A DNA stretch of 49,340 bases from Nitrospirota bacterium. GTDB taxonomy: Bacteria; Nitrospirota; UBA9217. The position numbers and the translations under genes are program-made. Of the stretch, positions 1 through 49,340 are shown one piece after another (positions within the stretch are counted from its first letter, which is position 1; the number at the start of each line of letters is the position of its first letter). The DNA is taken from positions 1 through 49,340 of the forward strand of contig JAOUEV010000022.1 of the NCBI GenBank assembly GCA_029858565.1. The letters run 5' to 3'. The notes beneath the pieces are model-generated. The model was not told the origin of the DNA. It did no database searches and saw nothing but the letters and a program-made list of their open reading frames with translations.

Positions 1-372
1 CGTCACGAATATGCCGAACACCGAGACGCAGAAGATGCAGAGCCTGCCGATCCAGAAGACCTGGTAACCGGCGAAGAAACCCTCGGCAGCAAGCGCCGCG
101 ATGATCACCAGGCTCACGAACTGGTCACGGAGCTTGTTCTCGGTCCGCAGCCCTCGTGCGGAAAGAACTGTCAGCAGGGCCAGGACCGCTGTCCCGGGCA
201 GGATGATCGCAAGATCGCCGAACCGGCTGTACTGGGCAACGACCTTGCACCCTTCGCCGGAGCAGATGCTGGTCCCGAACAGCTGGAGCACCGCTTCCAG
301 GGCCAGATACAGCGCGCCAAGGCCGCTCACGATGAGAAATGCAAGAGATGATAGATAGCGTCCGTTGATCAT
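1..372 (-). CDS. Vitamin K epoxide reductase (VKOR) family membrane protein, 3' part runs off the window
   Basis: Hand translation from ATG at 372: MINGRYLSSLAFLIVSGLGALYLALEAVLQLFGTSICSGEGCKVVAQYSRFG...YQVFWIGRLCIFCVSVFGIFVT. Has the loop Cys pair (CSGEGC), TM helices and the CxxC (CIFC) typical of VKOR. Not in the ORF track. Confidence 0.8.
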   Translation of the reverse strand, partial: MINGRYLSSLAFLIVSGLGALYLALEAVLQLFGTSICSGEGCKVVAQYSRFGDLAIILPGTAVLALLTVLSARGLRTENKLRDQFVSLVIIAALAAEGFFAGYQVFWIGRLCIFCVSVFGIFVT

Positions 373-400
373 GATTCACCAGTAAAAGATTTCATGACTC

Positions 401-1594
401 TTACAACCGCTTCGCCACGGCACTGATAAACTCCTCGGTCTGCGCGTGCTTCCCTGGCCTCGGCTCGGCAATGGCCGCGAGGTCCTTGGTCATGACGCCT
501 GCCTCGATCGTCGCAAGCACCGCGGCCTCGAGCTTGCGAGCAAAGACAGCCACCTCCGGCGTGCCGTCCAGCTCCGCCCGCCGGGCAAGCGCGCCGGTCC
601 AGGCGAAGATGGATGCCACGGAGTTCGTTGACGTGGGATTCCCCTTGAGGTGCTCGTAATAGTGACGCATCACCGTGCCGTGAGCGGCCTCGTACACATA
701 CTTCCCGTCGGGCGAGACGAGCACCGAGGTCATGAGGCCCAGACTGCCGAAGCCCGATGCCACCATGTCGCTCATCACATCGCCGTCATAGTTCATGCAG
801 GCCCAGAGCATCCCGCCTTCGGCCTTCATGATCTGCGCCACGGCGTCGTCGATCAGCATGTACCGGTACTTCACCCCTGCCCGGTCCAGGTCTGCCTTCC
901 GCTCCCCGACCTCCTGGTCAAAGAGCTCTTTGAAGAACCCGTGGTAGGTCTTCGAGATCGTGTCCTTGGCGCCGAACCAGAGGTCGCATTTCTCGCCAAG
1001 CGCGTAAGCGATGCAGGCCCGGGCAAAGCTCCGCACGGACTTCTCGGTGTTATGCATGCCCATGATCACGCCGGGGCCCTTGAAGTCGTGGATGGAAAGA
1101 ACGACCCGGTCACCGCCTGACGCAGGCGTGAATGTCATTTCCGCCCTGCCTGCTCCAGGCACCTGGAATTCCACGGACCGGTAGATGTCGCCGTAGGCAT
1201 GGCGGCCGATGCTGATCGGCTTTTTCCAGCTCCGGACAGCGGGAGGAATGCATTGCACCGTGATAGGCTTGCGGAATACCGTGCCGTCGAGCACGCTCCG
1301 GATCGTGCCATTGGGGCTCTTCCATGCCTGCTTGAGGCCGTACTCCTTCACCCGTGCGGCATTCGGCGTGATCGTGGCGCACTTGACGCCGACGCCGAAG
1401 CGGATCACGGCGTTCGCCGCGTCGATCGTGACCTGGTCGTCGGTCTCATCGCGGTGCTTGACGCCCAGGTCGAAATACTTGAGGTCCATCTTCAGATGGG
1501 GAAGAAGCAGCTTTTCCTTGATCATCTGCCAGATGATCCTGGTCATTTCATCGCCGTCCATCTCTACGATGGGGTTCTTCACAGTGATCGCCAC
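401..1594 (-). CDS. icd: NADP-dependent isocitrate dehydrogenase (eukaryote-like type II)
   Basis: Motifs [42 protein letters not shown]. Start placed at GTG 1594 behind a GGAGG RBS. Confidence 0.95.
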
Positions 1595-1970
1595 GAGCAA
1601 TGCCTCCAGGTCCGTAATTGTATACAAAGGCGAAGTGAATATTAATGCGGGAATGGGGAAAATGTCAACACCGCAGTAAGCAAAACCAATTGACTTCACC
1701 ACCCCACTTTGCTATTCTCGCCGCACAGATCAGATCCTCATCGCACTTAAGTTCATTTAACACCATTTGATGCGCCAACAGCGTGACACTGCCCCCGGCG
1801 GGCCAGCGCGGCCTGACTATATCTTCACCTGGAAGCGGGGCAGCGGCGATGAAATGGAGGAATGGGGAATCCACAGTTTCCAAGGGAATATATTGGCGAG
1901 GAAGATTATGAAAACACCGTGCTTGGGGTATATTCAGTTATTAATTTCTACTGCTAGGAAGCGAGAAATA

Positions 1971-2492
1971 ATGAAAAAACTAAATCTTGCCAGCATGTTA
2001 TTCATAATTCTTGCCGTCGCCGGGTGCTATATGCCGATCAAGGGGCGCGTTATCGACGCTGAAACACAACAACCCATCGAAGGGGCAGTGGTGATGGTGG
2101 AGTGGACGAAGCAGCACGGTTTTATCGACCATTGGACGGAATCGTACAAGGTTGTAGAGGTTGTTTCAGATAAAGAGGGCAGGGTGAAGATCAAAGGATG
2201 CTACAGCCCCTTTGTAGCGCCGCCGCATGTTACGGTGTATAAAAAGGGATATGTGGCCTGGAACGATGAGGCGATATTTCAAGGGCGGGCGAGAACGGAT
2301 TTTAAGTGGGGTGATTATGAGTTTAAACTAGTGCAGTTTAAACCGGAATACTCGTATGATCAACATATATTTTTTATTAAGATGTCAATTCGATCTTCTC
2401 TGAATTTTGAATCAAAGCAAATCATTGAGAAGGCTATCGATTGGGAAGAAGAGTTGGCGATCGAGGAACAAAGAAGGCTGAGAAATAAATAG
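1971..2492 (+). CDS. Lipoprotein with carboxypeptidase-regulatory-like (transthyretin-fold) domain
   Basis: Lipobox AVAGC; GRVIDAETQQPIEGAVV motif; AT-rich. Start taken at ATG 1971. Confidence 0.75.
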   Translation: MKKLNLASMLFIILAVAGCYMPIKGRVIDAETQQPIEGAVVMVEWTKQHGFIDHWTESYKVVEVVSDKEGRVKIKGCYSPFVAPPHVTVYKKGYVAWNDEAIFQGRARTDFKWGDYEFKLVQFKPEYSYDQHIFFIKMSIRSSLNFESKQIIEKAIDWEEELAIEEQRRLRNK

Positions 2493-2493
2493 A

Positions 2494-3066
2494 ATGAGAA
2501 AGAAAATTCATCTTTTAATACTTTTCATCTGTCTGTCGCTCCAGACCGGCTGTCTCTATGCCGTTCGCTACGACGGGCCATACCAAGGCAAGGTCGTGGA
2601 CGAGCAGACCCGCGAGCCGATCGAAGGCGCGGTGGTACTCGGCTGGTGGATGGTGCATCATTTTTGTGTGGGCGGCGGCTTCGGGACCTATCACGATGCC
2701 ACGGAAGTCGTAACAGACAGGAACGGCGAATTCACCATCCCCGGCCAGGGACTGCGTATTTTAAGCAATCTGAAGCCGATGGATTTTCTGATCTATAAGG
2801 CTGGGTATACCTATTTCCAGAGTTCCTGGATGTCGCTAAAGGTGGAGGATAGAAAAGATATGATCAAGTGGGATGGCGAGACACCGAGCATTCCGATTAG
2901 GAAACTGACTGATGAGGAAAGGAAGAAATATTCGTTGCCAGGGCGGCCGCATGATGCACCTTTAAAAAGGATGTTTTTAATGACTCAAGAACTCAATAAA
3001 GAGATGATCTATAAAGGACTCGAGCCATATATCCTTGCACCTACAAAGGTTGGAGGAGATAAATGA
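2494..3066 (+). CDS. Lipoprotein with carboxypeptidase-regulatory-like domain, paralog of the upstream gene
   Basis: Lipobox LQTGC; GKVVDEQTREPIEGAVV and IYKAGY motifs shared with 1971..2492. Confidence 0.8.
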   Translation: MRKKIHLLILFICLSLQTGCLYAVRYDGPYQGKVVDEQTREPIEGAVVLGWWMVHHFCVGGGFGTYHDATEVVTDRNGEFTIPGQGLRILSNLKPMDFLIYKAGYTYFQSSWMSLKVEDRKDMIKWDGETPSIPIRKLTDEERKKYSLPGRPHDAPLKRMFLMTQELNKEMIYKGLEPYILAPTKVGGDK

Positions 3067-3334
3067 ATAAGTATGGGAATTGGGGACTGGGGAAGAACAG
3101 CCTCATGCTCTACCCATATATAACGTTGTTACTTACATTGCAAAACGCGTGACGGTGCGCTTAGATGTTGGCAGGTGAAAAGATTGATGGTGGAGCTATA
3201 ACGCAACGTAAGCATCAACTTCCCCAAGGTGCAAAGTGTGTTCGTGCTCCGCATTTCTGCTTGAATTTGCCGCCGGTGTATAGTACAGTTCGGCGTAATG
3301 GATCCGGCACTGCCGGGTCGGAAAAGGAGGCGTC

Positions 3335-4183
3335 ATGTCCATAATCCTGAGACGTTCGTGTATCGCGGTCCTGCTGTTGCTCGCTTTCCTGGCGGGCTCT
3401 CCGGCTGCCGCGGAGATCGAATGGACCGAAAAGCGAAAGCTCACGCTCGATGCGTCGCCCCTCGACATGGTTACTACGCCCAATGGCAGGTGGCTCATCG
3501 TGCTCACCCCCGGCGAAGTCCTGGTCTATTCCGCGCCTGACATGCGGGTCCTTAGCCGCTTCGGCGTGGACCCGTCCTTCGACAAGCTGCTCGTATCGGG
3601 CGACGAGCAGGTCATCCTTGCGAGCACCACGGGCAAGACCCTGAAGTTCCTTCAACTGGACGAGGTCTTTACGTTCACGAACGCGGGTGTGCCGTTCATG
3701 GGTCCGGAGAACGCGCCGGTCACGATCACCGTGTTCAGCGACTACCAATGACCATACTGTGCGCGGCTTGAGCCGCTCCTCCAGCAGTTGCTGGAGAAAT
3801 ACCCCCGGGACGTCAAGATCGTACTGAAGCAGTTCCCCCTCCCGATGCATCAGTTCGCACGAAAAGCCTCGGCCGCGGTACTGGCTGCCGACCGCCAGGG
3901 CAAGTACCGGGAGTTCAGCCATCAGCTCTTCGAGAACTTCTCCCAGCTCTCCGACGGGAAGCTCCAGGAGATCGCGAAGAAGCTCGGCCTGAACCTGGAG
4001 AAGTTCAACAAGGACCTGAACGATCATGCGATCCAGACCAGGATCAACACGGACATCACCGACGGCAACCGGGCGAATGTCCAGGGCACGCCGACGTTGT
4101 TCATCAATGGCAGGCTGGTGCGGGACCGCGGGCCCCAGATGTTCCAGGAGATCGAAGCGGAAGCGAGAAAGAAGAGACAGTAA
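3335..4183 (+). CDS. Exported DsbA/DsbG-family thioredoxin-fold selenoprotein (UxxC), UGA at 3749-3751 read as Sec
   Basis: ORFs 3335..3751 and 3788..4183 share a frame. Read-through gives APVTITVFSDYQ-U-PYCARL...VQGTPTLFINGR, a DsbA-type active site and cis-Pro motif. N-terminal signal peptide. Confidence 0.88.
3763..3776 (+). promoter_or_regulatory. Candidate bacterial SECIS hairpin
   Basis: GCGGC-TTGA-GCCGC stem-loop with G in the apical loop, starting 11 nt after the UGA. Confidence 0.65.
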
Positions 4184-4234
4184 CGGACCCTGCGGAATCC
4201 ATGTCACCACCGCAGGCGCAAGGAGCGATCAGGA

Positions 4235-4969
4235 GTGGCCCCATCAATAAAGGAGGAACTGGTTCTGGACGCCTGCCGCACCCTGTTCGGGTCGCGCGTC
4301 CGCATGGGCCGGGACTTCCTGCTCTATCTCCAGCCCGGCGGCGCGAAATCCGCCTTCCGCAGGATCGCGAAAGAGACCCATCCCGACCTCTTCACCGCCG
4401 AGGAGCCCCATGTCCAGAAACAGCAGACCGAGCGTCTTCGCCGGGTCATCGAGGCCTACGAAATGCTGAACGAGTTCTTCCGGCAGCGCGAGGATGGCCG
4501 CTGGATGCCCGCCGCGTCGTATGATGGACCCCCGCTCGACGCAGGCCGCCAGGCCGTGAAGGACCAGGACAAGCTCTATGAGGGTGCTGTTCCCGGACGC
4601 ATGCTCGAGATCGGCGAGTATCTCTACTATCGCCGCATCATTCCCTATCGAGCCCTCCGCGAGGCCCTGGACTGGCAGCGCCGCCAGCGTCCGCTCATCG
4701 GCGATATCGCCCGCCAGTGGAACTGGCTTGATGACGACCAGGTGCGGACGATCCTTCAGCACCGCGGAACGTCGCGCCGCTTCGGCGAGAGCGCGGTGCA
4801 GCTCGGCCTGCTGGAGCCGCGCCACGTGACCGCGATCCTCTGGATGCAGCGCTCGCACCAGGAACGGCTGGGCGAGTTCTTCATCCTGCGGGGGTATCTG
4901 AAGCGGGACGCTCTGGACCGCCTGCTCCAGGAGTTCCACAGCCACAACGCGCGGCACAGCAGGAACTGA
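4235..4969 (+). CDS. J-domain (HPD) protein with four C-terminal MshEN-like motifs
   Basis: KSAFRRIAKETHPDLF J-domain; four 24-aa motifs such as RLGEFFILRGYLKRDALDRLLQEF. Confidence 0.8.
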   Translation: MAPSIKEELVLDACRTLFGSRVRMGRDFLLYLQPGGAKSAFRRIAKETHPDLFTAEEPHVQKQQTERLRRVIEAYEMLNEFFRQREDGRWMPAASYDGPPLDAGRQAVKDQDKLYEGAVPGRMLEIGEYLYYRRIIPYRALREALDWQRRQRPLIGDIARQWNWLDDDQVRTILQHRGTSRRFGESAVQLGLLEPRHVTAILWMQRSHQERLGEFFILRGYLKRDALDRLLQEFHSHNARHSRN

Positions 4970-4986
4970 CCGCGGCTCCCAGCCAT

Positions 4987-5679
4987 CTACTTCCTTCTCA
5001 GAAACACCACGTACGCCCCGCTGCCGCCTTTATCGCGCGGCGCGGGATGGAATTCGGCGACCGGTGCCGCGCCCGGACCGGAAAGCCAATCAGCCTCCGC
5101 TCCCTTCAGCACCGGCCCGTCCATGGAGTTGTTTCCCTTGCCGGTGATCACCAGCACCGCCTGCTGTCCCCGCGCCGCGGCATTGGCAATGAAATGCGCC
5201 AGCCGGTGAAGTGCCTCATCACGAAGACAGCCGTGCAGGTCGAGCTCTCCGCTGATCCGCAGAACACCCTTCTTCAACTGCCGCATTCTGCCCGATGCTG
5301 ACCGCGGCTCCCGTGACCCCGTTCCCTCGTCATCGTCAGGCTCAGGCCGAAACTCCGCGGTCCCGAGGTTTTGCATTGCCTGCAGGAACAGTTCCCCGCC
5401 TGACGCTTCGACGTCCCCGCGTTCCCGCGGCTTTCCGGTCTTCCGCACCAGAGATGACGTGTTTTCCTCGTCCCGCTCTCCATGAACAACAGGACGCGCG
5501 CCGGCAATGGCGCGCAGGAACAGGTCCTCGTCATCGCCCTCCTGCTGAATCGCGGGAGCCGGGGGCCGCTGTTTTGCCGGAGCTGACGGACCCTCCCGGG
5601 GAGTGAATTTCTTCAGTTCCCGAAAAGGCGTGTTCCTGAACGCGCCGGCTCCCGGTTCTTCTTTCTTTCGTTTGCTCAT
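4987..5679 (-). CDS. Smr/MutS2 C-terminal domain protein
   Basis: ELDLHG, VLVITGKGNNS and GGSGAYVVFL Smr motifs. Confidence 0.9.
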   Translation of the reverse strand: MSKRKKEEPGAGAFRNTPFRELKKFTPREGPSAPAKQRPPAPAIQQEGDDEDLFLRAIAGARPVVHGERDEENTSSLVRKTGKPRERGDVEASGGELFLQAMQNLGTAEFRPEPDDDEGTGSREPRSASGRMRQLKKGVLRISGELDLHGCLRDEALHRLAHFIANAAARGQQAVLVITGKGNNSMDGPVLKGAEADWLSGPGAAPVAEFHPAPRDKGGSGAYVVFLRRK

Positions 5680-5748
5680 GATTGTCCTGCGATGCGGACG
5701 CGAACTGCGCGGGGGGCGGGCACAAGGCGGCGCACGGTCACGTGCCGG

Positions 5749-6981
5749 CTAATGATCGGGGTACCGCTCGCTGATGTTGCGGATCGTGTCGATACAATCG
5801 AAGAACGTGTCCACGATCGCCGGGTCAAAGTGGGTGCCCGAGCAGGCCTTCAGCTCGTCAAGGACCTGCGACTCATCCCACTTCTCCTTGTACGCGCGTT
5901 TCGAGCTCAGGGCGTCATAGACATCGGCAAGCGCGACGATCCTGCCGAACAGCGGGATCTCGTCGCCCTTCTTGGGCCGCGGCTTTCCGTCACCCTGCTC
6001 GTATCCGGGAATGGTCTTCCCATCATAGGGATTGATATGTCCCGGATAGCCGGTACCGTCCCACTTCTCATGATGGTTGAGCGCCACGACAGCTGATGCA
6101 TCGTCGAAATCCGAGTACTGCTCGGAAAAGAGGCGGGCGCCCATCATGGAATGCAGCTTCATGGCGTCACGCTCCGCGTCATCGAGCCGTCCCGGCTTTT
6201 TCAGGATCGTGTCGGAAATGGCGACCTTGCCCACATCGTGGAGCATGGCTGCCATGCGCAGGATGTCCCGGTTCTTTTCAATGATCTCATGCGAGACGCC
6301 CTGCTTGCCTGCCCAGTGCTCGTACAGGGCGACCGAGTAGGACCCGACGCGGTTCACGTGGGCGCCGGTCTCCTTCGGGTCGCGGAGCTCGGCCATCTTG
6401 ATGGTGCGGAGGATCATGGCGCGCGTGAGCTGGGCCCGTTCGATGGCCACGGCTGCCATGTTCGCGAAATGCATGATCAGCGGCTCGTCCTTCTTGGAGA
6501 ACGGGACGACCTTTCCGCGAGAGCTCTTCTCATTGATCAGCTGCAGCACCCCGACGATGTCGCCCCGGTTCGTCCTGAGCGGGAACGTGAGCATGGACTG
6601 CGTGCGGTATCCCGAGAGATCGTCGAATTTGCGGTTGAACGAGAAGGGGAGCGTTGTGGGCAGCTTGTACACATCCTGCAAATTCAGCATGTCGCCGGTA
6701 TTGGCGACATAACCCGCGATGGTCTGATTGTTGATCGGCAGGCTGAAGGTCGAATAGATGAGCTTCTTCCCGGGGGGAAGACGCTTCTGGAGCGTGTCGT
6801 TGTGGGTATAGCTGAACTTGAGCTTGTCTTCCTCTTTCACGTAGATCGTACCCGCGTCGGCGTTGACAAGGTGACGTGCCTCGCGCAGGATCCGCTCCAG
6901 CAGCACATCGAGGTCCTTGACCTGCGTGATCTCGATGCCGAGCGTGATGATCTTGGAGAATTTCTGTTTTTCCGTGAGCAT
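5749..6981 (-). CDS. GAF + HD-GYP domain cyclic-dinucleotide phosphodiesterase
   Basis: N-terminal GAF domain; ETGAHVNRV, LHDVGK, HHEKWDGTGYP, ADVYDALSSKRAYK. Confidence 0.92.
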   Translation of the reverse strand: MLTEKQKFSKIITLGIEITQVKDLDVLLERILREARHLVNADAGTIYVKEEDKLKFSYTHNDTLQKRLPPGKKLIYSTFSLPINNQTIAGYVANTGDMLNLQDVYKLPTTLPFSFNRKFDDLSGYRTQSMLTFPLRTNRGDIVGVLQLINEKSSRGKVVPFSKKDEPLIMHFANMAAVAIERAQLTRAMILRTIKMAELRDPKETGAHVNRVGSYSVALYEHWAGKQGVSHEIIEKNRDILRMAAMLHDVGKVAISDTILKKPGRLDDAERDAMKLHSMMGARLFSEQYSDFDDASAVVALNHHEKWDGTGYPGHINPYDGKTIPGYEQGDGKPRPKKGDEIPLFGRIVALADVYDALSSKRAYKEKWDESQVLDELKACSGTHFDPAIVDTFFDCIDTIRNISERYPDH

Positions 6982-7061
6982 TGCTCATTTTACCCCCCAT
7001 CATCGTTGTTGTCAATTCGCAAGCAGCGAGGTCGAAGCGGGCCTGTACGGACTTTTCCCGA

Positions 7062-7090
7062 TTGACTCACTGTGGGTTTTTTGTTATAGT
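7062..7090 (+). promoter_or_regulatory. sigma70-type promoter of dksA
   Basis: TTGACT-N17-TATAGT with extended -10 TG. Confidence 0.65.
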
Positions 7091-7152
7091 ATAGGACTTC
7101 AGCCTTGCTGAGGCATCATCGGCAGGCGCGATCAGTGCACGAGGTCAGTTGC

Positions 7153-7521
7153 ATGAACAGTACGAACAAGATGCTTTCACTCAAGAAGAAGCTCCTGAAG
7201 CAGCGCGAGGAGCTCCTCTCCGAGGCCGAACATACCATCAACACCAAGCTGGTCACGGAAAAGGAGAGCTTTCCGGACCCCACGGACCAGGCGGCAGCGG
7301 AGCATGACAGCAATTTCCTTCTTCGCCTTCGCGGCAGGGAACAGAAGCTGCTCAAGAAGATCGACGAGGCGATCGCCCGGATCGACGACGGTTCCTACGG
7401 CGTGTGCGAATCCTGCGGCGGCCAGATCGGCATCAAGCGCCTCGAGGCGCGTCCGGTGACAACGCTGTGCATCGAATGCAAGACCCAGCAGGAAGAGGAC
7501 GAGAAACGCCAGGCAGGATAA
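7153..7521 (+). CDS. dksA: RNA polymerase-binding protein DksA
   Basis: DPTDQA coiled-coil tip (DxxDxA) and C4 zinc finger CESC...CIEC. Start ATG 7153. Confidence 0.92.
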   Translation: MNSTNKMLSLKKKLLKQREELLSEAEHTINTKLVTEKESFPDPTDQAAAEHDSNFLLRLRGREQKLLKKIDEAIARIDDGSYGVCESCGGQIGIKRLEARPVTTLCIECKTQQEEDEKRQAG

Positions 7522-7562
7522 CTGATCAATCACGCCGGGATGGAGCAAAGCGAAGTAATGGT

Positions 7563-7596
7563 CGGGCTGACGGTAACAGGTCGGCCCGTTTTTTAT
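7563..7596 (+). terminator. Probable intrinsic terminator after dksA
   Basis: CGGGCTGAC...GTCGGCCCG hairpin followed by a T run. Confidence 0.6.
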
Positions 7597-7609
7597 TCGG
7601 AGGATTGCG

Positions 7610-7735
7610 ATGGACCAGGAAAAGGACACGAGCGATGTCCAGGAGATAAAGACGCTTCTTCGGGAGATCCTGCAGATGCAGGAACAGCTGCTCCACCGGA
7701 TCGAGAAACTGGAAGAGTCAGTTCGGAAGAACTAA
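7610..7735 (+). CDS. Small coiled-coil protein (41 aa)
   Basis: GGAGG RBS then MDQEKDTSDVQEIKTLLREILQMQEQLLHRIEKLEESVRKN with heptad pattern; below the ORF-track cutoff. Confidence 0.6.
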   Translation: MDQEKDTSDVQEIKTLLREILQMQEQLLHRIEKLEESVRKN

Positions 7736-7784
7736 GGAAGCAGACGGTCGCTGCCAACGCGGTGCATTCGGTATAATGAAATGG

Positions 7785-7820
7785 AAATGGGTTGCGGCTA
7801 ATGCCGCAACCCATTTTATT
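7785..7820. terminator. Bidirectional terminator between the small ORF and the tRNA
   Basis: AAATGGGTTGCGGC-TAAT-GCCGCAACCCATTT perfect hairpin. Confidence 0.7.
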
Positions 7821-7824
7821 TGCA

Positions 7825-7899
7825 TGGTGGGCGCTACTGGGATTGAACCAGTGGCCCCTGCCGTGTGAAGGCAGTGCTCTCCCGCTGAGCTAAGCGCCC
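7825..7899 (-). tRNA. tRNA-Val(CAC)
   Basis: Reverse complement GGGCGCTTAGCTCAGCGGGAGAGCACTGCCTTCACACGGCAGGGGCCACTGGTTCAATCCCAGTAGCGCCCACCA; anticodon arm CTGCC-TTCACAC-GGCAG; encoded CCA. Confidence 0.97.
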
Positions 7900-7977
7900 G
7901 TGCAGGGTCATATCTTACCTGCCCCTCCCCGCCTGAGTCAAGAAAAATGTTGCCGTTTCTTCCGCGCGACCCGCTGG

Positions 7978-8006
7978 TTGACAGGACCGCGCCAAAATGC
8001 TTTAAT
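7978..8006 (+). promoter_or_regulatory. sigma70-type promoter of the PilZ gene
   Basis: TTGACA-N17-TTTAAT with extended -10 TG. Confidence 0.6.
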
Positions 8007-8040
8007 GGAACAAGTTCGCCGCAAGAAAGCAGGGAAGTGC

Positions 8041-8754
8041 ATGTTCGTTAAACCGGAAGTCCTGGTGATCTGTCCCACAGCAGCAGGAAGAATGTATCTC
8101 GGTGTTCTGCTCGGCCGCATCTGGTATCAGCCTCTCCTGGCCCGGACCGTTGACGAGGCCATCCATCATGCCAACCGCTCCCGCTTCGCCGTGCAGATCC
8201 TGGACGGCGACCTTCCCCTGGAGACCTTCAAGAGCGCCATCGCGGTGATCAAAACGCACCCGCTGACAAAGACCATCCCGCTGGTGGTGTTCGCTTCCAC
8301 AACAGCCGCTCCACCCGCTGAAACGCTTCGCGCCCTGGGATGCGAATGCGTTTTACCGAAACCCGTGGACTTCTCCCTGACCTACGCGACCCTGGCCCGG
8401 CTCTCCGGCCAGACGCGGCACCAGGCGCGCGTATCGCTCCATCTGGAGGTCACTTTGGAGGAACAGCTTCCCGAAGCAATGCTGATCTGTACGAACATTT
8501 CCGAAGGCGGCATGTTCCTCCGCACACCGTCACCGCCTGCCGCGGGATCGGTCCTGCGCATCAGATTCACCCTTCCCCAGGACAACCAGCTGATCAAAGC
8601 AGCAGCGACCGTGGTCCACCGCATGCAGCTGGGAACAACGATGGAGAAGGAACCGGGAGTTGGTCTGCGGTTCTCTTCCCTAGCGGAACAGGACCTGGCG
8701 CGCATCAGGCTGTTCGTCCAGCGCCAGATCCTCGGCGATCTTCGGTGGAGCTAG
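8041..8754 (+). CDS. Degenerate receiver domain + PilZ domain protein
   Basis: REC-like N-terminus ending in PKP; PilZ motifs RHQAR (RxxxR) and NISEGG, C-terminal GVGLRF. Confidence 0.85.
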   Translation: MFVKPEVLVICPTAAGRMYLGVLLGRIWYQPLLARTVDEAIHHANRSRFAVQILDGDLPLETFKSAIAVIKTHPLTKTIPLVVFASTTAAPPAETLRALGCECVLPKPVDFSLTYATLARLSGQTRHQARVSLHLEVTLEEQLPEAMLICTNISEGGMFLRTPSPPAAGSVLRIRFTLPQDNQLIKAAATVVHRMQLGTTMEKEPGVGLRFSSLAEQDLARIRLFVQRQILGDLRWS

Positions 8755-8879
8755 GCGCTCCGCCATCCTGCCCAGGGTCTTTTCATCCACCCGCACTGCC
8801 TGCCCGGTATGAGCAGGGTCATATAATTGCCTGCCCTTTGCTGGTAAAGTAGTAGCAGCGATACTGCCATGGGGAGGGA

Positions 8880-9674
8880 ATGCGATTGCCGGACAACCAG
8901 CCAACAGCTGGCGAGGCCCGCTGTCTCAGGCGCACAGGCCTGTACGTGCTGCTGTATGCTTTTTGCCACGCCTACTTCGGCGTCGGCTCGCTGAAGAACG
9001 CCCTGGGCGGCACAGCAGCCGCGGGCCGCGCGTTCGCCTTCCTGTTCGGAGCATCCTGGCTGGCGCTGTGGACAGGCGGAGCGCTGCTTCTCGCGGGCAG
9101 GAATGTCGGCCGGATCATCGCGAAGACCGGCGCCTTTTTTTCTTCCCTTTCCTATCTGATCGGCTTCGCGGTGCTTGGCTTTTCCCTGAATGGTAAGAAC
9201 GGGATATTCATCGTGGCGCAGCCGCTCTCCGGGCTGGCGCTCTTTTTCTTGATCACCGTGATGACGGTGTTCACGCCAACGCTGAACAAGGCTCTGCGCC
9301 GGTCGATCGTCGCAGCTGCCCTGCTCCTGCCGTGGTCACTGGCGCTGATACTGATGATCACCGGCAGTTTGCCCGCGCTTCCGCCCGGAGGGATCAGCCT
9401 GTTCCGCGGCCTGTTCCTCTCGTTCTGGTGCGCCCTGCCTTTTGTCAGCCTGCTGGCGGCTGTTGACTGCATGCCCGGTGATGGCAGAACGCTCCTGGCC
9501 GGAGGTCTGGCAGGCACCGCGCTCGCCAGCATCTACACCTACGGTCTGATCTGGACGCAGTCCTTTAATGTGTTCCTGCTGGCTTTGCTGCCGCCGGTGG
9601 TGTTCACCGCACAGGCCTCGGGTATCTTCATAGGGATGCTGCGGGGAAAGTTGTTTCGCGGGAAGGCTGGATAG
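8880..9674 (+). CDS. Hypothetical polytopic membrane protein
   Basis: About 8 hydrophobic segments; GGGAGG RBS; fills the gap between genes. Confidence 0.65.
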   Translation: MRLPDNQPTAGEARCLRRTGLYVLLYAFCHAYFGVGSLKNALGGTAAAGRAFAFLFGASWLALWTGGALLLAGRNVGRIIAKTGAFFSSLSYLIGFAVLGFSLNGKNGIFIVAQPLSGLALFFLITVMTVFTPTLNKALRRSIVAAALLLPWSLALILMITGSLPALPPGGISLFRGLFLSFWCALPFVSLLAAVDCMPGDGRTLLAGGLAGTALASIYTYGLIWTQSFNVFLLALLPPVVFTAQASGIFIGMLRGKLFRGKAG

Positions 9675-9680
9675 CCTGGA

Positions 9681-10844
9681 TCACTGGGCCTGCAGAACCA
9701 GGCATTTGAGGTACTGCGTTTCCCGGGCAGCGAGCAGCATGGGATGGTCGCGAGCCTGGGATCGCTCTTCCAGGAGCCGCACCGGACGTCCGGCGGACCA
9801 GGATGCGTCGATCAGCATCTCCCGGAACAGGTCGAGATCTATGTGATGGGAACAGGAGCAGGTCACCAGAAAACCGCCGGGCTCCAGCAGCCGCAGGGCC
9901 CGCAGATTGATCTCCTTGTACCCCTTGAGCGCCTCCCGCACCTTTGCCCTGCTCTTCACGAACGCCGGCGGGTCGAGGATGATGCAGCCGAAGCGCTGCC
10001 GGTCTTTTTCCAGGCGCCGCAGTTCATCGAACACATCGGCAACAACGAACTTCGCCGCGAGACCGTTCAGTCCCGCGTTCGCCTGGGCCAGGGAAATGGC
10101 GCGCTCCGACGAATCAATGCCCATGACCTCGGAAGCGCCGAACCTGGCAGCGGACAGGGCCCAGGCGCCGACATAGCAGAAGCAATCGAGCGTGCGAAGG
10201 CCGGGCACCAGCGCGGCCAGGGCCTGACGGTTCTCCCGCTGGTCAAAGAAGAAGCCGGTTTTCTGTCCCTCCAGCAGGTCCGCCCGGTACTTGAGCCCTG
10301 ATTCCTCGAACCGCACCGGACCGGCAACGCTCCCTTTCACGACCGAAACATCGAGCGCAAGTCCTTCAAGTTCGCGGGAACCCGAATCGTTCCTGAGCAC
10401 GATCGCTGAAGGTGCGTAGACCTCGTCCAGCGCTGCTAGGATCGTCTTTGTCAGCCGGTCGATGCCCGCGGTGGAGCATTGCACTGCGAGGACATCTTCG
10501 TACTTGTCCACGATCAAGCCGGGGATGCCGTCGCCTTCGCTGAACACTGCGCGGTAGGACCGGCCGAAACCCAGGCGCTCCCGGAGCTCGCGGGCCCTGC
10601 GGATGCGGCTGACAAAGAACGGAACGTCGGTCTCCTCCTGCTGCCGCGTCAGGATGCGGCAGGCGATCAGCGAGCGGGGATTCAGGTAGCCGCGGCCGAG
10701 GAACTGGCCGCGATTATCCGTCACGTCAACAAGCTCTCCCGGCTGAGCGTCGCGGGGAAGGTCCTCGATCTCGTTGCTGAACACCCAGGGATGTCCCCGC
10801 TGGAGGCGGCGTTCTTCTCTCTTTTTTAGCTTGATGGTTCGCAT
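9681..10844 (-). CDS. rlmI: RlmI-like 23S rRNA m5C methyltransferase (PUA + SAM domains)
   Basis: GHPWVFSNE, GQKTGFFFDQRENR, ILDPPAF, TCSCSHH. Start at ATG 10844 (MRTIKL). Confidence 0.88.
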   Translation of the reverse strand: MRTIKLKKREERRLQRGHPWVFSNEIEDLPRDAQPGELVDVTDNRGQFLGRGYLNPRSLIACRILTRQQEETDVPFFVSRIRRARELRERLGFGRSYRAVFSEGDGIPGLIVDKYEDVLAVQCSTAGIDRLTKTILAALDEVYAPSAIVLRNDSGSRELEGLALDVSVVKGSVAGPVRFEESGLKYRADLLEGQKTGFFFDQRENRQALAALVPGLRTLDCFCYVGAWALSAARFGASEVMGIDSSERAISLAQANAGLNGLAAKFVVADVFDELRRLEKDRQRFGCIILDPPAFVKSRAKVREALKGYKEINLRALRLLEPGGFLVTCSCSHHIDLDLFREMLIDASWSAGRPVRLLEERSQARDHPMLLAARETQYLKCLVLQAQ

Positions 10845-10851
10845 CCCGAGT

Positions 10852-11787
10852 CTACAGCCTGTTCTCAATATGCGATTCCGTTCGAAGCGTCTGGAGCCAG
10901 GCTCGGTAGGTGTTCTCGAGCTTCTGCTCGCCCAGCGTTCTGGCGATCTCTTCCCGTACCTTCTCAAAAGGCTGCACCGGCGTCCTGGTCTCCTCGAGCC
11001 TGACCAGGTGGTACCCGTCCGCGGACTTCACCGGACCCGCGTACTCGCCGGGCTTGAGGCCGCGCACAGCGTCCTCGATCTCCGGCAGAAGGTGCTCCCG
11101 TCTCAGAAAGCCCGTGTCGCCGTCAAGGGACGCGGTCGGCCCGCCGGAATGCTGCCGGATGAGCGCGATGAAATCCCCGCCCTTCTTCAGCTGGTCCAGG
11201 AGCTCCGCGGCCCGGTCCCGCGCCGCTGCTGCCTGGGCCGCGGTCGCTTTTGCCGGGACCGTCACCACCAGGTGCCGCACCCGGACCTCCTCGGGCATTG
11301 CGTACAGCTGGAGATTCTTTTCGTAATAGGTCCGCATCTCTTTCTCGTCAAGGGAAAGCCCGGTCCGCACATACTTGTTGATCAACCGGGACATGGTCAT
11401 CTGCTCGCGCAGCTCGCTCCGGTATTGATCGAAGGTCATGCCTTCCTTCTCAACGGCCCGCTCGAACTGCAGCCGGTCCATGCCGTTCCGGCGCATGACG
11501 TCGTTGACCGCCTCGTCCAGTTCCTTGTCCGTCACATCCATGCCGGTCTTCCTTGCCTCGGCCATCTGGAGCTTCCGGTCGATCATGTCCTCGAGCACAA
11601 GCCGCTCGTCCCTGGTTTCGCGCTGCTTTTGGACCTCGCGCTGAAGATCGCTCATGGTGATGATGTCGTCGTTCACCACGGCAACAACGCGGTCAACGAC
11701 AACGGACCCGTTGGCCGCGCTGGAAACGCCGCCCAGCACCAAAAGGGCCAGACCGATACAACAAAAGAAAAGAGAACGCTTATTCAT
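10852..11787 (-). CDS. surA: SurA-like chaperone / parvulin PPIase
   Basis: Signal peptide, VDRVVAVVNDDIIT, one rotamase domain (VRVRHL...GPVKSADGYHLV). Confidence 0.85.
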   Translation of the reverse strand: MNKRSLFFCCIGLALLVLGGVSSAANGSVVVDRVVAVVNDDIITMSDLQREVQKQRETRDERLVLEDMIDRKLQMAEARKTGMDVTDKELDEAVNDVMRRNGMDRLQFERAVEKEGMTFDQYRSELREQMTMSRLINKYVRTGLSLDEKEMRTYYEKNLQLYAMPEEVRVRHLVVTVPAKATAAQAAAARDRAAELLDQLKKGGDFIALIRQHSGGPTASLDGDTGFLRREHLLPEIEDAVRGLKPGEYAGPVKSADGYHLVRLEETRTPVQPFEKVREEIARTLGEQKLENTYRAWLQTLRTESHIENRL

Positions 11788-11857
11788 GGCTCTACCAACC
11801 TCGTGATCACGGACACGGGGTATTGTTTTTTCCCCCCTGCCCCCGTAAAATGGGCTC

Positions 11858-13018
11858 ATGTTTGTGAACCGGCTTATTACTACTTCGGCCTTCGCGCTGC
11901 TCGTCGCCTTTACCGCGGCCGCGCAGGAGCGGGCGGATGACACGGTGACCGTTGCAGCGGTCGGCGACATCATGCTCGGCCACCGCGCGGAACCCTATCT
12001 GCAGCAGAAAGGTCCGGGCTATCCCTTTGTCAATGTGCTTCCCGTGCTGCGGAGCGCCGACCTGGTTATCGGGAACCAGGAGTGCCCGATCTCCTCACGC
12101 GGCGAGGCAGTGCCGGACAAGAAGTTCACGCTCCGCGTGGGACAGCTCGGCGTCGACGCACTGAAGGAGGCCGGCATCCGCGTGGTAACGCTCGCGAACA
12201 ATCATATCCTCGATTTCGGGCCCCTTGCGCTCCAGGATACCCTGGCCGCGCTCTCCGGCAACGGCATCCTCTTTACCGGCGCGGGCATGGACCTCGATGA
12301 CGCGCGGGCTCCTGCGTTCCTCAAGGTGAAGGACCGGGCCATCGCGTTCCTGTCCTACTCCCTGACCTTCCCCCTGGAGTTCTACGCTTCCCGCGGCCGT
12401 CCCGGCACCGCGCCGGGGTATGCGGACTTCGTACGCGCGGACATCGCAAAGGTCCGGGAACGCGCCGACCTGGTCGTTGTTTCGTTCCATTGGGGCGCGG
12501 AACTCATGACCGCTGCCAAGGACTATCAGGTCGACCTGGGCAGAAAAGCGATCGACTGGGGCGCGGACCTGGTCCTGGGCCATCATCCCCACATCCTTCA
12601 GGAACTGGAACTGTATAAGGGACGGCTCATCGCCTACAGCCTGGGGAATTTCACCTTCGGCTCGGAAAGCGACAAGACCAACACAAGCATCATACTCCTT
12701 TGCACCTTCCGGGGAAAGACCCTTGAACGGGTGGAGGCCGTGCCGATCGACGTGAACAATTACCGGGTGGCTTATCAGCCCCGCGTCCTGAACGGTGCCG
12801 CGGGAGCCGCGGTGGTGGAGAGCATCAACAAGGCATCGGCGCGCTTCGGAACGCGGCTGACGCCGCGGGAGGGATGGGGCGAGATCGTCCTGTCTCCTGC
12901 AGGCGCCGAACCTACCGCAGCGCCTCGTAATTCACCACGAATTTTGTCCGGGCCCGAAGCTCGCTCAGCCATTTCTGATACCGCTGGTCCTGCTTCTGCC
13001 TCTGCAGCCGCTCGGTAA
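11858..13018 (+). CDS. CapA/PgsA-family metallophosphatase-fold protein
   Basis: VGDIMLG, LANNHILDFG, SFHWGAE, GHHPHILQ, YSLGNF; signal peptide. Confidence 0.9.
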   Translation: MFVNRLITTSAFALLVAFTAAAQERADDTVTVAAVGDIMLGHRAEPYLQQKGPGYPFVNVLPVLRSADLVIGNQECPISSRGEAVPDKKFTLRVGQLGVDALKEAGIRVVTLANNHILDFGPLALQDTLAALSGNGILFTGAGMDLDDARAPAFLKVKDRAIAFLSYSLTFPLEFYASRGRPGTAPGYADFVRADIAKVRERADLVVVSFHWGAELMTAAKDYQVDLGRKAIDWGADLVLGHHPHILQELELYKGRLIAYSLGNFTFGSESDKTNTSIILLCTFRGKTLERVEAVPIDVNNYRVAYQPRVLNGAAGAAVVESINKASARFGTRLTPREGWGEIVLSPAGAEPTAAPRNSPRILSGPEARSAISDTAGPASASAAAR

Positions 13019-13868
13019 TCTCCTTCGACACTTCTTCCAGGCTCTGCTTGCCCGCCTTGCGCCTGCTCTCCAGCTTGAAGAGATGGAACCCGTAGGGGCT
13101 CTTCACCACGCCGCTCACGCCGCCTTTGGCCAGTCCGAAGACCACGTTGAACTCCCCGGGCATATCGCCCATGGTGAAGTAGCCGAGGTCTCCGCCCTCT
13201 TCGGCCTCGGGAGCGGTCGAACTCTTGCGGGCAAGCTCGGCGAAATCAGCTCCCTGCTGGATCTGGTCGAGAAGCCGGTGCGCCTCCTGCTCGGAGCTGA
13301 CCACGATCTGGCGCACACGCACCTGCTCGGGACGTTCGAACTCCTGGGGATTGTCCTGGTAATACCTCCGGACCTCGGCTGCGGAGACCCGTACCGGTCC
13401 GGCGACCTCGCGCTGGACAAGCTTCTCGATCATCATGTCTTCCCAGCGGTCGGACTTCCATTTCTCGAAATCAACGCCCATGTCTGCCAGCTGGCCCTTC
13501 ACGTCCCGGCCCTGCTCTTTTTTCATGACCTCGATGAGCTGGTTGATCTCCGGCAGACCGACCTTGAACCGCCTCCGCTGGGCCTCTTTGAGCAGCATCC
13601 TGCGCTCGATCAGCCGGTTCAGGAACTCCTCCTTGACCTGGAGTACCGCGTCCTTTTCCGGCTTGAGACCCGACCGCTGGAACCGCTCCTCGAGCTCGGC
13701 AAGGGTGATGGGATCGCCGTTCACCGTGGCCAGCACCTTCACTTCAGGCGCGACCGCGGCGGGCCGCTGGGGCTGCGCAGTCTCTTCCTTGCGCACGCAC
13801 CCAAACAACAACAGCCCCAACAGGATCGCCGGGGCTGTGTGCTGTATGAATTGTCTCTGCTCGATCAT
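12912..13868 (-). CDS. PpiC-type peptidyl-prolyl isomerase lipoprotein (PrsA-like)
   Basis: Lipobox LFGC, LATVNGDPIT, GGDLGYF, VKSPYGFHLFK. Confidence 0.9.
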   Translation of the reverse strand: MIEQRQFIQHTAPAILLGLLLFGCVRKEETAQPQRPAAVAPEVKVLATVNGDPITLAELEERFQRSGLKPEKDAVLQVKEEFLNRLIERRMLLKEAQRRRFKVGLPEINQLIEVMKKEQGRDVKGQLADMGVDFEKWKSDRWEDMMIEKLVQREVAGPVRVSAAEVRRYYQDNPQEFERPEQVRVRQIVVSSEQEAHRLLDQIQQGADFAELARKSSTAPEAEEGGDLGYFTMGDMPGEFNVVFGLAKGGVSGVVKSPYGFHLFKLESRRKAGKQSLEEVSKEITERLQRQKQDQRYQKWLSELRARTKFVVNYEALR

Positions 13869-13870
13869 TG

Positions 13871-14566
13871 TTATTTGGTAGCGGCCTGGCCCTTCTTGTC
13901 CGGCGCGGGGATCACCTGGAGGTCCAGGGTGCCCGTGGGCTTGGTCACGGGCTCGACCGCGGCCTCGAGCGCCTTTTCGTCCACCGATACCGAGGCCTTT
14001 GCCTTGAGGGCCTTGGTATAGTCAAGATAGACGTCGCGCTGTTTGTTCTGGAACAGCACGTCGCGGATGCGCGGCTCGACCTCCTTGAGGGGCATCCGCT
14101 TTCCGTTCATGCTGACCATTCTGTTCTGGTTCTTGGTGTAGAACTCCTGTATTTCCTTGGCCGTGGGCTGCTCGACCTTGGCAAGCTTGTCGGCCAGTTC
14201 CTTCTTCAGAAGGCTTCGGAACAGGTCGTTCCGGACGGCGTTCTGCACCTGGACTTCCATGTCCTTGCGCAGGGCCTCCTGCCGTTTCTTGAATTCGGGA
14301 TCCTTGTCCAGGCCGAGACGTTTGGCCTCCTGGATCACCAGCTCGATCCCGATCAGGTCGTCGAGGAATTCCTTGCGCAGCTTCGGGTCGGTCACGACCG
14401 ATATCTGCATCTGGGGATTCTCGAGGCTGTCCATCTGGCGCTTGAAGTCCGAGACCGTTATCTTGGCGTTATTGACCTTGGCGACGACCTTGGCATCGTC
14501 GCTCTTCGTGCATCCGGCTGCGACCAAGAGAAGCGCGGCACCGGCCACGATGGTATGTTTCAACAT
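13871..14566 (-). CDS. SurA N-terminal-domain lipoprotein lacking a rotamase domain
   Basis: Lipobox AAGC, VVAKVNNAKIT, LVIQEAKRLGL; no parvulin motif seen. Confidence 0.8.
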   Translation of the reverse strand: MLKHTIVAGAALLLVAAGCTKSDDAKVVAKVNNAKITVSDFKRQMDSLENPQMQISVVTDPKLRKEFLDDLIGIELVIQEAKRLGLDKDPEFKKRQEALRKDMEVQVQNAVRNDLFRSLLKKELADKLAKVEQPTAKEIQEFYTKNQNRMVSMNGKRMPLKEVEPRIRDVLFQNKQRDVYLDYTKALKAKASVSVDEKALEAAVEPVTKPTGTLDLQVIPAPDKKGQAATK

Positions 14567-14618
14567 GAATGCTTCCTCCCGAGTGGAACAGACGTAAAAG
14601 TCCGTTCTTTATAGCATG

Positions 14619-17600
14619 TTACCGGAGCTCCTGCAAGCACTTTTTCACCGCTTCCGACGCCGCTTTGAGCGATTGATCGGCCACAGCGATGCGCAGCGTA
14701 TACTCCGGCACGAGCCGCACGGTCCCCTTGCTTCGCCGGATATAGGCCATGACCCGGTCCGGCGCGACCGGCGCGTTCTCGGAGAAAGTGACGCTCACGC
14801 TGTCCGTGCTTCCGTCGATGCGGCTCACCATGCCGCTGCGCGCGAGCAGCTTGATCTTCATGATCTCGATGAGGTTCGCCGCCGGTTCCGGAAGCTCTCC
14901 ATACCGGTCCCGGAGCCCCTCGGCGATATCGTCCAGCGCCGTGTCCGCGGCTGCGGCCGAGATCTCCTTGTATGCCTGGAGCCGGAGGCTCACGTCGTAG
15001 ATATAGGATTCGGGAATATAGGCGGAAGCGCGAAGATTGATCTGCGTGTCCGGCTCCTGGCTTATCTCCTCGCCCCGGAGCTCCGCCATGGCCTCTTCCA
15101 TCATCTCCGTGTACAGGTCGATCCCGACCGCGGCGATGTGTCCGGACTGCTGTTTGCCCAGCAGGTTTCCGGCGCCGCGGCTCTCCAGGTCCTGTGCCGC
15201 GATGCGGAATCCCGCGCCGAGCTCCGACAGCTCCTGGATGGCCCGGAGCCGGGTGCGCGCGATGTCCGAGAGCGCCTCCTCCTCGGGCGTGAGCAGATAG
15301 GCATAGGCCTTTCTGCGGCTCCTGCCCACGCGGCCCTTGATCTGGTAGAGCTCGGCAAGTCCGAAACGGTCCGCCCGGTTGATGATGATCGTGTTGGCGT
15401 TCGGGATGTCTATCCCTGACTCGATGATCGTGGTCGTGACCAGCACGTTCAGTTCGGCGGCAACGAACTTGGACATGACCTCCTCGATCTCCTCCTCCTG
15501 CATCTGGCCGTGAGCAACGCCGATCCTGGCCGCGGGAACGAGGTTCTGGATATAGGCTGCCATGCGCTCGATGCCGGCAACGCGGTTCTGGACAAAAAAG
15601 ACCTGGCCGCCACGATCCAGCTCCTGCATCACCGCCTCGCGTATCACCCGCTTGCCGAACCGCGCGAGCACCACCTGGATCGCCTGGCGGTCAAGCGGCG
15701 GCGTCTGGATTATGGAAAGGTCGCGGATGCCCGAGAGCGACATGTGGAGCGTGCGCGGTATCGGCGTGGCGGTGAGCGTCAGCACGTCCACCATCTTTCG
15801 CATCTCCTTGATCCGCTCCTTGTGCTTCACACCGAAGCGGTGCTCCTCGTCGATCACCAGAAGCCCCAGGTTGCGGAACGCGATATCCCGCTGGAGCAGC
15901 CGGTGCGTGCCGATCACAATGTCCACGGTCCCTGCCTTGAGCTTGCGGAGCGTTTCCTTTTGTTCGCTCTTCGTGCGGAACCGGGACATAAGGTCCACGG
16001 TGATCGAGAACGGTGCGACACGTTCGGAAAAAGTGCGAAAGTGCTGGTCAGCAAGCAGTGTGGTCGGAACGATCACCGCTGCCTGGAAACCGTCCTCAAC
16101 AGCCTTGAAAGCCGCGCGGAGCGCCACCTCGGTCTTGCCGAACCCGACGTCCCCGCAGACCAGGCGGTCCATGGGCCTGGGCTTCTGCATGTCCTCAAGC
16201 ACATCCTCGATCGCCTTTTGCTGGTCCGGCGTCTCCTCAAAAGGGAAGGCTGACTCGAACTCGCGATAGAGATTGTCCGGAGCTGACAGGGGAGAGCGCT
16301 GCATTGCCTCGCGCGCGGCGTAGATGGCAACAAGCTCCTGCGCCATCATCAGGATGTCCTTCTTGATCTTCTCCTTGGTGCGCTGCCAGGTCGGGGCGCC
16401 GAGCTTGTTCACCTTGGGCGGGCTGCCCTCGGTGCCCGTATACTTCTGCACCTTGTCCAGACTGTAGAGCGGGACATACAATTTCGCGTCAGGCTCGTAC
16501 CTGAGCGTCAGAAAATCCGTTTCGAACCCGTCCACGGCAAGGTGTGTCAGGCCCTGGTACTCGCCTACCCCGTAGTCCGTGTGAACAACAAAATCCCCGG
16601 GCTTGAGCTCTTTGAATGATGAAAGGAAGGGCGCTGCTTTTGACTTCGCCTGGCGCGGCCGGTGGACCTTGCTGCCGAAGATCTCCTCATCAGTGATCAT
16701 GACGAGCTGAACGCTGGGCCAGGAGAATCCCGCGGTCAGCCTGCCGGTCATCACCGCCACCGTCCAGGGCCCGTTGTCATCAAGATCAATGGCTGTCTTG
16801 CGGCTTATAGGCACGCCGTATTCCGTGAACATGCGGAACAGCCTGTTCGCTGCGTCCTCGGTCCCGCAGACTAGGAAGACCCTGTTCTGCTCGCGCAGAC
16901 GCTTGAGCTTCTCGGACAAGGCCGTAACCGTACCTTCGCCTGTTTCCTGGACCGTGTGGTCATGAGGCGTTGCGCCTGCCTTGGTGAGCCGCACATTCAG
17001 ATAGGATGACGAGCGGGTGTCCATCCTGATGGTGTCCCCGCTCATTGCGAGCAGCCGGAGCTGAACGGTACGGAAAGGCGCCAGTGAAGCGAAAAGTGTT
17101 TCAGCGTCGAGATAGAAATCTTTTGCCTCCGGCAGGGTCCTGTTCTCAGCGATCTCCTCGGCCCTGCCTTGCTCGATCTTTGCCGTGCGCTCGTTTAAAA
17201 CCTTGGTGATATCGTCCGGCTCGATAAGGGCAATGACGCTTGTCTCGGGAAAGTACCGGACCAGCGGGTCCATAGTATAGAAGAACGGCGCCAGGAACTC
17301 AGCGCCAGGCGGGAACGTCCCTTCCTCGATCTGCTTCTGCTGTTCCTGGCTGATTTGTGCTCGTTTTTCGTTTTTGTCTTCCTGTTTTTCAATCCGCAAT
17401 CCGCAATCCGCATTCCGCAATTGGATCAGTTCCCTGACCGGCAGCGCCACTGCCTGCTTGATCGTTCCGAGCGAGCGCTGGGTCTCGGGATCGAACTCGC
17501 GCAGGGACTCAACAACATCGCCGAAGAACTCGAAGCGAAGAGGGTTGGGATGGGCTGGAGAGAAGATATCGATGATCCCGCCGCGGCGGCTGAACTCGCC

Positions 17601-18188
17601 GATCCGCGTGACCAGGGAAGCGTGCTCGTATCCGATGGAAATGAGGCTGTCGGCAAAGGCATCAGGATCGAGAGTGGAGCCGCTGTTGATCGTACGCACA
17701 GCATCAGCAAAAAGCTCCCAGGGCGGCAGTTTCTGCATGAGCGCTGAAGCAGGCGCGACCACAATGCACGGCCCGCCGCTCACCAGGCGGTAGAGCACGG
17801 ACATGCGCTCGCCCACCGTGGCGCTGTCAGGCGAATCAGCCTCAAACGGAAGAACACCCCAGCCAGGAAACACCAATATATCTTCCTCCCCTTGGTAAGT
17901 GGAGGCCACGTGGGGGATGTTCGTTTGTTGTGAGTTCGCCGGTTGGGATGGGTTTTTCTGGTCAGATGATCCCGGCATTGCCCGCGCCAGGAACCGGAGA
18001 TCAGCCGCAAAAGCGTCCGCCTCTTCCTCGTTCGCGGTCACGACCAGCAGATGCCGCTTGGTCTCGCGAAAGAGCTCGAGCAGCATGAGTCCGCGCGATC
18101 CGCCCCAGAGTTCTGAAAGCTCGATGGTTTTCGTGTCGGACAGGAGTTTCTGGAGGGGCTGTTGGAGTATTTCCTGAAGCTGGTTCAT
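14619..18188 (-). CDS. mfd: Transcription-repair coupling factor Mfd
   Basis: UvrB-like N-terminus, RID, GDVGFGKT, DEEHRFG, TATPIPRT, TRCF C-terminal domain. Confidence 0.97.
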   Translation of the reverse strand: MNQLQEILQQPLQKLLSDTKTIELSELWGGSRGLMLLELFRETKRHLLVVTANEEEADAFAADLRFLARAMPGSSDQKNPSQPANSQQTNIPHVASTYQGEEDILVFPGWGVLPFEADSPDSATVGERMSVLYRLVSGGPCIVVAPASALMQKLPPWELFADAVRTINSGSTLDPDAFADSLISIGYEHASLVTRIGEFSRRGGIIDIFSPAHPNPLRFEFFGDVVESLREFDPETQRSLGTIKQAVALPVRELIQLRNADCGLRIEKQEDKNEKRAQISQEQQKQIEEGTFPPGAEFLAPFFYTMDPLVRYFPETSVIALIEPDDITKVLNERTAKIEQGRAEEIAENRTLPEAKDFYLDAETLFASLAPFRTVQLRLLAMSGDTIRMDTRSSSYLNVRLTKAGATPHDHTVQETGEGTVTALSEKLKRLREQNRVFLVCGTEDAANRLFRMFTEYGVPISRKTAIDLDDNGPWTVAVMTGRLTAGFSWPSVQLVMITDEEIFGSKVHRPRQAKSKAAPFLSSFKELKPGDFVVHTDYGVGEYQGLTHLAVDGFETDFLTLRYEPDAKLYVPLYSLDKVQKYTGTEGSPPKVNKLGAPTWQRTKEKIKKDILMMAQELVAIYAAREAMQRSPLSAPDNLYREFESAFPFEETPDQQKAIEDVLEDMQKPRPMDRLVCGDVGFGKTEVALRAAFKAVEDGFQAAVIVPTTLLADQHFRTFSERVAPFSITVDLMSRFRTKSEQKETLRKLKAGTVDIVIGTHRLLQRDIAFRNLGLLVIDEEHRFGVKHKERIKEMRKMVDVLTLTATPIPRTLHMSLSGIRDLSIIQTPPLDRQAIQVVLARFGKRVIREAVMQELDRGGQVFFVQNRVAGIERMAAYIQNLVPAARIGVAHGQMQEEEIEEVMSKFVAAELNVLVTTTIIESGIDIPNANTIIINRADRFGLAELYQIKGRVGRSRRKAYAYLLTPEEEALSDIARTRLRAIQELSELGAGFRIAAQDLESRGAGNLLGKQQSGHIAAVGIDLYTEMMEEAMAELRGEEISQEPDTQINLRASAYIPESYIYDVSLRLQAYKEISAAAADTALDDIAEGLRDRYGELPEPAANLIEIMKIKLLARSGMVSRIDGSTDSVSVTFSENAPVAPDRVMAYIRRSKGTVRLVPEYTLRIAVADQSLKAASEAVKKCLQELR
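17391..17421. repeat. Heptamer (AATCCGC/ATTCCGC) tandem repeat inside mfd
   Basis: aatccgc aatccgc aatccgc attccgc aat; encodes LRNADCGLRI in frame. Confidence 0.8.
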
Positions 18189-18338
18189 TCGATTTCAATG
18201 ATAACACGGAGGGAGGGGGTATGCAATACAGGAGGGAGCGGGGTGCGAGAGCATGGGGGTAAGACGCGCGTCACTTGCACGGCGGCCTCGACCAGCTCGT
18301 TAGGATCATCAGCAGGTTTCACTGCCGACTGCTCGTCT

Positions 18339-19022
18339 TCAATCTCGAACAAACGCGGTCTTCGTCTTCTCTTGAACAGGAACAGACGCCAGCACCATGC
18401 AGTAGTTGATCGTCTTCCCTTGTGCCTTGAACTTGTCCTCGTACTCCGTTGTCACACCCTTTGCGTCATAATCCGTGCAATGGAGGTCCTCCGTCGATCT
18501 CAGAAGCGGCATCCCGCTCTTTTCGAATTCACGCTTCGCAAAGGCAAAAAGCGCATCGTTATCCGTTTTGAACTCAATGCAGCTTCCTTCTTTCAGGATA
18601 TGCCGGTAGCCGCTCAGAAATCTTCCGTGGGTCAGCCTTCGCGGGGCGTGACCGCCCTTTGGCCAGGGATCGGAAAAGTTCAGATAAATGCCTGCCAGCT
18701 CAGCCTTGTCGAAGTATTCATGCACATCGTGGATATACTCCTTGATAAAAACAATGTTGTCCAGTTTTGCCTTCGCGGCCTTTTCCAGGGCCCGAAGCAT
18801 GACGCTGCTTCTGCCTTCCACTGCGATATAGTTCCGGGCGGGATTTTGTGCTGCAAGTGCCAGGATGAACTGCCCCCTGCCGCACCCGAACTCAGCATAT
18901 ATTTCGTTCCCGTTCCTGAAAACCTGCTGCCACTTTCCCTTTTTGTCCCGGGGCTCATCGATCAAACATTGATGATGTTCAGCGATTTTATCTTCTATGT
19001 TCTTTATTTTTCTTAGTCGCAT
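18339..19022 (-). CDS. trmB: tRNA (guanine-N7)-methyltransferase TrmB
   Basis: EFGCGRG, LNFSDPWPK, RRLTH, FKTDN, TEYEDKF. Start taken at MRLRKIK. Confidence 0.92.
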   Translation of the reverse strand: MRLRKIKNIEDKIAEHHQCLIDEPRDKKGKWQQVFRNGNEIYAEFGCGRGQFILALAAQNPARNYIAVEGRSSVMLRALEKAAKAKLDNIVFIKEYIHDVHEYFDKAELAGIYLNFSDPWPKGGHAPRRLTHGRFLSGYRHILKEGSCIEFKTDNDALFAFAKREFEKSGMPLLRSTEDLHCTDYDAKGVTTEYEDKFKAQGKTINYCMVLASVPVQEKTKTAFVRD

Positions 19023-19263
19023 CGCGATCTTATCATTTGATGATAACAAGCAGTTGTTTCAACGAAAACTATGGATCCATGTAGTATATACAAACATCTG
19101 CGGTATGTGAATGTATCTACGTATCATATGCTTTTCTAGAAGACGCTTCGCAGACCGGTTGCGACAGCCATAAGGGTCACATGAGGAGAGAATATATAGA
19201 AAGCGCTCAAAGATGTCAAGCAGGAGTAGTGAAAACTTCGGGTCCTGTATCGATCCGCCCTGC

Positions 19264-19716
19264 TTACTTGCGGAGCTTCGGCCAGATCTCATCGGCCTTC
19301 TTGATGTGGCCGGGGATATCCTTGCTCCATTTTTCGTAAGCAGCCTGACTGCAATTGAGGTACAGCTTGCCATTGACGATCTTCCATACTTCGGGATCGG
19401 TGATAGCCAGCCGCGACTCGGTCATGGCCCAGGCGCAGTAGCCGTCATATTGCGGAGCGTATTTCTCTGGATCAGCCGCGAACAGGTCCCGGTTCTCTTT
19501 GGAAGTGAAATGCCAGGTCATGCCGTGCCAGGGGAAGGAGAATGACGCGTTTCCTTTTACTGCCTTGCCTGCGGTGAAATAGGCGACCGGGTCGTATCCT
19601 TTTATGGCTGTTTCGTCGGCCGGGGACTTTGCCGCCGCGATTCCAAGAGATCCGGCCAGGAGCATTGCACATATCGAACTCGTCACGATCCCGATGTTTG
19701 CTAAATGCAGTTTCAT
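19264..19716 (-). CDS. Exported YHS-domain protein (Cys-type member of the YHS (seleno)protein family)
   Basis: AIKGYDPVAYF, FAADPEKYAPQYDGYCAWAM, IVNGKLYLN. Confidence 0.88.
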   Translation of the reverse strand: MKLHLANIGIVTSSICAMLLAGSLGIAAAKSPADETAIKGYDPVAYFTAGKAVKGNASFSFPWHGMTWHFTSKENRDLFAADPEKYAPQYDGYCAWAMTESRLAITDPEVWKIVNGKLYLNCSQAAYEKWSKDIPGHIKKADEIWPKLRK

Positions 19717-19747
19717 GTGCTCCCTCCTTCTTCGTTAATATTATATC

Positions 19748-19924
19748 TTAATAATGTACTTCATTCCCGCGTAGCTGATCGAGAAGCAATGCCATGTCCG
19801 CGGTGATGTCGGGACCGATCATCGGAGACAGGCCCGCGGCAGCTGACAGCAATGCCCGTTTCGTCAGCATCTTCTCGCATTCTTTCTTTGCTGCTTCTAT
19901 GTCTTCGCGCGAAGTCGGGTACAT
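19748..19924 (-). pseudogene. Probable truncated DUF697-like protein (5' fragment)
   Basis: MYPTSREDIEAAKKECEKMLTKRALLSAAAGLSPMIGPDITADMALLL resembles a DUF697 N-terminus, then ends abruptly in AT-rich sequence. Confidence 0.45.
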
Positions 19925-20066
19925 GTGCCGTCTAAGCGAGTGTTCAAGCGAGACCTTGGGGACGTTTTCCCTCATCGCCCAACCACCTCATTTTGAAGAA
20001 AGGAGAATGGTGGTCCAGAGAAATGCGTAGGGAAAGGATCTGGAGATGGCTGGTGGAAGGAAAATC

Positions 20067-20360
20067 TTATTTTACGCGATCTGCCCAGTATCGAGGTTCT
20101 CGATGCAGATGCGCAACCGCCACAACCACGATGGTGTCGCCGTCCATCCCGAATATGAGACCGTAGGGAAACCGTGCGAGCAGGCCGCGGCGAAGCCCTG
20201 GCTCTATTTGCATTGCAGAGAACGGATAGATAACAATTCGTCGAATGACCCGGTCTAATTCATCAAGGAACTCTGTTCCCAATCCGTCGGCCTGTTTGTC
20301 GTACCAGACAACAGCATCATCGAGCTCCTGTCGGGCCGGGACAAGAAAGCGAACATTCAT
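20067..20360 (-). CDS. RelE/ParE-family toxin
   Basis: ELDDAVVWY, RFPYGLIF, VVAVAHLHREPRYW. Confidence 0.9.
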   Translation of the reverse strand: MNVRFLVPARQELDDAVVWYDKQADGLGTEFLDELDRVIRRIVIYPFSAMQIEPGLRRGLLARFPYGLIFGMDGDTIVVVAVAHLHREPRYWADRVK

Positions 20361-20578
20361 GAGCGGCGATACTTATCCATTACTTCCTGGTAGGATATGG
20401 TGGGTATCCTGCCTTCCTTGTAAGCAGTCCATCTTTTTCGCGCTTCCTCCGCCCAAATACGGTCCATGGCCGGGTCCGGCTTGTCAAGATCAGTGAGAAT
20501 TGCATCCACAATATGGAGTTTTTCTATATCAGACAAGGTTTGGATTTCTTTTGCGATTTTCTCGGCGATTTTCGTCAT
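20357..20578 (-). CDS. Addiction-module antitoxin component
   Basis: LDKPDPAMDRIWAEEARKRW; 4-bp overlap with the toxin; GGGAGG RBS. Confidence 0.88.
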   Translation of the reverse strand: MTKIAEKIAKEIQTLSDIEKLHIVDAILTDLDKPDPAMDRIWAEEARKRWTAYKEGRIPTISYQEVMDKYRRS

Positions 20579-20791
20579 ACTGCGCCTCCCCGTGGTACAG
20601 CGCTTCATCCCTTTTGATGTCTGATTCTATTATAGTCAAGTCATCTTCGATGTGCAATAGCTTACGATCACTCAGGCGGCAGGCTGCGGCACCACCCCCC
20701 GCACCCGGCCCGCTCTCCCGGACAGAGGATAATAATCCAATGATGATGGATAATTTTCACATATAGGCGCAGAAGTTTGAACGGTAACTGC

Positions 20792-20884
20792 TTATGTCGT
20801 CCCGCCCGGGATCACGAAGCGCTCGCGGATGACGCGCTTGAGCCGTCTCAACTTCTTCTCTTCCTCCCGCGGACGCTCATCCAT
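20792..20884 (-). CDS. Possible 30-aa charged peptide
   Basis: GGGAGG RBS then MDERPREEEKKLRRLKRVIRERFVIPGGTT, directly downstream of the DUF6901-like gene. Confidence 0.4.
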   Translation of the reverse strand: MDERPREEEKKLRRLKRVIRERFVIPGGTT

Positions 20885-20916
20885 AACGATCCTCCCTTCC
20901 GGCCGCTCCGGCTCCA

Positions 20917-21618
20917 TCACCGGTTCAGCAGCGCGGAGAAATAGGGCTTGATCTTGTTCAGCGTGTCCTCTACAGCGAGGGCCATCATGCTGGCGAACAC
21001 GTCGAGGTTCACCAGGGCGTTCACGTTCGCGTCCTTCTTTGCCGCCGCGCGCATTCGCACCGCGAAGTCCCGGTTCACCTGTCCGACCTCGGCATAGATC
21101 GCGCCGAGTCCGTCCATGGACCACTCCGCGCTCTTGCCGTCCTGCTGCCGGAAATACTGCGCCAGAAGCCACATCACCGCGCCGCGGAAGATGGTCTCGT
21201 CGAGCGACGCGAAGGGAAGATGGAACCGCACCATGGGCTTGAGCTGCTCCATCACCGGGCAGCCGCTGGTGGTCATAATGATGCCCATGATCGGGCTCAA
21301 TCCGCCCTGCACCGTGGTGTCCTTGGCGTAAATGCGCTCGGCCACCCTGACCGTGACGCTCACGTTCTCGTGGGACAGGAAGTTCCTGAACTCCTCCACC
21401 AGTGTTGCAAGGTTCTCGGCAATGGGGCAGTAGGTATGCTCCTCCTCCGTCAATGGGCAGATGGCGCACTTATTGTAGGACAGCATGGCCCAGAGCGGCA
21501 GGTCCGGCGGACGTTCCGTGATCAGGCGGAGGTTCGTAGAATCCAGCCGGAGGTCGAAATCCTTGGTAGATCCGTCCTGGAACTGGTAGGTATACAGGAA
21601 CTGGATGCTATCGTCCAT
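20917..21618 (-). CDS. DUF6901-like Cys-containing protein
   Basis: KCAICPL...CPIA, TSGCPVM, PMVRFHLPFAS; GGAG RBS before MDDSIQ. Confidence 0.75.
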   Translation of the reverse strand: MDDSIQFLYTYQFQDGSTKDFDLRLDSTNLRLITERPPDLPLWAMLSYNKCAICPLTEEEHTYCPIAENLATLVEEFRNFLSHENVSVTVRVAERIYAKDTTVQGGLSPIMGIIMTTSGCPVMEQLKPMVRFHLPFASLDETIFRGAVMWLLAQYFRQQDGKSAEWSMDGLGAIYAEVGQVNRDFAVRMRAAAKKDANVNALVNLDVFASMMALAVEDTLNKIKPYFSALLNR

Positions 21619-21790
21619 GGCGCACTCCTCGATTTCATAGCTTACAACTGCCTGCCCATGTATATAGGCCGATGATGGTTGTTTGTCAAGTGCCGGCCGT
21701 TCCCTTCCGGGGGGATGTTGGCCGTAACAGAGAAGCAAAAGAGGGATTGTTGCGTGGCTGCTGAAATAAAGCGGCTGCATCGAAAATAAA

Positions 21791-21819
21791 TTGACAGCAA
21801 CTGTTTTGTTTGTTATCGT
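21791..21819 (+). promoter_or_regulatory. sigma70-type promoter of the two-CW gene
   Basis: TTGACA-N17-TATCGT with extended TG. A divergent TTGACA-N17-TATATA lies on the minus strand at 21661-21689. Confidence 0.55.
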
Positions 21820-21847
21820 ATCGCGCCTGAGGGGGCGGGGGAGGAAT

Positions 21848-22150
21848 ATGGGAAAGAAAAATTGCTGGCAAGTGAAAAAGTGCGGCAGGGAGGCGGGCGG
21901 TGCGAAAGTAAAGGAACTCGGCACCTGTCCGGCATCGGTCGAGCGAAAGCTCCACGGGACCCACGGAGGCGACTGCGCCGGCCGCGCCTGCTGGATCGTG
22001 GCAGGCACCTACTGCGGCGGCAAGGAGCAGGGCACCTTTGCCCAGAAATTCCACAATTGCGAGACCTGTGATTTCTATGTGAGCGTGAAGCAGGAGGAAG
22101 GGCTTCAGTTCAAGATGTCCACGCTGTTGATCGCCAAGTTTCGCACCTGA
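21848..22150 (+). CDS. Two-CW domain Cys-rich small protein
   Basis: NCWQVKKCGRE...CPA...GRACWIVAGTYC...CETCDFY; GAGG RBS. Confidence 0.85.
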   Translation: MGKKNCWQVKKCGREAGGAKVKELGTCPASVERKLHGTHGGDCAGRACWIVAGTYCGGKEQGTFAQKFHNCETCDFYVSVKQEEGLQFKMSTLLIAKFRT

Positions 22151-22193
22151 TCATATCGCTCTCACAGGGCGAATAGTCGTCCGGGCAATAAAG

Positions 22194-22224
22194 AACGGCT
22201 GCAGAGATCCACTCTGCAGCCGTT
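22194..22224. terminator. Bidirectional terminator
   Basis: AACGGCTGCAGAG-ATCCA-CTCTGCAGCCGTT between convergent genes. Confidence 0.75.
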
Positions 22225-22250
22225 TGCGTTTTATTGCGCTGAAAGATCGA

Positions 22251-23192
22251 TTACTGCTTGAACAGCACCTTGTCCTCGGCGAATTCCCGGGAGCCGCTGC
22301 TCTTGATCTTGTACGAGCCCGCGAGCTTTGTCTCGTCGTTCGACAGCGTCACATCATAATCCTCGGTCTTCCAGTACGACGGGATCGTGGCCAGTTTCCA
22401 GGTCACCTGGATGTGGATATTGTCGTCAGACAGCTCGAATATGGTCACTTTTCCCACTGCGCCCGTGCTTCTGCGCGGCGCCTGGGCGGCCAGTTCTCCG
22501 GAGGCGTTCATGGTGACCGAGAATGCCTGGGTCGTAATGAATTCGCCGCCGCGAGGCGCCGTGTCCTTGTAGAACCAGGAGCCCACAAAGGCTTTCGGGT
22601 TCGTCTTCTTTTCCGGGGCTGCGGCCGGCTTCTTCCTCTCCGGCGGAGCGGGTTTTGCCACGGTCGGCGGCGCCGGAGGCGGGATCGTAGGCGAGGCCTT
22701 CAACTTCTGGTTCGCTTCCTCTGCGAACACCTCAAGCTCGTAGACCTTGTTGCGCAGGTCGCGGGAGTTCTTTCCATTGGGATCGGCAAGCAGCGCGAAG
22801 TTCAGGTTCTGGATCGCTTCGGCGTAGCTCCCTGCCTTTTCCAGGGCTTCGGCAAGCCCTTCATAACCTTCAGCAGCCCAGGGCGCAAGAGCCACGGCCT
22901 CCTTGAACGCGTCAACCGCCTTGGTGTATCCCGCAGCATCATTCGCCATCTTGAGGAAAGCGGCCCCCCGTGACATGAGCCGCTCGAACTCCTCGGGAAC
23001 CGAGGGTTTCTGCTTCTGCGATTGCGCGTATTTGATGATCTTTTCCCGCACTTCAAGGTTATCCGGATTTACCTTGAGCTCCGAAACATATTGTTTAAGC
23101 GCATCCTTTTCCGCGGCTCCGGCAAAGGGGCTGCTCAGCAGGACCATCGCGATCATGAGCAGGATGAGAGGCATGAGGATTCGCTTTGTCAT
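22251..23192 (-). CDS. Exported TPR-containing protein
   Basis: Signal peptide, TPR-like helices, Pro-rich linker, beta-rich C-terminal domain. Confidence 0.8.
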   Translation of the reverse strand: MTKRILMPLILLMIAMVLLSSPFAGAAEKDALKQYVSELKVNPDNLEVREKIIKYAQSQKQKPSVPEEFERLMSRGAAFLKMANDAAGYTKAVDAFKEAVALAPWAAEGYEGLAEALEKAGSYAEAIQNLNFALLADPNGKNSRDLRNKVYELEVFAEEANQKLKASPTIPPPAPPTVAKPAPPERKKPAAAPEKKTNPKAFVGSWFYKDTAPRGGEFITTQAFSVTMNASGELAAQAPRRSTGAVGKVTIFELSDDNIHIQVTWKLATIPSYWKTEDYDVTLSNDETKLAGSYKIKSSGSREFAEDKVLFKQ

Positions 23193-23426
23193 TTCAAGGC
23201 TCCTTGCAAAAGATAGTGCGCATTCCTAGGCAAATCGTAACGTGTTTGAAATTATGCATTATTTCATATAGAATTTCAATCAAAATAATGGGTGATAGTG
23301 CCATACCCCATATACCTCCGGTAACAGCGTCATCCGGCTCCCGGGCTCTCCGGACACCGCCCAAACGCGGTATGTGATACACATGACAAGGTGCCCTGGG
23401 GAAGCTGTTACTGTTCGTACTTTGCC

Positions 23427-23456
23427 TTGACAAACGCGGGGTTCCCGTCATATTAT
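23427..23456 (+). promoter_or_regulatory. sigma70-type promoter of the ACT-liv-paaK operon
   Basis: TTGACA-N18-TATTAT. Confidence 0.55.
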
Positions 23457-23516
23457 TAAAGCTCTTGGACCCGGCCAAGTGACCGCAAGGACGTCATGAC
23501 CGGCATCGGAGGCCTT

Positions 23517-23948
23517 GTGAGGGTCGAGCAGATCTCCATCTTTCTTGAGAACAAGTCCGGCAGGCTCGCGGAAGTTACCGAACTCCTTGGCACGAGCGAA
23601 ATCAATATCCGTGCGCTGTCGCTGGCCGATACGGCGGATTTCGGCATACTCCGCCTGATCGTGAACGAGCCGGAAAAGGCCCTTGAGCTCCTGAAGCAGA
23701 ACGGCTTCACCACTGGCAGGACCGAGGTGGTCGCGGTCGTTCTGCCTGACCGGCCCGGCGGCCTTGCCGGCATCCTGGCGATGCTGCGCGGCAAAGCGAT
23801 CAATGTGGAATATATGTATGCTTTTGTGCAGCGGTCAGAGGGAAATGCCGTGGTCATCTTCCGGTTCGACGAGACCGACCGGGCGCTCGAAGCGCTCCGG
23901 CTGGGCGGCGTCAAGATGCTCTCGGGAGAGGAAATGAAGAACCTGTAG
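23517..23948 (+). CDS. Tandem ACT-domain protein (paaK-associated type)
   Basis: [29 protein letters not shown]; GTG start behind GGAGG. Confidence 0.9.
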
Positions 23949-23995
23949 CGTCCCGGCACATCGGGACATCCGTATATTTCAGAGGAGGAAGCGTG

Positions 23996-25141
23996 ATGAT
24001 GAGGATCTTCAAGCTGTTGACAGTTGTGGTGGCATGTTTCGCGTTATTCGCAGCACCGGTCTTCGCGGCCGAGACCGTCAAGGTCGGCGCCCTGCTGGCC
24101 GTCACCGGCCCCGCGTCGTTCCTGGGCGCGCCCGAAGCCAAGACCCTGGAGATGCTCGTTGAGGAGATCAACGCCAAGGGCGGCATCAACGGCAAGAAGA
24201 TCGAGCTCATCATCAAGGACACCCAGGCCAGCCCGGAAAAGGCCGTGTCCTTTGCCAAGCAGCTGATCGACGAGGAAAAGGTCTTCGCCATCATCGGCCC
24301 CTCCACCAGCGGCGAGACCATGCAGATCAAGAACATCGCCGAGGCCGGCAAAACGCTCCTCCTGTCCTGCGCCGCAGCCGAGGTGATCGTCAACCCGGTC
24401 GCGAAATACGTGTTCAAGACCCCCCAGATGGACAAACACGCGGTCATCAGGATTTTCCAGCAGATGAAGAAGATGAACATCTCGAAAATCGGCGTGCTGT
24501 CGTCCAACACGGGCTTCGGCAAAGCGGGCAAGGAGCAGATCGAGAAGATCGCGCCCGAGCACGGGATCCAGATCCTGGTGAACGAGGTCTATGACAAGGC
24601 GGCGACCGACCTGACCGCGGAAGTGACCAAGGTGAAGGCAGCGAATGTCCAGGCAGTGATCAACTGGTCCATCGAGCCTGCCCAGGCCATCGTGATCAAG
24701 AACATCCGCCAGATCGGCCTCACCATCCCGGTCTTCCAGAGCCATGGTTTCGGCAACATCAACTACGTGAAGGCCGCGGGCGCTGCCGCGGAAGGCGTGA
24801 TCTTCCCCGCCGGCCGCCTGCTCGTCGCGGACACGCTCTCGGACAAGAACCCCCAGAAGGCCGTGCTTGTGGACTACAAGAAGAAGTACGAGGCCAAGTA
24901 CAAGGAAGACGTGAGCACCTTCGGCGGACATGGCTACGACGCCATGATGATCCTGGCCAAGGCGGTCGAGAAGGCCGGCGCGGACAAGGAGAAGGTGCGC
25001 GATACGATCGAGACCATGAAGGGCTTCGTCGGCACCGCCGGCGTGTTCAATTTCTCGGCCGAGGACCACAACGGCCTGGACCTGAACGCCTTTGAAATGC
25101 TGACCGTGAAGGACGGCAAGTTCGTGGTCTACGAAAAATAG
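23996..25141 (+). CDS. livK: HAAT-family ABC transporter substrate-binding protein
   Basis: Signal peptide, VKVGALLAVTGPAS, INAKGGINGKKIEL. Confidence 0.9.
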   Translation: MMRIFKLLTVVVACFALFAAPVFAAETVKVGALLAVTGPASFLGAPEAKTLEMLVEEINAKGGINGKKIELIIKDTQASPEKAVSFAKQLIDEEKVFAIIGPSTSGETMQIKNIAEAGKTLLLSCAAAEVIVNPVAKYVFKTPQMDKHAVIRIFQQMKKMNISKIGVLSSNTGFGKAGKEQIEKIAPEHGIQILVNEVYDKAATDLTAEVTKVKAANVQAVINWSIEPAQAIVIKNIRQIGLTIPVFQSHGFGNINYVKAAGAAAEGVIFPAGRLLVADTLSDKNPQKAVLVDYKKKYEAKYKEDVSTFGGHGYDAMMILAKAVEKAGADKEKVRDTIETMKGFVGTAGVFNFSAEDHNGLDLNAFEMLTVKDGKFVVYEK

Positions 25142-25161
25142 CCGGCACCATGCTGTTACTT

Positions 25162-25191
25162 CAGGGAGTATCCGGATGCGGATACTCCCTG
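25162..25191 (+). terminator. Stem-loop after the binding-protein gene (partial terminator or mRNA stabiliser)
   Basis: CAGGGAGTATCCG-GATG-CGGATACTCCCTG. Confidence 0.65.
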
Positions 25192-25243
25192 CTTGTTTCT
25201 GGGAACCTCACCAGAAGCACACGAAATTTGAATTGAGAATCGA

Positions 25244-26134
25244 ATGTTCCTGGAATTATTCTTTCAATACCTCGTCGCCGGTCTGACCTACGGCACCATC
25301 TACGCCATCGTCGGGATCGGCTTCAATATCGTCTATAACACCACCGGCATCATCAACTTCGCCCAGGGCGAGTTCGTGATGCTCGGCGGTATGATCGCTG
25401 TATCGCTCCATTCGCTCCTGCCCCTGCCTATCGCCATAGCCGCGGCAGTGGTCCTCACCATGGCCATCGGCGCGCTGATCGAGATGACCTTCATCCGCTG
25501 GCTCGTGAAGCCCGCGGTGCTCCGGATGATCATTATCACCATCGGCATCTCGATCCTGGTCAGAGAGGCGGCCCTGCATCTCTGGGGCGAAAGCGTCCGG
25601 TCGCTTCCGTATTTTACCGGCAACGAGATATCTGCCTTTTCCTTCGGCGGTGTCCGCGTATCGCCCCAGGTGCTCTGGACCCTGGGCATCTGTTCGGTCA
25701 TTGTGATCAGCCTGAACCTCTTTTTCAAGTACACCATGCTGGGACGGGAGATGCGCGCCTGCGCCTCGAACCGCGACGCGGCGGCGCTCTGCGGAATCCC
25801 CACGCGGAACATGGTCACCCTGTCCTTCGCCCTCGCGGCCGGCATCGGCGCGCTTGCCGGCGCCGTGGTCAGCCCCATTACCCAGACATCCTACAGCATC
25901 GGAACGGGCCTTGCCATCAAGGGCTTCACCGTGGCGATCCTCGGCGGGCTCGGCAACAGCATGGCCGCGGTGGCCGCCGGGTTCATCCTCGGCATCCTCG
26001 AGTCCTTCAGCATCTGGGTCATGCCCACGGCGTACAAGGACGCCATCGCGATCACGATCCTCCTGGCCATGCTCTTCGTCCGGCCCAGCGGATTGTTCGG
26101 GAACAAGGAAGCCTTCCGGCTGAAGGATTTTTGA
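25244..26134 (+). CDS. livH: HAAT ABC transporter permease
   Basis: GIINFAQGEF, AILGGLGN, RPSGLFG. Confidence 0.92.
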   Translation: MFLELFFQYLVAGLTYGTIYAIVGIGFNIVYNTTGIINFAQGEFVMLGGMIAVSLHSLLPLPIAIAAAVVLTMAIGALIEMTFIRWLVKPAVLRMIIITIGISILVREAALHLWGESVRSLPYFTGNEISAFSFGGVRVSPQVLWTLGICSVIVISLNLFFKYTMLGREMRACASNRDAAALCGIPTRNMVTLSFALAAGIGALAGAVVSPITQTSYSIGTGLAIKGFTVAILGGLGNSMAAVAAGFILGILESFSIWVMPTAYKDAIAITILLAMLFVRPSGLFGNKEAFRLKDF

Positions 26135-26141
26135 CGAACTT

Positions 26142-27197
26142 ATGAAACGATACAATCACATCCTCATACTCATCGCGGCAGTCGCCGGCGTGCAGGTCCT
26201 GACCGCGGTCCTGGGCAAGCAGTTCTACCTCACCCAGCTGACCATGACGGCCTACTACTGCATCGCCATCGTGGGCCTGACACTGCTCATGGGTTTCGCA
26301 GGCCAGATCTCGCTGGGCCACGCGGGCTTCTTCGCCATCGGCGGATATACCTCCGCGGTGCTGACCACGCTCGACCTCTCTCAGTTCAAGGACTCATCGA
26401 TCGTCTCTCTCTTGGCGAAATTATTCATTGTGACCTCCCGCCAGGACCTTTACGGCGGCCAGGTGCTCTCGTTCAATCCCTGGGCGGCCTTCATCATCGC
26501 GATCGGCCTTACCCTGGTAATCGCCTATATCATCGGCATCCCGGTGTTGAAGCTCAAGGGCCACTATCTGGCCATGGCAACGCTCGGTTTCGGCACGATC
26601 ATCTACAGCATCGTGCTCGGAACGCAGCGCTTCGGCGCGGCTGACGGCATCTCGAGCGTGCCCGCGTTCACGCTGCTGCCGGGCCTTGCCGTGAGCGGCA
26701 ACACGGAGTTCCGCGTGAGGAACTATTATCTCGCCTGGACCCTGGTGATCGGCGTCATGGTCCTGCTGATCAACCTGATCAACTCGCGCGTGGGACGGGC
26801 GCTCCGCGCCATTCACGGTGCCGAGGACGCGGCCGGCGCCATGGGCGTGGACACGGCCCGCTTCAAGCTGAACACCTTCATCCTGAGCGCCGCGCTGGCA
26901 TCGATGGCCGGCGTGTTCCTGACCCATTACAACGGAGGCATCGGGCCGTCGGAGGCGTCCATCATGAAGTCCGTGCGCTATGTGGCCATCGTGTCCGTGG
27001 GCGGCATGGGCAGCCTCTGGGGCACGCTGATCATGAGCACCACGCTCACCTTCCTGTCGCTCCGGGGGTATTTCGGTACCTTCGACGACGCGGTGTTCGG
27101 TGCGATCCTGATCGTGATCATGCTCTTCTCGCCCCAGGGGATCCTGCAGTTCGATGTAAAGGCGTTGTTGAAGAAGCTGCTGCGGAAGAAGGAATAA
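26142..27197 (+). CDS. livM: HAAT ABC transporter permease
   Basis: GQISLGHAGFFAIGGY, LKGHYLAMATLGF, SRVGRALRAI. Confidence 0.92.
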   Translation: MKRYNHILILIAAVAGVQVLTAVLGKQFYLTQLTMTAYYCIAIVGLTLLMGFAGQISLGHAGFFAIGGYTSAVLTTLDLSQFKDSSIVSLLAKLFIVTSRQDLYGGQVLSFNPWAAFIIAIGLTLVIAYIIGIPVLKLKGHYLAMATLGFGTIIYSIVLGTQRFGAADGISSVPAFTLLPGLAVSGNTEFRVRNYYLAWTLVIGVMVLLINLINSRVGRALRAIHGAEDAAGAMGVDTARFKLNTFILSAALASMAGVFLTHYNGGIGPSEASIMKSVRYVAIVSVGGMGSLWGTLIMSTTLTFLSLRGYFGTFDDAVFGAILIVIMLFSPQGILQFDVKALLKKLLRKKE

Positions 27198-27209
27198 AAA
27201 AGAGAATCG

Positions 27210-27313
27210 TCTCGCGCAAAGCCGCCAAGACGCAAAGCAAGCAAAGACAGAAGATCGCCTTTGCTTGATGAAGATTCACGCTTTCCCTTGCGGCTTTGCG
27301 CCTTTGCGCGAGA
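27210..27313. repeat. Intergenic inverted repeat of octamer (CGCAAAG-like) units
   Basis: TCTCGCGCAAAGCCGCCAAGACGCAAAG ... CTTGCGGCTTTGCGCCTTTGCGCGAGA; 12-bp perfect outer inverted repeat. Confidence 0.8.
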
Positions 27314-27343
27314 ACATGCTGTCGGGTCTGACCTTTTAATTTT

Positions 27344-28108
27344 ATGGCACTTCTTGAAGTCAACAACTTGAGCAAGCGCTTCGGCGGGCTGCAGGCCGTG
27401 AAGGACGTGTCCTTCTCGGTGGAGCGCGGCATGATCAAGGCCGTGATCGGCCCCAACGGCGCGGGCAAGACCACGCTCTTCAATCTCCTGTCGGGATTCG
27501 CCGAGCCTGACACCGGCGAGGTTCGTTTCCGTGACGCCTGGATCCACGGCAGGGGGCCCCACCAGATCGCCGCGAGCGGCATCTCGCGCACCTTCCAGCA
27601 CATCAGGCTCTTCAGCCACATGACGGCGCTCGAGAACGTCACCGTGGGCAGGCATGTGAGGAGCCGCGCCGGGTTCGTTGCCGGCATGCTGAGCCTTCCC
27701 TGGACGCACAGGGAGGAGCGGGAGATCCGCGAGAAATCGCTCAACGCAATGGAGTTCCTCGGTATCGCCCATCTTGCCCATGACGAGGCAACCAGTCTTT
27801 CCTACGGCCAGCAAAGGGCGGTGGAGCTGTCGCGCGCGCTCGCAGCTGAGCCCGAGATGCTTCTCCTGGATGAACCCGCCGCGGGATTGAACATGCGCGA
27901 GACCGCGGACCTTGCGAATCTGATCGTCAGGATCCGCGACCGGGGCATCACGGTCCTGATCGTGGAACACGACATGTCCCTGGTCATGAAGATCTCCGAC
28001 GAAGTGGTCGTCCTCTCCTACGGCGAGAAGATCGCCGATGAAAAGCCGCTGGCGGTCCAGAAGGACCCCCAGGTGATCAGCGTGTATCTCGGGGAGGATG
28101 AATGCTGA
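27344..28108 (+). CDS. livG: HAAT ABC transporter ATPase
   Basis: GPNGAGKT, LSYGQQR, LLDEPAAG. Confidence 0.93.
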   Translation: MALLEVNNLSKRFGGLQAVKDVSFSVERGMIKAVIGPNGAGKTTLFNLLSGFAEPDTGEVRFRDAWIHGRGPHQIAASGISRTFQHIRLFSHMTALENVTVGRHVRSRAGFVAGMLSLPWTHREEREIREKSLNAMEFLGIAHLAHDEATSLSYGQQRAVELSRALAAEPEMLLLDEPAAGLNMRETADLANLIVRIRDRGITVLIVEHDMSLVMKISDEVVVLSYGEKIADEKPLAVQKDPQVISVYLGEDEC

Positions 28109-28833
28109 GGATCAGGAACCTCGACGCGGGCTACGGAAGCCTCTCGGTGCTCCGCCACATCTCGCTCCATGTGAAACAGGGGGAGATCGTGACCATCATC
28201 GGCGCCAACGGAGCAGGCAAGACCACGCTGCTCAAGACCGTCTCCGGCCTGCTTCGGCCGAAAAGCGGTGAGGTCCTCTTCCGTGACAAGGATATTGCAT
28301 CTCTGCCGCCGGAACGGATCGTGTTCGAAGGTTGTTCGCTCGTGCCCGAGGGCAGGCAGGTCTTCGCTGCCATGCCGGTGCGCGAGAACCTTCTGCTCGG
28401 CGGGTATGTACAGTTCAAGCGCGGCAGATCCAGCGAGGTCAAGGCTGACCTCGAACGGGTCTATGGTCTCTTCCCGGTGCTCCGGCAGCGCGAACACCAG
28501 CTCGCCGGAACCCTTTCGGGCGGCGAGCAGCAGATGCTCGCCATCGGCAGGGCGATCATGTCCCGGCCGTCGCTTATCATGCTTGATGAGCCGTCCATGG
28601 GTCTGGCGCCGCTTGTGGTCAAGGGCATCTTCGAGATCATCGGCAAACTGCGCGACGAAGGCGCGACGGTCCTGCTGGTCGAACAGAACGCCCGGAGCGC
28701 CCTCAGGATCGCGAACCGGGGCTACGTGCTCGAAACCGGCAGGATCATCAAGGATGGCGACGCCGCAGACCTGTTGACGGACCGGGAGATCCAGCGCGCC
28801 TATCTGGGCAAGGATCTTGATGCGGAAAACTAA
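28102..28833 (+). CDS. livF: HAAT ABC transporter ATPase
   Basis: GANGAGKT, LSGGEQQ, LDEPSMGLAP. Confidence 0.93.
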   Translation: MLRIRNLDAGYGSLSVLRHISLHVKQGEIVTIIGANGAGKTTLLKTVSGLLRPKSGEVLFRDKDIASLPPERIVFEGCSLVPEGRQVFAAMPVRENLLLGGYVQFKRGRSSEVKADLERVYGLFPVLRQREHQLAGTLSGGEQQMLAIGRAIMSRPSLIMLDEPSMGLAPLVVKGIFEIIGKLRDEGATVLLVEQNARSALRIANRGYVLETGRIIKDGDAADLLTDREIQRAYLGKDLDAEN

Positions 28834-28853
28834 CGACAGCAGAACAAGGAACA

Positions 28854-28929
28854 GAGGATTAAAGGATTAGAGGATTATGTCTTCAACCTAATCCTTTACC
28901 CCCGCTTTTCATAATCCTCTTAATCCTTT
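28854..28929. repeat. Intergenic inverted repeat of AGGATTA / TAATCCT units
   Basis: 3x AGGATTA followed by 3x TAATCCT between livF and paaK. Confidence 0.75.
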
Positions 28930-28946
28930 CTTTTAGGGAGGTCCCC

Positions 28947-30245
28947 ATGTACTGGCAGCCTGACGAAGAACGCATGGACCGGAAAGAGCTTGAGCAGCTC
29001 CAGCTCGAACGGCTCGAGTCGACCTTGAACCGGGTCTATCTGAACGTCCCCTTCTACCGCAAGAAGTTCGACGAAGCGGGATTCAATCCCGATGACCTGC
29101 GGTCGCTCGACGATATTCGCAAGCTGCCCTTCACGGTCAAGGATGACCTCCGGGACAACTATCCCTACGGCCTCTTTGCCGTGCCGCTGCGCGAGGTGGT
29201 CCGGGTCCATGCCTCTTCAGGAACCACGGGGCTGTCGACGGTCGTAGGCTATACAAAGAACGACATCAAGACCTGGTCGAACCTGGTCGCCCGCATCCTC
29301 ACCGCCACGGGCGTGACCGCCGACGACGTGGTCCAGATCGCCTTCAATTACGGCCTCTTCACCGGCGCGTTCGGCCTCCACTACGGCGCCGAACGCGTAG
29401 GCGCATCGGTCATCCCCATGTCCGCGGGCAACACCAAGCGCCAGATCAAGCTCATGCAGGACTTCAAGACCACGGCGCTCGTGAGTACGCCGAGCTATGC
29501 CATGCTGATCGCCGACACCATGATCGAGATGGGCATAAACCGGAACGCCCTGTCGCTCAAGTTCGGCCTCTTCGGCGCAGAGCCCTGGTCCGACGCCATG
29601 CGCAGGGAACTGCAGGACAAGCTCAAGATCATCGCCACGGACAACTACGGCCTCTCCGAGGTCATGGGACCGGGCGTGTCCGGCGAGTGCCGGGAGCGGA
29701 GCGGCCTGCACATCAACGAGGACCACTTCCTGGTCGAAGTGCTCGATCCCGAGACGCTCAAACCCGTGGCACCCGGCGAGATAGGCGAGCTCGTGATCAC
29801 GACGCTCACCAAGGAAGCCTTCCCCATGATCCGCTACCGCACGCGGGACCTTACACGGATCATCGAAGAACCCTGCGCCTGCGGCAGAACCCTCCGCCGC
29901 ATGGCCCGCATCATGGGCCGCACAGACGACATGCTGATCATCCGCGGCGTGAACGTCTTCCCCCAGCAGATCGAGACCGTGTTGTTCGAGATCGAAGGCA
30001 CCGAGCCCCATTATCAGATCATCATCGACCGCAAGGGCGCGATGGATGACGCGACCGTGCTGGTCGAGGCCTCGGAGAAGATATTCTTTGACGAGATGAA
30101 GAAGCAGAAGGAGCTGATCGACACCATCAAGAAGCGCATGGCTACCGAGCTCGGCATCTCGGTCGAAGTGAAGCTGGTGGAAAAAAAGTCGATCGAGCGG
30201 TTCGAAGGCAAAGCGAAACGGGTCATAGATAATAGAAAACTGTAA
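28947..30245 (+). CDS. paaK: Phenylacetate-CoA ligase
   Basis: [47 protein letters not shown]. Confidence 0.93.
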
Positions 30246-30250
30246 AATCA

Positions 30251-30350
30251 GCGGTAAGTAGTAAAGCGGTAAGCTATAAGCAAGCGGAACCGGAACAGTT
30301 CGCTTATTACTTATCACTTACTACTTCTGCCGCTTACTCCTTACTACTTC
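30251..30350. repeat. Intergenic inverted repeat of degenerate heptamer GTAAG / CTTAC units
   Basis: gcggtaagtagtaaagcggtaagctataagc ... gcttattacttatcacttactacttctgccgcttactccttactac. Confidence 0.7.
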
Positions 30351-30353
30351 TTT

Positions 30354-31157
30354 ATGTTTATCGATTTCCACACCCACATCTTTCCGGACAAGATCGCCAA
30401 ACAGGCTGTCGAGAAGCTTGCCGAGGAGTCAGGCGAGTATCAGCCGAAGACCGACGGCACGCTCAAAGGACTGCTCGCGTCCATGGACAAGGCCGGCATC
30501 GCCTTGAGCGTGGTCGCGAACATCGCGACCCGACCGGCACAGGCCCAGCCGATCCTGGAGTTCTGCAAACACATCCGGAGCGAGCGCGTCCATCCACTTA
30601 TTTCCCTTCACCCGGACAACAGCCGCGACGAGTCCGAATCCCTATTGAGCCGGGCAGCGGGCCTCGGCATCCGGGGGGTAAAGCTCCACCCCATGTATCA
30701 GAACTTCACCATAGACGACCGGACCATGTTCCCGCTTTATCAATCGATCGAGCACTTCGGTCTTTTCGTGATCTTCCATACGGGGCTGGACATCGCTTTT
30801 CCTGGAAATCTTCAGGCGGATGTGGAGCGGATAAAAGTCCTGTCACAGGAGTTTCCCGGCCTTGTGATCGTAACGACCCATGTGGGCGGTTGGCGACAGT
30901 GGGACAGGGCTGGCGCGCTCGGAATGCTTCCGAATGTTTACACGGAAACATCGATGACCCTGACCGAAATGGATGACAGGGATTTTGTGAAGCTGCTTTC
31001 GCAGTTCGACGAGGACCGCGTGCTCTTCGGCAGCGACAGCCCCTGGACGGACCAGAAGGAAATGCTGGAGCGGACGCTCAGGCTGGATATCTCCGATAGC
31101 AGGAAGGAAAAGCTGCTGCACAAAAATGCCGGCGTCCTTCTCGGGATGCCGGCATAA
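30354..31157 (+). CDS. Amidohydrolase-family protein
   Basis: IDFHTH, GVKLHP, FHTG, VLFGSDSPW. Confidence 0.9.
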   Translation: MFIDFHTHIFPDKIAKQAVEKLAEESGEYQPKTDGTLKGLLASMDKAGIALSVVANIATRPAQAQPILEFCKHIRSERVHPLISLHPDNSRDESESLLSRAAGLGIRGVKLHPMYQNFTIDDRTMFPLYQSIEHFGLFVIFHTGLDIAFPGNLQADVERIKVLSQEFPGLVIVTTHVGGWRQWDRAGALGMLPNVYTETSMTLTEMDDRDFVKLLSQFDEDRVLFGSDSPWTDQKEMLERTLRLDISDSRKEKLLHKNAGVLLGMPA

Positions 31158-31195
31158 CAAAAGAACAGGATCGTGATCTGCAGGACCGCTTGTGC

Positions 31196-31477
31196 CTACT
31201 CCCCGTACTCCTTGGCAAGATAATCGGCAACAGCGTTCGTCTCCTCATCGGTGAGTATGCAGGAATTCCTCTCCATGCGGCGCAAGGTCATTTCCCACCC
31301 CTTGCGGTCACTGCGGTTCTTCTTGAACTTGTCGACCTTGTGGCATTTCAGGCATTTTGCCTCAAAAACCGCTTTTCCCTTGGATGTATCTGCACCAAAA
31401 GCAGCCGGCAGCATCAGGACCGCAGCCATACCACCTGCCAGTAAAGACAAGACAATCGCTCTTCCCCGCTTTTCCAT
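31196..31477 (-). CDS. Small exported monoheme cytochrome c
   Basis: Signal peptide, CLKCH heme motif, distal Met candidates, VADYL C-terminal helix. Confidence 0.85.
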   Translation of the reverse strand: MEKRGRAIVLSLLAGGMAAVLMLPAAFGADTSKGKAVFEAKCLKCHKVDKFKKNRSDRKGWEMTLRRMERNSCILTDEETNAVADYLAKEYGE

Positions 31478-31741
31478 GATCCACCCCCCTGTTAGGAACG
31501 TCTAGGGAAAAGTTAGCAAGGATGCTTCTCTTTGTCAATGTTTTTGCCGTTTTTATTCTATTTTTGACGCGGACAAATACCCGTTTTGTTTTCTCAAGTA
31601 ACGCCGTCAAAAATATTTTAAAGCCGCAAATTCCCTGTAGCGCTTACGCACGCCAAATGTACTCTCACGAAACAACAAGGTTTACCAGTGCCATAAAGTA
31701 GTTTATAATGGCTCCACTCTTTAGAGGAGGAACCTGTAGTC

Positions 31742-32146
31742 ATGGACGACCTGAGGCGATTTGTGGCGAACGACCGGTTCGCGAAACATCTGGATATCGA
31801 GATGCTCGAGTATGGCAACGGTCGCGCGAAGGCGCGCATGCCTGTCCGGGACCATCACCGGAACAGCGCGGGCACGGTCCACGGCGGCGCCATCTTCTCT
31901 CTTGCAGACGCGGTCTTCTCCGCAGCCTCGAACTCCCACGGCACGCTCGCCCTGGCGATCAACGTGAGCATCTCCTTTTTCAAGGCGGTCAAAACCGGCA
32001 CGCTCCTTGCCGAGGGCCGCGAGGTCTCGTTCAATCCGAAGCTCGCCACCTATGTTATCGATGTGACGAACGAGCAGGGCGAACCGGTTGCGCTGTTCCA
32101 GGGGACGGTGTACCGGAAGAAGGATAGTTTGAAGGAGATCGTCTGA
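31742..32146 (+). CDS. paaI: PaaI-family hotdog thioesterase
   Basis: NSAGTVHGGAIFSLAD, ASNSHG. Confidence 0.88.
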   Translation: MDDLRRFVANDRFAKHLDIEMLEYGNGRAKARMPVRDHHRNSAGTVHGGAIFSLADAVFSAASNSHGTLALAINVSISFFKAVKTGTLLAEGREVSFNPKLATYVIDVTNEQGEPVALFQGTVYRKKDSLKEIV

Positions 32147-32214
32147 TCGCGATACATACCTGAACTGCTTTTCTTCCGGTATGGTAATGAATAGCTAGCC
32201 CGATTTTAGATCAT

Positions 32215-32247
32215 AATTCCGCATTCCGAATTCCACATTCCGCATTC
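32215..32247. repeat. Heptamer ATTCCGC-type tandem repeat
   Basis: attccgc attccga attccac attccgc attc; same unit family as the repeat in mfd. Confidence 0.7.
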
Positions 32248-32269
32248 GAACGAGGCTGAAGGCTTCACC

Positions 32270-33514
32270 ATGTCAACGACACCGGCTGAGAGACCGAGAA
32301 TCCATTACGCCTGGGTCATCGCCCTGACCGGCACGGTGGTCATTTTCGCCTGCCTCGGATTCGGACGCTTCGCCCTCGGCATGCTGCTGCCGTCCATGGC
32401 CTCGTCCCTCGGCCTTACCTATTCCCAGATCGGCTACATCAGCACCGCGAACTTCATCGGCTACCTTGCTGCGGTGCTCTTCTGCAGCACCATCGCGAGG
32501 AAGATCGGCTCTCGCAGCCTGATCGCCATCGCCTTATTAATCATCGCGGTATCCATGATCCTGGTCGGGCAGGCAAAAGGTTTCCTTGCCGTGCTGCTCC
32601 TCTATGCCGTCACCGGCATAGGAAGCGGCGCTGCCAATGTCCCCATGATGGGATTGATCACCGCCTGGTTCGACCGGACCATACGCGGCAGAGCATCGGG
32701 GTTCGTGGTTATTGGAAGCGGCTTCGCCATCATCATTTCAGGGAAGCTCATTCCGGCGATCAACCGTCATGTTGGAACGGATGGATGGAGAACCAGCTGG
32801 ATGGTGCTTGGGGGCATCGTGGCGGTGGTGACCATCCTTGCCTTCGCACTGCTCAGGAACCGTCCTGAAGAGCGGGGGCTCCTCCCCCTGGGAAGTGAAG
32901 GCAGGGCGGCGGCGGTGTCAACGGCTGAGCGGCCCCGGCAATCGGTGTATGGCAATCCTGCGGTCTACCTGCTCGGCGCGGTCTACTTCCTGTTCGGCTA
33001 TACCTATGTGATCTACGCGACCTTCATCGTGACAACGCTGGTGAAGGAGCGGGGCATGTCCGAGGCGATCGCGGGCAGCTTCTGGTCCTGGGTCGGGTTC
33101 CTGAGCCTCTTCTCCGGACCGGTGTTCGGCACGCTCTCGGACCGCATCGGCAGAAAGCGGGGACTTCAGATCGTCTTCGGCCTCCAGATGCTCGCGTACC
33201 TGCTTGTGGCAATGCATCTGCCGCCGGCGTTCCTCTACCTGTCCATATTCTTCTTCGGGATCGTGGCCTGGTCCATCCCATCCATCATGGTGGCCGCGGT
33301 GAGCGAATATGTCGGGCCGGACCGGGCCCTCGCGGCCTTTGGGTATATCACCTTCATCTTCGGCCTGGGCCAGATCACCGGGCCCTCGGTGGCCGGCATC
33401 ATTGCCGAACGCACGGGAAGCTTCTCCGGCAGCTTTTTCATGGCAGCGGCCGCAGCCGCGGCCGCTGTTGTGCTCAGCGCCTTCCTGCACCGGCCGGAGC
33501 ATGACCACAACTGA
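32270..33514 (+). CDS. MFS transporter (YbfB/YjiJ-like)
   Basis: 12 TM pattern, GFGRFALG, LSDRIGRK. Confidence 0.9.
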   Translation: MSTTPAERPRIHYAWVIALTGTVVIFACLGFGRFALGMLLPSMASSLGLTYSQIGYISTANFIGYLAAVLFCSTIARKIGSRSLIAIALLIIAVSMILVGQAKGFLAVLLLYAVTGIGSGAANVPMMGLITAWFDRTIRGRASGFVVIGSGFAIIISGKLIPAINRHVGTDGWRTSWMVLGGIVAVVTILAFALLRNRPEERGLLPLGSEGRAAAVSTAERPRQSVYGNPAVYLLGAVYFLFGYTYVIYATFIVTTLVKERGMSEAIAGSFWSWVGFLSLFSGPVFGTLSDRIGRKRGLQIVFGLQMLAYLLVAMHLPPAFLYLSIFFFGIVAWSIPSIMVAAVSEYVGPDRALAAFGYITFIFGLGQITGPSVAGIIAERTGSFSGSFFMAAAAAAAAVVLSAFLHRPEHDHN

Positions 33515-33526
33515 GCTCCCTGATCC

Positions 33527-35347
33527 TTAAGCATCTTTATCAGGGCCTACGGCCGGAAGCGTGACCGTGAAGGCGCTGCCCTGACCGAGCTTGCTGGCAA
33601 CGGAGATGGTTCCGTCGTGATAGGCGATGATCTGGCGGGCGATGGTAAGACCGAGGCCGGTCCCCTCTTTACTCTCGTATTCGGCATTACCGGCCCGGTG
33701 GAACTTGTCAAAGATGTGCGGCAGATCCTCGGCCGGAATGCCGGCTCCCGCGTCCGTCACGGTCAGTTCCACGCGGGACTGCGGCCCCGCAGCTGCACGG
33801 GCCTGCACGGAAATGGCCCCGCCGGGCGGCGTGAACTTCACGGCGTTCGAAAGCAAATTGGTCATCACCTGGACAAGCCGGTCGCGGTCGCCGTACAGTG
33901 CCGGCAGCGGTTCGCTGATGTCTGTTTCGATCCGCAGGCCCTTGGCCTGCGCCAGCAGCAGCATCCCTTCCACGGAAGCCTCAACAACCTCCCGCGCAGA
34001 GACCGGGCCTGGCCGCCAGGTCATTGTTCCGGCCTCGATCCGGGACAGGTCCAGCAGATCGCTGATCAACCTGCCGAGCCGGTCGCTCTCGTCATTGATC
34101 CGGCGCAGCAGTTTTTCCTTTCGCTCCGGCGCCATGTTGGGCTTGATCAGGAGCAGTTCGGCAAATGCCTTGATGGAGGTGAGCGGCGTTCTCAGCTCGT
34201 GGGAAACCGTTGATACGAACTCCGACTTGAGCCGGTCCAGGTCCTCGAGCCTGCGGTTCGCCTGGCGCAGTTCGCCGGAGTAACGCAGGAGCCGTTCCTC
34301 GGCACGCCTTCGCTCGGTGATATCATGGGCTACATACACCGTTCCCACGGGAGCGTTATCCCTTCCTTCAACGATCGGGGAGGCCCAGAGGCTCACATCG
34401 GTCTTCCGTCCCTGCGGCCCGGTCCAGACCGATTCGTGGGGGCCCGTCCTGACGCCCTGCCGCACATTGCTGCTTGTCACCGGCGGGAGGGTCACGACCT
34501 CGGACAGGTCCCGGCCGACCAGCTCGTCGCGCTGCCGCCCAAGAAGCTCCGTTGCCGCCTCATTTACCACGCGCACTTTTCCCTCAAGGTCCGTGACGAT
34601 CACCGCGCCCCGCATGGTCTCGAGCACCCGGTTGGTCATCAGGTCGGGCCGAATGTCCATGAGGCGGTAGTTCTTGATGATCCACGCGGTCAGCGCGAAG
34701 TTCACGGCATAGGGAATGTAGCCGAAGGGATAGACATTAAGACCGAAGCTTGGTGCGAAATCCACGGCAGCGAGGAAGCCGATAGAAAGAGCGAAGAGCA
34801 CCAGCCTGAGCCGGTCGCGGTTCCGGGGATGTTTGCTGGTGCGGTAGGCGTTGTGGACGACCGACATGCCGCGGCCGCCCACGGCCGCAAAATAGCATAC
34901 GAACAGGTATCCCGGCCACCCATAGCGTGGATACCAGCCCCAGGAGAAATGCTGCAGGTCGATGAGGAACAGGTGCGTGAAGTGCATCAGCAGGAGAAAG
35001 GCGACCGCGACCGCGACCGTGAGCCTGAAAAAACGCCGCAGTTCCTGCTCGCGATTCGCCAGCGACATTGCCTGAAACAGGACCATGGAAGGGATGAAGA
35101 GAATTGCGGTCGCGCCGGTAAGGTACCAGGCATGGGCTGTGCCATAATCGAGCGCCGCGGCGGCCAGTCCGAAGCTGAAAAGCCAGAGCGCGAGAGGCGC
35201 GGTGTAAAGCCAGAATGCGAATCCGCTGCGGGACCATTTCTCGCGCACCAGCACAATAGAGCCCAGGAGGATCGTTTCCACTCCGAGCAGAACCAGCAGG
35301 AACGACCGGAAGCCGAAGCTGTATGTTTTCAGGTCGAGAAGGTCCAT
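33527..35347 (-). CDS. 7TM-PAS sensor histidine kinase
   Basis: Seven N-terminal TM segments, PAS, SHELRTPL, NLLSNAVKF, GTGLGL. Confidence 0.92.
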   Translation of the reverse strand: MDLLDLKTYSFGFRSFLLVLLGVETILLGSIVLVREKWSRSGFAFWLYTAPLALWLFSFGLAAAALDYGTAHAWYLTGATAILFIPSMVLFQAMSLANREQELRRFFRLTVAVAVAFLLLMHFTHLFLIDLQHFSWGWYPRYGWPGYLFVCYFAAVGGRGMSVVHNAYRTSKHPRNRDRLRLVLFALSIGFLAAVDFAPSFGLNVYPFGYIPYAVNFALTAWIIKNYRLMDIRPDLMTNRVLETMRGAVIVTDLEGKVRVVNEAATELLGRQRDELVGRDLSEVVTLPPVTSSNVRQGVRTGPHESVWTGPQGRKTDVSLWASPIVEGRDNAPVGTVYVAHDITERRRAEERLLRYSGELRQANRRLEDLDRLKSEFVSTVSHELRTPLTSIKAFAELLLIKPNMAPERKEKLLRRINDESDRLGRLISDLLDLSRIEAGTMTWRPGPVSAREVVEASVEGMLLLAQAKGLRIETDISEPLPALYGDRDRLVQVMTNLLSNAVKFTPPGGAISVQARAAAGPQSRVELTVTDAGAGIPAEDLPHIFDKFHRAGNAEYESKEGTGLGLTIARQIIAYHDGTISVASKLGQGSAFTVTLPAVGPDKDA

Positions 35348-35374
35348 TGATTGTTGCGCTTCATCGCCAAGCCG

Positions 35375-35527
35375 CTACTTGCCGCTTAGCCAGTGGTCGA
35401 ATCCGTACCAGAATCCCGCGAGCACCGCGACCAGGAGCAGGATCTTGATGATGTTCATCACCAGGTGGCCTTCAGATTCCCCGGCTTGCTGATGATCTTC
35501 AGGCAGTTCGTCATGCTTCTGCGTCAT
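35375..35527 (-). CDS. Small single-TM protein (50 aa)
   Basis: MTQKHDELPEDHQQAGESEGHLVMNIIKILLLVAVLAGFWYGFDHWLSGK; fits exactly between the ferredoxin and the kinase. Confidence 0.65.
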   Translation of the reverse strand: MTQKHDELPEDHQQAGESEGHLVMNIIKILLLVAVLAGFWYGFDHWLSGK

Positions 35528-35531
35528 TGCC

Positions 35532-35720
35532 CTATCCCTCCCATTGGATCGCCTGCACCGGACAGGTGTCGATCGCTTCCTGGCACTTGCAGGTCCCGCA
35601 TTTGTCCGGACCGATCACCCGGGATTTTTCGTCCTCCAGGCTGAAGACCGCGGGGCAAACCTCGGCGCAATGACCGCAGCCGATGCAGAGATCCTCGTCA
35701 ACAGCAGGTCGTTTTGGCAT
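35532..35720 (-). CDS. Ferredoxin
   Basis: CIGCGHCAEVCP and CQEAIDTCPVQAI; GGAG RBS. Confidence 0.92.
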   Translation of the reverse strand: MPKRPAVDEDLCIGCGHCAEVCPAVFSLEDEKSRVIGPDKCGTCKCQEAIDTCPVQAIQWEG

Positions 35721-36037
35721 GGCTCCTCCGTGCTGGAACGGCCGAGTCCTGCCGCAGCAGTTCAGGACACTTTTGACTTTACCTCTCTTGCCGCGGATTT
35801 ACAAGGACGGTCCCTCCCGGATGATGTAAAAAAAGGATGCAAGCACCTTGCACCCCTCCCTCCGACGCCCGACGTTCCCGGGCGGCAAATGCGGTTCTTT
35901 TCCTGTGAGTTAAGTATAGCACCTGCCGCCGCTGCCCAGAGGACGGGACCCGCACCTTCCTGGCCAATGCTCCATCTTTTTCCTTGCGCCGGCCCCGGGC
36001 GATGCGGTAGCCTTGATGAGCGCACCGCGCCCATTCC

Positions 36038-36916
36038 ATGCCTGAATACGAAGGTATCGTCATACGGCCTCCCAGCGAGGCCGACAGCCTGATCCTGCAA
36101 TACACGATCGGTTGTTCGCACAACCGGTGCAACTTCTGCCCCGCATACAAGCAGAAGCGTTTCCGTGTTCGCAGCTTCACGGAGATGGAGCAGGACATCG
36201 CCTCCTGCCTTCCGGCCTTTGCCGGTACGCGGAGAATATTCCTTGCTGACGGTGATGCTCTCGCGGCTCCCGGTGCCGACCTGTCGGCCCTCTTCTCACT
36301 GCTTCAGACCTCCTTCCCGAAGCTGCAGCGCATCGGCATGTACGGAAATGCCGGGAACGTTCTGAAAAAGACCGACGCTGAACTGACAGAGCTCAAACAG
36401 GCGGGGCTCGGCATTCTCTATCTCGGCATCGAGAGCGGGGACGACGAACTTCTTGCCTGGATGCACAAGGGTGCGACCGCACGCGAGCTGATCGAGGCGG
36501 GAAAACGCGTCAGGCAAGCTGGCATCAAGCTTTCGGTCACGGTCCTGCTCGGGATCGGGGGCCGTCAGCGGAGCCGGGAACATGCCCGCAAGACCGGCGA
36601 ACTTCTTTCCGCCATCGACCCCGAATACGTTGGCGCGCTTACGACCATGGTGGTGCCGGGAACCCCGTTGCACGAACTGCGGGAACAAGGATTGTTCCGG
36701 CTTCCCTCTGCTTTCGAAATCCTATCGGAGCTTGCGGAGATGCTGGAGCACACGACGATGACCCGAGGGCTCTTTTTCGCCAACCACGCTTCGAACTACC
36801 TTCCTGTCCGCGTTCGCATGCCGTCGGAAAAGGACCGGACCGTTGAAATGATCAGGAAGTTCGTGGCGCAGGGCAACGGAGCGGCCTTGAAACCCGAGGG
36901 AATGAGAAGGTTATAA
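36038..36916 (+). CDS. Radical SAM protein
   Basis: CSHNRCNFC (CxxxCxxC), IRPPSEA, FLADGDAL, YLGIESG, NHASNYL. Confidence 0.9.
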   Translation: MPEYEGIVIRPPSEADSLILQYTIGCSHNRCNFCPAYKQKRFRVRSFTEMEQDIASCLPAFAGTRRIFLADGDALAAPGADLSALFSLLQTSFPKLQRIGMYGNAGNVLKKTDAELTELKQAGLGILYLGIESGDDELLAWMHKGATARELIEAGKRVRQAGIKLSVTVLLGIGGRQRSREHARKTGELLSAIDPEYVGALTTMVVPGTPLHELREQGLFRLPSAFEILSELAEMLEHTTMTRGLFFANHASNYLPVRVRMPSEKDRTVEMIRKFVAQGNGAALKPEGMRRL

Positions 36917-36940
36917 AATGACGGAGTTGCAATTATAAGC

Positions 36941-36969
36941 TTGACTTTATATTCCAGAAGGTGCATTAT
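36941..36969 (+). promoter_or_regulatory. sigma70-type promoter of csp with a ~110-nt leader
   Basis: TTGACT-N17-CATTAT. Confidence 0.5.
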
Positions 36970-37084
36970 AGGATTCAGAAGTTCCGGATGTTCTTGTAGG
37001 GAAACCGCAAAGACAGATCCACTTTGCGGCATTTTTTTTGTCCTCTTCCGTCGCTTCAATTTCACAAGAAGGAGGTAGCTCATC

Positions 37085-37285
37085 ATGGAAACAGGCACCG
37101 TAAAGTGGTTCAATGATGCCAAGGGATTCGGCTTCATTACCCGTGAAAAAGGCGGCGATGTGTTCGTTCACTTCGGCGACATTCAGGACAGCGGCTTCAA
37201 GTCGCTTGCTGAAGGCCAGCAGGTCCAGTTCGACGTAGTCGACTCACCCAAAGGCCCCAAGGCAGCAAATGTTGTAAAGCTCTAA
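37085..37285 (+). CDS. cspA: Cold-shock protein
   Basis: [15 protein letters not shown] (RNP1), VFVHF (RNP2); AAGGAGGT RBS. Confidence 0.95.
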
Positions 37286-37303
37286 AACAGGGTTCATACC
37301 TTC

Positions 37304-37340
37304 ACAGGCCCTGATCATTTCAGGGCCTGTTTTCTTTTCT
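37304..37340 (+). terminator. Intrinsic terminator after csp
   Basis: ACAGGCCCTGA-TCATT-TCAGGGCCTGT then a T-rich tail. Confidence 0.8.
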
Positions 37341-37492
37341 TTCCCGATTTCCCCGTTGTTTCCGGTTTATGTTCGCAGGTTATCTTGATCGATCTTTTTT
37401 CGCCCCGACGGATTCCGGGGCCTCTGAACATGTCACTGCCTGCCGCGTCCGTTGAGCATTGATCGGACGACTTCCTGATCCAGAGGAGGACC

Positions 37493-37873
37493 ATGAACTA
37501 CCGACAGAACTACAAACAAAAACAGGAACAGGAAAAGGCGGCTCTGGCCGCTCTCGGCCTGGTCTCCGATCACTATACCAGCGTTGCCAAGATCGAGTTC
37601 CGCATGACCTATTACGGAAAAGGGTCCTCCGTTGCCCTGATGACCCGGTCTCTTGTCTTTTCACCGTCTGATTACGCCGGCTTTCATGTAAGATGCGTGG
37701 AGGAGGGGTGCACCGGCGGCGGCTTTGACCTTGCCCCGATCGTCGCGGGTCTGACAAAGGCGCGCAAGACAACGACCAAGGGGAAGGCCTTTTGTCACGG
37801 CAAGAACCACGCGGTCGGCCACGCCTGCCTTGCCTACGAGGTGAGCATCCGGTACCAGAGAAAATCCTCCTAG
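37493..37873 (+). CDS. Hypothetical Cys/His-containing protein
   Basis: GAGGAGG RBS; C-x4-C-GGGFDL and C...H-x-C pattern. Confidence 0.75.
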   Translation: MNYRQNYKQKQEQEKAALAALGLVSDHYTSVAKIEFRMTYYGKGSSVALMTRSLVFSPSDYAGFHVRCVEEGCTGGGFDLAPIVAGLTKARKTTTKGKAFCHGKNHAVGHACLAYEVSIRYQRKSS

Positions 37874-37912
37874 CACCCCGCGCCCTGCGGGCGGCGCGCG
37901 CGACCCGATCTC

Positions 37913-38779
37913 ATGAACATCATTCTCCAGTGCCCTGTCTGCCGCAATCCCCTTCTGCTCTCTGCAGACGGGTTTCAATGCTCCAAGAACCATAGCTTCG
38001 ACGCGAGCCGCGAAGGATATGTCAACCTTCTGCTGGCCCACAAGAAGCATTCCCGGGAACCCGGTGACAGCAAGGAAATGATCCAGAGCCGGAGACGTTT
38101 CCTGGACCGCGGTCACTACACCGGGGTCTCCGAAGGGATCAACGATGCGGCAGCGGCAGCGCTCTCTGCTCCGAGAGCAGAACCGGCTGTTCATATCCTT
38201 GACGCGGGTTGCGGAGAAGGTTTTTATCTCAAGCGGCTCAAGGACAGCCTCGCGAGCCTGCCCGCACCGCAGGCCGTTGCGGTATTGTACGGCATGGATA
38301 TCTCCAAGTTCGCCGTGCAGCTGGCAGCCCGGCGCGACAGGACCGTGAATTGGTTCGTTGCCAGCGTCAACGAACTCCCAATCGCCGACTCATCACTTGA
38401 TCTGGTCCTGAACGTCTTCTCCCCGGTTATTGTTTCCGAATTCGACCGCGTGCTCAAGGAACAGGGAACCCTGGTGATCGCGAGCCCCGGTCCGACGCAT
38501 CTGCACAGCCTGCGAAAGCTCATCTATCCGGAAGCCCGGGAGCACAAGCCCTCATCAGCCGTTGAGGAGACCGGCAAGATCCTTTCCCTATCCGCGCAAA
38601 CCCGGATCACCTATTCTCTTGAGCTTCAGGACCGCGAAACGATCCTGGACCTTCTGGCAATGACGCCTTATGTGTGGACCATTGACCGTGCGGCCAAAGC
38701 AACCGTGGAAAGCCTTGACCGCCTGCAACTGGATGTGGATGTGGAGATCCGGACGTTCAGGAAGAGAGCAACGGGTTAG
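37913..38779 (+). CDS. rlmA: RlmA-like 23S rRNA m1G methyltransferase
   Basis: N-terminal Zn finger CPVC...CSKNH, GYVNLL, LDAGCGEGFY, LLAMTPY. Confidence 0.88.
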   Translation: MNIILQCPVCRNPLLLSADGFQCSKNHSFDASREGYVNLLLAHKKHSREPGDSKEMIQSRRRFLDRGHYTGVSEGINDAAAAALSAPRAEPAVHILDAGCGEGFYLKRLKDSLASLPAPQAVAVLYGMDISKFAVQLAARRDRTVNWFVASVNELPIADSSLDLVLNVFSPVIVSEFDRVLKEQGTLVIASPGPTHLHSLRKLIYPEAREHKPSSAVEETGKILSLSAQTRITYSLELQDRETILDLLAMTPYVWTIDRAAKATVESLDRLQLDVDVEIRTFRKRATG

Positions 38780-38890
38780 TTTGGAAGAGCAATGATCAGA
38801 GGGCTCAAGGAGCACAACAACGGCCGAGGAACACGTGAAGGAATGGAATATGGATCGTAAAGCAGTTCCTGCAATGCCATATTGCGCCTG

Positions 38891-38922
38891 AAAAAGCCCA
38901 CTCGTGCGTAACGAGTGGGCTT
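38891..38922 (-). terminator. Terminator after HU
   Basis: AAGCCCACTCGT-GCGTA-ACGAGTGGGCTT with an A run on the left (U run on the minus strand). Confidence 0.75.
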
Positions 38923-38940
38923 GTGCTTTTTTGCGTTTGA

Positions 38941-39228
38941 TTACTTCGCGCCGAGGATGGCGTCCTTGGCAGCCTTGGCAACGCGGAACTTCACGACCTT
39001 CTTTGCCTTGATCTTGATGGTCTCGCCGGTGGCCGGATTCCTGCCTATACGTGCTTTGCGCTGGACGAGCACCAGCTTGCCGATGCCGGGCAGCGTAAAG
39101 GTGTTCTTTGCCTCTTTGTAGGCGGTCTGAGCGATGAACTCGAGAATATCCGCCGCAGCCTTTTTGGTGACCGATGCCTTTTCCGCGAGCTTTGCCACGA
39201 ACTGCGATTTCGTCATTGCTTTTGCCAT
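38941..39228 (-). CDS. hup: HU-family DNA-binding protein
   Basis: LPGIGKL, RKARIGRNPATGETIKI, VKFR. Confidence 0.95.
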   Translation of the reverse strand: MAKAMTKSQFVAKLAEKASVTKKAAADILEFIAQTAYKEAKNTFTLPGIGKLVLVQRKARIGRNPATGETIKIKAKKVVKFRVAKAAKDAILGAK

Positions 39229-39280
39229 GTTTTCCCCTTCCGCGCTTTCTGGATTTTGGATCTCTGTCTGCGTGCTGCGG

Positions 39281-39352
39281 TTACTTCTTGTCGGTCTTTG
39301 ATTTCTTCGGTTTCTTTGTTTCTTTCTTCGCGCCCTGCCGTGATTGTGCCAT
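39281..39352 (-). CDS. Lys-rich 23-aa micropeptide
   Basis: AGGAGGT RBS 8 nt upstream; MAQSRQGAKKETKKPKKSKTDKK. Confidence 0.6.
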   Translation of the reverse strand: MAQSRQGAKKETKKPKKSKTDKK

Positions 39353-39467
39353 AGCCTGTCACCTCCTGAAATAGGATTACATCCCTTAGCGCCGCCTGGC
39401 GCTGTTTTTACTTGCTAGACTCTACTCCTATTGTGCCTGATTGGCAAGAACGAAAGATATAGCAAGG

Positions 39468-39620
39468 ACCGTCTATCCTCTTCTCGCAGGGAGGTATGAG
39501 TCAGATGGCATGGTGGTCATCGTTTCACAGGGAGCGGGAACCTGGGATCCGCGCATGCGGCTCTGGCAGCCGGGCGAGATCGAGCGCGTGGTATTAAGAG
39601 CGAAGAAGAGAAGCATGTAA
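39468..39620 (+). pseudogene. 3' remnant of a YkuE-like metallophosphoesterase
   Basis: TVYPLLAGRYESDGMVVIVSQGAGTWDPRMRLWQPGEIERVVL resembles the VSxGxGTWGPxMR...EI C-terminus; no start or catalytic N-terminus. Confidence 0.6.
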
Positions 39621-39788
39621 GGGTGTTGTCAGCAGCAGGCTGTGGGGGATCTGCCGCTTAAGAATAGCGCGGTGTCCGTGACGCGGGATATCCTGTTCTC
39701 TCTCCGACCTGCAGCGCACTTGAGATCGCCTGATCCGCGCTTTCCGCTTAACCAGGCTCCTGCTTCCCCGCCGGGCTCTCGTGTTTTC

Positions 39789-40148
39789 CTACTGCGTCGA
39801 AAGCCAGTTCTTTGCCTCATCAAGGGAATCAAAAGCAACAATATTCCTGCCCGAGAATTTCAGCACCGCGTTATAAATGATCTGCTTGAGGCCTGTGACC
39901 CCGACAACTGCGCCCGCGATCACATAGGGCTTGTTGTGTTTGGTAAAATGCTTCAAGGCTTCCGTTGCTTCGACATTAAAGGTCAGATCCGTAACATCGG
40001 TGAGCGTCCGGATGGATTTCTCCGGCTGAGCAGCGATCACCGGCGTCGCGTCCTTCACAAGCTTGATGACATCCGGTGCTTTCGCGTTGGCAAGATCAAG
40101 ATGCAGCAGCTTTTTCCCTTTGTGCTCGATAAAATTTATTCGCGACAT
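39789..40148 (-). CDS. SpoIIAA/STAS-SEC14-like small protein
   Basis: TLTDVT, AVVGVTGLK, FDSLDEAKNWL; AAGGAG RBS. Confidence 0.75.
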   Translation of the reverse strand: MSRINFIEHKGKKLLHLDLANAKAPDVIKLVKDATPVIAAQPEKSIRTLTDVTDLTFNVEATEALKHFTKHNKPYVIAGAVVGVTGLKQIIYNAVLKFSGRNIVAFDSLDEAKNWLSTQ

Positions 40149-40419
40149 GATCTCTCCTTTTCAGCGGTCAGACTTCAGCCTGTCGACTTCAGTATATATA
40201 GGAGCGATCGTTATGTGAATACCATCGACAGGGCATTTTCAGGGTACCCGGTGCAACGTTACCTCAGGTATCGATTTCGACCAATAGCGCATATATTTTC
40301 TACTGCCCGGCTCTATTCACGTTGGCCGCTCCCCCCCTGTTTCGCTCAAACAAGAAAAGCCGGAGAGCGAACCTTTCCGGCCGAGTCATCGGGAAGACAC
40401 AATAAGCGCGTGTTCGTTC

Positions 40420-41334
40420 TTACAGCTCCACGATCCGCGTGCTGATCTCGATCGCCGCTTCAGCGCCCTGGCCGGCGGAGATGATCGCCTGGGAATGTCC
40501 CTGCCGCAGTGAACCGATGACAAAGAGGCCGGAGATGCTCGATTCGCCGCTGCCCCTGGTCATGATCTTGAAGCCGTCGGCATCACGTTCCAGGTCCAGA
40601 CCCTCGAGGTATTCGTCATTGAGCGAAATACCGCCCCACCCCAGGATCACCTCGCAGGGTATCACCCGTCCGTCGCTGAGCCGCACTCCCTCGAGGGTCT
40701 TATCGCCGAGCAGTTCCTCGGGCCGCCCCTCGACCAGGCCGATCCCTTCGTCCTCAAGCAGGGTCCGGTAGACCGGCGCAAGAGTGAATCCATGGGCAAG
40801 GAAGGTCACGTCCCGCGTGTACATCTGCTTCATGCCCACGCTGAGGCGCACGCCGTTGACCGTGCGGTCGATGACCAGAAGCTTTTTGTTCGTTGTTCGG
40901 TAGCCGTCGCAGATCATGCAGGTGAAATAGGAGTGTCCGAAAAAGCGGTGCAGGTTCTTGAAGGGCGCAAGGGTCTCCTTGGCCCCTGACGCGGCAACGA
41001 CATAGCGCGAGCGATAGATCTTAGCGTTCGCCAGCACCTCGAATATCCCCTCCCGCAATGTGACGCGCTCCACGCGGACGTTCTCGATAGTAACGCCGAA
41101 ACTTTTCACCTGGGTGAGTCCGGCCTCCAGAAGCTCCGGACCTGAGACAACAGGGATTCCCAGATAGTTCTCGATATGCTTCGCATAGCCTGTCCTGCCT
41201 CCGGGCGTGTGGAACAGCAGGACGCGGAAGTTGTATCTGCCAAGATGGATGCAGGCTTGCAGACCTCCGGGCCCGGCGCCAATTACGATGCAGTCGAAGA
41301 TGTCTTCACGGCTTCCGCTGTCTGGTCGTTCCAT
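40420..41334 (-). CDS. Thioredoxin-reductase-like FAD oxidoreductase
   Basis: VIGAGPGG, CMICDG (CxxC), SISGLFVIG. Start at MERPD behind GGAGG. Confidence 0.85.
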   Translation of the reverse strand: MERPDSGSREDIFDCIVIGAGPGGLQACIHLGRYNFRVLLFHTPGGRTGYAKHIENYLGIPVVSGPELLEAGLTQVKSFGVTIENVRVERVTLREGIFEVLANAKIYRSRYVVAASGAKETLAPFKNLHRFFGHSYFTCMICDGYRTTNKKLLVIDRTVNGVRLSVGMKQMYTRDVTFLAHGFTLAPVYRTLLEDEGIGLVEGRPEELLGDKTLEGVRLSDGRVIPCEVILGWGGISLNDEYLEGLDLERDADGFKIMTRGSGESSISGLFVIGSLRQGHSQAIISAGQGAEAAIEISTRIVEL

Positions 41335-41638
41335 GACCCACCTCCGGGAGGCTGCTGCAGGCAGCACACGCTATCACTTCCCTCATGCGATGAGCGTACC
41401 AGAGAACCAGGACCGGGTCAAACGGAATGATCAAGGGTCCGGCAGGCCGCCAAGCGCGGCTCATACTCTGTCTCGACGATCCGGGGCGGATCCGCGTGAC
41501 CCGTCCACGGGAGGAGTCCGACCGCATCTGTCAGTGAGCGATATCACGATCGCTGATCATCAGTGAGCGCGCACTGCCGGACCTGCTCGAAAAAAGACTG
41601 GCCTCGGGCGTTAATCCCGCAGGAACGATCGCCGCTCC

Positions 41639-42130
41639 TCAGTCGGACGTTCTGACCGGCCCCGCATCAGTATCGCCAAACCGCTCAACGACCTCGAGGT
41701 TCCTTATGCCGTTCCGCGTGAATTCCGCGATATACCGCTGCCGGATCGGACCTTCCGTTCTCTGACGCTCCTCGTCGCTCATGGCGTTCAGCTGTTCAGC
41801 CCCTCCCGCGATCAGCGCCGCGTCGCGAAAAGACAACCGCGAGATCAGATCGTTCCAGAACAGATGATCGGAAAACTCGTGCATCACCTTATGTGCCACG
41901 CTGTTTTCCTCGAATGCTTTGGTCGGGATATTCCGCTTCGCGGTCTCATCATAGGACATCAAATGGCCCAGCCCTTCGACCCGCGAGAGCCCGTAGAGCT
42001 TCTGGACCAGGGCTCGCTGTCGTTCGGTCCTGGCGTCCTCTGTCCGCCGATTGCCGGACATGACTATATCCGCGATATGCAGGATATCCAGCAGGTCGAG
42101 GTAGTCCTGTGAGGTTAGCGTTATGTTCAT
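41639..42130 (-). CDS. Hypothetical protein
   Basis: Coding-like ORF from MNITLT with AAGG RBS; no family recognised. Confidence 0.7.
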   Translation of the reverse strand: MNITLTSQDYLDLLDILHIADIVMSGNRRTEDARTERQRALVQKLYGLSRVEGLGHLMSYDETAKRNIPTKAFEENSVAHKVMHEFSDHLFWNDLISRLSFRDAALIAGGAEQLNAMSDEERQRTEGPIRQRYIAEFTRNGIRNLEVVERFGDTDAGPVRTSD

Positions 42131-42231
42131 TGTGCGCCTTTCGCTGTCGCTGCTGATGGGGGAATGGGATGTGTGGTTGACCCGGGGAAAGTTTACCACG
42201 GAGGCATTTTTGAGTCACTAGGGGAAATACA

Positions 42232-42262
42232 AAGCGGGACAGGTCATTGACCTGTCCCGCTT
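42232..42262 (-). terminator. Terminator hairpin
   Basis: AAGCGGGACAGGTCA-T-TGACCTGTCCCGCTT downstream of 42290..42664. Confidence 0.7.
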
Positions 42263-42289
42263 CATCGATGTGTGCCCGTCAACGTACGG

Positions 42290-42664
42290 TTACTGCTTCC
42301 CGCTGTCCTTGTTCTCCTTCTTCGCCCTCGAAGCCTTCCTGTTCTTCCTGCCCGCAAGATAGGCCTCGATGGGCCGCCACCCGAAGGACATGCTGCCTGC
42401 CGCAGCTTCCGCTACTCCCTGGGCAAGCTTCCTCGTGATCAGGCTCAGGGTCATCGCGATCCCGATGAAGGGGAGGAACATTGCGAAGACCAGGCCGATC
42501 GCCGGGGCCGCCATGAGCATCACTGCCGCCGATGCCTTGATGTACCGGGTCTTGCTGTCGCCGGGAAGGCTGCCTTCCTGTTTCATCTCCACTCTGTTGC
42601 CATTCGCCATGTTCCAGTAGGTTCCTGCCTTTACTGTGGTTCCGCCGTTGGTCAACATGTTCAT
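42290..42664 (-). CDS. Hypothetical membrane protein
   Basis: AAGGAGG RBS; VKAGTYWN, TM hairpin with FLPFIG, basic tail. Confidence 0.8.
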   Translation of the reverse strand: MNMLTNGGTTVKAGTYWNMANGNRVEMKQEGSLPGDSKTRYIKASAAVMLMAAPAIGLVFAMFLPFIGIAMTLSLITRKLAQGVAEAAAGSMSFGWRPIEAYLAGRKNRKASRAKKENKDSGKQ

Positions 42665-42739
42665 TCCCTCCTTCTGGGTTTATTTTCTCTTCTTGTTGAT
42701 TAGAGCATACTCCCGGAAGGGGAAAAGGGTAAGTGGGAT

Positions 42740-42773
42740 TAGTTCCTAGGACGGAGGGTAATAGTTCCTAGGA
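42740..42773. promoter_or_regulatory. Direct repeat TAGTTCCTAGGA x2 with 22-bp period, candidate regulator binding site
   Basis: Exact 12-mers at 42740 and 42762, upstream of the gene starting at 42664. Confidence 0.55.
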
Positions 42774-42901
42774 AGAAGTTCGTAGATGGAAGAACAGGGA
42801 TAAGAGGCGAAGAAGGGCTAGAGATGTAAGTGATAAGTGGTAAACGAAAAAAAGCCGGTTGCTTACTGCTCTACTGCTGAAAGCTCTCGTGACGGATCTT
42901 C

Positions 42902-43657
42902 CTACTGCTTGCTGGTGAGCGGGAACCGCGCGTTGTGGCGGCGGAGGTCAGCGGCAAGGGATTCCATTTCTTCGTGGGTAAGATGGCCGTGCTCGACAAA
43001 GTAGCGGCCCAGCTTTTTCTGCATCGTGCGCTGATAAGCCAGCAGGAGCCGGGCCTGGTAGGAAGTGAGAAAACCGAGCTGCTGCGCCCGTTCGGTGAAG
43101 AGCCGGTGAGGCCTGCCGTTGAAGGCAAGGATCGCGCGGATGGTGTTGTCGTTCAGCCAGCCCCACTGCTTCGCAATGGAGCCGACAACCGGCCGCTGCC
43201 GCATCTGCCACGCCAGGGCCTTGATCAAGGTGCGATAGGGGATGCAGCCGCGATAGTAGAGATACCTTCCGATCTCCAGCCGCCGCTCGGGCAGCACACC
43301 GCGGAACCGCCAGCCGGTGTTGTCCACATGGAACGACGGCGTCGCGGCTGCGGCAGGCGTTCTGCGGACCCGTGGGGATTTCCGGTGCCCTGTTTTGGAA
43401 CGGTCGCGATGTTCGCAGTACTTCCGGATAATATCGTAGGCGTCGTTCACGATCCGGAACTTGTCGGTGTGCTTCCGCTGGATCTCGGGATCGTGGGCCG
43501 TGAAAAGGTCGGGGTGGGTTTCCTTGGCGCGCTTGCGGAAGGCTGACTTGATGTCGCTGTGCTTCAGGCGAAGAAGGAAGTCCGGGGAGGCGCACGCGTC
43601 CGTGCCGAACAGTGTTCTGCAGGCATCAAGAATGTTCGTGTCCGGATAGGCCAGCAT
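42902..43657 (-). CDS. J-domain protein with four MshEN-like motifs (paralog of 4235..4969)
   Basis: LDACRTLFG, KSAFRKRAKETHPDLF, EIGRYLYYRG, KLGRYFVEHGHL. Confidence 0.8.
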   Translation of the reverse strand: MLAYPDTNILDACRTLFGTDACASPDFLLRLKHSDIKSAFRKRAKETHPDLFTAHDPEIQRKHTDKFRIVNDAYDIIRKYCEHRDRSKTGHRKSPRVRRTPAAAATPSFHVDNTGWRFRGVLPERRLEIGRYLYYRGCIPYRTLIKALAWQMRQRPVVGSIAKQWGWLNDNTIRAILAFNGRPHRLFTERAQQLGFLTSYQARLLLAYQRTMQKKLGRYFVEHGHLTHEEMESLAADLRRHNARFPLTSKQ

Positions 43658-43733
43658 GCTCAAGGCGCCTCCTTCCAACGCTTGATTGAAATTTACCCTT
43701 TCAGCGGGAAGTTGTCAAGAAAGAGGTTTACGA

Positions 43734-43789
43734 TTGGAACACGCACGTGTACCGCCGCAAAGCGGTCGGACACGACGCGCTCGTTGAAA
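43734..43789 (-). other. Degenerate attC-like site
   Basis: Minus strand TTTCAAC-GAGCGCGTCGTGTCCGACCGC-TTT-GCGGCGGTACACGTGCGT-GTTCCAA; bulged hairpin bounded by AAC/GTT. Confidence 0.4.
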
Positions 43790-43877
43790 TCATATTGTTA
43801 CCACGCTCAAAGATACTTTTATTTACATCAAAGATTCGATCTCATAACTTCCCTATAACTTCCGACTCCATTACGCT

Positions 43878-44789
43878 TCAGTTGGCAAAATATCCGACTG
43901 TCCTGATGATGTCACCTCCTGATTTAACAAAATCAAACCAGCTGGTGATCATTTCCGGCTTACGCCAATAGTCATGTACATGAGTGACAGTCCCGAAAAC
44001 TTCGCTGCTGGCGGTTTTATCGTATTCTGCCTCAAAACTGAGGAGGGGATCTTCCGTGGCGAGAGAGTCAAGAAATCCGTGACCTAACCTTGTGATTGTT
44101 CGTCCGTCCTGCAGTGTTATCACGGTTGGGATGCTACGGGCCGAAGTCACATCGATGCCTACCGTTCCAACGGAAATATCGGCGGGGAGGTCATACGCTG
44201 CATCGGTGACGGCTCCGGTTATCACTTTGCCCGGACTTGCGAGCTGACTCACGAAAGAGAAGCCATCGTTTGCGGTGCCCCGATAAGCTTGGGTTGGGCA
44301 ACCGGGCACACCTAGATAAGGAAATCCCGGGGGATCGAAACAGCAGCCGCATTCAGCCAAGTTGGTCCTGTTGGAAAATCCGCTCCAGTCTGGATGATCA
44401 CATCCATGATGATGAAAGGCAATTTCATGCCCATTGGACAGCCACGAGCGTGCAGTCGCTGTTCGTTCGGCGCTTGCCAGAATATATTCAGCCCACTGTG
44501 GATTGAGGGCGATGGTGAGTTTGAAGTTGTAGCTGTCCGCCAAGGCAACCAGCGAGCGAAGCGAAGGCCAAAGCGCTTCCTGGTATTTGAGGTTAAGGTT
44601 ATCGGCGCCGGTTACGATTTCCTGATACCAAGGGTATTGCGCCTCGCCAACTTCCGCATGAATCATCATGAAGGTTTTTGTACGTTGTTGTCCCGTGTCG
44701 GTGGGAGGAGTGTTTGCGCGATTACAAAACGTTCCGGCGAATACCAAAATCAGGCAGGTGAGGATTATCCGGAATTTGGTCTTCTTCAT
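43878..44789 (-). CDS. Exported hypothetical protein, NodB/polysaccharide-deacetylase-like fold; possible gene cassette
   Basis: Signal peptide MKKTKFRII..., KLTIALNPQW, GHEIAFHHH, VTHVHD. Confidence 0.65.
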   Translation of the reverse strand: MKKTKFRIILTCLILVFAGTFCNRANTPPTDTGQQRTKTFMMIHAEVGEAQYPWYQEIVTGADNLNLKYQEALWPSLRSLVALADSYNFKLTIALNPQWAEYILASAERTATARSWLSNGHEIAFHHHGCDHPDWSGFSNRTNLAECGCCFDPPGFPYLGVPGCPTQAYRGTANDGFSFVSQLASPGKVITGAVTDAAYDLPADISVGTVGIDVTSARSIPTVITLQDGRTITRLGHGFLDSLATEDPLLSFEAEYDKTASSEVFGTVTHVHDYWRKPEMITSWFDFVKSGGDIIRTVGYFAN

Positions 44790-44941
44790 AAGCACCATCG
44801 GCATCATGCTTCCGTGAGCGTCGATGAACGCTTGTAACAAGATTTAATACTTCAGGAGACAATATCATAAAGGTAACAGTCGGTCAAATACTATGAGCAA
44901 CGAAAACACCATAACGAATAAAAATTGGTATCTCGCAATTT

Positions 44942-44968
44942 GACTAACATCCAGTTTCTGTTATACCC
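44942..44968 (-). other. Candidate attI site
   Basis: Minus strand GGGTATAACAGAAACTGGATGTTAGTC; a GTTAGTC core (near GTTRRRY) just upstream of and divergent from the intI remnant. Confidence 0.4.
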
Positions 44969-45021
44969 AGGAATGGAAAATAATATTCCAAAACGGAATA
45001 TTCATTTTAAGGAGGATGCCG

Positions 45022-45146
45022 ATGCAACTATTCCTGATAGCGTTCTGATGCATTTCAATGCACTTCTGGACAAGACATCTGTTCGCTTTTCACTCCACGA
45101 TGACTACCGGAAGTGGCTTCGGTACTATCCGGGTTTTCGCGCCAAG
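45022..45146 (+). pseudogene. intI: 5' remnant of an integron integrase (frameshifted and truncated)
   Basis: AAGGAGG RBS, ATG, then after a frameshift TIPDSVLMHFNALLDKTSVRFSLHDDYRKWLRYYPGFRAK, resembling the Y.KWLRYYLDF..KY N-terminal extension of deltaproteobacterial-type IntI (from memory). Confidence 0.6.
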
Positions 45147-45350
45147 GGAGTATTTGGTGTCAGGAGTATTTGGTGTCAGACTTGGAGTATTTGGTGTCAG
45201 GAGTATTTGGTGTCAGACTTCATTATTCACATTCTAAGTGCGCTATGCTCATAAAGATACTAATTATGAAGTCTGACCCTCAAGGCCTTGATGCAAACAT
45301 GGCAAAGGAAGCGGGAAATGTCAAAATATTAATTATGAAGTCTGACCCCA
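45147..45350. repeat. Stuttered GG(T/G)GTCAGACTTCAT inverted-repeat element
   Basis: 4x GGAGTATTTGGTGTCA (two 37-bp units), then two inverted copies TAATTATGAAGTCTGACCC at 45261 and 45330. Confidence 0.85.
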
Positions 45351-46298
45351 TACGGTCACTATCCCAGGCATAGGGACTATGTTGATTTATTACGGCATGC
45401 AGCTGCTGCATGGTTTAAGAGCAAGTCCTACCATGCGCATTCTCGAATGAACTACTGCTTGGCTTCGTGGAGCGATTGGCACAATAACATCATTCTTGAT
45501 GAGGTTGTTCAATACATCGAACGCTGTAAAGCTGAATGCGAAGCTGGTGGGCGCCCGTTTCCTCTTCATAAATTCATTCACCACGGGCTAAGTAGTCAGG
45601 CGATGGCATTCAATCTGCTAGGTCCGCTAATTACACGTAATGACTACGCTCCCCTTGTTTCCCTCTTGTCTAATAAGAACGTCTCAATGGCATCAAGAGT
45701 CGTAGGCGCAGTGTTTGAGTATGAAGATAGAGATGTGTTTAATGAAGACGTTGGACAGCCAACATCACTTGACATAGCATTAAAAGATAGGGATGAGAAA
45801 CCTCTAATATTTATAGAGTCGAAATTGGTTGAGCAGGAATTTGGGGGCTGTTCTGTATTTGCCGCTGGTGATTGCGACGGGAGTAATCCTCAGAACCAAT
45901 TAGAGTCATGCTATTTGCATTTTATTGGGCGCAAATATTGGGGTTTAATGAATAAATATGGTTTTAATAATTTACTCTCGAATGAAAAGCAGTGCGTATT
46001 TACAAGTCACTATCAATTTTTTAGGGAAATACTTTTTAGTCTTGAGCAAAACGGCATTTTTGTGTTGCTTCATGACGAACGAAGTCCCGTTTTTAATTAT
46101 AATGTTAATGGGAAGTTCCGAGGCTTAATGCCCTATCTATTACAGTATGTTCCTACGCAGTATCGTAATAGGATAACCTCAATTAGCATTCAAGAACTTG
46201 TCGCACAAATAGAATTGCTACCAAGACACAAGGATTGGATTGATGAGTTTAAGGTGAAGTTCGGGCTGGGTGAGCTGTCCATTGAACAGAGACCATAA
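45351..46298 (+). CDS. PGN_0703-like PD-(D/E)XK putative restriction endonuclease, probably 5'-truncated
   Basis: HHGLSSQAMAFNL, PTSLD...IESKLVE, YQFFRE. The frame stays open upstream of ATG 45447 to the repeat element with no start codon. AT-rich. Confidence 0.7.
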   Translation, partial: YGHYPRHRDYVDLLRHAAAAWFKSKSYHAHSRMNYCLASWSDWHNNIILDEVVQYIERCKAECEAGGRPFPLHKFIHHGLSSQAMAFNLLGPLITRNDYAPLVSLLSNKNVSMASRVVGAVFEYEDRDVFNEDVGQPTSLDIALKDRDEKPLIFIESKLVEQEFGGCSVFAAGDCDGSNPQNQLESCYLHFIGRKYWGLMNKYGFNNLLSNEKQCVFTSHYQFFREILFSLEQNGIFVLLHDERSPVFNYNVNGKFRGLMPYLLQYVPTQYRNRITSISIQELVAQIELLPRHKDWIDEFKVKFGLGELSIEQRP

Positions 46299-46549
46299 CA
46301 CCCTGCAATTGCAGCATTAGTGCCTGATCAACTCCACGAGATACCCCTAAAAGTACCCCCACCGTCGATTAAATGACACGGAAGCGGTTTTCAAAGGATG
46401 AACTTGCTGCTTCTTAGGGTATCAACTGAATAAGACAACAATAATCGTCTTACTGGACAATTAGATTAGGGTAGATGCTACGAACTACACCTACTACTAC
46501 GTAATTTCGATCGAATGCAACCATTATCAATTACTGGTTGTTACCTGCA

Positions 46550-46609
46550 GATGAACGGCTCGGCTAAGGGGCGCGGTTTTAGCGATCCTCTCAAGCCGAA
46601 TGGTTAGAA
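46550..46609 (-). other. attC site
   Basis: Minus strand TTCTAAC-CATTCGGCTTGAG...CTTAGCCGAGCC-GTTCATC, 60 bp, immediately after the stop codon. Confidence 0.8.
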
Positions 46610-46610
46610 C

Positions 46611-47132
46611 TCACTTCTTGAATTTCGCGGTGTATTTCCGCTTCCGTGAAAACCAGTTCTTAAAATCTTGCTGTAAATAATAAAAACCTTCCAAAGTTCC
46701 CTCTATAATTATTGAATCAATCTTAATATCGCAGGCATACTTGAGAGGGAACACGTCTGTTGACGGCTTGCCCATCATTTTCAAGAAGTCACTTATTTCG
46801 GTTGAATTAGGTTCTCGAATGCCATGCCAAAAAGGTATTTGTCCTTGATCAGTGATGATATTCGGTTGAATAATTCCAAGATCGGTTTCTTCATCCCTGC
46901 CAAAAGGTGGATATAAAAAACCGCGCGCCTCTGCCCCATCTGATAAAGTGAAAGTCGCTGTAGTGACAAACATGGCCGCGGGAAGGTCATTCGGTATCTG
47001 CGATACGAATGGCCTTACCGTAGCTTCATCCTGGCCTTCTACGCCTTCCTCGTCCAGCGCAAATTCCCAAAGAGAATATTGCTTAAAATCCTCCAGGGTA
47101 AGATCGTAAACTTGTTTTCTGATTTTCATCAT
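46611..47132 (-). CDS. Hypothetical protein, integron gene cassette
   Basis: Starts 7 nt after the GTTAGTT core and ends 1 nt before an attC; WEFALDEEGVEGQDEATVRP; AT-rich. Confidence 0.85.
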   Translation of the reverse strand: MMKIRKQVYDLTLEDFKQYSLWEFALDEEGVEGQDEATVRPFVSQIPNDLPAAMFVTTATFTLSDGAEARGFLYPPFGRDEETDLGIIQPNIITDQGQIPFWHGIREPNSTEISDFLKMMGKPSTDVFPLKYACDIKIDSIIIEGTLEGFYYLQQDFKNWFSRKRKYTAKFKK

Positions 47133-47139
47133 AACCTCA

Positions 47140-47195
47140 AACTAACGACGAGTTCACACGCCGCGTATCGGTCGGCGTGGAACGACATGTTGTCT
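47140..47195 (-). other. attC site
   Basis: Minus strand AGACAAC-ATGTCGTTCCACGCCG...CGGCGTGTGAACTCGTC-GTTAGTT; GTTCCAC/GTGAAC boxes with an extrahelical base. Confidence 0.82.
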
Positions 47196-47248
47196 AATCG
47201 TGACCAACACAGCAAGCAACCACGAGAAATATGTTTGTAATAGCTAAC

Positions 47249-48265
47249 TCATTTCGAAGTTCTATTTTCATTCTCGCTAATTGTTTCAGCGCGTTTAATC
47301 GCGGCTTGCGCCTCTTTGCGTTTCCCAAGGTCGAAAAGTATCAGAGATTTCTCCACCCAAGCAGCATGAAATAAAGGGTCGAGGGATATCGCCTTCTCTA
47401 CTGAAAGTAGTGCTTTGGTCAAATCACCACGATGGTGCTGAACATAAGCCTTATCAAACCATGCTTCCTGAAATTGAGAATCTAGAGACGTTGCCTTGTC
47501 TAATTGCTTAATTACATCGTTGAGCTTAGATGATAATTCACCCATGTAGGCTGGATCTTCCTTTTGTATTGCATGATACAGAGCACTAGCTATAAAGAAA
47601 TAGTGCTCTGCAGAGGGTGCCTCAATTGTTTGCATGATCTGTGCAGATAAGTAGTAGTTCTGCGACTCGTATTGGGCCATGGCGCTTACATATGCCATTA
47701 AATCGATCATGTTGTTTATGTTTTGCTCTTTGAGTGCAATCTTTCTGACGTGACTGATATTGGGTCCTATTATTAGCGAAGGCGCTTCTATCTTGTCGGA
47801 TAAACTACTCGTCGTTATGAAATTATATATATACGGTCGGAATAAAAATTCTTCATCATGACGTAGTCTTCCAGAAATCACGATATGCGCTCCAAGCTCT
47901 TGCCCTAACTTATTAGCACGGATATCGCTTTCCGCAGAAAGGGGGTCGATCACCTCGTGAACGTTTACAATTTCTAACTCAATTCCCTTCTTTTCTTTTC
48001 GATTATTTATGCTCTCTGTGATGCGGTCTTTGAGTTGTTTGGCTTCATTGATTTCCTCATCTGAAACAGGTTGAAGATCTGTGATCGCTATTCGAAATCT
48101 ATTGACTGATCTTTGTTGAGCCGATATAGATGCTGAGGCCTTATCCGAACGCTGTCTTTTTGTTGCTTGATGCGAAAGTAAGCCCCAGACAGTGACAACA
48201 GCACCAATTATTGCAGCTGCTATTACCTTACTCCATACAGGGTCATTCCATATTTTCTTTATCAT
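47249..48265 (-). CDS. Membrane-anchored TPR protein, integron gene cassette
   Basis: N-terminal TM (WNDPVWSKVIAAAIIG), C-terminal TPRs. ATG 48265 chosen because the longer ORF starts inside the IS end. Confidence 0.8.
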   Translation of the reverse strand: MIKKIWNDPVWSKVIAAAIIGAVVTVWGLLSHQATKRQRSDKASASISAQQRSVNRFRIAITDLQPVSDEEINEAKQLKDRITESINNRKEKKGIELEIVNVHEVIDPLSAESDIRANKLGQELGAHIVISGRLRHDEEFLFRPYIYNFITTSSLSDKIEAPSLIIGPNISHVRKIALKEQNINNMIDLMAYVSAMAQYESQNYYLSAQIMQTIEAPSAEHYFFIASALYHAIQKEDPAYMGELSSKLNDVIKQLDKATSLDSQFQEAWFDKAYVQHHRGDLTKALLSVEKAISLDPLFHAAWVEKSLILFDLGKRKEAQAAIKRAETISENENRTSK

Positions 48266-48296
48266 ATTTTTGAAGTATTTCAGCTTTCCAGATAAC

Positions 48297-49340
48297 GAGT
48301 CTGTAGAAAAAGTCACTTTGCTAAAGGCTCTTTCTACGTTATATCGTCTTTGCTCTGTCCTGATCGTTCGGTTTAGTGTTTCAGAAAGGTGATCTGCTGC
48401 ATTCTATCATTAATTCTTACCGCGTTGCCTTTTATTTACTGCTCTTTGCTGCCCCACTTCTTGTTCCCTATGCAAACCCCGGCCCGTATCGATGTACTTT
48501 GAGTAGATTGTGCACAATGCAGTACAGCCGCCATTGGATGTCCACTTTCTTTTTCCCTCGTAGGCCGAATCTATCCAGACCAAGACTCGATCGGATGTCA
48601 GCAAAGACAGGCTCGACCGTCGCCATCCTTCTACTATATAGCAGCTTGCCTGTCACCGAGTCTATCTTCTCCCGCATCTTCTGCGTGAAGGTCTTATCTT
48701 TCTTTTCGGTCCTGCCGGTAAAGTGGGCAAACTGGCGGGTTACAGTCACCTCGGGGTTCTTCATACACTGTGCGCGTTGAGTGCAGGGGATGCAATCGCG
48801 CTTAGTTCCGTGATACTTGATAGAGTGCAGTCCGTGATGGAAGATGTTGCTGCCGCATTTGTACATCCGTTTGCCGGCCGGGCAGATGCAGAAGCTCTTG
48901 TCGGGGCTGACGGTGAAGTCTCTCGGCTGGAAGATGATCTTCCGGTCGAAGCGCTTGGCGACTTCTTTTTTGAATCGCTCCTTATGTCTGTCCGCCTTGG
49001 CAAACCGCGGGTCACGGTGGCGAAACTTGTTGTCGGCAATATAGGCGTCGATCCCGTTCTCGATGATGAACTCCATGTTTTTCTCAGAGTGGAAACCGGT
49101 ATCTCCTGACAGCTTGGTCTTCTCGAAGACGTTTTCTTCCTTCCCGATCTCCTGAAAGTTTTTCTGGGTGCTCTCGACCATGGGTTTCAGAATCGCCGGT
49201 TCGGAGTCGCCGGTTGCTTCGGCATGGACCACGATCTGATGCTTGCTATCCACCATGGCCACGCCGTTGTACCCCTGGATCACGCCGTGGGAGGTCTTCA
49301 TTGTGGCGCTTTCGTTATCGGTGATGTTGCTCTTCCGGGG
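48297..49340 (-). mobile_element. IS1182-family insertion sequence (3' part and right end)
   Basis: Terminal sequence GAGTCTGTAGAAAAAGTC at 48297-48314 is IS1182-like; transposase upstream. Confidence 0.8.
48468..49340 (-). CDS. IS1182-family DDE transposase (5' end outside the window)
   Basis: KSNITDNESATMKTSHGVIQGYN, GDTGFHSE, CPAGK, YSRRMATVEPVF, HNLLK. Confidence 0.92.
   Translation of the reverse strand, partial: PRKSNITDNESATMKTSHGVIQGYNGVAMVDSKHQIVVHAEATGDSEPAILKPMVESTQKNFQEIGKEENVFEKTKLSGDTGFHSEKNMEFIIENGIDAYIADNKFRHRDPRFAKADRHKERFKKEVAKRFDRKIIFQPRDFTVSPDKSFCICPAGKRMYKCGSNIFHHGLHSIKYHGTKRDCIPCTQRAQCMKNPEVTVTRQFAHFTGRTEKKDKTFTQKMREKIDSVTGKLLYSRRMATVEPVFADIRSSLGLDRFGLRGKKKVDIQWRLYCIVHNLLKVHRYGPGFA

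Follow-up and report, generated by a model that had tools for sequence, protein, structure and literature searches.

J-domain proteins decide where Hsp70 acts and on what, and several short ones, among them CbpA, HscB, DjlA and AtcJ, each combine a J domain with one dedicated targeting domain. Receptors for c-di-GMP are far fewer than the enzymes that make or break this messenger. Glycosyltransferases of the NfrB type, which c-di-GMP activates, are membrane enzymes that carry a single MshEN module as their C-terminal domain.

In Vibrio cholerae MshE (PDB 5HTL), the MshEN_N domain consists of two 24-residue motifs joined by a 5-residue spacer and folded into a four-helix bundle (PMC5013675). 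The backbone at Gly3 of the motif and at the next residue hydrogen-bonds guanine, hydrophobic positions 2, 17 and 21 form guanine-stacking clusters, and the side chains of Gln24 touch only ribose-phosphate; the substitutions G11L and G40I abolish binding (PMC5013675). The GSPII-B domain of Thermus thermophilus PilF (PDB 8PDK) binds with nM affinity although its motifs start with Lys or Leu; its leading Arg position can be occupied by either residue with even higher affinity, while Q190E lowers affinity about 83-fold and Q190E combined with Q218E abolishes binding (PMC11731258). [quoted passage not shown]

Fusions of MshEN with REC, HD-GYP, CheA, CheX, cyclase and Ser/Thr kinase domains are described in the main text of Wang et al. 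2016, as is a tandem (MshEN_N)2; a DnaJ fusion is absent from that main-text list, and Supplementary Table 4 and Fig. 3b of the same paper may include one (PMC5013675). An earlier note on the DNA analysed here knew of no characterised J-MshEN protein, and we likewise found none in the full-text literature on MshEN or c-di-GMP combined with DnaJ, J domain, chaperone or Geobacter. By analogy of function, the closest precedent, and the only one we found for second-messenger input into DnaK function, would be the PilZ-DnaK chaperones CsdK1 and CsdK2 of Myxococcus xanthus, two fusions of a c-di-GMP receptor domain with part of the Hsp70 system; PilZ proteins with DnaK or DnaJ domains have also been mentioned for this organism (PMC10313047, PMC8316039).

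Here we describe an open reading frame at 4235..4969 (+) of the window, the whole stretch of 49,340 nucleotides that was analysed. It starts with GTG, encodes 244 amino acids plus stop, and is preceded by a Shine-Dalgarno-like AAGGAG (4220..4225, +), read directly in the sequence 9 nt 5' of the GTG. The protein is composed of a J domain, a linker and a double MshEN_N-like domain, and all of the following features lie on the + strand. The divergent J domain spans about residues 5–90 (4247..4504), with its HPD tripeptide at residues 49–51 (4379..4387), and the variable, partly disordered linker covers residues 91–124 (4505..4606; pLDDT below 50 at residues 95–109). Four 24-residue motifs follow with the spacing 24-5-24, 4, 24-5-24: firstly, M1 (residues 125–148, 4607..4678) begins with EIG and ends with the family-invariant Gln148; secondly, after the 5-residue spacer 1 (residues 149–153, 4679..4693), M2 (residues 154–177, 4694..4765) begins with LIG and ends with Arg, not Gln; thirdly, after a 4-residue connector between the two sequence-defined modules (4766..4777), M3 (residues 182–205, 4778..4849) begins with RFG, ends with Gln205 and fits the relaxed motif perfectly; and lastly, after the 5-residue spacer 2 (residues 206–210, 4850..4864), M4 (residues 211–234, 4865..4936) begins with RLG and has Phe, not Gln, in its last position. 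The protein closes with a C-terminal helix extension (4937..4966; model helix 224–240) that holds a conserved His-Asn pair at 237–238. Thus the layout given in the earlier note, an HPD J domain followed by four 24-residue motifs arranged as 24-5-24 pairs, holds at the same positions in the translation.

Like CbpA, HscB, DjlA and AtcJ, the window protein is a short J protein with one targeting domain, but the C-terminal domains of those four proteins are unrelated to MshEN. The use of MshEN_N as a putative C-terminal regulatory module on an unrelated effector recalls the NfrB type, where the effector is instead a membrane glycosyltransferase with a single module. As in MshE, Gly3 and the first-motif Gln24 are conserved; unlike MshE, the window protein has neither an MshEN_C subdomain nor an ATPase, its module is tandem-duplicated and fused to a J domain, the second motif of each pair has no Gln, and M1 and M2 have no leading Arg. 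An arginine-free motif is also found in PilF GSPII-B, which M2 resembles in starting with Leu, but GSPII-B keeps both Gln residues, and each of the three GSPII domains of PilF has a C-terminal subdomain and belongs to a pilus ATPase (PMC11731258). Compared with CsdK1 and CsdK2 the likeness is a functional analogy only, with no sequence relation: the receptor there is PilZ, and in the characterised proteins its fusion partner is DnaK itself rather than a J domain (PMC10313047, PMC8316039).

We scored the motifs against the relaxed MshEN search motif given in the Methods of Wang et al. 2016 (PMC5013675). M1 has two mismatches (E at position 1 and R at position 10), M2 three, M3 none and M4 one (the final F). 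The shuffles rule out a chance array: none of 2000 shuffled versions of the protein contained two or more sites with at most one mismatch, compared with two observed. Scanning with NCBIfam NF053729, a 53-position model of MshE-related cyclic di-GMP-binding domains, revealed a match to the whole protein with E 2.2e-13 and 49.8 bits against a cut-off of 38, a sum over two modules that each fall below the cut-off alone (M1+M2 28.5 bits, M3+M4 28.8 bits; M2+M3, at 20.4 bits, is also below it). Canonical MshEN_N domains in the same genome score 44–78 bits with this model, and a paralog elsewhere in the window (42905..43657, -) narrowly misses the cut-off with 37.0 bits. The MshEN model of Pfam itself did not match the protein even at E ≤ 10, and DnaJ was the protein's sole Pfam match; homologs are therefore annotated only as J-domain or hypothetical proteins. 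Pfam likewise found no T2SSE ATPase domain of the MshE/GspE/PilB kind in the 244-residue protein and no PilZ domain at E ≤ 10.

Searching solved structures with a profile of 43 C-terminal domains retrieved PilF (E 9.6e-6) and MshE (E 0.016), with M3+M4 in register with MshE residues 6–60 and M1+M2 placed on PilF GSPII-B. Aligning the two halves with hhalign showed that M1+M2 and M3+M4 are an in-register duplication (probability 92.8%, E 3.9e-7), and the NfrB model gave a weak match over residues 165–236 (E 0.011). A phmmer search of the PDB with the single protein was weak, its best match being the CbpA J domain (E 0.019), with PilF at E 0.077. Because the profile, structure-search and duplication results converge, we regard homology of the C-terminal domain to MshEN_N as established in sequence and predicted fold. 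No pair carries the strict consensus of an (R/K/L)-L-G start together with Gln24 in both motifs; only M1 and M3 carry Gln24, M1 starts with E, and the mismatches number 2, 3, 0 and 1, and we therefore file the domain as a divergent MshEN_N homolog.

Folded alone with AlphaFold2 (AF2), the C-terminal domain formed eight helices with a pLDDT of 90.9 and a pTM of 0.70. When this model was compared with 48,161 representative solved chains, the five best matches were all GSPII/MshEN N-domains: 5htl_B, MshE with c-di-GMP, led with Z 10.4–10.6 and an rmsd of 2.2–2.3 over 58 aligned residues (both models), followed by 6f8l_G (Z 9.4), 8pdk_A (9.4), 2d28_C (7.7) and 7lkm_A (6.8), with the first unrelated chain at 6.3. 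The full-length AF2 model reproduced this ranking of GSPII/MshEN N-domains. Foldseek against the PDB gave no match at E ≤ 0.001, and 5htl_A was seen with a probability of 0.99 and an rmsd of 1.6 over 57 columns. The earlier note had called the C-terminus MshEN-like and had named a fold like that of the V. cholerae MshE N-domain as a check; NF053729, the 43-domain profile and the structural matches led by 5htl_B all agree with it.

How the four motifs pair is read differently by sequence and by model. The models contain a four-helix bundle that can be superposed on the liganded MshE and PilF domains, but over M2+M3: in both AF2 models, every GSPII chain superposes on residues 152–209, which correspond to these two motifs. 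The spacing from Q148 to G156 is invariant in all 247 homologs and that from Q205 to G213 in 246 of 247, while the distance from G156 to G184 is 27 residues in 228 homologs and 26, 28 or 30 in the other 19; the connector between M2 and M3 is one residue shorter than the canonical spacer, and with NF053729 M1+M2 and M3+M4 each score about 8 bits above M2+M3. This evidence from sequence favours M1+M2 and M3+M4 as the units, in conflict with the models, which superpose over M2+M3. A crude mean-field DCA on the 247 sequences was also tried on the pairing and set aside; alignment artefacts dominated it, and couplings appeared for M1-M2 as well as for M2-M3.

The residues that contact the ligand in MshE are conserved across the whole set of 247 J-MshEN homologs. 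The Gly of position 3 is kept in all four motifs (G127 in 241 homologs, G156 in all 247, G184 in 243 and G213 in 245), and so is the Gln of position 24 in M1 (Q148, 247 of 247) and M3 (Q205, 246 of 247). Elsewhere the motifs vary: position 24 of M2 is R in 145 homologs (R177 here), that of M4 (F234 here) varies among L, F, Q, M and H within the family, and the first position of M1 holds E in 92 homologs and, in others, L, R, Q, K or M. M3 fits the relaxed motif perfectly in 126 of the 247. Conservation also extends outside the ligand consensus to a family-specific set of invariant residues, namely R149, Q151, R152, P153, W147, W162, W164, H237 and N238; four of these (R149, Q151, R152 and P153) make spacer 1 unusually conserved, with R152 in 239 homologs and P153 in 225, and two lie in the C-terminal extension (H237 in 241 and N238 in 242).

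Conservation of Gly3 and of Gln24 in M1 and M3 suggests a candidate ligand site, and the near-invariance of an exposed polar Gln24 would be hard to explain without a ligand. Judging from these sequence features, we consider it somewhat more probable than its opposite that c-di-GMP is bound by at least one site. The earlier note had preferred the second pair as the better binding candidate, describing it as keeping R(F/L)G. M3 does begin with RFG and M4 with RLG, and motif fit supports the preference (0 and 1 mismatches against 2 and 3), but the profile treats the two pairs as equal (28.5 vs 28.8 bits).

A number of features of the domain speak against binding. M1 has Glu where MshE has a guanine-stacking Arg, and both second motifs lack the consensus Gln, with R177 and F234 in its place. 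Each module reaches 27–29 bits, compared with the 44–78 bits of the genome's canonical MshEN_N domains. Furthermore, failure to bind has been described for domains as close to consensus as PilF GSPII-A (PMC12002112) and XpsE (PMC5013675).

The N-terminal region matched the Pfam DnaJ model PF00226 over residues 38–80 with E 3.4e-4 and 21.1 bits, below the gathering score of 27.8; the paralog passes that score with 30.1 bits, and in precomputed annotation many homologs of similar length carry PF00226. Within the HPD tripeptide, H is conserved in 245, P in 247 and D in 246 of the 247 homologs, and the sequence has a basic helix II. A full-length AF2 model built with 99 homologs (mean pLDDT 88.0, pTM 0.53; 79–97 per block within the J domain) revealed helix I, then a short extra helix ahead of helix II and, after the HPD loop, a long helix III. 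More than 30 solved J-domain entries aligned to model residues 8–93 with Z 6.0–7.7 (VIA-align), among them 5nro_B, a J domain bound to DnaK, at Z 6.1 and HscB at Z 7.0; values of this size are frequent for helical models, and the fold match counts only together with the HPD. These results bear out the earlier assignment of the N-terminus as a J domain.

The genome encodes a single full DnaK (897 bits), adjoined by grpE and dnaJ. Predicted docking of J residues 1–95 with this DnaK and ATP reached an ipSAE of 0.56 (best of three controls 0.16), with runs agreeing in at least 95% of contacts and a partner pLDDT of at least 80, a result that ranks as weak support: 116 of 157 solved complexes pass the mark, as do 2 of 215 mismatched pairs, and those that pass at 0.60 or below comprise only 18 of the 157 but both of the mismatches. 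J domains and DnaK are a textbook pair with solved complexes, and since such complexes are already solved, the docking pass may be memory. We conclude from sequence and model that the J domain is a real one and is probably functional.

A family profile search that covered 1.84 billion representatives returned at least 595 clusters at 50% identity with E ≤ 1e-30, 1371 at E ≤ 1e-10 and 5166 at E ≤ 1e-3. Nearly all of the 150 matches listed were 225–320 residues long and aligned end to end, and 101 homologs of similar length were found. The distance from D51 to G127, which spans the linker, varies from 56 to 188 residues across the 247 homologs. Named records come from Desulfuromonadales and other Thermodesulfobacteriota (Syntrophotalea, Pelobacter, Geoalkalibacter and Geobacter MAGs) and from many Nitrospirota MAGs; one homolog is Pcar_1984 of the cultivable Syntrophotalea carbinolica. 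Of 301 genomes sampled from the host phylum, 46 contain a match at E ≤ 1e-20; 33 of these belong to the host family (63 genomes) and 8 to another family in which every genome, 8 of 8, is positive. The J-MshEN architecture is thus a real, conserved family, whose members are named 'J domain-containing protein' or 'hypothetical' and carry PF00226 only or nothing. When the double module was sought without a J domain, using the C-terminal 133 residues as query against proteins of 73–233 residues, a single match emerged from 91 candidates, and it carried PF00226. The ESM Atlas returned only the protein's own J-domain cluster family for the whole protein; for the C-terminal part, with J-domain clusters removed, the best score was 0.75, within the chance range.

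The host genome holds two copies, both in the window. The second, the paralog on the - strand, is 251 residues long, has the same architecture at 42% identity, and has Thr in place of the motif Gly in M3. The c-di-GMP system of this genome is rich, with 31 GGDEF matches and 12 other MshEN_N matches over the cut-off.

Gene neighbourhood was compared across 42 related loci. None of the 19 neighbouring proteins in the window has a homolog in these loci; de novo clustering of 330 ORFs around them revealed no family in more than 8 loci; and Pfam annotation of 146 of the 150 nearest ORFs (four large ones left out) showed clade-level synteny only, with no universal partner. The recurring neighbours are RlpA-like proteins (7–8 Nitrospirota loci), MCP (8), aat (5), Lon (4), RdgC-like proteins (4), ClpA (2), PilZ (2) and GGDEF (2), counts that have no background model and for which we claim no enrichment. 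In some Desulfuromonadales-type loci the gene lies close to aat-clpA, to Lon or to an RdgC-like gene, again as clade-level synteny only, and a PilZ or GGDEF gene lies within two ORFs in only 4 of the 42 loci. A conserved operon partner was considered and rejected on the ground that no neighbour family recurs across the loci. The window does contain a GAF-HD-GYP gene (5749–6981, -) and a PilZ gene (7900–8754, +) nearby; neither is recurrent elsewhere, and we therefore treat both as coincidental.

We propose, tentatively and with a little less than even confidence, that the window protein is a class-C type J co-chaperone whose targeting domain is a duplicated MshEN_N receptor for c-di-GMP, so that occupancy would alter delivery to DnaK; that it is a c-di-GMP-responsive class-C J protein is, from its sequence, plausible. 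The HPD loop of the J domain would trigger ATP hydrolysis by the genome's single DnaK, and a flexible linker would connect it to a compact eight-helix domain derived from internal duplication of a 53-residue MshEN_N module. One or two molecules of c-di-GMP may bind this C-terminal domain. Its liganded or unliganded state would change the partner or client that it holds, or its self-association, and remodelling of that client by DnaK would therefore depend on the cellular level of c-di-GMP. A further version, which we hold to be doubtful, extends the proposal to the widespread Thermodesulfobacteriota/Nitrospirota family as a whole and places Hsp70 targeting under direct c-di-GMP or cGAMP control, with a rearranged double MshEN domain as glue or switch: motifs 2 and 3 would form a central site flanked by motifs 1 and 4, and only with the liganded surface would the J protein be licensed to pass specific clients on to DnaK.

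The same features can be read without any ligand. The N-domains of XpsE/GspE and of Xanthomonas PilB bind partner proteins, and a J co-chaperone whose MshEN-like array has lost nucleotide binding might use it only as an adaptor or client-binding domain. The sub-threshold NF053729 score of each module, the second motifs without Gln and the Glu at the start of M1 would all follow, and the set of invariant residues beyond the ligand consensus resembles a new interface. The top structural matches include the non-binding XpsE (2d28_C) and a PilB N-domain bound to PilZ (7lkm_A), and GSPII-A of PilF is a precedent for a domain of this kind that does not bind (PMC12002112). However, a purely structural role explains poorly why the Gln24 of M1 and M3 and the four Gly are invariant, M3 fits the relaxed binding motif perfectly in about half of the homologs (126 of 247), and it is liganded forms that match the model best; on balance we think that loss of binding is unlikely, if a serious contender.

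Two other explanations each touch one half of the protein. cGAMP signalling is prominent in the Desulfuromonadales-type group, in whose genomes the family is common, and the C-terminal domain could sense another cyclic dinucleotide, such as 3'3'-cGAMP, instead of c-di-GMP; half-sites that are asymmetric, with Gln in one motif per pair, could suit an asymmetric dinucleotide. MshEN_N does bind cGAMP, but weakly, with a Kd of 3.3e-4 M, about 660-fold weaker than c-di-GMP (PMC5013675), and the family is equally common in Nitrospirota MAGs, so we judge such a sensor improbable. We find it very improbable that the J-like domain is a degenerate fold that no longer works with DnaK and leaves a stand-alone nucleotide receptor or scaffold. 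A PF00226 score below the gathering threshold, the additional short helix between helices I and II and the weak support from DnaK docking would fit degeneration, but at least 245 of 247 homologs retain the HPD, the protein has a basic helix II, solved J folds match its model with Z up to 7.7, and the paralog, like many homologs, clears the Pfam threshold.

The family is large, with its 595 or more clusters at 50% identity, and Pfam-based annotation cannot see its MshEN part because the homologs carry only PF00226 or nothing. If its members do place Hsp70 targeting under direct control by a cyclic dinucleotide, they would be second-messenger-gated co-chaperones, a type not yet described. With a c-di-GMP receptor as its targeting domain, a J protein would tie protein remodelling directly to signalling in biofilm formation and motility; of such a connection between c-di-GMP and Hsp70, the PilZ-DnaK chaperones in Myxococcus have so far given no more than a hint.

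The gene directly upstream of the J-MshEN gene encodes a DsbA/Thioredoxin_4 protein with a signal peptide (3335-4183, + strand), and its single reading frame is interrupted by one in-frame TGA. Inspecting this gene revealed several features of a candidate selenoprotein: firstly, the TGA (3749-3751) falls exactly at the first cysteine position of the CxxC redox motif, which becomes U-P-Y-C if the codon is read through; secondly, the Thioredoxin_4 domain scores 95.7 bits over positions 5-157 of 165 when the TGA is read through, whereas the 3' ORF by itself reaches 52 bits; thirdly, the top NCBIfam match of the product is a thioredoxin-like (seleno)lipoprotein family, with a score below that family's cut-off. 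A GC hairpin begins 14 nt past the TGA, with a z-score of only -1.85, and a SelB-wing_3 protein is encoded in the same genome.

On the 3' side, an Smr-domain gene (4987-5679, - strand; 70.5 bits) is convergent to the J-MshEN gene, with 18 nt separating the two stop codons. No more than 4 kb away from the J-MshEN gene are two further genes: one (5749-6981, - strand) codes for a candidate c-di-GMP phosphodiesterase with GAF and HD-GYP domains, and the other (7900-8754, + strand) for a PilZ-domain protein. Neither gene recurred beside the homologs of the J-MshEN gene at the 42 other loci compared. Among the homologous loci from Desulfuromonadales-type MAGs (L011, L013, L023, L040 and L046), four carry an RdgC-like gene 3' of the J-MshEN gene on the same strand; on the 5' side there is sometimes a PilZ-domain gene (L011, L013) and a DUF815 AAA gene, with aat-clpA farther out.

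The surroundings of the paralog at 42905-43657 include a REase-ARP / PD-(D/E)XK nuclease gene (45447-46298, + strand) and a DDE transposase (48468-49301, - strand). Part of the window's 3' end may be mobile DNA.

Domain matches elsewhere in the same genome identified a 680-aa protein (locus L003 on contig C66, 739-2778, - strand) in which DUF4388 occurs together with TPR repeats, a DnaJ domain that matches strongly (65.4 bits) and a weak MshEN-motif match (residues 76-121, 23.5 bits). This protein is a second, distinct J-protein architecture with an MshEN-like stretch. Moreover, profile scores delineated three tandem MshEN_N domains in a 359-aa ORF (C109:25655-26203; loci L053, L054 and L056), all of which exceed the 38-bit cut-off (51.9-59.4 bits). 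Thus, MshEN_N arrays free of MshEN_C exist elsewhere in this organism.
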